Translations under genes and position numbers: made by a program
IMG/VR virus record: IMGVR_UViG_2718218171_000003
Location: 1 to 47,909 of that record
Length of the DNA stretch: 47,909 nucleotides
Source: a virus
Lineage: Duplodnaviria > Heunggongvirae > Uroviricota > Caudoviricetes
Strand: one strand, 5' to 3'
Notes under the pieces: model-generated
What the model saw: the letters and a program-made list of their open reading frames with translations, nothing else
Told to the model about the DNA's origin: nothing
Database searches by the model: none
In this document: piece by piece, positions 1-47,909 of the stretch
How the letters are laid out: every line of letters begins with the position of its first letter
How positions within the stretch are numbered: the first letter of the stretch is position 1

Positions 1-405
1 ATGGATCAGGTTGTTGTTTTTCAAAAGATGTTTGAGCAAGTGAGAAAAGAGCAAAACTTCTCCTGGTTTTATTCAGAATTAAAACATCACCGCATTGCAC
101 ATTACATTTATTATCTGGCTACGGATAATATCAGAATTATTACTCACGATGACACGGTTTTGTTATTAAGAGGAACCAGGAACCTGTTAAAAGTTAGTAC
201 GACCAAGAACCCTGCTAAAATAAAAGAGGCCGCATTGCTTCATATTTGCGGAAAATCAACATTTCGGGAATACTGTTCAACACTGGCAGGCGCGGGCGTT
301 TTCCGGTGGGTTACTGATGTTAATCATAACAAACGCAGTTACTACGCCATTGATAATACGCTTTTATATATTGAAGATGTAGAAAACAATAAACCATTAA
401 TCTAG
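1..405 (+). CDS. ycgX: YcgX-like (DUF1398-type) host protein
   Basis: Complete 134-aa ORF starting at window base 1; length and position next to iraM and the icd-site prophage junction match the E. coli ycgX locus as I recall it; not searched. Confidence 0.55.
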   Translation: MDQVVVFQKMFEQVRKEQNFSWFYSELKHHRIAHYIYYLATDNIRIITHDDTVLLLRGTRNLLKVSTTKNPAKIKEAALLHICGKSTFREYCSTLAGAGVFRWVTDVNHNKRSYYAIDNTLLYIEDVENNKPLI

Positions 406-611
406 CTAAAGTTGGAAGCTTAAGAAATGCTTCATAATTCAGTAAGACATTAGCATAATGGAAATAAAAGTGCAGAGACTATCCCTATGGATGATAAATA
501 CTGTCTTTTTATTGCCACTCATAAATAATCACCAGGCCAATACTATCAAATTGATATTTGAAATGTGATTACTTGACTTTCTATACGTTATTTTATAACG
601 GTTAGCAAATT

Positions 612-660
612 TATAAAACCAACGGGCGTGCCATACGCCCGTTTCAATACTTAACGCACA
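612..660. repeat. Second copy of the icd-terminator hairpin plus about 20 bp of flank
   Basis: About 50 bp nearly identical to 1480-1525; stem AACGGGCG / CGCCCGTT; on the minus strand followed by GGTTTTATAAATTTG. Confidence 0.6.
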
Positions 661-1107
661 TGTGTTTTGGTTTAGTCATCATCCGGTTATATGTATTTTA
701 GCCAGGAATGGGTTAAACCATTCCTATATAACTAAAAAATTGAAACCTTATTCTCATGTCATGCTTATATTCGTCATTATCGTTATATAAAAAGGCCAAC
801 CATAATGTTTAGCAAATTGGCACAAAGTAGTATAAAGGCTATGTTTTAATTACAGGATGTTCAGTCATTTGAATGTATAACATTTTAGCTAAACAAATCT
901 AAAACGAAGTGAATAATCTAATATTTTCACTAAATCTCATTTTGTTTGATATCTATTGAGATTTCTTGCTTTAAATTTTGTTTTATATAAACAATGGTTT
1001 TAATTTTTGATTAATTTGTTTTTTGGGGAGTAATATACACATATGCAAAGTCAAGAAATAAACATCCTAATGAACCATATTAAATACCGTGGGATAAGAC
1101 ATAACAA

Positions 1108-1431
1108 ATGAAGTGGATAGTAATTGACACGGTAATTCAACCTACATGCGGTATATCTTTTTCAGCCATATGGGGTGATATGAAAATGATCATCTGGTAT
1201 CAACCTACTATATTTCTCACTCCTGGAAGTATATTTACACCGGTTAAGTCTGGTATTATCTTTAAGGATAAAGAATACCCTATTACTATTTATAACATCA
1301 CACCATTCAACAAGGATTTATGGAGTTTACTCAAAAGCAGTCAAGAGTGTCCTCCAGGAGAAAGCGAAATAACAAATAAATGTTTACATAATAGTTGTAT
1401 TATAAAAATATGCCCATATGGACTCAAGTAA
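1108..1431 (+). CDS. iraM: Anti-adaptor protein IraM (RssB inhibitor)
   Basis: 107-aa [26 protein letters not shown]...CPYGLK matching the recalled IraM/YcgW sequence and length; lies next to the e14-type attachment locus as in K-12. Confidence 0.7.
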
Positions 1432-1479
1432 TGGTCTTCATATAAATATTCTCGACATGATATTAATAATATCCACATA

Positions 1480-1512
1480 AATAAAACAACGGGCGTGTTA
1501 TACGCCCGTTTC
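1480..1512 (-). terminator. Rho-independent terminator of the displaced icd 3' end (also downstream of iraM on the plus strand)
   Basis: Minus strand: AACGGGCGTATAACACGCCCGTT hairpin followed by GTTTTATTT, starting about 25 nt after the icd stop codon. Confidence 0.6.
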
Positions 1513-1533
1513 AATATTTAACACATGTAGAGA

Positions 1534-1693
1534 TTACATGTTCTTGATGATCGCATCACCAAACTCGCTACATTTCAGCAATTTAGCGCCTTCCATCAGA
1601 CGTTCGAAGTCATAGGTTACGGTCTTGGCGTTGATTGCGCCTTCCATACCTTTAACAATCAGGTCTGCGGCTTCAGTCCAGCCCATATGGCGT
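1534..1693 (-). pseudogene. icdC: Displaced 3'-terminal fragment of isocitrate dehydrogenase gene (icdC-like)
   Basis: Minus-strand translation reads [52 protein letters not shown]-stop, the Icd C-terminus; no icd coding sequence upstream; AT-rich DNA begins at about 1694. Confidence 0.85.
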
Positions 1694-2197
1694 AACAGTA
1701 TATAAAAACAATAAGTTCAAGTCATTGATATTTAATGATAAAAATTATTTTATTGTCTTTTTATTAGCCAAAATCAACTTTATTCAACCGTTTGATTTCA
1801 TTGACGTTCGTTTTTATTTTGGGGAAAGGTTTTATCTACCATTTATATCAAAATTACAAGTCTACATTTTATTAACATCTCAATACATGTGAGGCCTTGC
1901 AGACCTTTGTGAGACCTTATGTGTCTCAGTTTTGTCCCATCTTTTATTACGACTTGCATAGCCAATGAAGATAAACGTGACGACAAACGGCGCAGCAATC
2001 TTCCTTTCTTTCACACTTTCCCAACCCAGCATGTATACTTTTCTGCCATAACTAAAGTGAATGCCTGTTATGAGCAACAAACAGGCATTAGCGCCGCTAG
2101 CATATTAGCTACCATTCGACTGCCATACTTAAGATTGATTTCTTAAGTATAACCCGGTTTCTAATACTACTTATATATTCAGCTCTGAGATTCATTT

Positions 2198-5100
2198 TTA
2201 TCTCGTAAAGCTAGTTTTATGACTTCCTGTTAGCTGACTGTCTTCATAATAAAATGCTCCACTAAACTCCTGTCGACCATAATGATGACTTGATGTGAGT
2301 GAGCCCCCTATAACGCCCTTTTCACCTAATAATGTCCAAACGATTTCAAAACCATTGTCCCTTAACATTGTTAAAAATGGTTCTTTTTTAACAAGTAGAT
2401 GCGGCTTTGAAGCATATACAGCTTCAGCTGCAAAGCAAACCATAGTTCCATTTTCATCATTGAAGCTACCCTCTACTTCCCCACTTTTTAATCCCATCTT
2501 TTCAAAGATTAAGTTACTAGGCTTCAAAAAATTCAAAGTTTCTATTTTTGATTTGTCGAACTCCTCTTCCCACAAATAATTAATCGAAGTGACACTAACA
2601 TCAGCAATCTTAGCTCCAGACTCCCGGTCTGTTACCGAAGTCCAGTCAGATCCACCATAATAATCTGATTTAAAAGACTTAAATGCTTCGGACCAATAGT
2701 ACTCCCTATTAAATAATTGGTATCTATCAGTACATTCCGGCATCCACCTGCCCATAAAGTCTTGAGCTATTGCCCAATATCTAAAATTTTCAAATTCTTC
2801 AACTTTAACGATATAACTTCTGATCTGATACCAAACCTCTTTTCGTGGGTGCCCCCAATCATCGTTTCCAATAATTTTTGGTTCTTTCCATGATGGATAA
2901 CTTTCTAATACTATCCATTCATCACCATTATCATCTTTAACTTCAATAAAAGCATATGAATTAGTTATAGTAGTAGAACTTTTAACCCAGTCTTCATTAG
3001 AGCAAGTCCAATCAAACACTTCATCATTAAGCCACCACATTTCTTTATTGCTTATTTTTTTCGTTCCAGTTTCTTTAAGTAAGATAGTGGGATCTATATC
3101 TCTTACGTAAGGCTCCCATGGCCCTTGGTATGGATTTTCCTTTCGTTCGTCACCATAACCTTCAAAACGAGTAAAATTATCGGCTAGCCTTGCCATGTAT
3201 TCATAATAAGCAATCCATTGGTATTTTTTACCAATCCGTTCTTGGAATGCCTCTCTACGTCCACGTCCAGTTCCTATTTGTTGGTCAAAATTACCATGCT
3301 TCTCCGGATCCCAACCAAGCTCTATAACACGATTGAATATAAATTGTTGAGCTAGTCGAAGATCAAAGTGTTTATCAGTTTCCAGCAGATTATTATTATG
3401 ATCCAGGTATGGCTCTATTTCATTTTCAAACTCACTTAACAGATCGTATGACAATGAATTCTTAAATAATTTCTTGCTCGCCTTTATTTCTTCCTGTGCT
3501 TTTCTACCGACCACACGACCAAATTTAATTCCTTCGCATTTATCATCATAAATGAAAGGATCTGTGGCATCATACAAATCTTTTTGTTGATCAGTTAGTT
3601 TACATTTGAAAGTTTTAAAAACTTGCTTACGGTCAACAGGGGTTTCATTAAACTTGCAACCAGACCAATCAGAATGATTATAATTTGTACCAATAGTATA
3701 TCGTGAAAAGTCACCACCTTCCATAATCGAGCTCCAGAGTTCCCGATAAGGTTCTTTATCATAAAGGGACTCTAGTTCCTCTTTTGAAGGAATCTTGTCA
3801 GGCCAAATGCTGTTGTAGGGTGGTCTAGTCTTGGATAATTCAATGCTTTCAAGTTCCAATCCAAGATGATTAGCAAATTCAATAATCTCTCTAGCATAAT
3901 CTCTAAGTAATATATTTGGATACACATACTCAGAACAAAATACCTTTTGGTAAACAGTTTCGGCTAAATATTTTAGTTCTTTAATATTATCAGTTCGCAA
4001 TGTACAGCCTAATGCAACTGCAAATATTCTTTCCCAAACGTAAGGATCATTTACACCATAAAACTTATCAATTATTTTTCTCAATACAGGAATTCTTGGC
4101 TCGAGTAAACTCACTAAAGCCTTGGTTGAGCAATCTCGAAGTTCTCGGTTACTAGAAGTTAAAAACCAGCATAAACTAGTTGCAACTAGCTCGATTGACT
4201 CATCCGAAACAAAGCTTTTATCTGTTCTGGCCCATGCCCAATCGATTAGATGCCTAAAAGCTGAGTCTTCACTATATTTATATTTAAGTTCTGTAGTCCA
4301 AAACGAATCTCGATTTGCCAAAGAATAATCTTTTAGCCAATCATGCAAGAAATTAGCATTAAAGGGATGGTCAACTAAACCTGAAATAGAGATCACTGCC
4401 TCGAGGAAATGATCAAAACTATCTTTAAATTTAAAAACATGTTCATTGATGAAAGGTCTAATTTTTTCGAAATCAATAGCCTTAATATCTCGCCATATCA
4501 AGCTATCAATAAAGGCTTCTAGTAATTTAAGATTATTGCTAAACTCCGGCAGAAATTCATAAAGCTCTTTTTCATACCTTTCTGGCAATTGAATAGACAG
4601 CGCCTCTACTATTCCCGATTTTATATAAAAATCACATTCATCATGAAAATATTTTTTCAGACGACCATCAGGCTTAAATTCACTTTCGATATTTTCAACA
4701 TCATTTAATAAAAAATTAACAGTTAAATGATCATCAAACCTTTCAAAAGCCACATAAACTACTTCCTCAGTAGAATTATCATCATTTCTCACTATGCCTT
4801 TAGTCAATAATCCTTCGTCAATCAAGGCGCTGAGGAAGGTTTTATCAGCAACATAATCATTAACTACAGATTGAACCACTGAGTGAGCATCTTTAAGTGA
4901 AATACTATTACGACCAATCTCTAATTTGAATTTTATGATTTCATTGAGAGCATCTTTAACAAGAGGAAAACTGGGATCGAATGCATATTTTCTTGGCGAT
5001 GCTAATGATTTATTTACCCCTTCCACTAAAAAGTTAAAAATATTTGAAATCCCATTAAATCCAACAGGCACTTTGGTTAAACCATTTTTCTTAATGCCTT

Positions 5101-6652
5101 CACACAATAACTTAAGAAATAGAGGGTTTTTAAACTCTGGATTAAGGTTAGGTGATGAAGGCCTCTCTATATTGTAATAATCATAAAATAGACTAACCGC
5201 TTCCAACTCAACGCTCTGAAATCCAATATGTTCATGAATTTCAAAATTATTTCGCTCAACATTCTCATGTGAAATTGTTACATTTCTATATGTTGTTCTG
5301 ACTGACATTATCAGACCAAGCCATTCAAAGCCTCTGATTTCATCGACAAAACTGTTAATATTGTCATTCCAGAATTTATTTCCATTACCTTCATTAATAG
5401 CATCAATAAAAACTAAGACTCTTTTTCCTGTTTTTTTGCCATATAAATTCAGTTTTTCTAGGAATTCACGAGAAGTGATTTTAAGCTGTAATCTCTTGAA
5501 GATTTGTGACCATGGAGATTCATCTGAAGTAAGTTGTTGCCCTAGTATGAGTAGAGAAGGATACCCAGAAGCAATTCGATTTTTAATCACATCAGCCAGT
5601 AAATGAGACTTACCAATTCCAGCTTTTCCTTCGAGAAGTAAGAATGGGTTGTTAGCCAACTTCACTGTTGTTGAATTAATGAATGTACGTAATTCATTGC
5701 ACGCATAGTCAAGTTCCCGAAGCATTCGCAGAGTAGATGAATACTTATCACTGTAATGCTTGGTTTCACCTACTTGTTCTGATTTTTCTCGGAGTTCCCA
5801 CAATATTGATTCCGCTCCGCCAATAGCTGTCTGGCAACTAGAAACATAGTTATTAAATTTATTTATAGGGATTTCATCTAATTTAGAAAAATTAATTTCT
5901 TGATATATATCAGAAATTTCTTTTAAGGACTGGTCTATTTCAGATAATTGTGAGGAAATTACATCGCAACTATGTAATTTCTTTCCAGTGACCAGAAAAC
6001 TATCTATATGCGAATAAAATATTTTAGAAAAATTATTAGTTCTACCGAGACCATCAAATATCTCTGCTATTTCTAGCTTTACGTTGAGTTCGGGTGTGTA
6101 TCGGCCTCCCAAGTCAGCTATTGCTTGACTACTTTTCTCATTTAACCAATCATCACTCAAGTGAAAAGTTAGTTTCTCATCTATAGACCGCAAAACAAGT
6201 TTAATTTGAATAAGCTCTTCATTAATATCGAATATTTTTTCTTTATAAGTTTCTTCGATATGTAGCTTTTTTAACTTCGAACAATTATTTATTTTTAACG
6301 ACAACATCCCATAAAAAAGGCTGAGTTGTTGTTGAGTTGGGGGAGTGACGCTTGGATATTCTTTGAACTTGTCTAATAACATCTCTTTGTCAGGGAACTC
6401 TTTAAAAAGGATGTGCTCATTCAACATCTCAAACAATGGTTTAGAATGATAAAATGGAATTGCTCCACTTTCTACTGGATATGTTTCTTCAAACTCAATT
6501 GCCGTCTCTTCAATTAGTTGATATAATCTATCCACATATTTTTCTGTGGGGAATAATGCTTTCTTAATCCAACTATATCCTTCTTGAGAAATGAATTGAT
6601 CAATAAGTTTAGTTGCTACATAAGTTGCCACTGTAATTGATATGGGTTCCAT
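2198..6652 (-). CDS. NACHT/STAND-type P-loop NTPase (NLR-like), 1484 aa; candidate antiphage defence protein
   Basis: Uninterrupted 4455-nt ORF; Walker A GKAGIGKS (aa 342-349, codons 5606-5629), Walker B-like VLVFIDAINE (aa 412-421), sensor-1-like LIMSVRTT (aa 447-454), NPLFLKLL helix; N-terminal about 330 aa and C-terminal about 900 aa without assignable motifs; strongly AT-rich unlike neighbouring phage genes; RBS GGAAGA 8 nt upstream of ATG. Confidence 0.7.
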   Translation of the reverse strand: MEPISITVATYVATKLIDQFISQEGYSWIKKALFPTEKYVDRLYQLIEETAIEFEETYPVESGAIPFYHSKPLFEMLNEHILFKEFPDKEMLLDKFKEYPSVTPPTQQQLSLFYGMLSLKINNCSKLKKLHIEETYKEKIFDINEELIQIKLVLRSIDEKLTFHLSDDWLNEKSSQAIADLGGRYTPELNVKLEIAEIFDGLGRTNNFSKIFYSHIDSFLVTGKKLHSCDVISSQLSEIDQSLKEISDIYQEINFSKLDEIPINKFNNYVSSCQTAIGGAESILWELREKSEQVGETKHYSDKYSSTLRMLRELDYACNELRTFINSTTVKLANNPFLLLEGKAGIGKSHLLADVIKNRIASGYPSLLILGQQLTSDESPWSQIFKRLQLKITSREFLEKLNLYGKKTGKRVLVFIDAINEGNGNKFWNDNINSFVDEIRGFEWLGLIMSVRTTYRNVTISHENVERNNFEIHEHIGFQSVELEAVSLFYDYYNIERPSSPNLNPEFKNPLFLKLLCEGIKKNGLTKVPVGFNGISNIFNFLVEGVNKSLASPRKYAFDPSFPLVKDALNEIIKFKLEIGRNSISLKDAHSVVQSVVNDYVADKTFLSALIDEGLLTKGIVRNDDNSTEEVVYVAFERFDDHLTVNFLLNDVENIESEFKPDGRLKKYFHDECDFYIKSGIVEALSIQLPERYEKELYEFLPEFSNNLKLLEAFIDSLIWRDIKAIDFEKIRPFINEHVFKFKDSFDHFLEAVISISGLVDHPFNANFLHDWLKDYSLANRDSFWTTELKYKYSEDSAFRHLIDWAWARTDKSFVSDESIELVATSLCWFLTSSNRELRDCSTKALVSLLEPRIPVLRKIIDKFYGVNDPYVWERIFAVALGCTLRTDNIKELKYLAETVYQKVFCSEYVYPNILLRDYAREIIEFANHLGLELESIELSKTRPPYNSIWPDKIPSKEELESLYDKEPYRELWSSIMEGGDFSRYTIGTNYNHSDWSGCKFNETPVDRKQVFKTFKCKLTDQQKDLYDATDPFIYDDKCEGIKFGRVVGRKAQEEIKASKKLFKNSLSYDLLSEFENEIEPYLDHNNNLLETDKHFDLRLAQQFIFNRVIELGWDPEKHGNFDQQIGTGRGRREAFQERIGKKYQWIAYYEYMARLADNFTRFEGYGDERKENPYQGPWEPYVRDIDPTILLKETGTKKISNKEMWWLNDEVFDWTCSNEDWVKSSTTITNSYAFIEVKDDNGDEWIVLESYPSWKEPKIIGNDDWGHPRKEVWYQIRSYIVKVEEFENFRYWAIAQDFMGRWMPECTDRYQLFNREYYWSEAFKSFKSDYYGGSDWTSVTDRESGAKIADVSVTSINYLWEEEFDKSKIETLNFLKPSNLIFEKMGLKSGEVEGSFNDENGTMVCFAAEAVYASKPHLLVKKEPFLTMLRDNGFEIVWTLLGEKGVIGGSLTSSHHYGRQEFSGAFYYEDSQLTGSHKTSFTR

Positions 6653-6731
6653 GATTAGCTTCTTCCAACAATTAAATTTTTTACCAAGCGTTTATGCTTT
6701 CCAATAATTATTACATCTCACCGTAAAACAT

Positions 6732-6759
6732 ATTTATATGGTTTTAAACCTATCTGTAA
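6732..6759 (-). promoter_or_regulatory. Candidate sigma70 promoter for the NTPase gene
   Basis: Minus strand -35 TTTACA (6759-6754), 16-nt spacer, -10 TATAAA (6737-6732), about 75 nt upstream of the ATG at 6652. Confidence 0.3.
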
Positions 6760-7183
6760 ATCTTGACACCTTGGCAAGAACCTAATCCTACATTTTAATA
6801 TCAATCTATATAATATCGCCAGCGTCATAATAATCGGGCTTGTCATAGTTAAGTATTCGCCTCCGATATCCCAATGAGATAAGTAAGTCATAAGTGTTAT
6901 AAATGAAAAGGTTACATTTTTCAAAGAGTTATTATGATGGAATATTATTCAAAACGCAATGTGGCTGAAACGAGTCTGAATCTAACATCCGCTCCTAGCA
7001 CATAGCAGCCATAGAGACAGTGGCGTAAAATCATGGAGGATCGGTGGGAGAAGGTGCAAATCCTCCCATACAAAAAATACGTAAAAACGGTAACGGCTGG
7101 AAATCATTCAATACTCGCACTATCGAAAGTTAACCAGCCAGCCGCAGTATCCTATCATGACAAGTTACTGCGGCTTTTTATAT

Positions 7184-7471
7184 TTAACGGATCAACAGCC
7201 AGACCAGCAGACACACCACCACTGGCACAGCAAAATCCATCAGGCTTGCCACATCCCATGCACGAGGATCAAAACCGCCCCACCACGGCATGTTAATCCG
7301 CTTGCCATGCCCGAACATTTCAATCCAGCGATATTCTGCCTGGGTATGTTCACGAGCGATGAAGAACGTACAACCAGCTATCGCTCCGTAAGCCCAGTTC
7401 CCGGTAAAAAGACCAATCAGTAACTGCGCAGCCACAGCACAAAGCGCATGAAGGAAAGGTGTTATATCCAT
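7184..7471 (-). CDS. Small integral membrane protein (about 95 aa), function unknown
   Basis: Hydrophobic segments ALCAVAAQLLIGLF and FAVPVVVCLLVWLLI; ATG at 7471 with GGTAGGA RBS (track ORF extends to a TTG at 7486). Confidence 0.5.
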   Translation of the reverse strand: MDITPFLHALCAVAAQLLIGLFTGNWAYGAIAGCTFFIAREHTQAEYRWIEMFGHGKRINMPWWGGFDPRAWDVASLMDFAVPVVVCLLVWLLIR

Positions 7472-7486
7472 TTTCATCCTACCCAA

Positions 7487-7507
7487 TAAAACGGGGCGCT
7501 CGGCCCC
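7487..7507 (-). terminator. Rho-independent terminator after the tail-fibre gene
   Basis: Minus strand GGGGCCGAGCGCCCC hairpin followed by GTTTTATTGGG. Confidence 0.5.
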
Positions 7508-7513
7508 TTAATA

Positions 7514-8554
7514 TTATTTAGACGCAAGCGCCGCCTCAATTGCAGATAATCTTTGTCTTAATTCTGCGTTTTCTTCTTCCAGTGCTGTTATCCTGTCGTC
7601 TGACTCTCTGGCTACCTGAACAAGCAAACCTGTTACGCCTGAGTAATCAACGGTATAGTATCTTTCTCCCTCTTCTCCATCAGACCCATTGTCCCCGCTC
7701 TTGTACTTTATTGTGCTACCAACTGATTCAGGGATTGCATTAAGTGCCTCTTGCGCAATAACGCCAGCATAAGGCATACCATTAGACTTGAGACGGTATG
7801 TATATCCATTCATTAATCTGATGCGTTCAGTGGCATTGTCAATAACCTGAATATTTTCTTTAAGATCTCTGTCCGACACCTGGTCGAATGATGTTGCCTT
7901 GCATGGCCCGTTTATCTCAAGCTGATAGGTTTTATCTGGGTTCCTTTGTGCATAAAACAAAAAAAGCCCGCCATCATCCCTAATTTCATAAACAACTGGA
8001 CGACTGGAGTTTCCCCATAATAACGTCGATACACCAGAATACGCCGTACCTTGCGTGTTTAGTGTCATGGTCGAACCATGATTAGCGTATTTGATTTGTA
8101 ATGTGTCTGTGTAATCAAATTTAATAAGCGCGTTACTTCCCCGCACACCATACGACATGAGACAGTTCCCCATCTTGAGGTAACCATCACTGCCTGGAAA
8201 AATTAATGTTCCGCCGTAAAGATTACTAAAGTCCCACCAAATACCCTTTTCGCCATCTTTTACGTGTAGTCGCGCCATTGCAGCTTCATCGCCTGCAACA
8301 TTTTTTCGGGTATAAAACTCAGTATATACATCGATTTTATCGGCAGTCTTATGAATTGAACGATGTTTACCACCAAAGACAGTACCAGTTGTCGGCAAAG
8401 TACTATCTTTTTTGGTAGCATCCCAATCACCTAACACCTCGCGTTTACCATCAACATAGGATTTTGTTGCGTAGCTTCCAAGATCAGTTTTTAATTTGCT
8501 AACATCGGATTTTAGCGTTTTGATGTCATCAGGAATTACTGTCGATGTAGCCAT
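7514..8554 (-). CDS. Tail fibre-like protein with C-terminal intramolecular chaperone (peptidase S74-type) domain
   Basis: 346-aa ORF; motif SDRDLKENIQVIDNATERIRLMNGYTYRLK followed by GVIAQEALNAIPE and a terminal coiled coil ITALEEENAELRQRL, typical of self-cleaving chaperone domains of phage fibres. Confidence 0.7.
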   Translation of the reverse strand: MATSTVIPDDIKTLKSDVSKLKTDLGSYATKSYVDGKREVLGDWDATKKDSTLPTTGTVFGGKHRSIHKTADKIDVYTEFYTRKNVAGDEAAMARLHVKDGEKGIWWDFSNLYGGTLIFPGSDGYLKMGNCLMSYGVRGSNALIKFDYTDTLQIKYANHGSTMTLNTQGTAYSGVSTLLWGNSSRPVVYEIRDDGGLFLFYAQRNPDKTYQLEINGPCKATSFDQVSDRDLKENIQVIDNATERIRLMNGYTYRLKSNGMPYAGVIAQEALNAIPESVGSTIKYKSGDNGSDGEEGERYYTVDYSGVTGLLVQVARESDDRITALEEENAELRQRLSAIEAALASK

Positions 8555-8563
8555 TTTTCTTCC

Positions 8564-8845
8564 TCACATCCAGCCACGAAGTTGATGCTCAACAGCAACC
8601 GCGTATTCATCGAATAATGACGATATTTGCGAATCATTAATGATGCGCACGTTTACAAAATATCCGTCTTCCTTAACACATACCGGTTCGCCATCTTCAG
8701 TCAGTTCTCCGGTTTCTTTGTACACGTCACCTATCACGTCAATGAGAATATCATCCTGCATCGACTCGTCATCATAATAGCCAGTGCTATCCATAAAGGC
8801 CGAAAATTCGGCCCTGTCTTCAAATTTGAGTGTTAAATCTTTCAT
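8564..8845 (-). CDS. Acidic 93-aa protein, translationally coupled to stf (TAATG overlap), unknown function
   Basis: ORF start overlaps the stf stop codon by 1 nt; Asp/Glu-rich; no recognisable motif. Confidence 0.5.
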   Translation of the reverse strand: MKDLTLKFEDRAEFSAFMDSTGYYDDESMQDDILIDVIGDVYKETGELTEDGEPVCVKEDGYFVNVRIINDSQISSLFDEYAVAVEHQLRGWM

Positions 8846-11220
8846 TAGATTGACTCCCCCACCTGAGCATCAGTCAATGCCTTGTGCCATATTCTGAAAT
8901 TCCTGACATGACCAAATAAATGACGTAACCCGGCTGTAGTCTGGCCTCCAATACGGATAATTGCGGTGTTCTGAATACAGGACCATGTGGTTTTTGTTTC
9001 GCTGGATATATGCCCGTTACTTACTGAGCACGTAGACTGCTCTGACTTTACACGCATCCCCATAACCATTTTTTCAAGCGATGCGTTTTCGTTTACCCGT
9101 CTGTTAGCTCCTCCAATATCGCAATAAGGAAATCCGTCGTAATCTGTTGAACGACCGAAGCCAAGAATAATAGCCGCTCCGGTTTGATGACCGCCGGTAT
9201 CAAAAACACGTGGCGCTGCATTTGGCGTTTTATACCAGTTCTTATGTACCTCACAAAGAACCGTAAAAGGAAGATTATAAAGATTATTCTTAATTGGAAC
9301 TGTAACTATATCGCTTGCGCGGGTCGCCGCCGTCGCTCCTGATATAATAAAAGATGATACACAAGGCCCATCTTCTACTTGTGGGGTGGCCAGATAAATA
9401 TAGTCACCAGATACGGTTGCCCCGCTCTGCTTAGGAGAATACTGTATCTGAGAGCCTATTTTTAACTCCCCATCAATTGCCTGAATTGTTGCCTCTGCAA
9501 AAATCCATCCGGTAGCTTCGTCCTTTCTGACTCTCGCTGTAATCCTTGAGGCAGCACCGCCTGTCATATTAATTTCAAGCGTTTGTGTATCAATATACGC
9601 ATCACCAAGAAAAGTTGTTGCGCTACCGTCATATTTATCAAACCGGATACGCAACCTTACCTGCAGTTCTGTTTTAAAACGACATGAGGTTGTCACGTGT
9701 TTATTATCGCCTGAGACATCAACTGACTTTGTTGCAGCAATTGACGCCATATTAATGGCTGAGGTTTGCCCAATCAGAGAATCGTTGCAGACAAACTTTC
9801 CATAGGTAAAACCAAAATTATCCGTCCCTGTTTCGGGCACATCCATATTTGACGATCGCCCCCAACTGGCAGGGCTTTCCGAATTGAGCATGTAGTTTGT
9901 TCTTTGCCCCTCAATAAGCAGGCCATCACGTTCAAATCGTGGCTCGTCAATGGCAGCCTCTGTCAGCACACCAGATTTGTTAATATAGGTTGCTTTCGAT
10001 GCACGTTTAAACTTAACAATCTTGTCGCCAGGCATCGTTATTTCATCGTCACCAATAACAATTTTTTTATATGATGGCGAAAAGCCCGTAATCATATCCA
10101 GCGAATCGTTAAATGGTATCCACACATCAGGCAGCGGCTGTAAGACATATTTATACGGCTCCGCAGCCTGGCTTGCGTACTCTCTGGCTGCATCTTCGCT
10201 TGCTTTAGCTGCCGTCTGGCTTGCTGCCGATGCTTTCGCTGAGTTCGCAGCCGCTGTTTCGCTCACCTTTGCGTTGGTTTCACTGGTTTTTGCTGCTTTT
10301 TGACTGTTAGCTGATGCAGTGGCAGAAGCAGCCGCCGCGCTTGCAGAACTGGCTGCGGCACTCTCGCTTTGGGCCGCTGCATCCTGACTGCTTTTCGCCG
10401 CAGTTTCACTGGCTTTGGCATTCGTTTCGCTGGTCTTCGCTGCCGTCTGGCTGGACTTTGCGTTAGTTTCACTCGTCTTCGCAGCTTTCTGGCTGTTAGC
10501 CGCAGCAGTTGCTGATCCAGCTGCTGAAGTCGCAGAACCGGCTGCCGCGCTCTCGCTTTGGGCTGCTGCAACCTGGCTGTTTTTTGCCGCAGTTTCACTG
10601 GCTTTGGCATTCGTTTCGCTGGTTTTCGCTGCCGTCTGGCTGGACTTTGCGTTGGTTTCGCTCGTCTTTGCGGCTGTCTCGCTATTTTTCGCGTTGGTTT
10701 CTGATTTTTTGGCTGCTGTCGCGGAGTTTTCTGATGCAGTCTGTGAGGTCGCTGCCGTCTGTGCACTATTAGCTGCATTCGTTTCTGAGGTTTTCGCCGC
10801 GTTCTTCGATGATGCCGCTGCAGTTTCGGATTTCTTTGCCGCCGCTGCGCTCTGAGAGGCGGCTTCGGCGTTGCGTGCCACTTCTTCCACCATTGCCTCA
10901 AAACGACGCAATGCCTCCGGCATGACATCATCTTCCGTCATGGCACCGAGAAAATCATTCAGCGTACCTGGTCTGGAGCCTTCATAGACGGTAATGGTCC
11001 CGGCATGTGAAGGCGGAAAACCTTCAACCAGCAGGATGACGCTGTACTGGCCATGCTCAACATCCATGCTGTAACGCCCGGCTTCATCCGGATTTTCAGA
11101 GGCCACCGTGTTCACCAGTACCGTGGTGCTGTTACGCTTTGCCTTCAGTTGAATAGTGCAGTTCTGTATTGGTTTTCCCGCACCATCTTTCAGCACACCT
11201 GAGATTTTTACTGCTGCCAT
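8845..11220 (-). CDS. stf: Side tail fibre protein (Stf-like), 791 aa, lambda-like N-terminus with a repetitive shaft and a distinct C-terminal domain
   Basis: N-terminus MAVKISGVLKDG...GFPPSHAGTITVYE matches lambda Stf; ATG at 11220 with GGAG RBS; Ala/Ser/Thr/Lys-rich repeats; C-terminus ends GHVRNFRIWHKALTDAQVGE (lectin/LamG-like signature, inferred). Confidence 0.85.
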   Translation of the reverse strand: MAAVKISGVLKDGAGKPIQNCTIQLKAKRNSTTVLVNTVASENPDEAGRYSMDVEHGQYSVILLVEGFPPSHAGTITVYEGSRPGTLNDFLGAMTEDDVMPEALRRFEAMVEEVARNAEAASQSAAAAKKSETAAASSKNAAKTSETNAANSAQTAATSQTASENSATAAKKSETNAKNSETAAKTSETNAKSSQTAAKTSETNAKASETAAKNSQVAAAQSESAAAGSATSAAGSATAAANSQKAAKTSETNAKSSQTAAKTSETNAKASETAAKSSQDAAAQSESAAASSASAAAASATASANSQKAAKTSETNAKVSETAAANSAKASAASQTAAKASEDAAREYASQAAEPYKYVLQPLPDVWIPFNDSLDMITGFSPSYKKIVIGDDEITMPGDKIVKFKRASKATYINKSGVLTEAAIDEPRFERDGLLIEGQRTNYMLNSESPASWGRSSNMDVPETGTDNFGFTYGKFVCNDSLIGQTSAINMASIAATKSVDVSGDNKHVTTSCRFKTELQVRLRIRFDKYDGSATTFLGDAYIDTQTLEINMTGGAASRITARVRKDEATGWIFAEATIQAIDGELKIGSQIQYSPKQSGATVSGDYIYLATPQVEDGPCVSSFIISGATAATRASDIVTVPIKNNLYNLPFTVLCEVHKNWYKTPNAAPRVFDTGGHQTGAAIILGFGRSTDYDGFPYCDIGGANRRVNENASLEKMVMGMRVKSEQSTCSVSNGHISSETKTTWSCIQNTAIIRIGGQTTAGLRHLFGHVRNFRIWHKALTDAQVGESI
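10180..10668. repeat. In-frame tandem repeats inside stf (unit about 189 bp = 63 aa, two full copies plus a partial third)
   Basis: Protein repeats KTSETNAKSSQTAAKTSETNAKASETAAK...ANSQKAA at aa 187-249 and 250-312; near-identical DNA segments about 189 nt apart. Confidence 0.7.
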
Positions 11221-11229
11221 ATCCACTCC

Positions 11230-11258
11230 ACAAAAAAGCCCGCCTGAACCGGCGGGCT
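11230..11258 (-). terminator. Rho-independent terminator between lom and stf
   Basis: Minus strand AGCCCGCC-GGTTCA-GGCGGGCT hairpin followed by TTTTTTGTGG. Confidence 0.55.
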
Positions 11259-11284
11259 GTCATAACACTGTGTTACCTGGCTAA

Positions 11285-11884
11285 TCAGAATTTATAACCG
11301 ACACCCACGATGAAACCGTCAGTGCGCCAGTCACCACTGCCGGAGCCTTCATAAGCAATATCAATGGCCACGGATTCGGTCGGGTTAAACTGCACGCCAG
11401 CCCCCCACGCCAGAGACGTGTTGCTGTGGCGACCGTCATCACTTCCAGTCAGCACATCGTGCGTTTTCCCCTTGCTGTCAGTTACGCGGAGATAATCCCC
11501 GGAGAACGTTGAAACACGGCTGTAAGCCACACCTGCCATCGCATAAGCACTGAACCATTCATTCACGCGTACAGACGGCCCCGCCATCATGCTGAACCAG
11601 CGGTTACGCACTGAATCTTCATGCCAGCGGGTATCGCTGTAATGCGTTTTTTGCTCATCTTTGGCATTGGCATAACTGAATGACGTCACCAGCCCCAGCG
11701 TGTCCGTAAATTCATAACGGTATTTCACGTTAATGCCCTTCAGGTCATCGTTGCCGGGCATATCAGTATGGGTCTGAAGATACCCGGCGCTTAGTGTGGA
11801 CTGATGCTCTGCTGCGCTCGCTGGCGTACCAGCAGCAACCAGCCAGACTACTGCGGACAGAATAACAGCACATAATTTACGCAT
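11285..11884 (-). CDS. lom: Outer membrane protein Lom (Ail/Lom family)
   Basis: 199-aa ORF with signal peptide and beta-barrel-type sequence ending GFIVGVGYKF; position after J as in lambda. Confidence 0.9.
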   Translation of the reverse strand: MRKLCAVILSAVVWLVAAGTPASAAEHQSTLSAGYLQTHTDMPGNDDLKGINVKYRYEFTDTLGLVTSFSYANAKDEQKTHYSDTRWHEDSVRNRWFSMMAGPSVRVNEWFSAYAMAGVAYSRVSTFSGDYLRVTDSKGKTHDVLTGSDDGRHSNTSLAWGAGVQFNPTESVAIDIAYEGSGSGDWRTDGFIVGVGYKF

Positions 11885-11951
11885 AATTACCTCTCGCTTT
11901 TCTGCAATAAAAAAGGCGTCATTTCTGACGCCCGTATTGGGGTTATAAAAT

Positions 11952-14900
11952 TCAGCTGATACTGATGCCTGCGGTGGCTTTCTTCATCACCACAACCAGC
12001 AAATCGCTGATACTTGCTGTGGGATACCAGTCATTTACCAGCCATGCTGACACCGAAAACTCCAGCGTCATGTGACCGTGACCGGCAGGCATATCAATAA
12101 CGCCACTGTAAATCAGCGTATTATCCAGCGCGGTACGGTTATAAATTTCAGCACCGTTTTTCCGCACTATCAGACGGCATGAGGAGTAAATATCAGTATG
12201 CTCTCTCTCATGTTTAGCGCCGCTGAATGCCACCGCCGGAATAACAATCTGCCGGTCAAACGGCTGATCGTCATAAATCCTGACGGTAATGGTCCCTGAT
12301 GGCCACCGTTCCGGTGCACGGGAGTCCCGGGGGAAAGCTTTGCCCACTGTTTTAACGAGATCGCCTTCAATCTGGTTCGCGGACAGTTTTCCCAGAACCC
12401 GGCAGTTCTCGTTAATCGTGACGTTGTTGAGCGTCCCGGAGTTCGCATTCACGTTACCGCTGATATCGGCATTTTTCGCCGTCAGCCGCCCGTCCGGTGT
12501 CAGGGAAAATGCCGGAGGATTACCGCCGCTGGTAATGGTGGGAGCCGTCAGATATTTCAGGAACACTTCGTTCATGAATATCTGATCGCCCTGCCCAACA
12601 AACATCGGCTTTGTGTTGCCATTCGCAGGATTAATCATCGCAATCCTGTCTGCCGCCAGCAGCACCTGACTCTGCATGCCGTCAGGGGTGTTTTCAATAC
12701 CGGCACCAATACCCGCGATATAAAGGCGTCCGTCCTGCATCTGCTGCAGCTTCACAGCCCACATGCTGTTCAGGTTATTATTTGTATCAACCTGAACCTT
12801 CTGTATCTGCTGGATCGCTGCACTCTGGTCTTCCAGTTTCTTATTGACGGTCTGCGTGATTTCATTACTGACATCCGTGATGGACGTTCTGATTTCCGCC
12901 AGGTCAGGCGCAAGCTGACCGTTATCAATCTGCGTCCACAACTCCTGAGCCAGATGGGTTTTCCCTATCTCTCCTTTGAAAAAATCCAGATAGCCGGATG
13001 CATCATCACTCGGCTGGCCAACAGCCTCCACGAATGCCGATTTGCCAACGGTGTTCACACTGCGGATGTAAAAATAATAATCATGGCCCGGCTTGATATT
13101 GATACTGGCAGCTATCCAGTACAGCGCCGTGCCAAGATAGCGGGCTGTGGTTTCAACCTGCCTGATATCCGCAATCCGCTTTTCCGAGAACCAGAACTCA
13201 AACTGTACCGTCGGATCATAAACGGCAAGATACGGCGTGGCGGTTATCTGAAAATAGCCCGGCGTCAGCTCAATCCGCGACGGCGCTGCCGGTGCGGCAA
13301 TCCGGAACGATACCGATGCCGGATCGCCCTGCTGCCCCCAGGCATTTGCCGCCCGGACTGTCAGCCTGTAGTTTCCCAGCGCCAGTTGCGTGAAGCGGTA
13401 TGTGGTTTCCGTCGTCCTGGCCGTGCTGACCAGCCGCTCACTGCCGTCATCCGCTGCCACGGTCAGACGAAGCATAAAGCTCACGCCCTTCACCACCTTC
13501 GGCGTGTCCCATCGCGCCAGCACCTGATATTCCCCGCTGTCTGCGGTGACTTCGGCGGTCAGGTGCTGCACCGCTGGCGGCGTGACACCATTCACCGTGC
13601 CGCTCTGGTCGCCGTCAAAGTGCGCCCCGTTATCCACGATGGCCTCTTTCTCCGGCACATGCTGCACGGCGGTGATGGCATACGTGCCGTCGTCGTTCTC
13701 ACGGATACTCACGCAGCGGAACAGTCGCTGGCGCAGCGTCGGCAGCTTCAGCCCCCATACGCTGTATTCAGCAACACCGCCAGGAACACGGCTCACTTTT
13801 ACCTTCACGCCGTCGGTGACGGACTGAACCTCCACGCTGACCGGATTCCCCTGTCCGTCAACCAGGCTTATCAGCGTGATGCCGGAGGATGGCAGCGTGA
13901 TTTCACGGTCGAGCGTCAGCGTCCGCGTCTGGCTGTTCACCGCCAGCACGCGCCCGCCGATGCTGATACCCGCATAGTCATCATCACAGATTTCAATGAC
14001 ATCGCCCGGTACATGGCGAAGCCCTTCGGCACCCACGCTGAAGTCCACGGTCTGCGTTTCCAGCAGCTCCGTTTTAATCAGCCACAGCCCGGCGCGGTGT
14101 GCCTGCCCCCGGCTGGTACAGCCAAAGGCATCCATCTTCGTGACGTTACGACCGTAACGGGCAATGGCCTGCGTATCTTCAACAAGCTCTGTCGCCGTCT
14201 CCCAGCCGTTATCCGGGTCAATCCAGTTCACCTCAACGGCATTATGGCGGTCCTTCAGGGCGCTGAAGCTGTAGCGGAACGGCGCGCCATCATCCGGCAT
14301 CACCACATTACTGCGGTTATAGGTCCACACCTTATCCGACGGTCGGTCCTGCACGAACGTCAGCGTCTGCCCGTTCCATACCGGCATACAGCGCATCGCC
14401 GAGCAGAAATCACTGAGCACATCCCACGCCTTGCGCTGTGTGGTCAGGTACGCATTACAGGTGATGCGCGGCTCCGTGCCACCAAAGCCATCCGGCACCG
14501 ACTGGTCGCAATACTGGCCGATGACATACAGCGCCCATTTGTCCACATCCACCGCACCAAGACGTTTCCCCATGCCGTAGCGCGGATGGGTCAGCATATC
14601 CCACAGACACCAGGCCATGTTGTTGCTGTATGCCGGTTTAAACGTTCCGTCCCAGATACCGCTGTATTGCCGCGTCTGCGGGTTATAGTTCGACGGCACC
14701 TGCAGAATACGCCCGCGCAGATGATAATTACGGCTCACCTGCTGGCTGCCGAACTGCTCCGAATCCACCTGTACGCCGACCAGTGCCGTGTTCGGGTAGC
14801 ACTGTTTCACATCGATGATTTCGGTGTATGACGACCAGAGCGTTTTGTTCTGCAGCTGGTCTGTGGTGCTGTCCGGCGTCATCCTGCGCATCCGGATATT

Positions 14901-15431
14901 AAACGGGCGCGGCGGCAGGTTATCCACCACCACCGAGGCCAGATACTGCGAGGTGGTTTTGCCTTTAATGGTGATATCTTTTTCCGTCACCCAGCCACCG
15001 TTACGCTGTATCTGAACCAGCAGACGGACTTCCGACGGATTCCGGTCCCCCTTTGAGGTGGTTTCCACCAGTGCCTGCACACCGAAGGTAAAGCGCAGTC
15101 GGTCGATGTTTGCCGACGTGATGGTGCGGGTGATCGGCGTGTCGTATTTCACTTCCGTACCCAGCACCGTCTCGGAGCCGGAGGATTCAAATCCCTCCGG
15201 CGGAGTCTGCTCCTGCTCACCAGCCCGGAACACCACCGTGACACCGGCGATGTTGGTATTCCCCTCACTGTCCAGCACCGGCGTACTGTTCAGCAGCACG
15301 CTTTTTAATCCATCCACCGGACCTTCAATCGGCCCTTCACTGATGGCATCAATCACACTCAGCAACTGCGTGGATTTCAGGTTGTCCTTCGCTTCGCGCG
15401 GGGTATGCCCCTTACTGCTGCCTTTACCCAT
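11952..15431 (-). CDS. J: Tail tip host-specificity protein J (1159-aa variant)
   Basis: N-terminus [54 protein letters not shown] as in lambda J; position and size. Confidence 0.95.
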
Positions 15432-15491
15432 TCCTCACGCTCCAGAAACGACAAAACCGCCCGCAGGCGGTTTCACATAAAACATTTTGCA

Positions 15492-16139
15492 TCAGCGACC
15501 AATCACCACAACCTGACCACCGTCCCCTTCGTCTGCCGTGCAGATCTCCTGAGATACCACGCGTGACCCCACGCGCATTTCACCGTACAGAACGGGCAGA
15601 ACATTCCCCTGGGCAACCATGTTATCCAGTGAGGAGAAATAGGTGTTCTGCTTACCGTTATCCGTTGTCTGTGTGCGGGGAGTTCTGGCTTTCGGTGCCA
15701 GCATCTGAGCCACACCGCCCAGGATCATACTGGCCCCTGCCGCATACATGCCCGATACAGCCGCGGCACCCAGCCAGCCCACAGGGTTCCACCATGCCAC
15801 CGCAATCAGCGCCGCACCCAGCACTGCCTGAAAAACACCGCCACTTTTAGCTCCCGCCAGACGCGGCACAATGTGGATCACGGCACCATTTGCCAGCGGC
15901 TCATTAAGACGGGCAGATAATTCATTTTCGCCTGCATCACGCCCGGCAATGCGCACCTGATACCAGCCCTCATTCAGTTTCTGGCGAAACGACGGAAGCT
16001 GCGTGGCCAGCGCCCGGATGGCTTCGGCCCCCGTTTTCACACGAAGGTCGATGCGGCGGCCAAATCGTTGTAAATCCCCGTAAAGGCAGATGCGTGCCAT
16101 GCCCGGTGACGCCAGAGGGAGTGTGTGCGTCGCTGCCAT
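15492..16139 (-). CDS. I: Tail tip assembly protein I
   Basis: MAATHTLPLASPGMARICLYGDLQRFGRRIDLRVKTGAEAIRALATQLPSFRQKLNEGWYQVRIAGRD matches lambda I. Confidence 0.9.
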   Translation of the reverse strand: MAATHTLPLASPGMARICLYGDLQRFGRRIDLRVKTGAEAIRALATQLPSFRQKLNEGWYQVRIAGRDAGENELSARLNEPLANGAVIHIVPRLAGAKSGGVFQAVLGAALIAVAWWNPVGWLGAAAVSGMYAAGASMILGGVAQMLAPKARTPRTQTTDNGKQNTYFSSLDNMVAQGNVLPVLYGEMRVGSRVVSQEICTADEGDGGQVVVIGR

Positions 16140-16780
16140 TTGTCTGTATACCTCTCTCGTTTGCTCAGTTGTTCAGGAATATGGTGCAGCAGCTCGCCGT
16201 CGCCGCAGTAAATGGCGGCATGATTCGGCACCGATGAACCAAAACAGCACAGCAGCACATCGCCCGGTTGTGCTGATGACAACGGCACCTGATACAGCCC
16301 TGTGGCCTCCAGATTATCCAGATAGAGATTCTGACCGTGACGCCACCAGTCATCCCCGCGATGAAAATCCGGCATCTCAATTCCCGCCAGATGGTAAGCA
16401 TCCCGGAACAGCGTGTAACAGTCCGTCACCCCGTGCTCAAAGCGCCGCCCGGTGAGATGCGGCACACAGCGGAATTTATGAATCACCCCCCGGCAGACCA
16501 GCCACCACGGCAAATCACTCTGCACCTGCAGCCGCCGGTCGGCCTCACTCAGCCAGGGCAGACCACCGGGGTGGCTGTGGACCAGCGCCACAATCTCTCC
16601 CTGCATTTCTGCCTGCAGCCAGTCCTCCGGCGACATCCGGAAATAATCCTCCGGCTCACCGGAGATATTCACGCAGGGAAAATATCTTTCCCCCTCCGGC
16701 GTTCTCACCACGAAGCCGCACGACTCCGCTGGCGCACATCGTCGGGCGTGCGCCAGAATCGCTGATTCTGTCTCTGTCAT
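16037..16780 (-). CDS. K: Tail tip assembly protein K (MPN/JAMM plus NlpC/P60-like), long 247-aa form
   Basis: Matches lambda K; JAMM motif HSHPGGLPWLSEAD; ATG at 16780 lies 5 nt after the L stop; a shorter 199-aa form would start at the internal MSPEDW. Confidence 0.85.
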   Translation of the reverse strand: MTETESAILAHARRCAPAESCGFVVRTPEGERYFPCVNISGEPEDYFRMSPEDWLQAEMQGEIVALVHSHPGGLPWLSEADRRLQVQSDLPWWLVCRGVIHKFRCVPHLTGRRFEHGVTDCYTLFRDAYHLAGIEMPDFHRGDDWWRHGQNLYLDNLEATGLYQVPLSSAQPGDVLLCCFGSSVPNHAAIYCGDGELLHHIPEQLSKRERYTDKWQRRTHSLWRHRAWHASAFTGIYNDLAAASTFV

Positions 16781-16785
16781 GGGAT

Positions 16786-17484
16786 TTACTGCGAAAGTTT
16801 GTTAATGGAAAGGAAGCCGCCAAAGTTGCCGACATTATTGCGAAACTTACAGCCACTCAGGCATTTGCTGCATTTATCCTTCGTGATATCGGACGTCGGC
16901 TGGTCATATTCATCCGCGACCGCCGGACCGTTATAACCGCACTCATCACCGCGATAGGTCCAGGTGCAGGTATTAGCCAGCATGATGCGCCCCGGAAAAA
17001 CAGCACCATCCGTTTCAGTCGGCGTGGACAGTACAAAAGAGGCACTGACCGCGCTCAGTTCGCTGCACTGCTCGATGCGCCAGCGGCTGATCACCTCCTG
17101 CTCCGGATCGGCATCACTGTTTCCGTTGACGAAGTTCACCGCATCCAGAAAACGGGCGTAAACCTTACGCCTGACCACCGTTCCGCCGACCAGACTCTGC
17201 AGATCTTCCGCCATCCCGGTGACCATGCCGTACAGGTTAGAGACTGCCAGCGTGGGGCGCGTACTGGTGCCTTTGCCATTCAGTTCAAAACCACTCCCCT
17301 GAATGGGATACGCCAGATACTGCCGCCCCTGCCAGGTGACCGGCTCACCTTTTTCGTTCTGCTCATTACAGAAAAAATAACGTTCACCACCGACCTCTGT
17401 CAGATCGATTTCCCAGAGCACCACGCTGGCCGACTGCTCCGCACGGGTGCATTCATTCAGTGTTTCCTGCCGGATATCCTGCAT
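16786..17484 (-). CDS. L: Tail tip protein L
   Basis: 232-aa ORF matching lambda L in sequence and position. Confidence 0.95.
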   Translation of the reverse strand: MQDIRQETLNECTRAEQSASVVLWEIDLTEVGGERYFFCNEQNEKGEPVTWQGRQYLAYPIQGSGFELNGKGTSTRPTLAVSNLYGMVTGMAEDLQSLVGGTVVRRKVYARFLDAVNFVNGNSDADPEQEVISRWRIEQCSELSAVSASFVLSTPTETDGAVFPGRIMLANTCTWTYRGDECGYNGPAVADEYDQPTSDITKDKCSKCLSGCKFRNNVGNFGGFLSINKLSQ

Positions 17485-17813
17485 CAGTTCACCACCTGTT
17501 TAAACTCTGCGCTGAACTCAACACGCAGCATACTGACCCGCGACGTCCATTTTGCGCAGATCACCTTTATCTGCCGCCAGTCATAAGGCGGCGTCCACAG
17601 AAAGGCTTTCCAGCCTCCGTGCTCTGCCAGAAACGATTCCAGCGCCGTGACCTCCCAACGGGGGACAGAAATCGTCACGCTGTACGTTTTCAGGTTGGCA
17701 TTCAGCCCGGCAGGCGCGCGCTGGGAGTAACCATCACCAAAGCGCACCTCCCTGACGGAAGGAGCCGAAGCCACATCCATACCCGGTTTCACTTTCCAGC
17801 GGAAGGTTTTCAT
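17484..17813 (-). CDS. M: Tail tip protein M
   Basis: 109-aa ORF matching lambda M. Confidence 0.95.
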   Translation of the reverse strand: MKTFRWKVKPGMDVASAPSVREVRFGDGYSQRAPAGLNANLKTYSVTISVPRWEVTALESFLAEHGGWKAFLWTPPYDWRQIKVICAKWTSRVSMLRVEFSAEFKQVVN

Positions 17814-20371
17814 CGTCCACCTCCGGAGAACAGACCACCATCACGCATCTGCCCGGTCACAACATCCATTGCCGCCTTACGGGCTACGTCATAAACCGCC
17901 TTCAGCGCCTGTGGCCCTATCTGACCGTTCGTGCCGTCGTTGTTAATCACCACATGGTTATTCTGCTCAAACTTTCCGGACGCCTGCGACCGACTGTCCG
18001 CCATGCTGCCCGGTGTACCGACATAACCGCCGGTGGCATAGCCGCGCATCAGCCGGTAAAGATTCCCCACGCCAATCCGGCTGGTTGCCTCCTTCGTGAA
18101 GACAAATTCACCACGGTGAACAATCCCCGCTGGCTCATATTTGCCGCCGGTTCCCGTAAATCCTCCGGTCGCAAAATGGAGTTTCGCCGCAGCTGCCTGA
18201 ATGGCTGCACCACCTGACGCTGATGAGCCGCCACCGGTAGCACCTCCAATGGCGCTGCCGATACTCCCGACAATCCCCACCATTGCCTGCTTAAGCAGAA
18301 TTTCTGTCATCATGGACAGCACGGAACGGGTGAAGCTGCGCCAGTTCTGTTCACTGCCGGTCAGCATCGCCGCCATATTCTGTGCAATACCATCAAAGGT
18401 CTGCGTGGCTGCACTTTTAACCTGCGACATACTGTCCGTGGCGCTCTCTTCCCACTCACTCCAGCCTGACTTGAGGCCTGCCATCCAGCTCCCGCGAAGC
18501 TGGTCTTCAGCCGCCCAGGTCTTTTTCTGCTCTGACATGACGCTATTCAGCGCCAGCGGATTATCGCCATACTGTTCCTTCAGACGCTGTTCCGTGGCGT
18601 CTCGCGCTGCCTGCCGGTCAGTCAGCCCCCGGTTTTTCGCATCAATGGCTGCCCGTTTTGCCCGTTGTTGCTGTGCGAATTTATCCGCCTGCTGCGCCAG
18701 CGCATTCAGGTGCTCCTGATACGTGACCTTATCGCCAAGTGCAGCCAGCTGGCGTTTGTACTCCAGCGTCTCGTCTTTATGCGCCAGCAGGGATTTCTCC
18801 TGTGCGGACAGCTGGCGACGTTGTGCCGCCTCCTCCAGTACCGCGAACTGACTTTCTGCCTTCCATAAATCCCGGCGCTGCTGGCTGATTTTCTCATTCG
18901 CTCCGGCATGCTTCTCCAGTGTCCGGAGTTCTGCCTGAAGCGTCAGCAGGGCAGCATGAGCATTGTCTTCCTGACGATCGCCCGCAGACACCTTCATGCC
19001 GGACTGTTTCGGCTTTTTCAGCGTCGCTTCATAATCCTTTTTCGCCGCCGCCATCAGCGTGTTGTAATCTGCCTGCAGGATTTTCCCGTCTTTCAGTGCC
19101 TTGTTCAGTTCTTCCTGACGGGCGGTATATTTCTCCAGCGGCGTCTGCAGCCGTTCGTAAGCCTTCTGCGCCTCTTCGGTATATTTCAGCCGTGACGCTT
19201 CGGTATCGCTCTGCTGCTGCGCATTTTTGTCCTGTTGACTCTGCTGTTCAGCCTTCTTTCGGGCGGCTTCAAGCGCAAGACGGGCCTTTTCACGATCATC
19301 CCAGTAACGCGCCCGCGCTTCATCGTTAACAAAATAATCATCCTTACGCAGATTCCAGATGTCGTCCGCTTTCTTAAATGCGGCCTCTGCCTTAATCAGC
19401 ATCTCCTGAGCGGTATCAGGACGACCAATATCCAGCACCGCATCCCACATGGATTTGAATGCCCGTGCAGTCCTGTCTGCCCAGGTCTCCAGCGTGCCCA
19501 TGTTCTCTTTCAGGCGGCGGGTCTGGTCATCAAACCCTTTCGTTGCGGCCTCGTTCGCCGCCTGCAATGCCCCGGCTTCATCGCCGGAACGCTGCAACTG
19601 AGCAACATACGCAATCTGCTCCGCCGTCACGTTATGGAACTGGCGCGCCATCGCCGTCAGCCCCGACGTCGGGTCAGTGGTCAGCTTCCCGAAGGCTTCA
19701 GCGACCTTGTCCACCTCCACGCCGGATGCAGAGGAGAAACGCGCCACACTCTGGCTGATGGACGCAATCTGAGCCTCACCGCTTACCCCCGCCTTAACCA
19801 GTGCACTGAGTGACTCGCTGGTCTGGTTAAACGTCAGCCCTGCCGCCTGCCCGGCTCTGGACAGGACCAGCATACGATCTGCCGTCAGACCTGACTGATG
19901 ACCGGAAAGGACCAGCGTTTTGTTGAACTCAGACAGGGTTGAGTTGCCCTGATACCAGGCGTACGCCAGCGCACCGGTCGCCACTGCCAGCGAGGTGGCC
20001 CCGACCATCGGCAGGGTGATCGCACCGGCAAGCCCCCTGAACATGGGGATCATCCCGCCGAAGGAGTCCTTAACCTGACCACCCTGTTGCAGCAGGATCA
20101 GCCACGGACTTTGCCCGCCTGCAAGCTGCGTGGCCACGTCGGTGAACTGTGCAGGAAGCATACGCATGGCGGCTTTATACTGTCCGACGGAAATCCCCGC
20201 TTTCTGTGCAGCCAGCGCCTGCCGGTTCATCGACTGTTCAACGACTGCCGCTGTTTTTTTCGCATCACTTTCCGTACCGGAAAAATGACGCCTGACTCTG
20301 GCCATCTGCTCGTCAAATCTGGCCGCATCCAGACTTAAATCAACGACCAGATCGCCTACCGGTTCAGCCAT
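17810..20371 (-). CDS. H: Tail tape measure protein H
   Basis: 853-aa ORF, same length and sequence character as lambda H. Confidence 0.95.
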   Translation of the reverse strand: MAEPVGDLVVDLSLDAARFDEQMARVRRHFSGTESDAKKTAAVVEQSMNRQALAAQKAGISVGQYKAAMRMLPAQFTDVATQLAGGQSPWLILLQQGGQVKDSFGGMIPMFRGLAGAITLPMVGATSLAVATGALAYAWYQGNSTLSEFNKTLVLSGHQSGLTADRMLVLSRAGQAAGLTFNQTSESLSALVKAGVSGEAQIASISQSVARFSSASGVEVDKVAEAFGKLTTDPTSGLTAMARQFHNVTAEQIAYVAQLQRSGDEAGALQAANEAATKGFDDQTRRLKENMGTLETWADRTARAFKSMWDAVLDIGRPDTAQEMLIKAEAAFKKADDIWNLRKDDYFVNDEARARYWDDREKARLALEAARKKAEQQSQQDKNAQQQSDTEASRLKYTEEAQKAYERLQTPLEKYTARQEELNKALKDGKILQADYNTLMAAAKKDYEATLKKPKQSGMKVSAGDRQEDNAHAALLTLQAELRTLEKHAGANEKISQQRRDLWKAESQFAVLEEAAQRRQLSAQEKSLLAHKDETLEYKRQLAALGDKVTYQEHLNALAQQADKFAQQQRAKRAAIDAKNRGLTDRQAARDATEQRLKEQYGDNPLALNSVMSEQKKTWAAEDQLRGSWMAGLKSGWSEWEESATDSMSQVKSAATQTFDGIAQNMAAMLTGSEQNWRSFTRSVLSMMTEILLKQAMVGIVGSIGSAIGGATGGGSSASGGAAIQAAAAKLHFATGGFTGTGGKYEPAGIVHRGEFVFTKEATSRIGVGNLYRLMRGYATGGYVGTPGSMADSRSQASGKFEQNNHVVINNDGTNGQIGPQALKAVYDVARKAAMDVVTGQMRDGGLFSGGGR

Positions 20372-20798
20372 ACCGGACTCCTCCTGCGATCCCTTCTGAT
20401 ACTGTCATCAGCATTACGTCATCCTCCGTCATGCCCGCCATATCCGGGGAAGCGGGGATAACTTCATTTCCGTCCGGGTCAAAGCGGACGCCTCCGGCAA
20501 GCCCTGCCGCTTTCTGCATCAGCACATCATCTTCAGGCTCTTCGTCATCCTCACGCCGGTTCAGCAGACTGAAATCCAGCGGATGCATATCCGGATCGCT
20601 GAAAAACAGGCTGAGCACAGTGTACGTCAGCCCGGAAAAGTGCATATCCAGCAGAACATCATGAAAATAATGGGTACTGTAAAAGCGGTGCCAGTCGGCA
20701 TACTCCGTGGATGACATCCCGGCAAGCATGGCGCGCCAGTCGGGTCGCCCCATCTCACGCGCCAGTTTCAGGGCAAAACTCAGCTCACCGTCGAACAC
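20364..20798 (-). CDS. T: Tail assembly protein T, expressed as a G-T fusion by -1 frameshift
   Basis: ORF in the -1 frame relative to G, beginning at the slippery site; as in lambda G-T. Confidence 0.85.
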   Translation of the reverse strand: MFDGELSFALKLAREMGRPDWRAMLAGMSSTEYADWHRFYSTHYFHDVLLDMHFSGLTYTVLSLFFSDPDMHPLDFSLLNRREDDEEPEDDVLMQKAAGLAGGVRFDPDGNEVIPASPDMAGMTEDDVMLMTVSEGIAGGVRYG

Positions 20799-21202
20799 TT
20801 TCCCGCAGAAACAGGCTCTGCAGGCCCGGCGTCCTCTGCCTGTTCAGGGGCATTATTCACCACAAACTCAGACATACCGGACAGCCGGTACACCACGTTT
20901 TCAGCATGAGAAATTGCCTCTGTGGGCCAGGTGGTAAGCACTTCCTGCTCAATCTGTTTAACGGCCTCATTCATGGACGGCATCTGCGTCTTCTTCGGAT
21001 GGTTATGCCACAGGGACATCGCCACCAGAAACGCGCCGGTTCTGATGACGTCTTCCACAGTAACCTGCCGGTTGCTGTCGGATCCCGCCTGTTCTGCCTG
21101 CCGTTTCATCAGGGCAAGATGCTCAATACGCTGCAGGGCTGACAGTTCAGAAAGCGTGACGGTCACGCCGTTATATTCAAATGATTCGGTTTTCAGGAAC
21201 AT
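20780..21202 (-). CDS. G: Tail assembly chaperone G
   Basis: 140-aa ORF matching lambda G. Confidence 0.95.
   Translation of the reverse strand: MFLKTESFEYNGVTVTLSELSALQRIEHLALMKRQAEQAGSDSNRQVTVEDVIRTGAFLVAMSLWHNHPKKTQMPSMNEAVKQIEQEVLTTWPTEAISHAENVVYRLSGMSEFVVNNAPEQAEDAGPAEPVSAGKCSTVS
20798..20804 (-). promoter_or_regulatory. Slippery heptamer G GGA AAG for programmed -1 ribosomal frameshift (G to G-T)
   Basis: Minus strand GGGAAAG at 20804-20798, in G frame as G-GGA-AAG and in T frame as GGG-AAA-G. Confidence 0.8.
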
Positions 21203-21217
21203 CGCTGACTCTCCGGA

Positions 21218-21958
21218 TTAACTGGCGGTGACGTTGATTTCTGCAACCGCAGCAAACTCACCATTACCGGATACGACCGGAATGTTGACCTTGCCTGCAG
21301 CAACGCCGTTCACGGTGATGGTCATACCACTGACCGACACGGTGGCTTTTGTTTTATCCGAAGACACCGCACGGAAGCTCTTGTCGGTTACGCCTTCCGG
21401 CTGGAATGCCACGGTCAGCGTGGTGCTCTGCCCTTTCACTACGGAAGCACTGGCAGGCGTTACCGTCATGCCGGTTGCCGCCGTCACCGTACTGCGATCT
21501 TCAGCCATCGACGGGCGTCCCACATTGGTGACCTTCACCGTGCGGGTGATCACTTCCTTCGCCGTCACCGCCTTACCGATACTGCTGACCCAGCCACGGA
21601 ACACATCGACCGTGCCGTTCGGGAAGCGGATTTTATAGGCACGGGTATCACCTTCATTAAACCACGCCAGCAGCGCCTGCTGCCCCTGCTCTCCGGGCAT
21701 CCACGCCAGCGTGAAGCTGGTATCTCCGGCAGATTTCTGCCCCTGTCCGGTCGCGGTCCAGTCCGCATCTTCATCATCGAGATAACTGTCGTCATAGGAC
21801 TCAGCGGTCAGTTCGCCGGGCGTCAGGTCTTTAACCTTTGCCAGACGCGACCAGTCATTGTCTGAAAGCGGGTTTGCATAAGGGTCGCCGCTCCCGTTAT
21901 AAACCCACAGTGTGGTCCCGGCCCCTTTCACCGGTGCCAGAGGATTTGGTGTTGGCAT
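21218..21958 (-). CDS. V: Major tail tube protein V
   Basis: 246 aa from [20 protein letters not shown], matching lambda V; track ORF has a 10-codon upstream extension. Confidence 0.95.
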
Positions 21959-21965
21959 ATCGTCC

Positions 21966-22361
21966 TCACATTTCATAGGTAATGACATAAGTCAGATCGG
22001 CTGAACTCCACAGGCCCGCATCATCGTCGCGCCGGTAGTCATAGCCACTGGCCACCATACTGGTGATCAAATCTGACAGTGCCGGGATATCGCTCATCAC
22101 CGGATAAATCCGGGACTCCATCCACGCATCCAGCTCTGAATCCGGCACCTGAGCAGGCAGGAAAACTTCAATATGCAGCTCCGCCTGCCAGGTATCGCTG
22201 TCCAGCTCTTCGCCCGTGTATTCAGCGCCGGTGAGATAAACGGCAATTGCCGGAAAATCTTCCTCATCAAAAACAGCGGGGCGACCATCAAAAAGCGTCG
22301 CCCCGGTGTCATGCTTCTCCAGTGCATCCAGTACGGCTGCACGGAGTTCAGTATGTTTCAT
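21966..22361 (-). CDS. U: Tail terminator protein U
   Basis: 131-aa ORF matching lambda U. Confidence 0.95.
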
Positions 22362-22936
22362 CGCTTTATTACCATTCTCAGTTGATGCTGCAGCGCATAG
22401 CCCAGCTCTTTCGGAAGACGTTCACGCCGTATCCGTTCAATATTCTGTTTAAACGCCGTGGTCAGCGGCACCGCCACCGGGATTTTCACCACATCAATGG
22501 GGTAACGGTTTTTCCCGGCCACACGCTGCATGACATGCCACCGGCCATTTTTCAGTTGCTGAATAAACGCGCCGGGAATACGACGGTTTCCCACCACAAG
22601 CACGCTGCCGCCACCTTTCAGGGATGAACGCTGCCCCTTTTTACGACGTCTGCGGCGGGAAAGGACAACCCGCGCGTTACCCAGCTTGATTACGGGCAAA
22701 TCCCCCCGGTTAACCCTGATTCTGGCCTGCGGATTTTTGACCGTGGCCCTTTTCAGCCTGGCCCTTTCCTTTACCAGTTTCCGGCGTACCTTTGTCTCAC
22801 GGGCAACCTGTGCCACCGACTGCGATATCGCGGATGAAGCAACGCGGTTAATGGCCATTGCGGCGGCACCGGGCACCGCCGTTCTGCTGATACGGCTGAG
22901 GTTTTCAACGGCCTGCTCAAGACCTTTTATGGCCAT
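22358..22936 (-). CDS. Z: Tail completion protein Z
   Basis: 192-aa ORF matching lambda Z. Confidence 0.95.
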   Translation of the reverse strand: MAIKGLEQAVENLSRISRTAVPGAAAMAINRVASSAISQSVAQVARETKVRRKLVKERARLKRATVKNPQARIRVNRGDLPVIKLGNARVVLSRRRRRKKGQRSSLKGGGSVLVVGNRRIPGAFIQQLKNGRWHVMQRVAGKNRYPIDVVKIPVAVPLTTAFKQNIERIRRERLPKELGYALQHQLRMVIKR

Positions 22937-22947
22937 ACATCCCCCTT

Positions 22948-23301
22948 TCAGCGGCGACGGTTAACGGCAGGCGGTACGCCCCGCCCAAGCCAGAGATGAC
23001 AGCTTCCGCCATCATCCGGCGAAATCCGGTCTATCCAGAAGTTTTCCTCACCGATGGTCAGCGTGTCGCCGCGCCGCAGCTGCCGCACCTCATCAGTCCG
23101 GACAAACAGGGACGGGCTGGAGCCTTCAACGCGCACGCCCTGTCCGGCATAGCTGATATTTTCAGGGTCATCAAAAACACCACGTATCACAGCACCGGAC
23201 TGCTCACCGGATGTCATGGTGGCTGACGTTCCCATGTACCCGCGTATCGTTTCATCGGCGCAGGCAATGGCAGCATCGAACAGGTTATCGAAATCAGCCA
23301 C
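22948..23301 (-). CDS. FII: Head-tail joining protein FII
   Basis: 117-aa ORF matching lambda FII. Confidence 0.95.
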   Translation of the reverse strand: MADFDNLFDAAIACADETIRGYMGTSATMTSGEQSGAVIRGVFDDPENISYAGQGVRVEGSSPSLFVRTDEVRQLRRGDTLTIGEENFWIDRISPDDGGSCHLWLGRGVPPAVNRRR

Positions 23302-23312
23302 AGCGCCTCCCG

Positions 23313-23708
23313 TTATTGCATTCTGGCCAGGCCGCGCTCTGTCATTTCAGCTGCCACACCGGCAGAGACACGGAACGCCGTTCCCGGCAGCACAAATGCC
23401 ACAGCCTCATCCCGCGTGGCGTGAAGTGCATCAGTATGCAGCGTCACCAGTGCCACAACCGTGACCAGATCAGCCGTATCAGTCACGGTATCCGGCTGCG
23501 CTGATACAACCTCATTTTCATGTCCGGTCAGCACATTTTCCGGGCTGAGAGGGGTCTCCTGACCGGCAGTGTCGCCCGTGTCATCAAGCTCTTCTTCCAG
23601 CTCTGCCACACGGAGCGCCAGTTCTTCTTTCGTCCCCGTCAGGCTGATATCACGGTTCAGTTGTTCACCCAGCGAGCGGAGACGGGCAATCAGTTCATCT
23701 TTCGTCAT
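23313..23708 (-). CDS. FI: DNA packaging protein FI
   Basis: 131 aa from MTKDELIARLRSLGEQLNRD, matching lambda FI. Confidence 0.9.
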   Translation of the reverse strand: MTKDELIARLRSLGEQLNRDISLTGTKEELALRVAELEEELDDTGDTAGQETPLSPENVLTGHENEVVSAQPDTVTDTADLVTVVALVTLHTDALHATRDEAVAFVLPGTAFRVSAGVAAEMTERGLARMQ

Positions 23709-23749
23709 GGACTCCTCCACAGAGAAACAATGGCCCCGAAGGGCCATGA

Positions 23750-24775
23750 TTACGCCAGTTGTACAGACACGAACTCATCAGGGTCAGCCAGCAGCATCAG
23801 CGGTGCTGACTGAATCATGGTGAACTCACGCGCCGGGTCGCCGGTGGTCACCCAGTTTTTCGGGTAACGGGCAGAGGCGTTAATGCCTTCGCGCTGTGCG
23901 TCCGCATCCTGAATGCAACCATAGGTGCGCAGACCGCGTGCCTGAGTGTTCCCCAGCACCATCGTGTTGTCCGGCAGGAAGTTCTTTTTGACGCCGTTTT
24001 CCACGTACTGTCCGGAATACACGACGATGGCCACATCGCCATACATTCCCTTATAAGACACCGCTTTGCCCAGGTCTTTTACCGCTGTCTCCAGCTCGGA
24101 ATGAGAGCCGCGACGGGTATCCAGCTTCTCCTTGACGGCCTTGAAGGAACGGAACAGCGCCCAGCCTTTCGGATCAAACACGATGATATTCACCACACCG
24201 CTGGCGTTCAGCGCGTAGGCTTCGATATCGTCGGTCGGGTCATACGTGGACTTGTCACGCTTGCTCCACTCCGTGCCGCCGGACTGCGTGATGTTATTCG
24301 CCGCACTGCGGCCCATATCCACCTCAACCGGATCGAAGGCTTCACCGGTCATGGTGTATTTGCCCTTAAGCACGGCAGAAACTGCCTGCATCTCTTCGAC
24401 CTGGGCAATGGCCAGCTCTTCGTCACGCATGTTCTGCATAATGATGCGACGGCGGCGGTAAGCCGGGTCCGCCAGATTCTGCGGATCTTCATCCGGCAGG
24501 CGACGCAGGGTCATCTGCGGATTCACCTCATGCTTCGGCTTGACATATCCCGGCGTAAATTCAGAGGTGGAGCCGCCACGGGAGCGGATAACCTCACCGG
24601 AAACAATCGGCGAAACGTACAGCGCCATGTTTACCAGTCCCGGAATTTGTGAGAGATAGACTTTCTCCGTGGTGAAGGGATAGCTCTCACGGAAAAAGAG
24701 ACGCAGAAACAGCGGATCAAACTTAAATTTCTGCTCATTTGCCGCCAGCAGCTGGGCGGTTGTGTACATCGACAT
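23750..24775 (-). CDS. E: Major capsid protein E
   Basis: 341 aa from MSMYTTAQLLAANEQKFKFDPLFLRLFFRESYPF, matching lambda E. Confidence 0.95.
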   Translation of the reverse strand: MSMYTTAQLLAANEQKFKFDPLFLRLFFRESYPFTTEKVYLSQIPGLVNMALYVSPIVSGEVIRSRGGSTSEFTPGYVKPKHEVNPQMTLRRLPDEDPQNLADPAYRRRRIIMQNMRDEELAIAQVEEMQAVSAVLKGKYTMTGEAFDPVEVDMGRSAANNITQSGGTEWSKRDKSTYDPTDDIEAYALNASGVVNIIVFDPKGWALFRSFKAVKEKLDTRRGSHSELETAVKDLGKAVSYKGMYGDVAIVVYSGQYVENGVKKNFLPDNTMVLGNTQARGLRTYGCIQDADAQREGINASARYPKNWVTTGDPAREFTMIQSAPLMLLADPDEFVSVQLA

Positions 24776-24830
24776 AAAAAAATCCCGTAAAAAAAGCCGC
24801 ACAGGCGGCCTTTAGTGATGAAGGGTAAAG

Positions 24831-25163
24831 TTAAACGATGCTGATTGCCGTTCCGGCAAACGCGGTCCGTTTTTTCGTCTCGTCGCTGGCAGCCTCCGGC
24901 CAGAGCACATCCTCATAACGAAACGTGCCGGACTTGTAGAACGTCAGCGTGGTGCTGGTCTGGTCAGCAGCAACCGCCAGAATGCCAACGGCAGCACCGT
25001 CGGTGGTGCCATCCCACGCAACCAGCTTACGGGTGGAGGTATCCAGCATCAGCGGGGTCATTGCAGGCGCTTTCGCACTCAATCTGCCAGGCGCGGTTGC
25101 GGTATGAGCCGGGTCACTGTTGCCCAGCGGCTGGTAATGGGTAAAGGTCTCTTTGCTCGTCAT
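24831..25163 (-). CDS. D: Capsid decoration protein D
   Basis: 110 aa from [12 protein letters not shown], matching lambda D. Confidence 0.95.
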
Positions 25164-25172
25164 AAACATCCC

Positions 25173-25778
25173 TTACACTGGTGTGTTCAGCAAATCATTA
25201 ACGGCATCAGATGCCGGGTTACCTGCCGCCAGCGGTGCCGGTGCCCCCTGCATCAGACGATCCAGCGCAGTGTCACTGCGCGCCTGTGCACTCTGTGGTG
25301 CTGCGGCCAGAATGCGGCGGGCCGTTTCCACGGTCATACCGGGGGTTTCTGCCAGCACGCGTGCCTGTTCTTCGCGTCCGTGAGCCTCCTCACAGTTGAG
25401 GATCCCCATAATGCGGCTGTTTTCTGCCGCAACCGCTGCGGTGATCTGCGCGTTCACGTCCGGCTGCGCCGCGCTGGCGTTTTCGCCCTCCGTCGCTTGC
25501 ACCACGGTGGTGATGTCAGCCTGCGAAGCAGTGGCTGAAACAGTTGTTGATTGGGTCTCTTTGGTCATTCGCCCTCCTGAGAGACGGGATTTACGTGCAT
25601 CCAGTGCATCACGCATGACGGTGATCGCATCGGTGCTGTTAACAAGTTCATCAGCCAGTCCGGCATCAATGGCCTCCTGACCGCTGTACACTGCAGCCTC
25701 GGTATCCAGCACAGCCTGCACGGACAGGCCGGTATATGCCGACACTTTCTGCGCAAACATCTGGCGGGTTGCATCCAT
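25173..25778 (-). CDS. Nu3: Scaffolding protein Nu3 (nested, same frame as the C 3' portion)
   Basis: In-frame internal ATG at 25778 giving MDATRQMFAQKVSAYTGLS...; by analogy with lambda Nu3. Confidence 0.55.
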   Translation of the reverse strand: MDATRQMFAQKVSAYTGLSVQAVLDTEAAVYSGQEAIDAGLADELVNSTDAITVMRDALDARKSRLSGGRMTKETQSTTVSATASQADITTVVQATEGENASAAQPDVNAQITAAVAAENSRIMGILNCEEAHGREEQARVLAETPGMTVETARRILAAAPQSAQARSDTALDRLMQGAPAPLAAGNPASDAVNDLLNTPV

Positions 25779-26472
25779 CCGGGACTGCAGTGTTTCCCGG
25801 ACGTCATCCGGAAGATGGCTGTAGGGGTTGCCATCCACCTTATGGCTGCCGCTGTAAATCAGCGTGATTTCCACGCCCTGTTTCTCCAGCGCAGCACCGT
25901 AATTGCTGTGAGCCATCATGACGCCGATGGAGCCTGTCCGGGCGGTCTGTGTGACCAGACGCCGGGAAGCGGCACTGGCAAGCAACTGACCTGCACTGCA
26001 GTTCATGTCGTTGGCCAGCGCCCATACCGGTTTTATGTCACGCACACGGGCGATGATGTCAGCGCAGTCAAATGCCCCCGCCACCATCCCGCCGGGCGTG
26101 TCCATATCGAGCAGAATGCCGTCCACCATCGGGTCGCTGGCAGCCTGTTGCAGACGGGCGATAATGCCGTTGTAACCGGTCATCCCCGAATACGGCTGCA
26201 GCGCCCGCGTCCGGCTGACCAGCGTGCCGGACACCGGCAGCACGGCGATGCCGTTCATGACCTGATAACTGCGGGCCTGTCGCGGTCCGTCATCATCACC
26301 GGATAACGCCAGCGTCGCGGGTGCCTCTCCGGCAGCCAGGCTGTCACCGGACACCGCATCCGTCAGGCGGCTGATCCCAAGCTGGCCTGCAAGTGCACAA
26401 AAGAAAACCCGCGCATAGGCGGGTTCAAGCATCAGCGGCTCATTAAAGGCCATGCTGGCAATATGCGGGAGA

Positions 26473-26492
<20 letters not shown>
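25173..26492 (-). CDS. C: Prohead protease / head protein C
   Basis: 439 aa from a GTG start (V)TAELRNLPHIASMAFNEP, matching lambda C; overlaps the B 3' end. Confidence 0.9.
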
Positions 26493-30173
<3,681 letters not shown>

Positions 30174-30199
<26 letters not shown>

Positions 30200-30719
30200 T
30201 CAGCAACCCCGGTATCAGTTCATCCAGCGCGGCTGCTTTGTTCATGGCTTTGATGATATCCCGTTTCAGGAAATCAACATGTCGGTTTTCCAGTTCCGGA
30301 AAACGCCGCTGCACCGACAGGGGGATCCCGTCGAGAATACTGGCAATTTCACCTGCGATCCGCGACAGCACGAAAGTACAGAATGCAGTTTCCACCACTT
30401 CAGCGGAGTCTCTGGCATTTTTCAGCTCCTGTGCGTCGGCCTGCGCACGCGTAAGTCGATGGCGTTCGTACTCAATAGTCCCTGGCTGGAGATCTGTCTC
30501 GCTGGCCTGCCGCAGTTCTTCAACTTCCCGGCGCAGCTTTTCGTTCTCAATTTCAGCATCCCTTTCGGCATACCATTTTATGGCGGCGGCAGAGTCATAA
30601 AGCACCTCATTACCCTTGCCACCACCCCGCAGAACGGGCATTCCCTGCTCCTGCCAGTTCTGAATGGTACGGATACTCGCGCCGAAAATGTCAGCCAGCT
30701 GCTTTTTGTTGACTTCCAT
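30174..30719 (-). CDS. Nu1: Terminase small subunit Nu1
   Basis: 181-aa ORF from MEVNKKQLADIFGASIRTIQNWQEQGMPV, matching lambda Nu1. Confidence 0.95.
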
Positions 30720-30724
30720 TGTTC

Positions 30725-30912
30725 ATTCCACGGACAAAAACAGAGAAAGGAAACGACAGAGGCCAAAAGGCCTGTTTTCAGCACCTGTCGTTTCCTTTCT
30801 TTTCAGGGGGTGTTTTAAATAAAAACATTAAGTTACGGAGAAGAAGAACGGAAACGCCTTAAACCGGAAAATTTTCATAAATAGCGAAAACCCGCGCGCC
30901 TTCCGCCCCGTA
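30725..30912 (-). other. cos region: cosB (inverted R-site repeats around an AGGCCAAAAGGCCT palindrome) and cosN
   Basis: GAAAGGAAACGACAG / CTGTCGTTTCCTTTC inverted repeats at about 30745-30799; minus strand GGGCGGAAGGCGCGCGGGTTTTCGCTATTTATGAAAATTTTCCGG resembles the lambda cohesive end region GGGCGGCGACCTCGCGGGTTTTCGCTATTTATGAAAATTTTCCGG. Confidence 0.75.
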
Positions 30913-31084
30913 ACGTTCTGGATTGCCGGAAAGGACCCGAAAATGATAATACATATCAATTACACTTAAAGAGGGAGGTAATTTGTTCACATCAACACTC
31001 CGGACCCAATGGCCTTCTACTCTGGTTTTGCCATAAAATAGTCCTGATACATATTCATATCAGTTAGTCATATACGGAAAAAAT

Positions 31085-31411
31085 ATGGGCATTACTATTT
31101 TCAGCAGTGAAATACAGGATGTTGATAGCGAAGCGATGTACAAGAGTTGGCTAGCGACCCATTCCGATGGATTCGTTATTAATCTGCTTAAGTCGGCCAG
31201 CGGGAAAGGCAGAAAAAGTGATGCCAGATTTACGCGGATTCATCGAGCCTCATGCAAATCAATCAACCCGTTAATCAGCCCAAAAAATCACGCCGGCTTT
31301 ACCACTGGCCGATACCAAAAAGTATGTGTTCTTACGCTTGACGAGGCCGAGTCCACCGCAGGCCAACTAACAGGACTGCCAACCATCCAGAGATGTCATT
31401 GGTGTATATAA
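31085..31411 (+). CDS. Hypothetical 108-aa protein, opposite strand to the lysis genes (bor-equivalent position, not Bor by sequence)
   Basis: ORF with Cys cluster ending QRCHWCI; no match to lambda Bor as recalled. Confidence 0.4.
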   Translation: MGITIFSSEIQDVDSEAMYKSWLATHSDGFVINLLKSASGKGRKSDARFTRIHRASCKSINPLISPKNHAGFTTGRYQKVCVLTLDEAESTAGQLTGLPTIQRCHWCI

Positions 31412-31451
31412 GATACTGCCGTTACGATGGGCCTGCCCATTGTGATGGCAA

Positions 31452-31473
31452 TAAAAAACCGCCCGGAGGCGGC
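31452..31473. terminator. Bidirectional rho-independent terminator between the convergent 67-aa and 108-aa ORFs
   Basis: CCGCC-CGGA-GGCGG hairpin; minus strand followed by TTTTTTATTG, plus strand preceded by AAAAAA and followed by CTTGATTT. Confidence 0.5.
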
Positions 31474-31478
31474 TTGAT

Positions 31479-31682
31479 TTATGGCAACCAGATTACCTCT
31501 ATCCCACTCTTTGAGAATAATTCCAAATCAGCACTAACGCGTGATACGAAATCGAAATTGTCCGCCGGGGTAGAGATTTGGCCCAGTATCCTGTCAGTCC
31601 ACATGGTTGCACCAACCTGTTTAACCATAAATGTCAGGTTACCGCTCGGATGGCTTACGATTTTTGCATAAATTTTAGTCAT
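31479..31682 (-). CDS. Hypothetical 67-aa protein downstream of Rz
   Basis: ORF followed directly by a terminator; size and position resemble small ybcW-type prophage proteins (weak recollection). Confidence 0.4.
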   Translation of the reverse strand: MTKIYAKIVSHPSGNLTFMVKQVGATMWTDRILGQISTPADNFDFVSRVSADLELFSKSGIEVIWLP

Positions 31683-31734
31683 AACATTTCTCCGTAATAT
31701 TCACTAGATATCAACGGCACAATACGCTCTGACT

Positions 31735-32196
31735 TTAGTTAAAACATTGCTTTTTTATATATTCCTGCAGATAACCGACCTGCTTCGTCACTGTGACGAT
31801 TCGCTCTCTGAGGGTGAAATAATCCCGTTCAGCGGAGTCAGTAAGTCGGGGGGCGGTAACATCGCCCAGGCCGCCGGTGCTGGTCGCTCCGTTCGCGGGA
31901 CATCTGGCGTTGAGGTGCAGCCCACACTTGCCAGTGCGAACACAACGCTGCAAATCATCAAGCTGCTTTTTAGCATCAGCTAAGTCCTTCGTGTATTTGG
32001 CATCCAGCGCCGCTGCATCACGCTGGCGGATCTGCATGTCTTTGATGGTGGCGTTCGCCAGCTTCAGTTCTCTGGTGTTTTTGTCGCGCTGCGTTTTGTA
32101 TGTAATAGCGTTATCACGGTAATGATTAACAGCCCATGACAGGCAGACGATGATGCAGATAACCAGAGCGGAGATTATCGCGGTTACTCTGCTCAT
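31735..32196 (-). CDS. Rz: i-spanin Rz
   Basis: 153-aa ORF from [34 protein letters not shown], matching lambda Rz. Confidence 0.95.
31788..31976 (-). CDS. Rz1: o-spanin lipoprotein Rz1, embedded in Rz in the +1 frame
   Basis: Lipobox-type N-terminus ...ALASVGC and Pro-rich [17 protein letters not shown] like lambda Rz1; exact start uncertain. Confidence 0.8.
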
Positions 32197-32669
32197 ACCT
32201 CAATCTCTCTGACCGTTCCGCCTGCTTCTTTGAATTTTGCAATCAGGTTGTCAACCTTATGCTCGAACTGACCATAACCAGCGCCCGGAAGTGAAGCCCA
32301 TATATTGCTGCAACGGTCGATTGCCTGACGAATATCACCGCGATCAATCATCGGTAAAGCGCCACGCTCTTTAATTTGCTGCAGTGCAACAGCGTCCTGG
32401 CTGTTTGGAGAGAAGTCTTTCAGTCCAAGCTGTTTACGGTAATCATCCCACCAACGGGAAAGGAGTTGGTAACGTCCGGCTGCTGTTGATTTGAGTTTCG
32501 AGTTTAGCGTGACAAGTTTGCGAGGATGATCGGAGTAATCAGTGAAGAGTTCGCCACCTACAATAACGTCGTAGCCGTGATTGCGGGTTGGCTGTCGCCC
32601 GTTATCCGTTCCTTCTGACCACGCCAACATATCGAGGAAAGCTTTACGCTGAAGATTAAGATTTTGCAT
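32193..32669 (-). CDS. R: Endolysin R (lytic transglycosylase)
   Basis: 158-aa ORF with [20 protein letters not shown]...[18 protein letters not shown], matching lambda R. Confidence 0.95.
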
Positions 32670-32961
32670 TTTTCACCCCTGTCAGTCGTTCCCAGAAGTA
32701 CGTCAGTGCAACCGACCCCATCGCACCACTAATACCCGCTGTCGCGAGAATCATGTAAATACTGAATCCACTTTCGATACTGATCAGGCCACCAATAACA
32801 CCGGTGAATCCCGATACCACAATCTGAGCCAGAGCATTTATCCAGCTCCACGTTGCTTTACTCTGCTTCACATCTATCAGGTAGCGGACCAGACCGCCCC
32901 AACCTGCGATGATCAGCAAAACGAGCCAGAACGCTCCGGCAAGGCTCTCTTTTTCGTGCAT
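32656..32961 (-). CDS. Putative holin (three predicted TM segments; not lambda S by sequence)
   Basis: Directly upstream of and overlapping R; hydrophobic segments LAGAFWLVLLIIAGWGGLV, WINALAQIVVSGFTGVIGGLI, FSIYMILATAGISGAMGSVAL; ATG at 32961 (track start is a TTG at 32973); start uncertain. Confidence 0.65.
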   Translation of the reverse strand: MHEKESLAGAFWLVLLIIAGWGGLVRYLIDVKQSKATWSWINALAQIVVSGFTGVIGGLISIESGFSIYMILATAGISGAMGSVALTYFWERLTGVKNAKS

Positions 32962-33076
32962 ATGAATAGCCAATGTTTCGTCGCCGACAAAAGGCCGGGA
33001 CGTTAAATGTCAGAAATCAGGCTCTCGGGGTAATTTAACGACAAAGCACGGAGTTGATGCTCCCCGCAAGCCTGGA

Positions 33077-33101
33077 ATAAAAAAGCCAGCATGTAGCTGG
33101 C
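33077..33101 (-). terminator. tR'-like rho-independent terminator of the short late leader transcript
   Basis: Minus strand GCCAGC-ATGTA-GCTGGC hairpin followed by TTTTTTATTCC, about 190 nt downstream of the Q-like stop and about 100 nt upstream of the holin. Confidence 0.6.
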
Positions 33102-33282
33102 AACAGAGGGTTAAGCAATATCAACTCAACAGCTGAAGACACCCTGGCTGGGGTAGGTTGGAAGGCTACTCACCGTCCAGAAACAGAAAAGCCCAAGGCT
33201 TTAAACCTCGGGCTTGAATTTGGATTACTGCCAGTGCGTACAACATTGGCAAAATATCAGATTTACATGAAATATATGCTTT

Positions 33283-33972
33283 TTAATCCAGTTTTGCAAT
33301 ATTTTGCTGTGAAAATGTCGCCTTTTGTTTTGAACGTGTTCTCGTTACAAGCAATAAAGCTTGGCTATCAAGCTGTAGAAAAATGTGCTTCATTGCAACC
33401 CAGCGTTCAGTAAATGTCTCAGACCAGTTTTTTGATGTCACTCCCACCAGTAATGCAAGCTCCTGGTATTCATAGGTCTTACGCCCTGCCAGCTCGTTCT
33501 TCACATCCTGTGCCGCCAACCAAATCAACTTCTTTAAGCGTTCCAGTGTCTTACTGACAATTTTTCTTGTACCTAACAGCGCCTTAAACTCGCTCCATGC
33601 CCACTGCGTTATGGCAACCTGATGCTCCCAGCGAATATTTTCACTGTAACTCCACAACAACCACGCTTTCTGATGTTCATCGAGAGACAAAATCGCACGC
33701 CGCCATGAAGAGGTTGAAAACTCGACAGAACTGACCAGGGCGACAGATGAACCTTTTGCGTACGACTGTTTACCGGAAATCGGCGGATTATCCAGCGTAA
33801 TCATCTTGCCAGTTACCACATCCAGAATACGTGGCTTCTTTCGTTTGTATGTACCAGTATCAAATTGTGCATGCTCCAGCCAGGCTTCAAGCTGGCCTTT
33901 CGTTGCTCCGCTCAAATCAGCGGTAGCCACCATGAGTTGCTCGCGGACATACTGTAAATATTGGATATTCAT
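33283..33972 (-). CDS. Late-gene antiterminator Q-like protein (229 aa)
   Basis: Last gene of the nin operon immediately upstream of the leader/terminator and lysis cassette; ATG at 33972 with GGAG RBS; assignment is positional, sequence differs from lambda Q. Confidence 0.55.
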   Translation of the reverse strand: MNIQYLQYVREQLMVATADLSGATKGQLEAWLEHAQFDTGTYKRKKPRILDVVTGKMITLDNPPISGKQSYAKGSSVALVSSVEFSTSSWRRAILSLDEHQKAWLLWSYSENIRWEHQVAITQWAWSEFKALLGTRKIVSKTLERLKKLIWLAAQDVKNELAGRKTYEYQELALLVGVTSKNWSETFTERWVAMKHIFLQLDSQALLLVTRTRSKQKATFSQQNIAKLD

Positions 33973-34091
33973 GCGGCAGCTCCTTTCAGTGTTTTGGCGT
34001 AATTCTTCAGTATTCGGTAATCGGTCAAAACAGAACCGGGAAAACGATATAAGCGCAGGCGCAGCCAACGGTGGCGAAGAAGTTCTGCCAT
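33969..34091 (-). CDS. YlcG-like 40-aa protein
   Basis: Small ORF MAELLRHRWLRLRLYRFPGSVLTDYRILKNYAKTLKGAAA between rusA and Q, stop overlapping the Q start (ATGA); below the ORF-track size cutoff. Confidence 0.4.
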   Translation of the reverse strand: MAELLRHRWLRLRLYRFPGSVLTDYRILKNYAKTLKGAAA

Positions 34092-34105
34092 ATAAAACTC
34101 AAACA

Positions 34106-34468
34106 TCATTCATCTCCCAGTTCAGTGATGGTCAGTTCCAGCTTTCCATCTTTGACAACCGGCATCTTCACAACGCGGTAATCAACGACCTGAGCATCAT
34201 CCAGCCAGAAACCTGCTTTGGTGAGTGCGTCAAAAGAGGCTTTTTGTAGATTATCCAGGTCACGGCGACGGCGATCCGGCATGTGGCACTCAATGCGGAT
34301 TTTCACAGGCATAGCCAGACCGATATCCAGCATTGAGCCTTTAATGATTCGGGCGACGTTATCGCGGTATGCCTGCCCTTCTGCGCTGATGTGCGTGCGC
34401 CCTCGATTATGGCGGTAGTAGCGGTTATTGCTCGGCGGCCAGGGTAGTGTGATGTGGTAAGTATTCAC
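34106..34468 (-). CDS. rusA: Holliday junction resolvase RusA
   Basis: 120-aa [46 protein letters not shown]... matching RusA. Confidence 0.9.
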
Positions 34469-34755
34469 GCCTTAATTACCCCCTCTTTCAGCCAGATAAC
34501 CTGCGTTCTCGCCATACCTTCCAGCGCGCATTCTTTTGCATATCCAGCGTCAACAAAATGCGTGCGACGGTCGATCTCGTCGTGACAGTCAGAACATGCA
34601 ATGGTGGCAATAAGGTCTGGCGGTTTAATACCGGTACCGCACAATCCAGCCAGCCGGATATGTGCCAGTACTGACGTTTCAGGATTGCCATTACATACGC
34701 CAGGGATTCTTACCTGGCATTCCCGACCACGCGCTGCTTTTCTCAAATCAGCCAT
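34465..34755 (-). CDS. YbcO-like (DUF1364-type) Cys-rich protein
   Basis: 96 aa from [10 protein letters not shown] with AGGAGG RBS; conserved Cys/His pattern [11 protein letters not shown]...CSDCHDEID; position between ninE-like and rusA as in DLP12. Confidence 0.55.
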
Positions 34756-34894
34756 GATTCCTCCTTGCTGCCAGTCGCAACCATTTTTTATCAACCAGGC
34801 TGGCGGTATATCCGAGCAGAGTTGGTATTTCGGATGGCTTCAGCTCAGGTTTACGCTTACGACGATTTGGTACTTTGTAGATGTGTCCGTTCAT
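34748..34894 (-). CDS. ninE: NinE-like small basic protein
   Basis: 48-aa [51 protein letters not shown] resembling lambda NinE; below the ORF-track size cutoff. Confidence 0.5.
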   Translation of the reverse strand: MNGHIYKVPNRRKRKPELKPSEIPTLLGYTASLVDKKWLRLAARRNHG

Positions 34895-34917
34895 GACACG
34901 AATAAGCGGTGTAGCCA

Positions 34918-35373
34918 TTACGCCTCCTGCTTGTCGCGCAGCATCTGGAACTCGCAGCTCTGCGGAATAGTCAGGTGGCAGCCAATATTCATCGCCCAGG
35001 CTTCAACCTTACACAGGAAGACATACATCTCTCCGGTATCGAGATCGGAGGTATGACGTAATGACTGAATGGTGGTGATTTCACCGGTTACGACATCAAC
35101 CAGTTCTTTGGTTTCATAACCGAGATAAGTGTGTTTGAGAGCATCTTTTACCCAAGCTGGAGTGGCGAACGTTTTACCCCTGCTGATGAGGTATTCACTG
35201 ATTTCGCTGTACCACATGTGGCTGAGTGCATTCTGGGAAAGACTGCGTCTCTCGCGCCATGGTTTAAGCACCATGCGAAAGCATTTGCCGTCCTCCAGAT
35301 AAGGCTGGATCTGCTGGCCGATAGCGGTGAAGTTGCCGCGATGTAATTTGATGCCGTCTTGTGGGAGGTTCAC
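34918..35373 (-). CDS. NinB / YbcN-family protein
   Basis: 151-aa ORF (GTG start) with [20 protein letters not shown] resembling the NinB motif RSLDQNRKLW. Confidence 0.6.
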
Positions 35374-35572
35374 GCTTCACCTCCGCAGAGGTCAAACGCA
35401 GGATGCAAAAAATCGCAGGTGCATTTCTGCATCTGTGAAGGGAGAAGAGAGTTTGGATTGTATGTGCGCATAAACGTCCCCGTTTAGCGCAGAAGTCACC
35501 GGAGTTGTTCAGGCTCCGATGACGTGATTATGGCGTGTTGATTATGGGAAATCAAAGTAGATAGTCAAAAAA

Positions 35573-36091
35573 TTACCACAAGTGGCCCTTCGTTTGGAAG
35601 AGTAACATCTGTAAAAGGCCGTTTGCTGCCTTGAAATTCTCATATTGGTCGGTGAAGTGAAATTTCCATTTTTCACCATGGAATAAGTTGTTTCTAAGGC
35701 AGTGCAAAACCTTTAAGCAAAGACTCAACATCTGTTTTTCATCAGGCTTCGGGTTTTCCATCAATTCAATCATTCGAGACTTGGTATCACTCCGAGCGTA
35801 ATCATTTGGAAATAGTACATGAAATCGGTGATTGACCCTTCCTGATTCCAAATATCGTTTAGTATAGTAACTATACACTTTTCTTACTAAATCCTGATCG
35901 ATACTCCCTGAAGTCAAAAGCCAATCGGCAACATTGCCTGTTTTTGCAACACTTGTCCCTTTGTGCGACCATTTACTTTCCCCGAATGCAAATAACAACG
36001 TGAAAAGGTAAATATTATCCCATTCTTCACGCTTTAGATCTCTTCCGCCATCGGTCAAACTTATCAAAACTTCTTCAAATTTTTGTTGCAT
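35573..36091 (-). CDS. HEPN-motif protein (R-N-x3-H near C-terminus); putative RNase-type toxin or abortive-infection moron
   Basis: 172 aa from ATG at 36091 with GAGG RBS; motif LHCLRNNLFHGEKW; AT-rich coding sequence. Confidence 0.45.
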   Translation of the reverse strand: MQQKFEEVLISLTDGGRDLKREEWDNIYLFTLLFAFGESKWSHKGTSVAKTGNVADWLLTSGSIDQDLVRKVYSYYTKRYLESGRVNHRFHVLFPNDYARSDTKSRMIELMENPKPDEKQMLSLCLKVLHCLRNNLFHGEKWKFHFTDQYENFKAANGLLQMLLFQTKGHLW

Positions 36092-36449
36092 GCCCACCTC
36101 AGTTACCCATTAATCTTTGATGATCTGGTTTGCCATTTCCGTATATTGAGAATCACTGGAATGAGGCAATTTCAAACTCTCCCCCCGATAGTGCCGCAAC
36201 CGTTCAAGGAAGTAATTACGCAGTTGCTCGGACTGCTAACGTATCACCACCTCGGCACCAGCATGTTCAGCCGCTTTTTGTACGCTACTCCGTAAGCTGC
36301 AAAGTATAGGTATACATTAACCTTGTGTCATTCTTCCTGCGACTCTGCTGCAACGATTCCAGCAGTTATTGCTGCCCATGCCTATGTCATCAAGTTATCC
36401 CACTCTCGAAACCGCATAATACTAAAAAAACACACGCATTCTGTTTGTC

Positions 36450-36875
36450 TTATTTTTTGCCAATGCGGAACGTAGTTGTATTTTTGCCTTCATTGCGTTG
36501 CAATATGTTAAATTTATTTAAGAGTTTAATCATGCCCGAATTTTTGTTGACTACCACAAACTCAATCAATGGAATTTTACCAAGCAATAGATTCATCACG
36601 TTAAACCCTATCGATTTCCCTTGCATTCTGGGGGCCAAATGTATTTCATGTAAAAAAATGTACACTTCGCGTGGAAAATCAAAACCTAGATTTTTATACT
36701 CAACCTCAACAAACCCAACAATATTTCCATTACTTTTGATAAAATAGACATTATCAATACTCGACAATGAGTATATTTTTGAACTCCACTTGTAATTTTG
36801 CCGATAAGAATTCACAGCATTTATTTTCTGAACATCAGGTAGATTACAATGTGAAAAAGGAACAATGCTTGCCAT
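36450..36875 (-). CDS. GNAT-family N-acetyltransferase
   Basis: 141-aa ORF with acetyl-CoA binding motif HEIHLAPRMQGKSIGFNVMNLLL; AT-rich. Confidence 0.7.
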   Translation of the reverse strand: MASIVPFSHCNLPDVQKINAVNSYRQNYKWSSKIYSLSSIDNVYFIKSNGNIVGFVEVEYKNLGFDFPREVYIFLHEIHLAPRMQGKSIGFNVMNLLLGKIPLIEFVVVNKNSGMIKLLNKFNILQRNEGKNTTTFRIGKK

Positions 36876-36877
36876 TT

Positions 36878-37054
36878 TTACCCTACCATTAAAGAACTTA
36901 CAATGAGTTCATCCGGACCTATAACAATCAGAAAAATCATAACATTTAAGAATAAATTGACGAATAACAAATTAATAGTTCTATTAAATTTGCTACTGCA
37001 AGATGGCATATCACGAACCTGATTGACCAGGTCGCTAATTTCATGATCTTTCAT
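36878..37054 (-). CDS. 58-aa peptide with C-terminal hydrophobic segment, 2 nt upstream of the GNAT gene
   Basis: Translated by hand: MKDHEISDLVNQVRDMPSCSSKFNRTINLLFVNLFLNVMIFLIVIGPDELIVSSLMVG; GAGG RBS; a possible 24-codon ORF with AGGAG RBS precedes it; below the ORF-track cutoff. Confidence 0.35.
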   Translation of the reverse strand: MKDHEISDLVNQVRDMPSCSSKFNRTINLLFVNLFLNVMIFLIVIGPDELIVSSLMVG

Positions 37055-37250
37055 GACTTACCTCTGTGGTGTATGGCGGCGCGGCAGGAGTTCCATCCGT
37101 AAATGAATGAGTTCAATGGTGACATGACTACGCTCCTTTTAATAAGTAAGTCATATGCCTAGCATGCAGTCATTTTATGTGGCACTACCAGCACTGGCTT
37201 CGCACTAAACGTGGAAATTGCCTCATTAATAACCTTCACAGCATCAGCCA

Positions 37251-37496
37251 TTACGTAGTATAGATTACCGCCGTTACGTTGTACTGCTGCTTTGTTGAGT
37301 ATTTCGCGCATCCTGCTTCCAGGTTATCGATGGTGATATCAGCCTGTCGGCCGTAGCGCTCGCCCCCTTTACGACCTGCCATCCACGCTTCAAACATGTG
37401 CTGCGTTTTCTCAACAGAAAATTCTCCGTCGTCGTTAACCTCTGGCCCCACGCCATTGTTGCCTTTGGTAAACCACTCAATGAATTGCTCTTTCAT
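37251..37496 (-). CDS. Hypothetical 81-aa protein downstream of ren
   Basis: ATG overlapping the ren stop (ATGA); no recognisable motif. Confidence 0.45.
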   Translation of the reverse strand: MKEQFIEWFTKGNNGVGPEVNDDGEFSVEKTQHMFEAWMAGRKGGERYGRQADITIDNLEAGCAKYSTKQQYNVTAVIYTT

Positions 37497-37783
37497 GCAC
37501 TCACCCCGTAAACGCTCAACACCCGCTTCATCGCGGCACTCTGGCGACACTCCTTGAAAATCAGATTCGTGCTCACCTTTCCTTCCCGTTCTTCCCTGGT
37601 AGCGAACCGGTAATACACCGTTCGCCAGACCTTACCATCAATGACTAAGATTCCTGTCCGCGCCATTTTAGCCGCAGCCTGATTTATGCTGGTTACTGTT
37701 GCGCCTGTTACCGCAGCAACGTCCTGCGCACAGAAGCTCTTATGCGTCCCCAGGTAATGAATAATTGCTTCTTTTCCCGTCAT
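37493..37783 (-). CDS. ren: Ren protein
   Basis: 96-aa ORF MTGKEAIIHYLGTHKSFCAQDVAAVTGATVTSINQAAAKMAR... matching lambda Ren. Confidence 0.85.
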   Translation of the reverse strand: MTGKEAIIHYLGTHKSFCAQDVAAVTGATVTSINQAAAKMARTGILVIDGKVWRTVYYRFATREEREGKVSTNLIFKECRQSAAMKRVLSVYGVSA

Positions 37784-38481
37784 ACACTGGCTCCTTTCAG
37801 TCCGAACTTAGCTTTGATTTCTGCGATCTTCGCCAGAGCCTGTGCACGATTTAGAGGTCTACCGCCCATGACAGGAAGTTGTTTTACTGGTTCAGGTATA
37901 GCCTCACCACGGTTAATTCGCACGGTCATACAGGACAGTTCATCGGCAGCCTTGCGCCGTAATTCCGCGTCAGTCAACGCATTGGCCCGCATGTTCTGGT
38001 ACAGATTGGTAACCAGCCAGTAGTGCGCGTTTGATTTCCACGGATAAGACTCTGCATCTGGATACAGTCCACGCTTCCGGCAATACTCGTAAACCATATC
38101 AACCAGCTCGCTGACGTTTGGCAGCCCGGCGTTAACGGATGCTTCTTCCCGGCACCAAGAGACAAACTGCCCGGGTGATGGCAGGAATGGTCGATTCTGC
38201 CGACGGGCGACGCGCATTCCAGCGTTAACCTGTTCCATCGTGGTGATCCCATTTTCCCGGAAAGCCAGAACCCACTGGCGGCGGATTTCGTTCAGTTCAT
38301 TCTGGTCCCGGTTAGCCAGGCTCGCCGGGAAAGTTGCCAGTAACTGGCTGAACACACCATTGATAATCTGCGCTACCTGCTGTACCTGCGGCTTTTCGTC
38401 GTACTGTTCCGGCATGTTATTGGCGATCCGGCGCATCTGCTCACGGTCAAAATTAACCATCTGTGCGGCGATGTTTTTCAT
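37780..38481 (-). CDS. P: Replication protein P (helicase loader)
   Basis: 233-aa ORF MKNIAAQMVNFDREQMRRIANNMPEQYDEKPQVQQVAQIINGVFSQLL matching lambda P. Confidence 0.95.
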   Translation of the reverse strand: MKNIAAQMVNFDREQMRRIANNMPEQYDEKPQVQQVAQIINGVFSQLLATFPASLANRDQNELNEIRRQWVLAFRENGITTMEQVNAGMRVARRQNRPFLPSPGQFVSWCREEASVNAGLPNVSELVDMVYEYCRKRGLYPDAESYPWKSNAHYWLVTNLYQNMRANALTDAELRRKAADELSCMTVRINRGEAIPEPVKQLPVMGGRPLNRAQALAKIAEIKAKFGLKGASV

Positions 38482-39407
38482 AGCTCCACCCCGTAAATCC
38501 AGTCAGTGTTCGTCAGGTCGAGTTTTGGTTTGCCGGCTGTCACGCCAGCCTGTTGCTTGTTTCGGTTGATTTCGAGCTGTGTCCACTTGTCGCGGAGTTT
38601 GGCCGGACACAACACGTTACCGGACCAGAAGTTGTCCTGGCATGCCCAGCGGAACAGCACGCACATGTCGCGGTGGTTACGTCCGTCACGTTCACGCATC
38701 AGGCGGATATCGTTAGCCCACCCTGCAAAATTCGGTTTTCTAGCTGATGGCGCGATGGTCTTCACCATGTCAAACATCCACTCTGCGGCGGTCAGGTCTT
38801 CTGCTGTCCCCCACTTGCTGCCGCTCTGAATTGCAGCATTCGGTTTCTCCACAGGAAGATCGTTTTCTGGCTGGTCAGAGGATTCGCCAGAATTCTCTGA
38901 CGAAAAAGGTTTTATATTTTCTTTTGTTAGTTTGTCTTTTGTGTTTACCTGATTCGGGTAAATGCCTTTACCTGATTTAGGTAAACTTTTCTTACCTGAT
39001 TCAGGTAAATTTACCTCTTTCAGGTAAACTTTATTTTTCTTACCTGATTCGGGTAATGTTGACCATTCACTGACCACATTATTGACGCCGATATTCCGCC
39101 CGCTCTGAATTAAAATCCCACGCTTTACCAGAACACTTTTTGCAGCAGAACACTTGTGCGGCAATATCCCGGTCAATTCGGAAAGTTGCTCGTTGCTCAC
39201 CCAATCCAGTTTTTTATTAAAGCCATATGTTTTGCGCATGACAGCCAGGAAGACCAGAAGCTGGTGCTGTGTTAATCCGGCCAGCATCACAGCTTCCAGC
39301 AACTCATTTGCAATGCGCGTATAACCATCATCGAGATCTGCCACGCGCGGCTCCTTTTGTGCCACATCCGGCACTGGAAAATTGAATATCTCAGCAGTGT
39401 TTGCCAT
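38478..39407 (-). CDS. O: Replication initiator O
   Basis: 309 aa from MANTAEIFNFP...VADLDDGY with GGGAGG RBS, aligning with the lambda O N-terminus; C-terminal half near-identical to lambda O; track ORF extends 30 codons upstream. Confidence 0.95.
   Translation of the reverse strand: MANTAEIFNFPVPDVAQKEPRVADLDDGYTRIANELLEAVMLAGLTQHQLLVFLAVMRKTYGFNKKLDWVSNEQLSELTGILPHKCSAAKSVLVKRGILIQSGRNIGVNNVVSEWSTLPESGKKNKVYLKEVNLPESGKKSLPKSGKGIYPNQVNTKDKLTKENIKPFSSENSGESSDQPENDLPVEKPNAAIQSGSKWGTAEDLTAAEWMFDMVKTIAPSARKPNFAGWANDIRLMRERDGRNHRDMCVLFRWACQDNFWSGNVLCPAKLRDKWTQLEINRNKQQAGVTAGKPKLDLTNTDWIYGVEL
38945..39058. repeat. Replication origin iterons inside O (five about 19-bp repeats TTACCTGATTCGGGTAA-type) next to an AT-rich stretch
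   Basis: Five copies of (T/C)TTACCTNNTTNNGGTAAA at about 38945, 38966, 38991, 39010 and 39040; AT-rich segment at 38900-38940. Confidence 0.8.
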
Positions 39408-39493
39408 AATTCCTCCCGCAATGAGTGCGTTACGATTTGCACCTGAAAGTCGGTTCTGTTCCCGCAGACCGACTTTCGCCATTTCTGAACCTG

Positions 39494-40039
39494 TCATATT
39501 GCCCCCAGCATGGTGGTAACCATCGCCATTAATGGACCAGCCAGATCCGGGTCCACACGAAACATCGACACAATACCTTCACTCATTTCCTTCAGTTTCT
39601 GGTGGCGTGGTGCGTTGAGAATGACCGCCTGCTTTGCCTCACTGAGTTCCTTTTCCATTTCAGCCAGCCGAGCTATGAAGCTATCCTGCTCAACCAGGTG
39701 GCCGCGATATTCCAGCGGTAGTACCGCCAGAATTGCCGGGGTCAGTTCACGCACGTTATTTCGGTATTTTTCAGAATCGAATTTGTTATCGAGGAAGCGG
39801 AACAACTTCTGGCGTGCACGGCTGACATCATCAGGGAAATCGATGGTGCCGCCGCCCAGCTCCCGATACTCATTCACAATGAGTGCGGCAACAACATCCT
39901 GATTATCTGCAGCCGACCAGGCGCGAACGGCATCACGGATTTTTTCGTGGCCTGGCGCCTGTTTTGTTTGAGAACGATTTATCACCGCAGTCGGGCTAAA
40001 TCCGCTAGTCTGTTGGTATGTAAGTGGTTGCATAGTCAT
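39494..40039 (-). CDS. 181-aa early-operon protein in the cII position, function unknown
   Basis: ORF between cro-like gene and O with AAGG RBS; not lambda CII by sequence or size. Confidence 0.5.
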   Translation of the reverse strand: MTMQPLTYQQTSGFSPTAVINRSQTKQAPGHEKIRDAVRAWSAADNQDVVAALIVNEYRELGGGTIDFPDDVSRARQKLFRFLDNKFDSEKYRNNVRELTPAILAVLPLEYRGHLVEQDSFIARLAEMEKELSEAKQAVILNAPRHQKLKEMSEGIVSMFRVDPDLAGPLMAMVTTMLGAI

Positions 40040-40063
40040 TGCCTTATCAGTTAACGCCGCAGT

Positions 40064-40291
40064 TTAGGCGGCAGAATTACTCGCGTTAAACAATGGTGCG
40101 AGGTCGGGACGAATATCTGCTGGTTTAATCTTTCCACCAGTGGCTGAGACAATTTTCATTACATAGCGGGCATCAATTCCGCCACCGTGTAGCCAACGCC
40201 AAACAGTGGGTTGGGCTACACCGCATAGATCTGCCAGTCGTTTTTGACTACCTGTAATACTGATTGCGAGTTGAATGGTTTGATTTGTCAT
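40064..40291 (-). CDS. cro: Cro-like HTH regulator
   Basis: 75 aa from ATG at 40291; HTH-like QKRLADLCGVAQPTVWRWLHGG; divergent from cI. Confidence 0.75.
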   Translation of the reverse strand: MTNQTIQLAISITGSQKRLADLCGVAQPTVWRWLHGGGIDARYVMKIVSATGGKIKPADIRPDLAPLFNASNSAA

Positions 40292-40322
40292 TATCAATTC
40301 CTATTGGTATTGCAATGAATAG

Positions 40323-40351
40323 ATAATAGCAATGCGTATTAACTCAATCAA
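40323..40351 (-). promoter_or_regulatory. pR-like sigma70 promoter driving cro and replication genes
   Basis: Minus strand -35 TTGATT (40351-40346), 17-nt spacer, -10 TATTAT (40328-40323); AGGA RBS before the cro ATG. Confidence 0.6.
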
Positions 40352-40365
40352 TAGCAAAACGTGTT

Positions 40366-40393
40366 TTGACCATCAATACGCAAGCGTATAAAT
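40366..40393 (+). promoter_or_regulatory. pRM-like promoter for cI, predicting a leaderless transcript
   Basis: -35 TTGACC (40366-40371), 16-nt spacer, -10 ATAAAT (40388-40393); predicted start site at or next to the cI ATG at 40402, which has no Shine-Dalgarno sequence. Confidence 0.5.
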
Positions 40394-40401
40394 TAAAACT
40401 T

Positions 40402-41094
40402 ATGAAAAAAGAAACTCTTGCTGATCGCTTAAACCTAGCGATGGAACAATCTGGAATGTCTCAAGGCGCTCTTGCAAAGGCGTCTGGCGTAGCTCAACCC
40501 ACAATCTGGAGACTGACAAGCGGCAACGCGCGCGGCTCAACAAAAATTGTTGAAATAGCTAATGCATTGGGTGTTCGAACAGAGTGGCTCTCATCAGGCA
40601 TAGGCCCGATGAGAAATGACGGTCAACAATCAGGGAAGCCTGCTGTCAACCATTCCAAATACTTCAAGATTGACGTTCTTGATATAGAAGTCAGTGCCGG
40701 GCCGGGTGTCATCAATCGTGAGTTTGTAGAAGTTCTACGCTCGGTTGAGTACTCGTTTGACGATGCTCGTCACATGTTCGATGGCAGGAAGGCAGAAAAT
40801 ATCCGCATCATTAACGTGCGTGGTGACAGCATGTCAGGAACGATCGAACCAGGTGATCTGCTGTTCGTTGATATCACGGTTAAATCTTTCGACGGTGATG
40901 GCATCTATGCGTTTCTGTACGACGACACCGCCCATGTAAAGCGCCTGCAAATGATGAAGGATAAGCTGCTGGTTATCTCTGATAACAAGAGCTACTCACC
41001 GTGGGACCCGATCGAGAAAGACGAGATGAACCGGGTGTTCATCTTCGGTAAGGTTATTGGGAGCATGCCCCAGACGTACAGGAAACATGGATAA
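40402..41094 (+). CDS. cI: CI-type repressor (N-terminal HTH, C-terminal LexA-like S24 autopeptidase)
   Basis: HTH MSQGALAKASGVAQPTIWRL; Ala-Gly cleavage site in EVSAGPG; catalytic Ser in VRGDSMSG and Lys in HVKRL. Confidence 0.9.
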   Translation: MKKETLADRLNLAMEQSGMSQGALAKASGVAQPTIWRLTSGNARGSTKIVEIANALGVRTEWLSSGIGPMRNDGQQSGKPAVNHSKYFKIDVLDIEVSAGPGVINREFVEVLRSVEYSFDDARHMFDGRKAENIRIINVRGDSMSGTIEPGDLLFVDITVKSFDGDGIYAFLYDDTAHVKRLQMMKDKLLVISDNKSYSPWDPIEKDEMNRVFIFGKVIGSMPQTYRKHG

Positions 41095-41174
41095 TCAGTA
41101 CTGTGCTGATGAGGCTTTTGGTTAATGCGCTGAAAGAATTCTTTATAAAAATAACATTACGGGAAAGGCAAAAA

Positions 41175-41444
41175 ATGAGTGATAAAAAACTTATTAAAAA
41201 ATCAAATAACTGTGTAGATGCATATGCTGATGCATTTGGATATTCATCTTTTGGGGAAGATGACGATCGCTTAGGCTCCATATCTTTCTTTCAGCATGTT
41301 ACAGAATGGGACGCTGATGGTAGTAATGACACTGAAAGCGTAAAGTACAACATTGCAACAATTCGCATGACGGAAGATTTAATGCTTAAACTCGCTGACT
41401 TTATTCGCGATCAGCATGATAGAGCTAAAACCAATAAGTCATAA
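41175..41444 (+). CDS. Hypothetical 89-aa protein, first gene after cI (rex position)
   Basis: ATG at 41175 with GGAAAGG RBS; AT-rich; no recognisable motif. Confidence 0.45.
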   Translation: MSDKKLIKKSNNCVDAYADAFGYSSFGEDDDRLGSISFFQHVTEWDADGSNDTESVKYNIATIRMTEDLMLKLADFIRDQHDRAKTNKS

Positions 41445-41452
41445 TATTAACA

Positions 41453-41893
41453 ATGAAACACGGTTATTACGAAGCTCCAAACCTAACTGAAAAGCTTGAA
41501 CAAGCGGCAAGATCATCATCTTTGCACACCGCAGCATTTTCTCAATCAGCTGGTATGTCTGGCGGTAATGTACCTATGCTACAATCAAGTGGTAGCGGTG
41601 GCTCTGGGAGTAATAATGTGCTTGAATCGAAAGTTGCAAAGCTTGAGTCTGATGTGTCCTACATCCGACGTGACGTTGATGAGCTCAAGACAGATGTCAA
41701 ATCTATCGACAGAAACATGATCGCTGTTCTGGAGCGACTCGATTCAATAAAAGAGTCACTAGCCAAAAAACCATCCATCGATGCTGTCGATAGAAAGATT
41801 TCAGACGCAAAGCTTGCGGTATTGCTTGGTGTTCCAGCAATCATCGCTGCAGGAACAGGGCTTTATAAGCTATCAATGTACTTTTTTCTTTAG
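41453..41893 (+). CDS. 146-aa protein with Gly/Ser linker, coiled coil and C-terminal transmembrane anchor (XhlA-like architecture)
   Basis: SSGSGGSGS linker, heptad-like LESKVAKLESDVSYIRRDVDELKTDVKSIDRNMIAVLERLDSIKESL, C-terminal LAVLLGVPAIIAAGTGLYKL; AT-rich. Confidence 0.5.
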   Translation: MKHGYYEAPNLTEKLEQAARSSSLHTAAFSQSAGMSGGNVPMLQSSGSGGSGSNNVLESKVAKLESDVSYIRRDVDELKTDVKSIDRNMIAVLERLDSIKESLAKKPSIDAVDRKISDAKLAVLLGVPAIIAAGTGLYKLSMYFFL

Positions 41894-41982
41894 TGCTTAA
41901 GAAACTGCTCGCCACCTTGCATTAGGCAAAGCGATTTTTCATTCCCTATTACCCTTTCTTAACCAATCATCTAAACCCTGCC

Positions 41983-42036
41983 CCCGTGAACTGACCCCCG
42001 AAAGTTGGACAGTTCACGGGCCCGGGTTTTCTTTTG
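41983..42036 (+). terminator. Terminator-like hairpin ending the cI operon
   Basis: Perfect 11-bp stem CCCGTGAACTG / CAGTTCACGGG with 16-nt loop, then CCCGGGTTTTCTTTTG. Confidence 0.55.
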
Positions 42037-42173
42037 CCTCCCCTCATCACACACCGTTCAAAAAACCACCACAACCCCGCTTCGGTTATCGCTATGCGAT
42101 GCAAGTCACAAAATTAATTCTTTTTGCTATCAAACATTTAATATCAAAACACATCTAGCAATAGCAATAAGTA

Positions 42174-42202
42174 TTGATATCATCAATAGCAATAGCTATT
42201 AT
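42174..42202 (+). promoter_or_regulatory. pL-like promoter with overlapping operator repeats (OL)
   Basis: -35 TTGATA (42174-42179), 17-nt spacer, -10 TATTAT (42197-42202); inverted repeat AATAGC-AATA-GCTATT across the -10; AATAGCAAT motif shared with the cI-cro intergenic region. Confidence 0.55.
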
Positions 42203-42395
42203 CACCATATCGCAACAACACAACGATACGGCAACCACCTGATTCACCGTTGCGATGACCGCTTAGATCCGCAGCTTGAATTTCAGCAGGCTCAGGGGAG
42301 TGCGAGGGGTGAAGCGGACGCGTGAACGTCGGTGTGACCAGCTGAAATTAACTCAACACTTCATACCTCAGTCGCTTCAACGAGGCGGCTTAGTT

Positions 42396-42686
42396 ATGAC
42401 AACCGGCGGCCATCCACCGCCTGAATACGCGCAGAAGTCTCTATATGTTCAGCAGCCCAGCTTACGGGCAGGAGTTTTTATGGTTCATCAACATTACGGA
42501 ACGCAGACCGTTAATCGCGGTGCGGTCATGCCAGGAATGCTGGTCAAACACAAAGATGGTACCTGGACTGCATCAGCTAATTTACGCGGACGGCTATATC
42601 TGCATCGCGGCATCGAGCGCACTTATACCCGTGATTTGCTCGTGGAAGTTTTTCTCGACGGACGCGGTAACGGCCTGAATCACTAA
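42396..42686 (+). CDS. Hypothetical 96-aa protein, first gene of the pL operon
   Basis: ATG at 42396 with GAGG RBS; track ORF extends upstream to a TTG at 42276; no recognisable motif. Confidence 0.4.
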
Positions 42687-42761
42687 TCCCCTTTCCTGTT
42701 TTCCTAATCAGCCTGGCATTTCGCGGGCGATATTTTCACAGCCATTTTCAGGAGTTCAGCC

Positions 42762-43058
42762 ATGAACGCTTATTACATTCAGGATCGTCTTGAGGCTCAG
42801 AGCTGGGCGCGTCACTACCAGCAGATCGCCCGTGAAGAGAAAGAGGCAGAACTGGCAGACGACATGGAAAAAGGTCTTCCACAGCACCTGTTTGAATCAC
42901 TCTGCATCGATCATTTGCAACGCCACGGGGCCAGCAAAAAAGCCATTACCCGTGCGTTTGATGACGACGTTGAGTTTCAGGAGCGCATGGCAGAACACAT
43001 CCGGTACATGGTTGAAACAATTGCTCACCACCAGGTTGATATTGATTCAGAGGTATAA
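42762..43058 (+). CDS. gam: Gam (RecBCD inhibitor), 98-aa form
   Basis: [56 protein letters not shown] matching lambda Gam. Confidence 0.95.
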
Positions 43059-43063
43059 AACGA

Positions 43064-43849
43064 ATGAGTACTGCACTCGCAACGCTGGCAGGGAAGCTGG
43101 CTGAACGTGTCGGCATGGATTCTGTCGACCCACAGGAACTGATCACCACTCTTCGCCAGACGGCATTTAAAGGTGATGCCAGCGATGCGCAGTTTATCGC
43201 ATTGCTGATCGTTGCCAACCAGTACGGCCTTAATCCGTGGACGAAAGAAATTTACGCCTTCCCTGATAAGCAGAACGGCATCGTTCCTGTGGTGGGCGTT
43301 GATGGCTGGTCCCGCATCATTAATGAAAACCAGCAGTTTGATGGCATGGACTTTGAGCAGGACAATGAATCATGTACATGCCGGATTTACCGCAAGGACC
43401 GTAATCATCCGATCTGCGTTACCGAGTGGATGGATGAATGCCGCCGCGAACCATTCAAAACCCGCGAAGGCAGAGAAATCACGGGACCGTGGCAGTCGCA
43501 TCCCAAACGGATGTTACGGCATAAAGCTATGATTCAGTGTGCCCGTCTGGCCTTCGGATTTGCTGGTATCTATGACAAGGATGAAGCCGAGCGCATTGTC
43601 GAAAATACCGCATACACTGCAGAACGTCAGCCGGAACGCGACATCACTCCGGTTAACGATGAAACCATGCAGGAGATTAACACTCTGCTGATCGCCCTGG
43701 ATAAAACATGGGATGACGACTTATTGCCGCTCTGTTCCCAGATATTTCGCCGCGACATTCGCGCATCGTCAGAACTGACACAGGCCGAAGCAGTGAAAGC
43801 TCTTGGATTCCTGAAACAGAAAGCCACTGAGCAGAAGGTGGCAGCATGA
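43064..43849 (+). CDS. bet: Bet (Red beta single-strand annealing protein)
   Basis: 261-aa [69 protein letters not shown] matching lambda Bet. Confidence 0.95.
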
Positions 43850-44526
43850 CACCGGACATTATCCTGCAGCGTACCGGCATCGACGTGAGAGCTGTCGAAC
43901 AGGGGGATGATGCATGGCACAAATTACGGCTCGGCGTCATCACCGCTTCAGAAGTTCACAACGTGATAGCTAAGCCCCGCTCAGGAAAGAAGTGGCCTGA
44001 CATGAAAATGTCCTACTTCCACACCCTGCTGGCTGAGGTTTGCACCGGTGTGGCTCCGGAAGTTAATGCTAAGGCGCTGGCCTGGGGAAAACAGTACGAG
44101 AACGACGCCAGAACCCTGTTTGAATTCACTTCCGGCGTGAATGTTACTGATTCCCCGATCATCTATCGCGACGAAAGTATGCGCACCGCCTGTTCTCCCG
44201 ATGGTTTATGCAGTGACGGCAATGGCCTTGAGCTGAAATGCCCGTTTACCTCCCGGGATTTCATGAAGTTCCGGCTCGGTGGTTTCGAGGCCATAAAGTC
44301 GGCTTACATGGCCCAGGTGCAGTACAGCATGTGGGTGACACGAAAAGATGCCTGGTACTTTGCCAACTATGACCCGCGTATGAAGCGTGAAGGACTGCAT
44401 TATGTCGTGGTTGAGCGGGATGAAAAGTACATGGCGAGTTTTGACGAGATGGTGCCGGAGTTCATCGAAAAAATGGACGAGGCACTGGCTGAAATTGGTT
44501 TTGTATTTGGGGAGCAATGGCGATGA
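43846..44526 (+). CDS. exo: Exo (lambda exonuclease)
   Basis: 226-aa [68 protein letters not shown] matching lambda Exo. Confidence 0.95.
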
Positions 44527-44681
44527 CGCATCCTCACGATAATATCCGGGTAGGCGCGATCACTTTCGTCTACTCCATTACAAAGCGAGGCTGGGTATTT
44601 CCCGGCCTTTCTGTTATCAGAAATCCACTGAAAGCACAGCGGCTGGCTGAGAAGATAAATAATAAACAGGAGGATATATGA
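44517..44681 (+). CDS. 54-aa ORF coupled to exo (overlap) and to the downstream DndB-like gene (ATGA)
   Basis: [54 protein letters not shown] translated by hand; below the ORF-track cutoff. Confidence 0.35.
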
Positions 44682-45742
44682 GTCAGGTTGGTAATCATTC
44701 ATTCGAATTTCCGGCATCGCAAGGTGTACAGGGTGGTACTGTTACACTCTTCCTTACCATACCAGGAAGATCGCTGGCTCGTTTCCTCGCTTCAGATAAT
44801 TACGGCCATACACTGTAACGCTCTCAGCGAGAAATTAATCCAAATCGAGTACGAAAATTTTTAAATTATCTCACTAACGCAGACTCAAGAAATGAGCCTT
44901 TTATCATTCCCCCTCTCGTAGGTAACTGTGATTCGAATATAGAATTTGTACCGTTTGGCAACACAAATGTTGGTATAGCCAGAATTCCCCTCGACGCCGA
45001 AATAAAACTTTTTGATGGTCAACATCGTGCAGCTGGCATTGAGATATATTGCCGAAGTTCCCCATCAACGCTCATGGTTCCCATGATGCTTACAATGAAT
45101 CTGCCGCTAAAAACCAGGCAGCAGTTCTTTTCGGACATAAATAACAACGTTTCTAAGCCATCAGCGACCATCAATATGGCGTATAACGGCCGGGATGATA
45201 TTGCTCAGGGAATGATATCCTTCCTGACCCAACATACTGTATTTGCCGATATAACCGATTTTGAACACAACGTAGTGCCATTAAAAAGTAATATGTGGGT
45301 GAGTTTCAAGGCACTCACTGATGCAACGTCAAAGTTCGCTAGGAACGGCAATCAACAACTTGAAATGGGATATATAGAATCTGTCTGGGAGGCATGGATT
45401 ACACTAACTCAGATTGACTCAATCCGACATGGTGTACACCACGCTACGTACAAGCGCGATTATATTCAGTTCCATGGAGTAATGATTAACGCTTTCGGTT
45501 TTGCGGTTCAACAGATGATGGTTAATCATTCCATCGCAGAAATAACTTCTATGATCGAAAAACTATGTGCAACTACCAGCTCTGCAGAAAGAGAGGATTT
45601 TTTTCTGATGGATAACTGGGCGGGGATCTGCACGAAAGCCAGCCAGGAAAAACTATCTGTTATTGCCAATGTGGCAGCGCAGAAAGCAGCAGCAAACAGA
45701 CTGATACAAGCTTTTACCAAAGGAAGTCTGGAATCAACTTAA
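44678..45742 (+). pseudogene. DndB-like DGQHR-domain gene interrupted by an in-frame TAA (at 44816-44818)
   Basis: One frame reads ATG 44678 ... FPASQGVQGG ... TAA ... LFDGQHRAAGIEIYC ... to stop at 45742; no ATG/GTG/TTG between the TAA and the ATG at 45074, so the DGQHR segment has no start codon. Confidence 0.6.
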
Positions 45743-45895
45743 TGAATCAACATTGTCTCATATCAGCATGCTGTACGGCGTCTTTAAGGAACGGTGAACA
45801 TGAAAAGCAAAATCATCAGGGAGCTACAGGCTCCTTTTTTATTGTTCGCATTCACCCTCAAGCGTATTAACCAACAATTTAGGGATTAATGGAAG

Positions 45896-46114
45896 ATGGC
45901 AGACATCATTGATTCAGCATCAGAAATTGAAGAATTACAGCGCAACACAGCAATAAAAATGCACCGCCTGAACCACCAGGCTATATCTGCCACTCATTGT
46001 TGTGAGTGTGGCGATCCGATAGATGAACGAAGACGTCTGGCCGTTCAGGGTTGTCGGACTTGTGCAAGTTGCCAGGAGGAGATCGAACTTAAGAACAAAC
46101 AATGGGGATTGTGA
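45896..46114 (+). CDS. TraR/DksA-family C4 zinc-finger protein
   Basis: 72-aa ORF with CCECGDPIDERRRLAVQGCRTCASCQ (C-x2-C-x17-C-x2-C). Confidence 0.75.
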   Translation: MADIIDSASEIEELQRNTAIKMHRLNHQAISATHCCECGDPIDERRRLAVQGCRTCASCQEEIELKNKQWGL

Positions 46115-46161
46115 TGGCCTCAAAGCAGCAAATTTCAACATCGTCCAACTGAGGTGTAAAA

Positions 46162-46401
46162 ATGTTCAGAATCATTTTTCCTAACACCTGGTACGTCGAC
46201 CACCACGGCACTCCCTGCAAAATCCTGCGTTCTACCCACAACAAAGTTCACTACATCCGAAAAGGCAGAACATGTATCGCCAGCATGTTCCGCTTTAATC
46301 ATGACTTTGAACCTGTGAATAAAGCTGATGCAGATCGGATAGCAGAAGAGATCGAAACGGCAGAACACATTAAGAAGTTACGTGCCATACGCAGGAAATA
46401 G
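46162..46401 (+). CDS. Hypothetical 79-aa protein
   Basis: ORF between the TraR-like gene and xis; no recognisable motif. Confidence 0.4.
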   Translation: MFRIIFPNTWYVDHHGTPCKILRSTHNKVHYIRKGRTCIASMFRFNHDFEPVNKADADRIAEEIETAEHIKKLRAIRRK

Positions 46402-46540
46402 AAAAATTGATAAATTCAATACTGCATTTCTCAGCATTAAATTTATCTCTATGACCAGTCAAGAGATGTACCTGCCATGAGCTTAATATCATGTCAGATA
46501 TATCGGTCACAAACTCCCTCAGCAGCTAAGAGGAGGACAA

Positions 46541-46777
46541 ATGTCTCGACTAATCACTTTACAGGACTGGGCTAAAGAAGAATTTGGGGACTTAGCACCA
46601 AGTGAGCGAGTTCTGAAAAAATACGCGCAAGGGAAAATGATGGCCCCACCCGCTATAAAAGTTGGTCGCTACTGGATGATTGACCGAAATTCCCGTTTTG
46701 TAGGAACGCTTGCAGAACCGCAACTCCCAATAAACGCAAACCCAAAACTCCAACGGATAATCGCTGATGGCTGCTAG
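46541..46777 (+). CDS. xis: Excisionase (Xis)
   Basis: 78-aa ORF directly upstream of and overlapping int; LTLQDWAKEE...PPAIKVGRYWMIDRNSRF resembles the lambda Xis fold signature; GAGGAGG RBS. Confidence 0.75.
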   Translation: MSRLITLQDWAKEEFGDLAPSERVLKKYAQGKMMAPPAIKVGRYWMIDRNSRFVGTLAEPQLPINANPKLQRIIADGC

Positions 46778-47909
46778 ACCCCGATCTCACAAAATCTCTA
46801 TACCCAATTTATATTGCAAATTAGATAAGCGAACCGGAAAGGTATATTGGCAATACAAACATCCACTATCCGGTCGTTTTCATAGCTTAGGAACTGATGA
46901 GAATGAAGCAAAACAAGTTGCTACTGAAGCAAATACCATTATTGCTGAACAACGTACCCGACAAATATTAAGCGTCAATGAGCGTCTGGAAAGAATGAAA
47001 GGCAGGCGCTCAGACATTACGGTGACAGAATGGCTTGATAAATATATTTCTATCCAGGAGGACAGGCTGCAACATAATGAACTAAGACCCAACTCCTATC
47101 GGCAAAAAGGCAAACCCATTCGTCTTTTCCGTGAGCATTGTGGAATGCAACACCTCAAGGATATTACCGCACTTGATATTGCCGAAATAATTGATGCTGT
47201 AAAGGCTGAAGGTCATAACAGGATGGCGCAAGTCGTGAGAATGGTGTTAATCGACGTCTTCAAAGAAGCACAACACGCAGGACATGTTCCGCCAGGATTT
47301 AACCCAGCGCAGGCAACAAAACAACCGCGAAATCGAGTAAACCGCCAAAGATTATCACTGCCCGAATGGCAGGCAATATTTGACAGCGTAAGCAGACGGC
47401 AGCCCTATTTAAAATGCGGGATGCTACTTGCTCTTGTCACTGGACAACGTTTAGGCGATATCTGCAATTTGAAATTCTCTGATATCTGGGACGACATGTT
47501 GCACATTACTCAGGAAAAAACCGGTTCAAAACTTGCTATTCCGCTTAACCTGAAATGCGATGCTCTGAATATTACCCTTCGTGAAGTTATATCTCAGTGC
47601 AGGGATGCTGTTGTTAGTAAATATCTGGTCCATTACCGTCACACAACCTCTCAAGCAAACAGAGGAGACCAGGTTTCTGCGAATACTCTGACAACGGCTT
47701 TTAAAAAGGCCAGGGAAAAATGTGGCATAAAATGGGAGCAAGGAACTGCGCCCACATTTCATGAGCAGCGATCTCTGTCAGAACGGTTATATCGGGAACA
47801 GGGTCTGGATACGCAAAAGTTGTTAGGCCATAAATCCAGAAAAATGACCGACCGATACAATGATGATCGTGGTAAAGACTGGATTATCGTAGATATCAAA
47901 ACAGCATAG
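46767..47909 (+). CDS. int: Tyrosine integrase (lambda Int family)
   Basis: 380-aa ORF with C-terminal catalytic region ...HEQRSLSERLYREQ...LLGHKSRKMTDRYNDDRGKDW; stop codon is the last triplet of the window. Confidence 0.9.
   Translation: MAARPRSHKISIPNLYCKLDKRTGKVYWQYKHPLSGRFHSLGTDENEAKQVATEANTIIAEQRTRQILSVNERLERMKGRRSDITVTEWLDKYISIQEDRLQHNELRPNSYRQKGKPIRLFREHCGMQHLKDITALDIAEIIDAVKAEGHNRMAQVVRMVLIDVFKEAQHAGHVPPGFNPAQATKQPRNRVNRQRLSLPEWQAIFDSVSRRQPYLKCGMLLALVTGQRLGDICNLKFSDIWDDMLHITQEKTGSKLAIPLNLKCDALNITLREVISQCRDAVVSKYLVHYRHTTSQANRGDQVSANTLTTAFKKAREKCGIKWEQGTAPTFHEQRSLSERLYREQGLDTQKLLGHKSRKMTDRYNDDRGKDWIIVDIKTA

Follow-up and report, generated by a model that had tools for sequence, protein, structure and literature searches.

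A two-gene cassette behind prophage repressor genes as a candidate new variant of two-component prophage exclusion systems

Phage lambda carries rexAB between cI and OL/PL, inside the immunity region; RexA is a protein of 279 aa and RexB a polytopic, four-helix protein of 144 aa. A prophage-expressed two-gene defence of mycobacteriophage Sbash (gp30/gp31) is said to be RexAB-like, with one soluble and one membrane component. The interval between cI and N is a mosaic hotspot in which both rexAB and bstA are found, and the bstA gene of BTP1 lies directly 3' of the prophage cI, has its own terminator and is highly expressed in lysogens (PMC8585504). In P22, sieA is located between genes 16 and 9, beside mnt; it is carried by only about one-third of P22-like phages and encodes a single polytopic inner-membrane protein with the motif FxRYPxEAxxFNK (PMC10883804). 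Here we describe two small genes, designated P1 and P2, found directly behind the cI gene of a lambda-like prophage.

The DNA analyzed (the window, 47,909 nucleotides) is identical in sequence to positions 3059047–3106955 of Escherichia coli strain C4 (NZ_CP010121) and contains a complete lambda-like prophage adjoining a truncated icd gene. The head and tail genes are of the lambda type (gpJ, tape measure, G/T), Q, O/P, and ren are also carried, and the prophage encodes its own holin–endolysin–spanin lysis cassette at 31735–32961, on the strand opposite to P2. The + strand of the window corresponds to the leftward direction of lambda, with the gene order running from the immunity region to kil-gam-bet-exo-xis-int. 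A cI-type maintenance repressor with HTH_3 and Peptidase_S24 domains (phrog_4, transcriptional repressor) is encoded on the + strand at 40366..41094 (RefSeq start 40402), and cro is divergent from it at 40064–40297. An 80-nt spacer (41095..41174, + strand) separates cI from P1 (41175..41444, + strand; 89 aa), and the P1 stop is followed after a gap of 8 nt by the ATG of P2 (41453..41893, + strand; 146 aa). A first-pass annotation had proposed two genes of these lengths and this spacing on the same strand 3' of cI, and RefSeq annotates both at the same coordinates, each as a "hypothetical protein." A ribosome-binding site (GGGAAAGG) is present 6–13 nt 5' of the P1 ATG. A longer P1 reading frame from the GTG at 41103 is unsupported, as the Met equivalent to 41175 is the start in all homologues; a promoter-like site directly before P2 (41416–41445) matches at 9 of 12 positions, which is at chance frequency, and is not claimed.

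A consensus scan found no terminator-like site on the + strand between cI and P1. The strong hairpin terminator that the first-pass annotation had recognized after P2 is clearly supported: this intrinsic terminator (41973..42036, + strand) has an 11-bp inner stem, an outer stem, and a U-run, and the two-tier hairpin at 41973–42029, followed by UUUUCUUUU, has a folding energy of −28.7 kcal/mol (z = −3.6), with 0 of 200 shuffles as stable. The hairpin itself was not picked up by the simple consensus scan. Beyond it lies an OL/PL-like region (42159..42202, + strand) with two 17-nt operator-like repeats (CAATAGCAATA...; 42159–42200) and a promoter-like site, TTGATA-17-TATTAT (42174–42202), marking the far edge of the immunity region. 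The repeats have the motif ATAGCAAT in common with the cI/cro intergenic region (OR), which places P1–P2 between OR and OL, within the immunity region. No recognizable promoter of the cassette's own was found; transcription presumably starts at the cI promoter (PRM-like), in which case P1–P2 would be cotranscribed with cI. The claim that the two genes are AT-rich relative to cI (47.5% GC) is clear for P1 (36.3%), whereas P2 (43.5%) deviates only mildly; the spacer has 35.0% GC and the kil–exo region 51.6%. An Rfam scan of 40000–42800 showed no credible RNA family. The sRNA svsR was considered as an element of the cassette and set aside, as in the NC-SV prophage it sits within the 3' end of cI (PMC12803456).

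The location of P1–P2 therefore resembles that of lambda rexAB, directly 3' of cI, co-oriented with it, within the immunity region, and ending before OL/PL. Both pairs would consist of one soluble and one inner-membrane product, and a logic of sensor and membrane effector is proposed for P1–P2 as well. However, no sequence similarity to RexA or RexB was detected (Pfam, NCBIfam, PADLOC, PHROGs), consistent with the initial impression that neither protein resembles them. The products are also built differently: P1 has only 89 aa, and P2 is predicted to combine a lone C-terminal helix with a long coiled coil in the cytoplasm instead of a polytopic fold. The best reading of this comparison would be that P1–P2 is analogous, not homologous, to RexAB. 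P1–P2 shares the cI-downstream hotspot with BstA; the latter differs in being one large, cytoplasmic protein that associates with DNA and has an aba self-immunity element, and it shows no similarity to P1–P2. The Sbash pair belongs to an unrelated phage group, and its likeness to P1–P2 is one of description, not of sequence comparison.

Several phages with a 96–98% identical cI (PhiR30_1, 4A7, Perceval, and others) are without P1–P2. The homology with PhiR30_1 ends at 41095, one base past the cI stop, and restarts at 42022 inside the terminator, delimiting a swappable cassette of 926 bp (41096..42021, + strand) in whose place phages sharing this cI and PL region have unrelated cargo; in PhiR30_1, this slot holds a DUF6932 gene and a gene of 310 aa. 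Two-gene cargos between the same flanks in E. coli genomes combine DUF6932 with a hypothetical protein, DUF3037 with a HipA-family kinase, or ImmA/IrrE with DUF4411, and other cargos are a Ser/Thr kinase with or without PP2C, an ASCH protein, DUF6414, and a BamE-like protein. Some E. coli genomes show a short match span between the flanks, suggesting little or no insert.

Searching phage genomes by tblastn, we found the P1–P2 pair in one named phage, Salmonella phage UPF_BP1 (Lederbergvirus), in which mnt and gene 16 flank it and the other side is occupied by arc, ant, and the tailspike gene. The same mnt–P1–P2 arrangement is present in 10 other representative P22-like loci from IMG/VR. In the P22-like loci, mnt runs up to or into P1 (stop and start overlap as ATGA in L023 and L062), and further small membrane or secreted ORFs are found 3' of P2. 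Lambdoid and P22-like copies have 68–77% DNA identity, starting just 27 nt 5' of P1, indicating that no promoter travels with the unit, which relies on that of the repressor gene. To judge from Pfam, the gene directly 5' of the module has an HTH_3 domain in 22 of 34 representative loci (17 of them with Peptidase_S24) and is of the Arc/Mnt type in 8, so that the module lies behind a cI-type or Arc/Mnt-type repressor in 30 of the 34. The diversity of P1-type modules is greater in P22-like contexts, with 11 representatives, than behind cI, with 4. The module is thus found in both lambda-like siphoviruses and P22-like podoviruses, and two classical lysogen-expressed sites, 3' of cI and 3' of mnt, trade the same cargo. 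The argument from the rexAB position made in the first-pass annotation is considerably strengthened by the discrete swap cassette, the many alternative cargos, and the use of the sieA interval in P22-like phages.

It should be noted that the comparison with SieA applies to the P22-like copies, which occupy the equivalent interval (mnt to gene 16), and not to the copy in the window, whose phage is lambda-like. P2 would share with SieA an inner-membrane location and expression from the prophage, the latter presumed for P1–P2. Unlike SieA, P2 is predicted to be tail-anchored, is encoded with a partner, and also occurs in lambda-like siphoviruses; the FxRYPxEAxxFNK motif and multiple membrane helices are lacking in P1 as well as in P2.

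The same starts in conserved homologues and the purifying selection on both genes (dN/dS 0.05–0.23 for pairs with unsaturated dS; 0.15–0.23 for P2 between same-type copies) show P1 and P2 to be real genes. Family searches assigned neither protein to a significant family beyond PHROG families of unknown function (P1, phrog_4231; P2, phrog_3556). P1, the proposed adaptor or sensor subunit, is a soluble protein with a predicted structure of three long β-strands and a C-terminal helix, which resembles the PUR and PC4 nucleic-acid-binding folds at low Z. It had no matches in Pfam, NCBIfam, or PADLOC, its fold found nothing in BFVD at E ≤ 0.001, its sequence found nothing in the PDB, and no recognizable DNA-binding or nuclease motif was seen. 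The P1 family is very small, numbering 15 clusters at 90% identity; at 50% identity, a set of 1.84 billion representatives contained 8 convincing ones. All are about 90–100 aa long.

P2, the proposed inner-membrane effector or tether, was described in the first-pass annotation as a Gly/Ser linker, a coiled coil, and a single C-terminal transmembrane helix, and AF2, heptad analysis, and hydropathy agree on this layout. AF2 predicts helices at residues 11–32, 55–104 (a long helix), and 109–145, with a disordered Gly/Ser stretch at 33–54. The N-terminal helix and Gly/Ser-rich linker (residues 1–55; 41453..41617, + strand) form the presumed P1-docking region. They are followed by a continuous heptad coiled coil (residues 55–104; 41615..41764, + strand), seen in both the AF2 helix and the heptad analysis, the latter being unbroken over residues 55–106 with L/I/V/M at 14 of 15 a/d positions. 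The hydropathy maximum of 1.8 is at residue 119, and the sole hydrophobic segment, at about 119–138, is the single C-terminal transmembrane helix (LAVLLGVPAIIAAGTGLY; 41807..41866, + strand), after which only the invariant K139 and 7 further residues follow (about 8 in total). No signal sequence was found in P2, and the N-side flank of the hydrophobic helix is rich in Lys and Arg; together with the very short tail, this points to a tail-anchored protein of N-in/C-out topology, with the coiled coil lying under the membrane.

We detected 109 homologues of P2 across the Enterobacterales, in Escherichia, Salmonella, Klebsiella, Citrobacter, Enterobacter, Pantoea, Erwinia, Serratia, and Dickeya. 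They conserve the Gly-rich linker, the motif M-L-E-A-R-V-A-K-L-E-S-D-V-S-Y-I-R-R-D, the coiled coil, and the anchor, whereas the first ~45 residues are variable. P2 had no significant family in Pfam or NCBIfam, where sub-threshold coiled-coil matches were the only ones, and against PADLOC-DB 2.0.0 nothing was found beyond matches with E-values of at least 0.005 to the coiled-coil parts of GajA, LmuB, and JetC. The coiled coil also has weak matches to those of Lpp and of tail needles. The possibility that P2 is a decoy of the HK620/P22 tail needle (gp26; E = 0.003) was set aside as a probable similarity of heptad composition, with Lpp scoring alike.

P2 resembles XhlA (PF10779; PBSX and SPP1-type) as a small protein with an N-terminal coiled coil, predicted to be cytoplasmic, and a single C-terminal membrane helix. 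The label "XhlA-like" given in the first-pass annotation holds for this architecture but not for family membership, since the window P2 scores 12.1 bits against PF10779 (E = 0.23) and the gathering cut-off is 34.7. The best-scoring anchor variant of the P2 family (P0104) reaches 25.2 bits, also below this cut-off, and some anchor variants are named "hemolysin XhlA" by NCBI and attain E = 1.9e-5. XhlA works together with the holin XhlB (PMC5589764). XhlA genes are encoded in lysis cassettes beside holin and endolysin genes, in contrast to P2, which is located in a repressor operon behind a partner gene.

In front of many P2-like genes, P1 gives way to another small gene, and the stops and starts overlap or nearly abut. 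These alternative partners comprise family C (93–106 aa, phrog_12039) and families B, B2, and B3 (136–187 aa, phrog_5893, with weak similarity to DUF6941), and zinc-ribbon proteins take the partner position in distant relatives. By hhalign, B is related to B2 (probability 96%); the alignment of P1 with C covers their full length but is weak (E = 0.04, probability 1.3%), which leaves their common ancestry unproven. P1 is in every case followed by a coiled-coil, tail-anchored protein, even in the loci without detectable P2 similarity (L124, L129, and L130). P2 residues 1–55 are kept in all P1-linked copies, including those of UPF_BP1 and L062, whose C-terminal halves are entirely different. The window pair has the features of the whole family: a small soluble gene tightly coupled 5', a Gly-rich linker, the sequence M-L-E-A-R-V-A-K-L-E, a coiled coil, and a C-terminal membrane helix.

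Clustering of the P2 N-termini, with the linker trimmed and SEG switched on (the low-complexity Gly linker merges everything if untrimmed), yielded clusters none of which occurs with more than one of the partner families P1, C, B, B2, and B3. The anchor clusters, in contrast, are common to several partner families: Ts1 is found with all five, Ts2 with three, and Ts4 with two. The simplest reading of this pattern would be that the partner protein contacts the N-terminal segment of its P2-family protein, physically or functionally, and that the anchor serves as an interchangeable effector or tether. The strict pairing of partner and N-terminus with free exchange of anchors constitutes a natural experiment on how a sensor is coupled to a membrane effector, a question still open for RexAB after 60 years.

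P2 may also be translated from an internal start. At least 90% of the homologues have a Met at position 56, where the coiled coil begins, and several annotation pipelines call an ORF of 90–93 aa from it. In the seven codons before this position, GGA makes up 39% of Gly codons, compared with 17% in the genes of the prophage, and GGAGG is present in 20 of 26 nonredundant loci, against an expectation of 7.9 (maximum 15) from 400 codon-usage-weighted synonymous shuffles. The mean energy of the anti-Shine–Dalgarno duplex is −10.1 kcal/mol compared with −8.2 kcal/mol in the shuffles, none of which attains the observed mean. As the 26 loci are related to each other, these statistics are suggestive and carry no formal probability. 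The signal is weakest in the window copy and much stronger in most homologues: the candidate site in the window (41606..41620, + strand) consists of GGGAG, 7 nt, and a GTG at codon 56, with a duplex energy of −6.8 kcal/mol that is no better than in the shuffles. Together, the conserved Met and the enriched GGAGG are suggestive of a second, shorter P2 isoform, which in the window would be of 91 aa and consist of the coiled coil and anchor only. Lambda S107/S105 and P22 SieB/Esc are dual-start genes; a second in-frame start in P2, if real, would similarly give a truncated isoform without the regulatory or partner-docking N-terminus. The P2 case differs from both in that its evidence is codon statistics, with a GTG and a modest Shine–Dalgarno sequence in the window.

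As a real, conserved, and mobile two-gene cassette, P1–P2 is a well-founded candidate for a new, nonhomologous variant of the two-component prophage exclusion systems. An anti-phage role is the best reading given the presumed transcription in a repressor operon, the defence-like cargos of the slot, the occupancy of the sieA interval, and the shuffling of sensors and anchors. We assign a probability of roughly 0.45 to the proposal, drawn from genomic context, that P1–P2 is a mobile accessory cassette of the maintenance-repressor operon and acts as a lysogen-expressed anti-phage module, with P1 as sensor and P2 as membrane effector. According to this model, the pair would ride in the repressor operon (cI here, Mnt in P22-like phages) and so be made in the lysogen. 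The C-terminal helix of P2 would anchor it in the inner membrane, with the coiled coil, Gly/Ser linker, and N-terminal helix facing the cytoplasm, and P1, a small β3α protein that is probably dimeric, would dock on the flexible N-terminal arm of P2. P1 would provide specificity as the sensor subunit and P2 the membrane effector, protecting the lysogen from other phages: infection would alter the state of P1–P2, whereupon P2 would either perturb the membrane in a Rex-like or holin-like abortive infection or block an early step at the membrane. The narrower idea, in which P1 is the trigger for P2 to perturb the membrane in the manner of Rex or a holin, is tentative, and we would not expect it to hold as readily as it might fail. 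A broader proposal, that P1–P2 is the first described member of a widespread modular class of prophage immunity that had escaped recognition, is similarly doubtful; its members would be tail-anchored coiled-coil effectors which combine an exchangeable N-terminal docking segment with exchangeable small sensors (P1, family C, family B, and zinc-ribbon types) and exchangeable anchors, occupy repressor operons as well as other moron sites, and possibly use a second in-frame start for a sensor-independent short form.

The anti-phage reading has on its side the position of the pair on the cI strand, 80 nt after the cI stop, with no terminator detected in between and a strong one after P2; the repressor genes directly 5' in 30 of 34 loci, with P22-like copies in the sieA region; and the clean swapping with other cargos in the hotspot that holds rexAB and bstA (PMC8585504). 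The modularity is typical of conflict systems, P1 is always paired with a coiled-coil, tail-anchored protein, and P2 has a sub-threshold similarity to XhlA-type, holin-associated membrane proteins in a prophage that already has a complete lysis cassette elsewhere. Against this, no defence model of PADLOC 2023 was matched beyond coiled-coil noise, the predicted cytoplasmic location of the bulk of P2 fits poorly with classical injection blockers, which face the periplasm or are polytopic, and the morons of repressor operons include non-defence genes. The last point is also an argument for a lysogenic-conversion or housekeeping function apart from phage defence, for example in envelope physiology, stress tolerance, or the timing of the prophage's own induction or lysis, together with the small membrane or secreted ORFs that follow P2 in P22-like loci, the lysis role of XhlA-type proteins, and the lack of similarity to catalogued defence proteins. 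We consider such a role unlikely, as the shuffling of partners and anchors and the replacement by kinase, HipA, and ImmA-type genes are typical of conflict systems, holin, endolysin, and spanin are already encoded by the prophage, and expression from a repressor operon would be wrongly timed for a lysis factor.

Superinfection could also be excluded at the entry step, SieA-like in effect, if P2 kept P1 at the inner face of the membrane and the complex caught ejection proteins, tape-measure proteins, or the incoming end of the DNA while the cell survived. The P22-like copies in the interval of sieA are consistent with this, as are the distant two-gene relatives in a Xenorhabdus prophage, which are encoded in the tail cluster between the tape-measure gene and minor tail protein genes; the exclusion moron gp15 of HK97 is likewise in a tail gene cluster. 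The low-Z likeness of P1 to PUR/PC4 folds would fit as well, and a membrane-bound nuclease acting during injection provides a precedent for such logic (PMC13190303). However, P1 has no recognizable DNA-binding or nuclease motif, only about 8 residues of P2 would be exposed to the periplasm, and the carriage of the module by both siphoviruses and podoviruses argues against specificity for one ejection apparatus, so that the odds are, in our view, low for an entry block. Least probable is an addiction pair similar to toxin–antitoxin systems, stabilizing the prophage with P2 as membrane toxin and P1 as its protein antidote. The tight coupling of the two genes with the small soluble one first, the holin-like architecture of P2, and the covariation of partner and P2 N-terminus expected of a cognate inhibitor are compatible with such a pair, and the possible internal start could give a short form insensitive to P1; yet an autoregulatory DNA-binding domain is absent, and the cassette needs the upstream repressor promoter, having none of its own. 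An addiction pair would moreover overlap with the abortive-infection models and not exclude them. No published characterization of P1 or P2 was found; prior work is not fully excluded, as the E. coli prophage-defence screen of Brenes and Laub 2025 (Cell Host Microbe) was outside our search.

The anti-phage reading is also consistent with the carriage of the cassette in about 205 of 5426 complete E. coli genomes (~4%), where it is chromosomal in all. Scanning one genome per species gave few close loci, prophage cargo being sparse in such a set, and IMG/VR was far more productive. If anti-phage, P1–P2 would be a compact two-gene system of about 0.7 kb which is absent from current defence catalogues, and its carriers would comprise these E. 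coli genomes, including apparent O26 STEC-type strains, and many Enterobacterales prophages. About 50 of the E. coli copies are at least 95% identical and about 155 are roughly 80% identical; the latter group includes an O26 strain and several genomes of 5.4–5.9 Mb, a size typical of STEC.

The swappable interval downstream of cI (41096-42021), which in the window holds the cassette of P1, an 89-aa soluble protein, and P2, a 146-aa tail-anchored coiled-coil protein, carries different cargo in related prophages. In PhiR30_1 (L002 4359-5713) the same slot is occupied by genes for a DUF6932 protein, with weak nucleotidyltransferase-like matches, and a 310-aa protein belonging to phrog_6603, a family of unknown function; alternative cargo of the DUF6932 type is also found at this position in E. 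coli NC101. Further E. coli prophages encode here DUF3037 with a HipA kinase, ImmA with DUF4411, a Ser/Thr kinase either alone or together with PP2C, ASCH, DUF6414, or a BamE-like protein.

In the P22-like loci, where the cassette lies downstream of mnt, another small ORF is found between P2 and gene 16, in the same orientation as P2 (L023 5464-5838, L076 5288-5620, L129 5571-5801 and L116 5745-6182, among others). These ORFs are of two kinds, encoding either an N-terminal membrane helix with a coiled coil or a signal-peptide protein, and none of those in these loci is SieA-like; the operon downstream of mnt therefore stacks several morons.

Distant or atypical relatives of the pair were observed in other settings. 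In a Xenorhabdus ehlersii prophage (L010 4532-5261), genes for a CxxC zinc-ribbon protein and for a tail-anchored protein with a Gly linker and coiled coil are inserted with the tape-measure gene on one side and minor tail protein genes on the other. A similar pair lies between rpoA and prmA in a non-phage, chromosomal context (L009), and a further locus (L043 1022-1761) has two P2-like genes (99 and 136 aa) in tandem, uninterrupted by a gene for a soluble partner.

The P2 family profile (residues 55-104; window 41615-41764) can be aligned to the HK620/P22-type tail needle in its trimeric coiled coil (5bu5, E = 0.003), and at about the same level to Lpp. The similarity to the tail needle probably reflects heptad composition, although the tail needle is a protein of P22-like phages, themselves one of the host groups of the cassette.

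A promoter-like site on the plus strand (41416-41445; ATGATA-18-CATAAT, 9/12 matches) stops 7 nt short of the P2 start codon, ATG, and is a chance-level match in the promoter scan. If real, it would yield a leaderless P2 mRNA, recalling PLIT of lambda rexB.

Beyond the cassette terminator, the PL-like promoter is followed by a leader of ~280 nt (42203-42479), with no N-like antiterminator gene and no Rfam match, and then by kil (42480-42686). A YdaT-domain protein gene (39494-40039) occupies the cII position, and a DGQHR domain-containing gene downstream of exo (44678-45742, plus strand) is, in the RefSeq annotation, a pseudogene carrying an internal stop. Beyond the tail-fibre genes, adjoining the truncated icd, lies an AVAST type 2 (Avs2) anti-phage gene (2198-6652, minus strand), which is a second defence cargo of the same prophage, of an already known type.

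Follow-up and report, generated by a model that had tools for sequence, protein, structure and literature searches.

The pL leader of the lambdoid phage genome analyzed here (an IMG/VR virus record, studied over its full 47,909 nt and called the window in the following) contains a 96-nt RNA element, designated X, for which we see about an even chance that it is a cis-acting antiterminator, put-like in its action and unrelated to the put RNAs in sequence and fold. This reading is founded on the position of X within the leader and on its association with put and nut signals.

The pL region and its leader

The list of open reading frames together with family searches identified the window as a lambdoid phage genome in reverse orientation (Table 1). 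On the 3' side of cI follow two moron-like ORFs, a terminator-like inverted repeat, OL/pL with its leader and, on the plus strand, kil, gam, bet and exo. The nearest sequenced phages are members of Bievrevirus (such as 4A7 and Perceval) and the PhiR series, none of which has an annotated N gene. Within the O-like gene, a 22-nt iteron (TTACCTGATTCAGGTAA-like) occurs five times (38940-39056), as expected for a lambda-type replication origin. The two ORFs between cI and the terminator (41103-41893) belong to phrog_4231 and phrog_3556, the latter with a coiled-coil and a C-terminal hydrophobic tail, and relatives carry a SIR2-family protein, a SocA-domain antitoxin or an ASCH-domain protein at this position; the slot is variable and probably expressed in the lysogen, and perhaps accommodates defence or exclusion genes. 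Furthermore, the stretch between the terminator of the cI operon and OL (42022-42114) is 92-100% conserved across prophages with differing OL/pL. It overlaps a 45-aa ORF on the minus strand, and a small minus-strand CDS is annotated in the corresponding region of phage Turner.

An earlier note on this DNA had described a pL-like promoter overlapping an inverted repeat, and both descriptions are confirmed: the two hexamers match the sigma-70 consensus at 10 of 12 positions, the top score of the region in a promoter scan, and the inverted repeat extends over part of the spacer and of the -10 hexamer. The assignment of an operator to pL is likewise supported. The 49-nt OL/pL block recurs, with 73% identity, in the OR/pR block between cro and cI (40325-40373), which fits an OL/OR operator pair. 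Moreover, in approximately half of 69 distinct related IMG/VR sequences the OL/pL block differs from that of the window, while both flanks are more than 90% conserved; such switching between versions within constant flanks corresponds to the behavior of an immunity-specific operator.

In the pL operon, kil is the first true gene. Its product, which the earlier note had rightly considered unlike N, matched phrog_294 (E = 1.2e-38), and model NF008465 scored 61.9 bits against it, which is under the curated cut-off of 92, and it is therefore regarded as a relative rather than an equivalog. Position 1 of NF008465 aligns to the methionine at 42480 (residue 29 of the 96-aa form proposed before), a 207-nt CDS in RefSeq begins at the same ATG, and AGGAG lies five bases upstream of it. 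Based on this alignment and the RefSeq CDS, the leader comprises approximately 270 nt (42209-42479) and not about 190 nt, as the earlier note had concluded from a start at ATG 42396. This codon is present, but as a start of Kil it did not hold up, and it is located within a conserved hairpin module.

Table 1. Coordinates of features in the window that are discussed in the text.
Feature	Position	Strand	Remark
O-like replication gene	38478-39497	minus	
cII analogue	39494-40039	minus	YdaT-type
cro	40064-40297	minus	YdaS-type
cI repressor	40366-41094	plus	S24 peptidase domain
Terminator-like inverted repeat I6, then T-run	41973-42030	plus	24-nt arms; closes cI-moron unit upstream of OL
OL/pL region	42160-42208	plus	promoter scan; 49-nt repeat with OR/pR
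Motif AATAGCAAT	42160-42168 and 42185-42193		in OL/pL region
pL -35, TTGATA	42174-42179	plus	17 nt to -10
pL -10, TATTAT	42197-42202	plus	
Inverted repeat AATAGC-AATA-GCTATT	42185-42200		overlaps pL spacer and -10 hexamer
5' leader segment	42209-42253	plus	C-rich, G-poor; start near 42209 inferred
Element X	42254-42349	plus	96 nt; candidate cis-acting antiterminator RNA
Hairpin Xa	42273-42278 with 42287-42292	plus	extended by 42269-42271 with 42294-42296
Xa loop AAUUUCAG	42279-42286	plus	
Xa-Xb linker GGGGAGUGCGAGGGGUG	42297-42313	plus	G-rich; 15 of 17 bases invariant in 18 aligned sequences
Hairpin Xb	42314-42320 with 42327-42333	plus	
X tail	42334-42349	plus	last 8 nt (42342-42349) complementary to Xa loop
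Hairpin module	42362-42424	plus	CAUACC, H1, UUAGUUAUGAC, H2
CAUA	42362-42365		invariant; can pair with UAUG 42395-42398
H1	AGUCGCUUC 42370-42378, GAGGCGGCU 42382-42390	plus	loop AAC
H2	GGCGG 42405-42409, CCGCC 42417-42421	plus	loop CCAUCCA; AUG 42396 between H1 and H2
kil	42480-42686	plus	68 aa; KilR-family FtsZ/cell-division inhibitor; Shine-Dalgarno AGGAG 42470-42474
gam	42762	plus	pL operon, after kil
bet	43064	plus	pL operon, after kil
exo	43846	plus	pL operon, after kil
Weaker terminator	44587-44609	plus	terminator scans
First strong intrinsic terminator downstream of pL	45818-45836	plus	AGGGAGCTACAGGCTCCTT then TTTTATTG

The leader is a mosaic of three parts, namely a 5' segment, element X and the hairpin module. 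The 5' segment is tied to the type of promoter; in an O157:H7 prophage with another pL, the sequence differs up to approximately 42242, and homology between immunity types starts at approximately 42243. The first 23 nt of the leader resemble the start of the pL leader of Salmonella phage S9-5, and ATCGCAAC (42209-42216) is complementary to GTTGCGAT (42249-42256) according to the sequence and alifold, a pairing that covariation does not support.

That the leader is long and structured, as stated in the earlier note, found support for local hairpins (Xa, Xb, H1 and H2) and none in the folding energy of the leader as a whole. Folding of the entire leader yielded z = -0.71 (42209-42479), and a shorter segment (42205-42400) yielded z = -1.97, whereas covariation backs Xa, Xb and H1, and the H1/H2 module reached z = -3.6. 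For X, folding energies were no better than those of shuffled sequences (z +0.28 to -1.62), and the minimum free energy folds of four X variants contained Xa and Xb in each case. The complementarity between the Xa loop and the tail could represent a pseudoknot or an alternative pairing; it lacks covariation support because both sides hardly vary.

Conservation of element X

At an identity of at least 90%, X was found in 2209 of 5426 complete E. coli genomes (about 40%). It was also found in 16 GenBank phages, where it is either unannotated or absorbed into over-long Kil CDS calls. An HMM of X furthermore revealed a diverged copy in IMG/VR contig L240, and a second clade was recovered, comprising 12 IMG/VR contigs, obtained with a pattern that excluded the window type, and one contig from a metagenome scan. 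The high identity of X within E. coli could be due to recent spread and not to selection. The two clades are only 80-82% identical, and the differences between them allow the predicted hairpins to be assessed. Changes in Xa (AGCUUG/CAGGCU versus CACUUG/CAGGUG) and in Xb (A-U versus G-C) are compensated, and the other differences fall into the Xb loop and unpaired positions, with the exception of the loop-closing pair 67-74 of Xb, which is not formed by the second clade.

Across 18 distinct X sequences, 91.9% of cells were paired, compared to 23-44% when the partners were slid. Three pairs have changed on both sides, and several single changes are wobble-compatible (C-G/U-G and A-U/G-U). The observed covariation score was reached by none of 500 shuffles, a control that overstates significance for related sequences. 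One further variant of X shows a change from a G-G mismatch to U-G in Xb, and the polymorphisms within the E. coli clade are mostly wobble-compatible. As judged from these alignments, pairing in X survives sequence change in both hairpins; since only two clades are available, the three compensated pairs may reflect few independent events. C42293/G42314 was rejected as a covarying pair, as the intermediate haplotype is C-A and not U-G. A third clade was found neither with two exclusion patterns in IMG/VR nor in the metagenome scan (6 contigs, all of known types), and a species-wide genome scan with Kil (24 loci) yielded no new types of X.

The same bases overlap the Arg-rich frame (RGVKRTRERR) in which the earlier note had seen a reminder of N-type antiterminators. 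The frame does exist, running from TTG 42276 in phase into ATG 42396 and kil, and an N-like antiterminator, possibly fused to Kil, could in principle start at this TTG or at GTG 42309. Its sequence KRTRERR is reminiscent of the arginine-rich motif of lambda N, GGGGAG is found 8 nt upstream of the GTG, and the amino acids encoded by this frame are left unchanged by the three commonest polymorphisms in 42276-42347, a small point in its favor; these polymorphisms are equally compatible with the RNA structure. However, conserved N-like coding is contradicted by the variants: in 23 of 70 distinct E. coli-type sequences (the 70 count the window and an unrelated outlier), the frame no longer connects to ATG 42396 and kil, owing either to a stop (C42369T) or to the insertion of 5 nt after 42347. 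In the diverged clade, TAA comes directly after the candidate GTG start, and the changes preserve RNA pairs rather than amino acids. Pfam, PHROGs and NCBIfam recognize only Kil and no family in the Arg-rich extension, among 5.8 billion proteins the Arg-rich part occurs only in near-identical E. coli gene calls, and neither a boxA nor a second copy of any hairpin elsewhere was found. In view of the stops, the frameshifts and the loss in the second clade, an N-like protein with an arginine-rich motif was rejected, and we regard it as scarcely conceivable. The bases of the frame are conserved in the diverged clade as RNA hairpins and not as coding sequence. A 5-nt duplication (TCAAC) after 42347, where X ends on its 3' side (42343-42358), occurs in some E. 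coli variants and changes CAACTCAAC to CAACTCAACTCAAC.

X, put and nut in pL leaders

Searches for known antitermination signals were negative, in agreement with the earlier note, which had found no convincing boxA or boxB. With one mismatch allowed, boxA (CGCTCTTTA-like) matched 14 times in the window compared to 18.8 matches expected by chance, and neither the pR transcript nor the part of the pL transcript past 42209 contains any of these matches. No second copy, as would be expected of a boxB shared by the pL and pR transcripts, was detected for the Xb hairpin, for the G-rich stretch at the end of the linker and start of Xb, or for the whole of X, and a covariance model of X (R2) identified a single copy in the window (122.6 bits) and none in its pR operon. 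Searching the window by tblastn with phi80 N and HK022 Nun, as well as with lambda, P22 and phi21 N, gave nothing significant. A conventional N gene or nut site is missing from the window, as had been suspected.

X could also be a nut-like site, at which a host factor, or a phage protein encoded outside the pL-proximal region, would load onto RNA polymerase as N does at boxB. Two small hairpins with conserved loops could bind a protein, and the G-rich linker is nearly invariant in the aligned sequences. Yet X is accompanied by neither a boxA nor a conserved ORF, relatives of N or Nun are absent from the window, and the pR operon has no second site, which makes such a site very improbable.

The earlier note had also suggested looking for put-like RNA elements. 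We used a covariance model (R1) of 13 put RNAs, which comprise putL and putR of HK022, that of HK639, and relatives from Salmonella, Erwinia, Enterobacter, Pantoea and Siccibacter phages. With filters off, R1 retrieved nothing in 42200-42480, and its best match over the whole window (11.4 bits, E = 0.19) lies in an unrelated region. A put HMM had no match in the window at E<=10, and the put motifs GAACGGC, GUCGG, GGCGGG and CAAU are absent from X. Therefore, an HK022-type put is absent, and the put position is occupied by a different conserved RNA, X. Rfam, which has no put family, returned chance-level matches only, both in a gathering scan of the window and in a scan of 41850-42800 at E<=10. 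With regard to prophage sRNAs, the Rfam scans ruled out AgvB and AsxR, and Pas and HnrS have been described at other prophage positions; none of the four corresponds to the pL leader locus.

In a census of 135 lambdoid pL leaders sharing the 5' sequence GCTGAGSGAAGTTAGCCAGCG, the next element was boxA/nut in 74, put in 48 and X in 13 of these leaders, and no other element was found. Nine pL promoter types, defined as exact 35-mers, carry X; for seven of them, leaders with put and/or boxA exist as well, and five are combined with each of the three cassettes. The pL of HK639 itself is followed by put in HK639 and by X in L248 and L255, and second-clade X is located in the type of pL leader that HK639, phi80 and HK225 have. 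In L240, the 5' and 3' flanks are those of HK639, and X replaces the put core between them. Conversely, the order in L138 (pL, putL, module, small ORF, kil, gam) is that of the window with put instead of X. Since X is found at the exact position of boxA/nut or put, it is probably a third kind of antitermination signal, and we infer that X would be the third allele of an antitermination cassette which, like put, has no protein partner.

A likeness of X to the 3' part of the put-like region of HK639 that had been noticed by eye (CAGCAG...GCGAGGGG) was dismissed, as the alignment is no better than those of shuffled sequences. The X motif CAGCAGG...GUGCGAGGGGUG is repeated in CAGCAGCUCUUUGCGAGGGGCUGACGG, the flank on the 3' side of put or X. 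This flank is found in L240 (reverse strand, about 905-935) and in HK639 (L010:2583-2612), and is included in the annotated 126-nt put-like RNA of HK639.

In all 8 second-clade loci with enough sequence, X is followed at a distance of 0.7-1.9 kb by a strong intrinsic terminator (ACCCGCTCCGGCGGGTTTTTT in L252), which is located just ahead of the hairpin module, kil and recombination genes. No conserved or N-like ORF was found between X and the terminator in these loci; the ORFs in this interval vary and include an HNH endonuclease, a 141-aa protein and unrelated small acidic proteins. In the window clade, X abuts the module, the intervening stretch including the terminator is absent, and terminator scans detected no intrinsic terminator between X and kil-gam-bet-exo in the window. 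The terminators at 44587 and 45818 are possible targets of readthrough in the window phage, and given the lack of a terminator before kil-gam-bet-exo, X may be dispensable there or be kept for other reasons.

X might then even be functionless in the window phage, a mosaic filler left behind when recombination removed the usual early genes and tL1, with kil, gam, bet and exo expressed from pL without antitermination. This would agree with the lack of a strong terminator between pL and exo, with a module that follows a terminator in relatives and X in the window, and with the near-identity of X in the 2209 genomes, which is matched by its neighbors (kil is approximately 100% identical). On the other hand, a filler would not be expected to keep its helices through compensatory changes across the two clades, to show mostly wobble-compatible polymorphisms within the E. 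coli clade, or to be retained in at least 10 promoter contexts, and we consider it improbable.

Two further observations concern X-bearing contigs. In one subtype (L246:10355-10700; also L247, L250, L252 and L255), X is followed by a conserved stretch of approximately 330 nt that lacks a long ORF and opens with a strong Shine-Dalgarno sequence and the mini-ORF ATG AAG CAC TAA. The contig L252 ends (14356-14500) in the host sRNA pair SraC/RyeA and SdsR/RyeB; thus, this prophage adjoins the ryeA/ryeB locus.

The hairpin module downstream of X is itself conserved and is widespread among the early-left operons of lambdoid phages. A pattern for it retrieved 123 stretches, 98 of them distinct, from the loci examined, nearly all of which are true copies. 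In H1, 6-7 pairs covary, and as many as six pair types occur (module z = -3.59). In relatives other than the window type, it nearly always directly follows an intrinsic terminator, e.g., tL1A in phi80 (module at L094:2491-2553) and terminators in HK225 (L091:2865-2927), HK639 (L010, about 3650-3770) and many prophages. H1 together with the base helix of CAUA and UAUG would bury GAGG and AUG 42396 in the predicted fold. The peptide starting at this AUG (MTTGGHPPP) was rejected as a conserved stalling peptide, as the hairpins are kept and the peptides differ (MTRLSTALL, MKRLSNRN and MRRRPSTA in relatives), indels between the AUG and H2 shifting the frame. As a guess, offered with low confidence, the module may gate the translation of a short ORF in the leader, where the delayed-early genes begin.

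Possible action of X and comparison with known systems

RNA initiated at pL near 42209 would carry X within its first 50-140 nt. If X is a cis-acting antiterminator, it would need no phage protein, and the folded nascent X would bind the elongation complex, which would then resist pausing and intrinsic terminators, and probably also Rho. In the second clade, X would carry the polymerase through the tL1-type terminator ahead of the module, kil and the recombination genes. In the window clade, the only targets left for X would be the long untranslated leader and the terminators at 44587 and 45818 toward xis/int; it might serve mainly against Rho in the leader and for reaching xis/int, or be retained without need. 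Early antitermination, whose mechanism the earlier note had left unresolved, would accordingly be unconventional, as it supposed, with the answer lying in the leader, while the idea of a protein encoded there was wrong.

Alternatively, X could be a cis-regulatory RNA of another kind and not a processive antiterminator, such as a Rho-dependent attenuator or, for the long untranslated leader, a Rho antagonist; it could also stabilize the RNA or direct its processing, or the 5' leader could release it as a base-pairing RNA or sponge. The conserved structure of X is consistent with this, as are the first 40 nt of the leader, which are C-rich, G-poor and rut-like, the length of the untranslated leader (approximately 270 nt), the lack of a terminator nearby in the window clade, and the identity of the first gene, a toxic division inhibitor for which tight control would be advantageous. 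However, the C-rich segment lies outside X, in the part of the leader that is promoter-specific, and this alternative leaves unexplained both the three-way exclusivity with two antitermination signals and the presence, in the second clade, of terminators before delayed-early genes without N or put. We therefore consider it unlikely, although it deserves more weight than the other alternatives.

Returning to X as an antiterminator, a wider claim would be that it represents an undescribed class of protein-independent antiterminator RNA, the second in phages after put and structurally unrelated to it, which prophages carry in approximately 40% of complete E. coli genomes, and that N-nut, put and X are swapped at one hotspot in the pL leader. 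We rate this slightly below an even chance. Among phages, RNA that reprograms RNA polymerase by itself is known essentially from a single family, put. If true, the claim would allow a direct comparison of how unrelated folds reach the same outcome, provide a new compact antitermination part for synthetic operons, and explain the early program of very common E. coli prophages (Bievrevirus/DLP12-like) that have neither N nor put. The three-way exchange of cassettes under identical promoters constitutes a natural experiment, and the hypothesis is easy to test. Even if X is no antiterminator, X and H1/H2 are two conserved structured RNAs in thousands of genomes that are unannotated or mis-annotated as Kil coding sequence.

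Among known systems, the lambda-type nutL (boxA and boxB) with N, as annotated in phi80, is an alternative at the same leader position and provides readthrough of the tL1-type terminators that precede this hairpin module and kil. X differs from it in having no boxA, no N and no conserved accompanying ORF. Processive antitermination that is based on or assisted by RNA has also been described for EAR in the eps operons of Bacillus and for conAn-type systems in conjugative elements (PMC8191782). These are comparable in concept, i.e., in a leader RNA that makes the polymerase terminator-resistant over a long operon, and they belong to other hosts and element types.

The closest comparison is with put, which is recognized by cis action without phage proteins and by mutations in the zinc-binding domain of rpoC that block it. 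HK639 presumably has a single copy of put, in the left operon, and X is likewise a single copy in the left operon. The putL and putR RNAs of HK022 are cis-acting antiterminators that bind the zinc-binding domain of beta', and the structure of put on RNA polymerase was solved in 2022 (PMC9378689); put-like RNAs in HK639 and HK75 are attributed to King 2011, as cited there. X has no similarity to put in sequence or by model, with alignments to put leaders no better than those of shuffled sequences, and its loop-to-tail complementarity is missing in put. Nevertheless, X resembles put in size and likewise consists of two stem-loops joined by a G-rich linker. It starts approximately 45 nt past the inferred pL start of a lambdoid phage that lacks N and has intrinsic terminators downstream, and it is located, like put, just downstream of pL in the same leader, where the two are interchangeable under identical promoters.

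Follow-up and report, generated by a model that had tools for sequence, protein, structure and literature searches.

The 1065-nt segment at 44678-45742 (+ strand) of a tailed-phage sequence (Caudoviricetes, IMG/VR record IMGVR_UViG_2718218171_000003; the whole stretch of 47,909 nucleotides was analysed and is called the window below) reads as a single gene with a stop codon in it. The question is whether this is a gene broken by mutation, an intact gene with an error in its sequence, or two genes read as one, and what the unbroken protein would be. The original prediction took it for a DndB-like DGQHR-domain gene that either was inactivated by a recent nonsense mutation or carries a sequencing error.

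The reading frame, its product and its neighbours

The ATG at 44678 opens a frame of 355 codons on the + strand that ends with the TAA at 45740-45742; the sole internal stop is the TAA at 44816-44818 (codon 47), so that the predicted single frame was found with only these two stops in it. About 16 stops are expected in a random frame of 355 codons, and with 1 internal stop 44678-45742 is thus a genuine coding frame with one lesion. The N-terminus of the frame includes ...FEFPASQGVQGGTVTLF..., and LFDGQHRAAGIEIY begins at codon 111, 64 codons past the internal stop (predicted: about 65). The start codon is preceded by a Shine-Dalgarno sequence, AGGAGG (44668-44673, + strand), with 4 nt (44674-44677) intervening, and in ATGA it overlaps the stop codon of the DUF1317 gene before it, an arrangement suggestive of translational coupling. 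Downstream of the internal stop, the first in-frame ATG, GTG or TTG is the ATG at 45074, the codon of Met133, from which a residual ORF of 222 amino acids runs to 45742 (+ strand). The ORF list thereby agrees with the prediction that no such start codon lies before 45074 and that the C-terminal ORF is without the DGQHR motif. Between the TAA and 45074 only ATT, ATC and ATA occur as in-frame candidate starts, and a search for Shine-Dalgarno matches at these codons and upstream of the ATG at 45074 gave none.

Protein searches of the gene were run with the stop masked. The joined frame matched Pfam PF14072 (DndB; E=8e-46, 157 bits against a cutoff of 29.1) over residues 11-286 and NCBIfam TIGR03187 (DGQHR domain; E=1e-54, 185.8 bits against a cutoff of 58.85) over residues 13-281. 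Each match is a single stretch that runs unbroken through the stop, and both halves thus belong to one gene; this was the outcome of the HMM search that the original prediction had proposed. Among the PADLOC models, the DndB model alone matched, which leaves no other catalogued defence protein as a counterpart, and in PHROGs it fell into phrog_7901 (PHROG 7901; E=3e-215), which is listed as 'unknown function'. A profile search of 1.84 billion representatives yielded only 827 clusters at 50% identity, which makes the superfamily a small one.

When 36 homologues (52-73% identity) were aligned, 91 columns proved invariant, among them R48-S49-Q50-R51-E52, D113-G-Q-H-R117 and F150-F151-S-D-I-N155. 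These hold the three motifs that make up the DGQHR-domain signature, namely the 'QR pair', 'DGQHR' and 'FxxxN' (Machnicka et al., PMC4619093). Residues Q50-R51, D113-R117 and F151-N155 are invariant in all 36 homologues, and in the window they are encoded in frame but 3' of the stop: R48-E52 directly after it (44819-44833), DGQHR at codons 113-117 (45014-45028) and FxxxN at 45128-45142, all on the + strand. Given a profile score above the family cutoff, all three motifs and a ParB/sulfiredoxin fold, the repaired protein is clearly a DGQHR-domain protein with a ParB/sulfiredoxin-fold N-domain; no solved structure of such a protein was detectable by sequence. The intact gene (354 codons plus stop) encodes a solitary protein of 354 amino acids, in which this N-domain is followed by a helical C-domain.

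The gene lies between gam (42762-43058), bet (43064-43849), exo (lambda exonuclease / YqaJ; 43846-44526, + strand) and the DUF1317 gene (lambda orf60a type, PF07026; 44523-44681, + strand) on one side and a TraR/DksA zinc-finger gene (45896-46114, + strand), DUF4222 (46162-46401), xis (46541-46777) and int (46767-47909) on the other. It is directly downstream of exo and the DUF1317 gene, as the predicted exo-proximal operon position implied, and the region from gam to int is the early-left operon of a lambdoid prophage. The exo and TraR/DksA genes (from Pfam and RefSeq mapping) and the DUF1317 gene (mapped from the RefSeq CDS) are intact; altogether, the 12 other genes of the 7.9-kb early-left region are in frame with their RefSeq orthologues and carry no stops or frameshifts. 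A terminator-like hairpin (AGGGAGC-TAC-AGGCTCCTT) with a T-run was found, by consensus match only, at 45818-45846 (+ strand), 76 nt 3' of the DGQHR gene and before the TraR/DksA gene. An Rfam scan of the whole window gave no family or recoding element.

Some further features of the prophage were recorded. The right end of the window, 47909, coincides exactly with the end of the integrase stop codon. The prophage borders on icd (9489-10739 of locus L016) in the closest E. coli relatives, and this is the attachment region that e14 and phage 21-type elements use. Against the closest E. coli relative, the early-left region diverges most at 41500-42500, between the repressor-side genes and kil; this 1 kb holds 64 of the 158 differences, as would fit lambdoid mosaicism. 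Past the tail-fibre genes, at the late end, the - strand carries an intact ORF of 1484 amino acids (2198-6652) that is the anti-phage protein Avs2 (AVAST type 2; E=0 and 1762 bits with the PADLOC Avs2 models), and homologous E. coli regions are annotated avs2.

Intact copies and the origin of the stop

Of 5,426 complete E. coli genomes, 282 have the 1065-nt gene, each time in the same setting (exo, DUF1317, DGQHR, TraR/DksA, DUF4222, xis, int). A 1384-nt segment was matched over its full length by megablast in 281 complete E. coli genomes, the identity reaching 99.6%. Every record that was inspected has an intact 1065-nt CDS at this position, named 'DGQHR domain-containing protein', and the same name is carried by 40 of the 40 matches listed among the 281 full-length ones. 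The window frame is collinear with the CDS of RefSeq WP_021557045.1 / WP_000084448.1, which with PHROG 7901 represent the same gene (99.6-99.7% nucleotide identity; length, position and neighbours all agree). Against these copies the window alone has the Glu47-to-stop change, F124Y and one synonymous change.

Compared base by base with an intact E. coli locus (L003), the window shows three differences: G44816T converts GAA (Glu47) into the ochre codon TAA at 44816-44818; T45048A replaces Phe124 by Tyr (TTT to TAT, 45047-45049); and C45116A is synonymous (CGG to AGG, Arg147). A 63-nt probe centred on the stop matched 282 genomes, none perfectly, and a 129-nt probe over the other two changes matched 283 genomes with two mismatches at best, from which it follows that all three changes are private to the window. 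The exact TAA-bearing 31-mer had no match in species-representative genomes, IMG/VR or JGI metagenomes. With its variable bases left open, the same pattern found 28 viral and 5 metagenome loci, which shows that the scan works. Together with four E. coli loci these 33 form a sample of 37 that was not selected for ORF status; all 34 of the full-length copies in it are intact. Codon 47 is GAA in 32 of the 37 loci and GAC in the remaining 5, and the base in question is never T. The lesion is thus a single G-to-T change at 44816, the ancestral codon being GAA, as comparison with intact homologues had been expected to reveal. Among these loci, codon 47 is seen to vary in the population between sense codons only.

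In the 18 distinct sequences, 19 synonymous and 4 nonsynonymous variant codons were counted relative to the consensus, which indicates that purifying selection normally acts on the gene. The window departs from the 18-sequence consensus solely at its three private positions and is, judged by these comparisons, a recent offshoot of that gene. Phe124 is kept in at least 90% of the 36 distant homologues, and its loss in the window would fit a relaxed constraint after inactivation, a suggestive reading that draws on three events only. A search of the phage collection at the DNA level gave no sequenced phage with this E. coli allele; the matches were confined to the flanking exo/DUF1317 and TraR regions of lambda-like phages. 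A look-up of the 46-residue N-terminal fragment returned two independent contigs (L020 and L021, from metagenome or SRA data) that end exactly at codon 47. These were rejected as instances of the TAA allele, since both have the wild-type G at the contig end; probably the assembly graph broke there because of the GAA/GAC (Glu/Asp) polymorphism.

Overall, a sense codon of the orthologues has become a stop, the family motifs lie behind it and there is no alternative start, and most probably the window gene is a pseudogene that arose by a real, lineage-private point mutation (G44816T, Glu47 GAA to TAA). Ribosomes could start at the ATG at 44678, given the strong AGGAGG and the overlap with the DUF1317 stop, and translation would halt after 46 codons, ahead of the QR pair (49-51), DGQHR (113-117) and FxxxN (151-155). 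The sole expected product is the 46-residue N-terminal peptide (44678-44818, + strand), for which the ORF list, the model secondary structure and the conserved motifs were considered; in the model it comprises two beta-strands and one helix of the ParB/sulfiredoxin domain and holds no conserved motif. Reinitiation is unlikely because the first 255 nt past the stop hold no ATG, GTG or TTG and the ATG at 45074 lacks a ribosome-binding site; the 222-residue ORF is thus unlikely to be translated. Any product from 45074 would be without the QR and DGQHR motifs, FxxxN being the only one inside that ORF, and we infer that no functional protein is made from the window copy. Early-left transcripts of lambdoid phages, once antiterminated by N, are resistant to Rho-dependent termination, and int is also served by a separate promoter, so a polar effect of the stop on xis and int is probably minor.

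The main alternative is a consensus base-call or assembly error at 44816, with GAA as the true codon 47 and an intact gene. The allele is recorded in one sequence, is unique among all sequences searched, and a single-base substitution suffices to explain it. Against an error speak the clean reading of the 12 other early-left genes, the nature of the lesion (a substitution outside any homopolymer), the two further private substitutions in the gene, which suggest a truly diverged lineage, and the independent nonsense and frameshift alleles in other assemblies, which show that natural knock-outs occur. We consider the error less likely than the mutation by far, at something like one chance in several; both had been allowed for in the original prediction, and the GAA or GAC of the intact homologues agrees with either.

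A second alternative accepts the mutation and supposes that inactivation was selected, for instance if the protein burdens the lysogen or sets off a host system, which would lead to recurrent knock-outs. The exact 222-residue ORF is called on 8 other contigs, none of which has the TAA of the window, and their lesions differ: Lys60 is changed from AAA to TAA in L004 (5782-5784), a 1-bp deletion affects codon 3 in L007 (near 209), and in L006 (1-845) the first 77 nt of the gene are replaced by unrelated phage DNA beside a Phage_Wedge1 gene; in L005 and L008 the gene is cut by contig ends. A look-up by the 222-residue ORF, however, selects N-terminal lesions by construction. Recurrent inactivation as a general claim was dropped after all 34 full-length copies in the unselected sample proved intact. 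Adaptive loss is also opposed by the ratio of 19 synonymous to 4 nonsynonymous variants, by the intact-protein name in the 40 of 40 listed complete-genome matches and by the homologues at 52-73% identity across Enterobacterales, which are all full length. It is improbable; as far as these sequences go, the look-up and the unselected sample together show occasional decay and not recurrent selected loss.

The stop is followed by C (TAAC), and E. coli has stronger termination contexts than this one, which is the only point, beyond the presence of the stop, in favour of programmed readthrough, a suppressor host or two normally separate genes; such readings are effectively refuted by the homologues, since every one examined has a sense codon at 47 within one unbroken ORF and none has the two parts as separate genes; the HMM matches pass through the stop as a single stretch, there is no Rfam element or other recoding signal, and a conserved recoding site would be common to the relatives, which it is not.

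The feature, read as a pseudogene from a point mutation, is an ordinary dead copy of a gene already annotated in hundreds of genomes. For annotators this means that 44678-45742 should be labelled a DGQHR-domain pseudogene and not two hypothetical proteins of 46 and 222 amino acids.

Solitary DGQHR proteins in phages and plasmids

The clade at 55-73% identity is always found in the early-left operon, between recombination genes and xis/int. The neighbouring recombination genes differ by prophage and are exo/bet, YqaJ/RecT, RdgC or the gene of an HTH_ParB protein. In Salmonella prophages (7065-7616 of L009/L010) the start of a Dam-family methylase gene (PF05869) overlaps the stop of the DGQHR gene, suggesting translational coupling in that lineage, and in Klebsiella and Tatumella prophages the immediate neighbour is an Rv2179c-like exonuclease. 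Intact copies are present in the temperate phages SPN1S, SPN9TCW and SPC32H of Salmonella and ST101-KPC2phi6.3 of Klebsiella, and more distant ones in 83-kb Vibrio phages. For one Salmonella copy the backbone is plasmid-like and carries topoisomerase III, H-NS and TrbM.

Homologues at about 40% identity were found on 1,071 plasmids, 885 of which are predicted to be conjugative. On the IncL/M plasmid pKp616_2 of K. pneumoniae (7989-9272 of L018) the gene is in the leading region, close to mobC, and shares its strand with JAB/RadC, Hha and antirestriction genes and ssb. On MOBF plasmids the homologue is accompanied by radC and an orphan N6 methylase. L017 and L022 likewise have DGQHR homologues in the leading regions of conjugative plasmids, and over L018 and these two loci the genes on the shared strand also include orphan methyltransferases. 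Some of the plasmid homologues are named 'DndB' in RefSeq and yet are solitary, with no dndCDE. The Citrobacter cronae plasmid NZ_CP060445.1 carries a homologue at 39% identity, and 46 nt downstream of it a 'phosphoadenosine phosphosulfate reductase family protein' of 626 amino acids is encoded (9111-10991 of L019); this pair of a ParB-fold protein and a PAPS reductase recalls DndB/DndC or IbrB/IbrA, without dndD or dndE.

The original prediction had also pointed to an association of DGQHR proteins with DNA phosphorothioation and to an anti-restriction or modification-related role. The first did not hold for this gene, as no dnd link was seen in any locus examined: neither dndC, dndD, dndE nor dndFGH was near the gene in the prophage and plasmid loci inspected (E. 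coli, Salmonella, Klebsiella and Tatumella prophages; plasmids). Judged by these neighbours, the intact protein is not part of a phosphorothioation system. 'Modification-related' derives from the family name, and the 'DndB' domain name is no ground for inferring such a system. An anti-restriction role may be considered by inference, and the place of homologues in the leading regions of plasmids lends it some indirect support.

Expression of the intact protein would be from the early-left operon, in which its gene separates the recombination genes from xis/int. DndB and other ParB/sulfiredoxin proteins offer an analogy, by which it could be a nucleotide-gated DNA-binding protein that acts early after entry or induction, in establishment, anti-defence or regulation; this functional model draws on fold and context, and we would put it somewhat short of an even chance. 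Solitary DGQHR proteins are placed in the early-left operon by the recombination genes in phages and in the leading region by ssb, antirestriction genes, radC and an orphan methyltransferase in plasmids. More tentatively still, such ParB/sulfiredoxin-fold proteins might form a class of 'early-entry' factors of temperate phages and conjugative plasmids, nucleotide-gated and DNA-binding, with a part in anti-defence or host reprogramming. If this were so, the Glu47-stop allele of the window would be a ready-made natural knock-out. The family is common (present in about 5% of the complete E. coli genomes and on over 1,000 plasmids, most of them conjugative), conserved, uncharacterised and under purifying selection, and its positions are those where mobile elements keep genes for the first minutes in a new cell. 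Position and conservation thus make the family a reasonable candidate for experiments, the interest being in the family and not in the broken copy. A literature search (DGQHR or DndB with prophage or anti-defense; leading-region ParB) gave no paper on the solitary prophage and plasmid family.

Comparison with DndB and other ParB-fold systems

DndB / DptB (TIGR03233; PMC4507180) and the window protein have the DGQHR domain with its QR, DGQHR and FxxxN motifs in common and are of similar length. DndB is a regulator of the dndBCDE phosphorothioation operon (PMC4507180), and one DndB-like protein was reported to bind ATP and GTP (bioRxiv 10.1101/2025.10.10.680097); two other reports (PMC8569181 and PMC6408774) deal with true dnd clusters only. 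The window protein, by contrast, scored 106.4 bits against the cutoff of 328 of the DndB equivalog and lies in a phage early operon and not in a dnd operon. Of the label 'DndB-like DGQHR', the DGQHR domain and the ParB/sulfiredoxin-like fold were therefore retained, while orthology to DndB, with 106 against 328 bits and no dndCDE nearby, was not.

The DUF262 / GmrS NTPases of GmrSD, BrxU and SspE have the motif DGQQR where the window protein has DGQHR. Unlike GmrSD and the DUF262 proteins, the window protein stands alone, has no HNH/DUF1524 nuclease domain and gave no match to Pfam DUF262, which places it outside that group. It is likewise distinct from canonical partition ParB, both by profiles, the Pfam scan at E <= 0.01 having given no canonical ParB N-terminal or HTH match, and by its surroundings, since no parA was found beside the DGQHR gene in the window or in the loci of its relatives.

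The same difference in Pfam matches separates it from KorB and F-plasmid HerB/YfjB, non-canonical ParB-fold proteins of mobile elements, which it resembles in fold and context only. HerB/YfjB, a ParB-fold protein of the F leading region, was recently reported to be induced on plasmid entry and to reprogram host transcription (bioRxiv 10.64898/2026.07.07.736705). The likeness of the solitary DGQHR proteins to HerB/YfjB is an analogy of fold and setting, distinct from homology at the level of the family.
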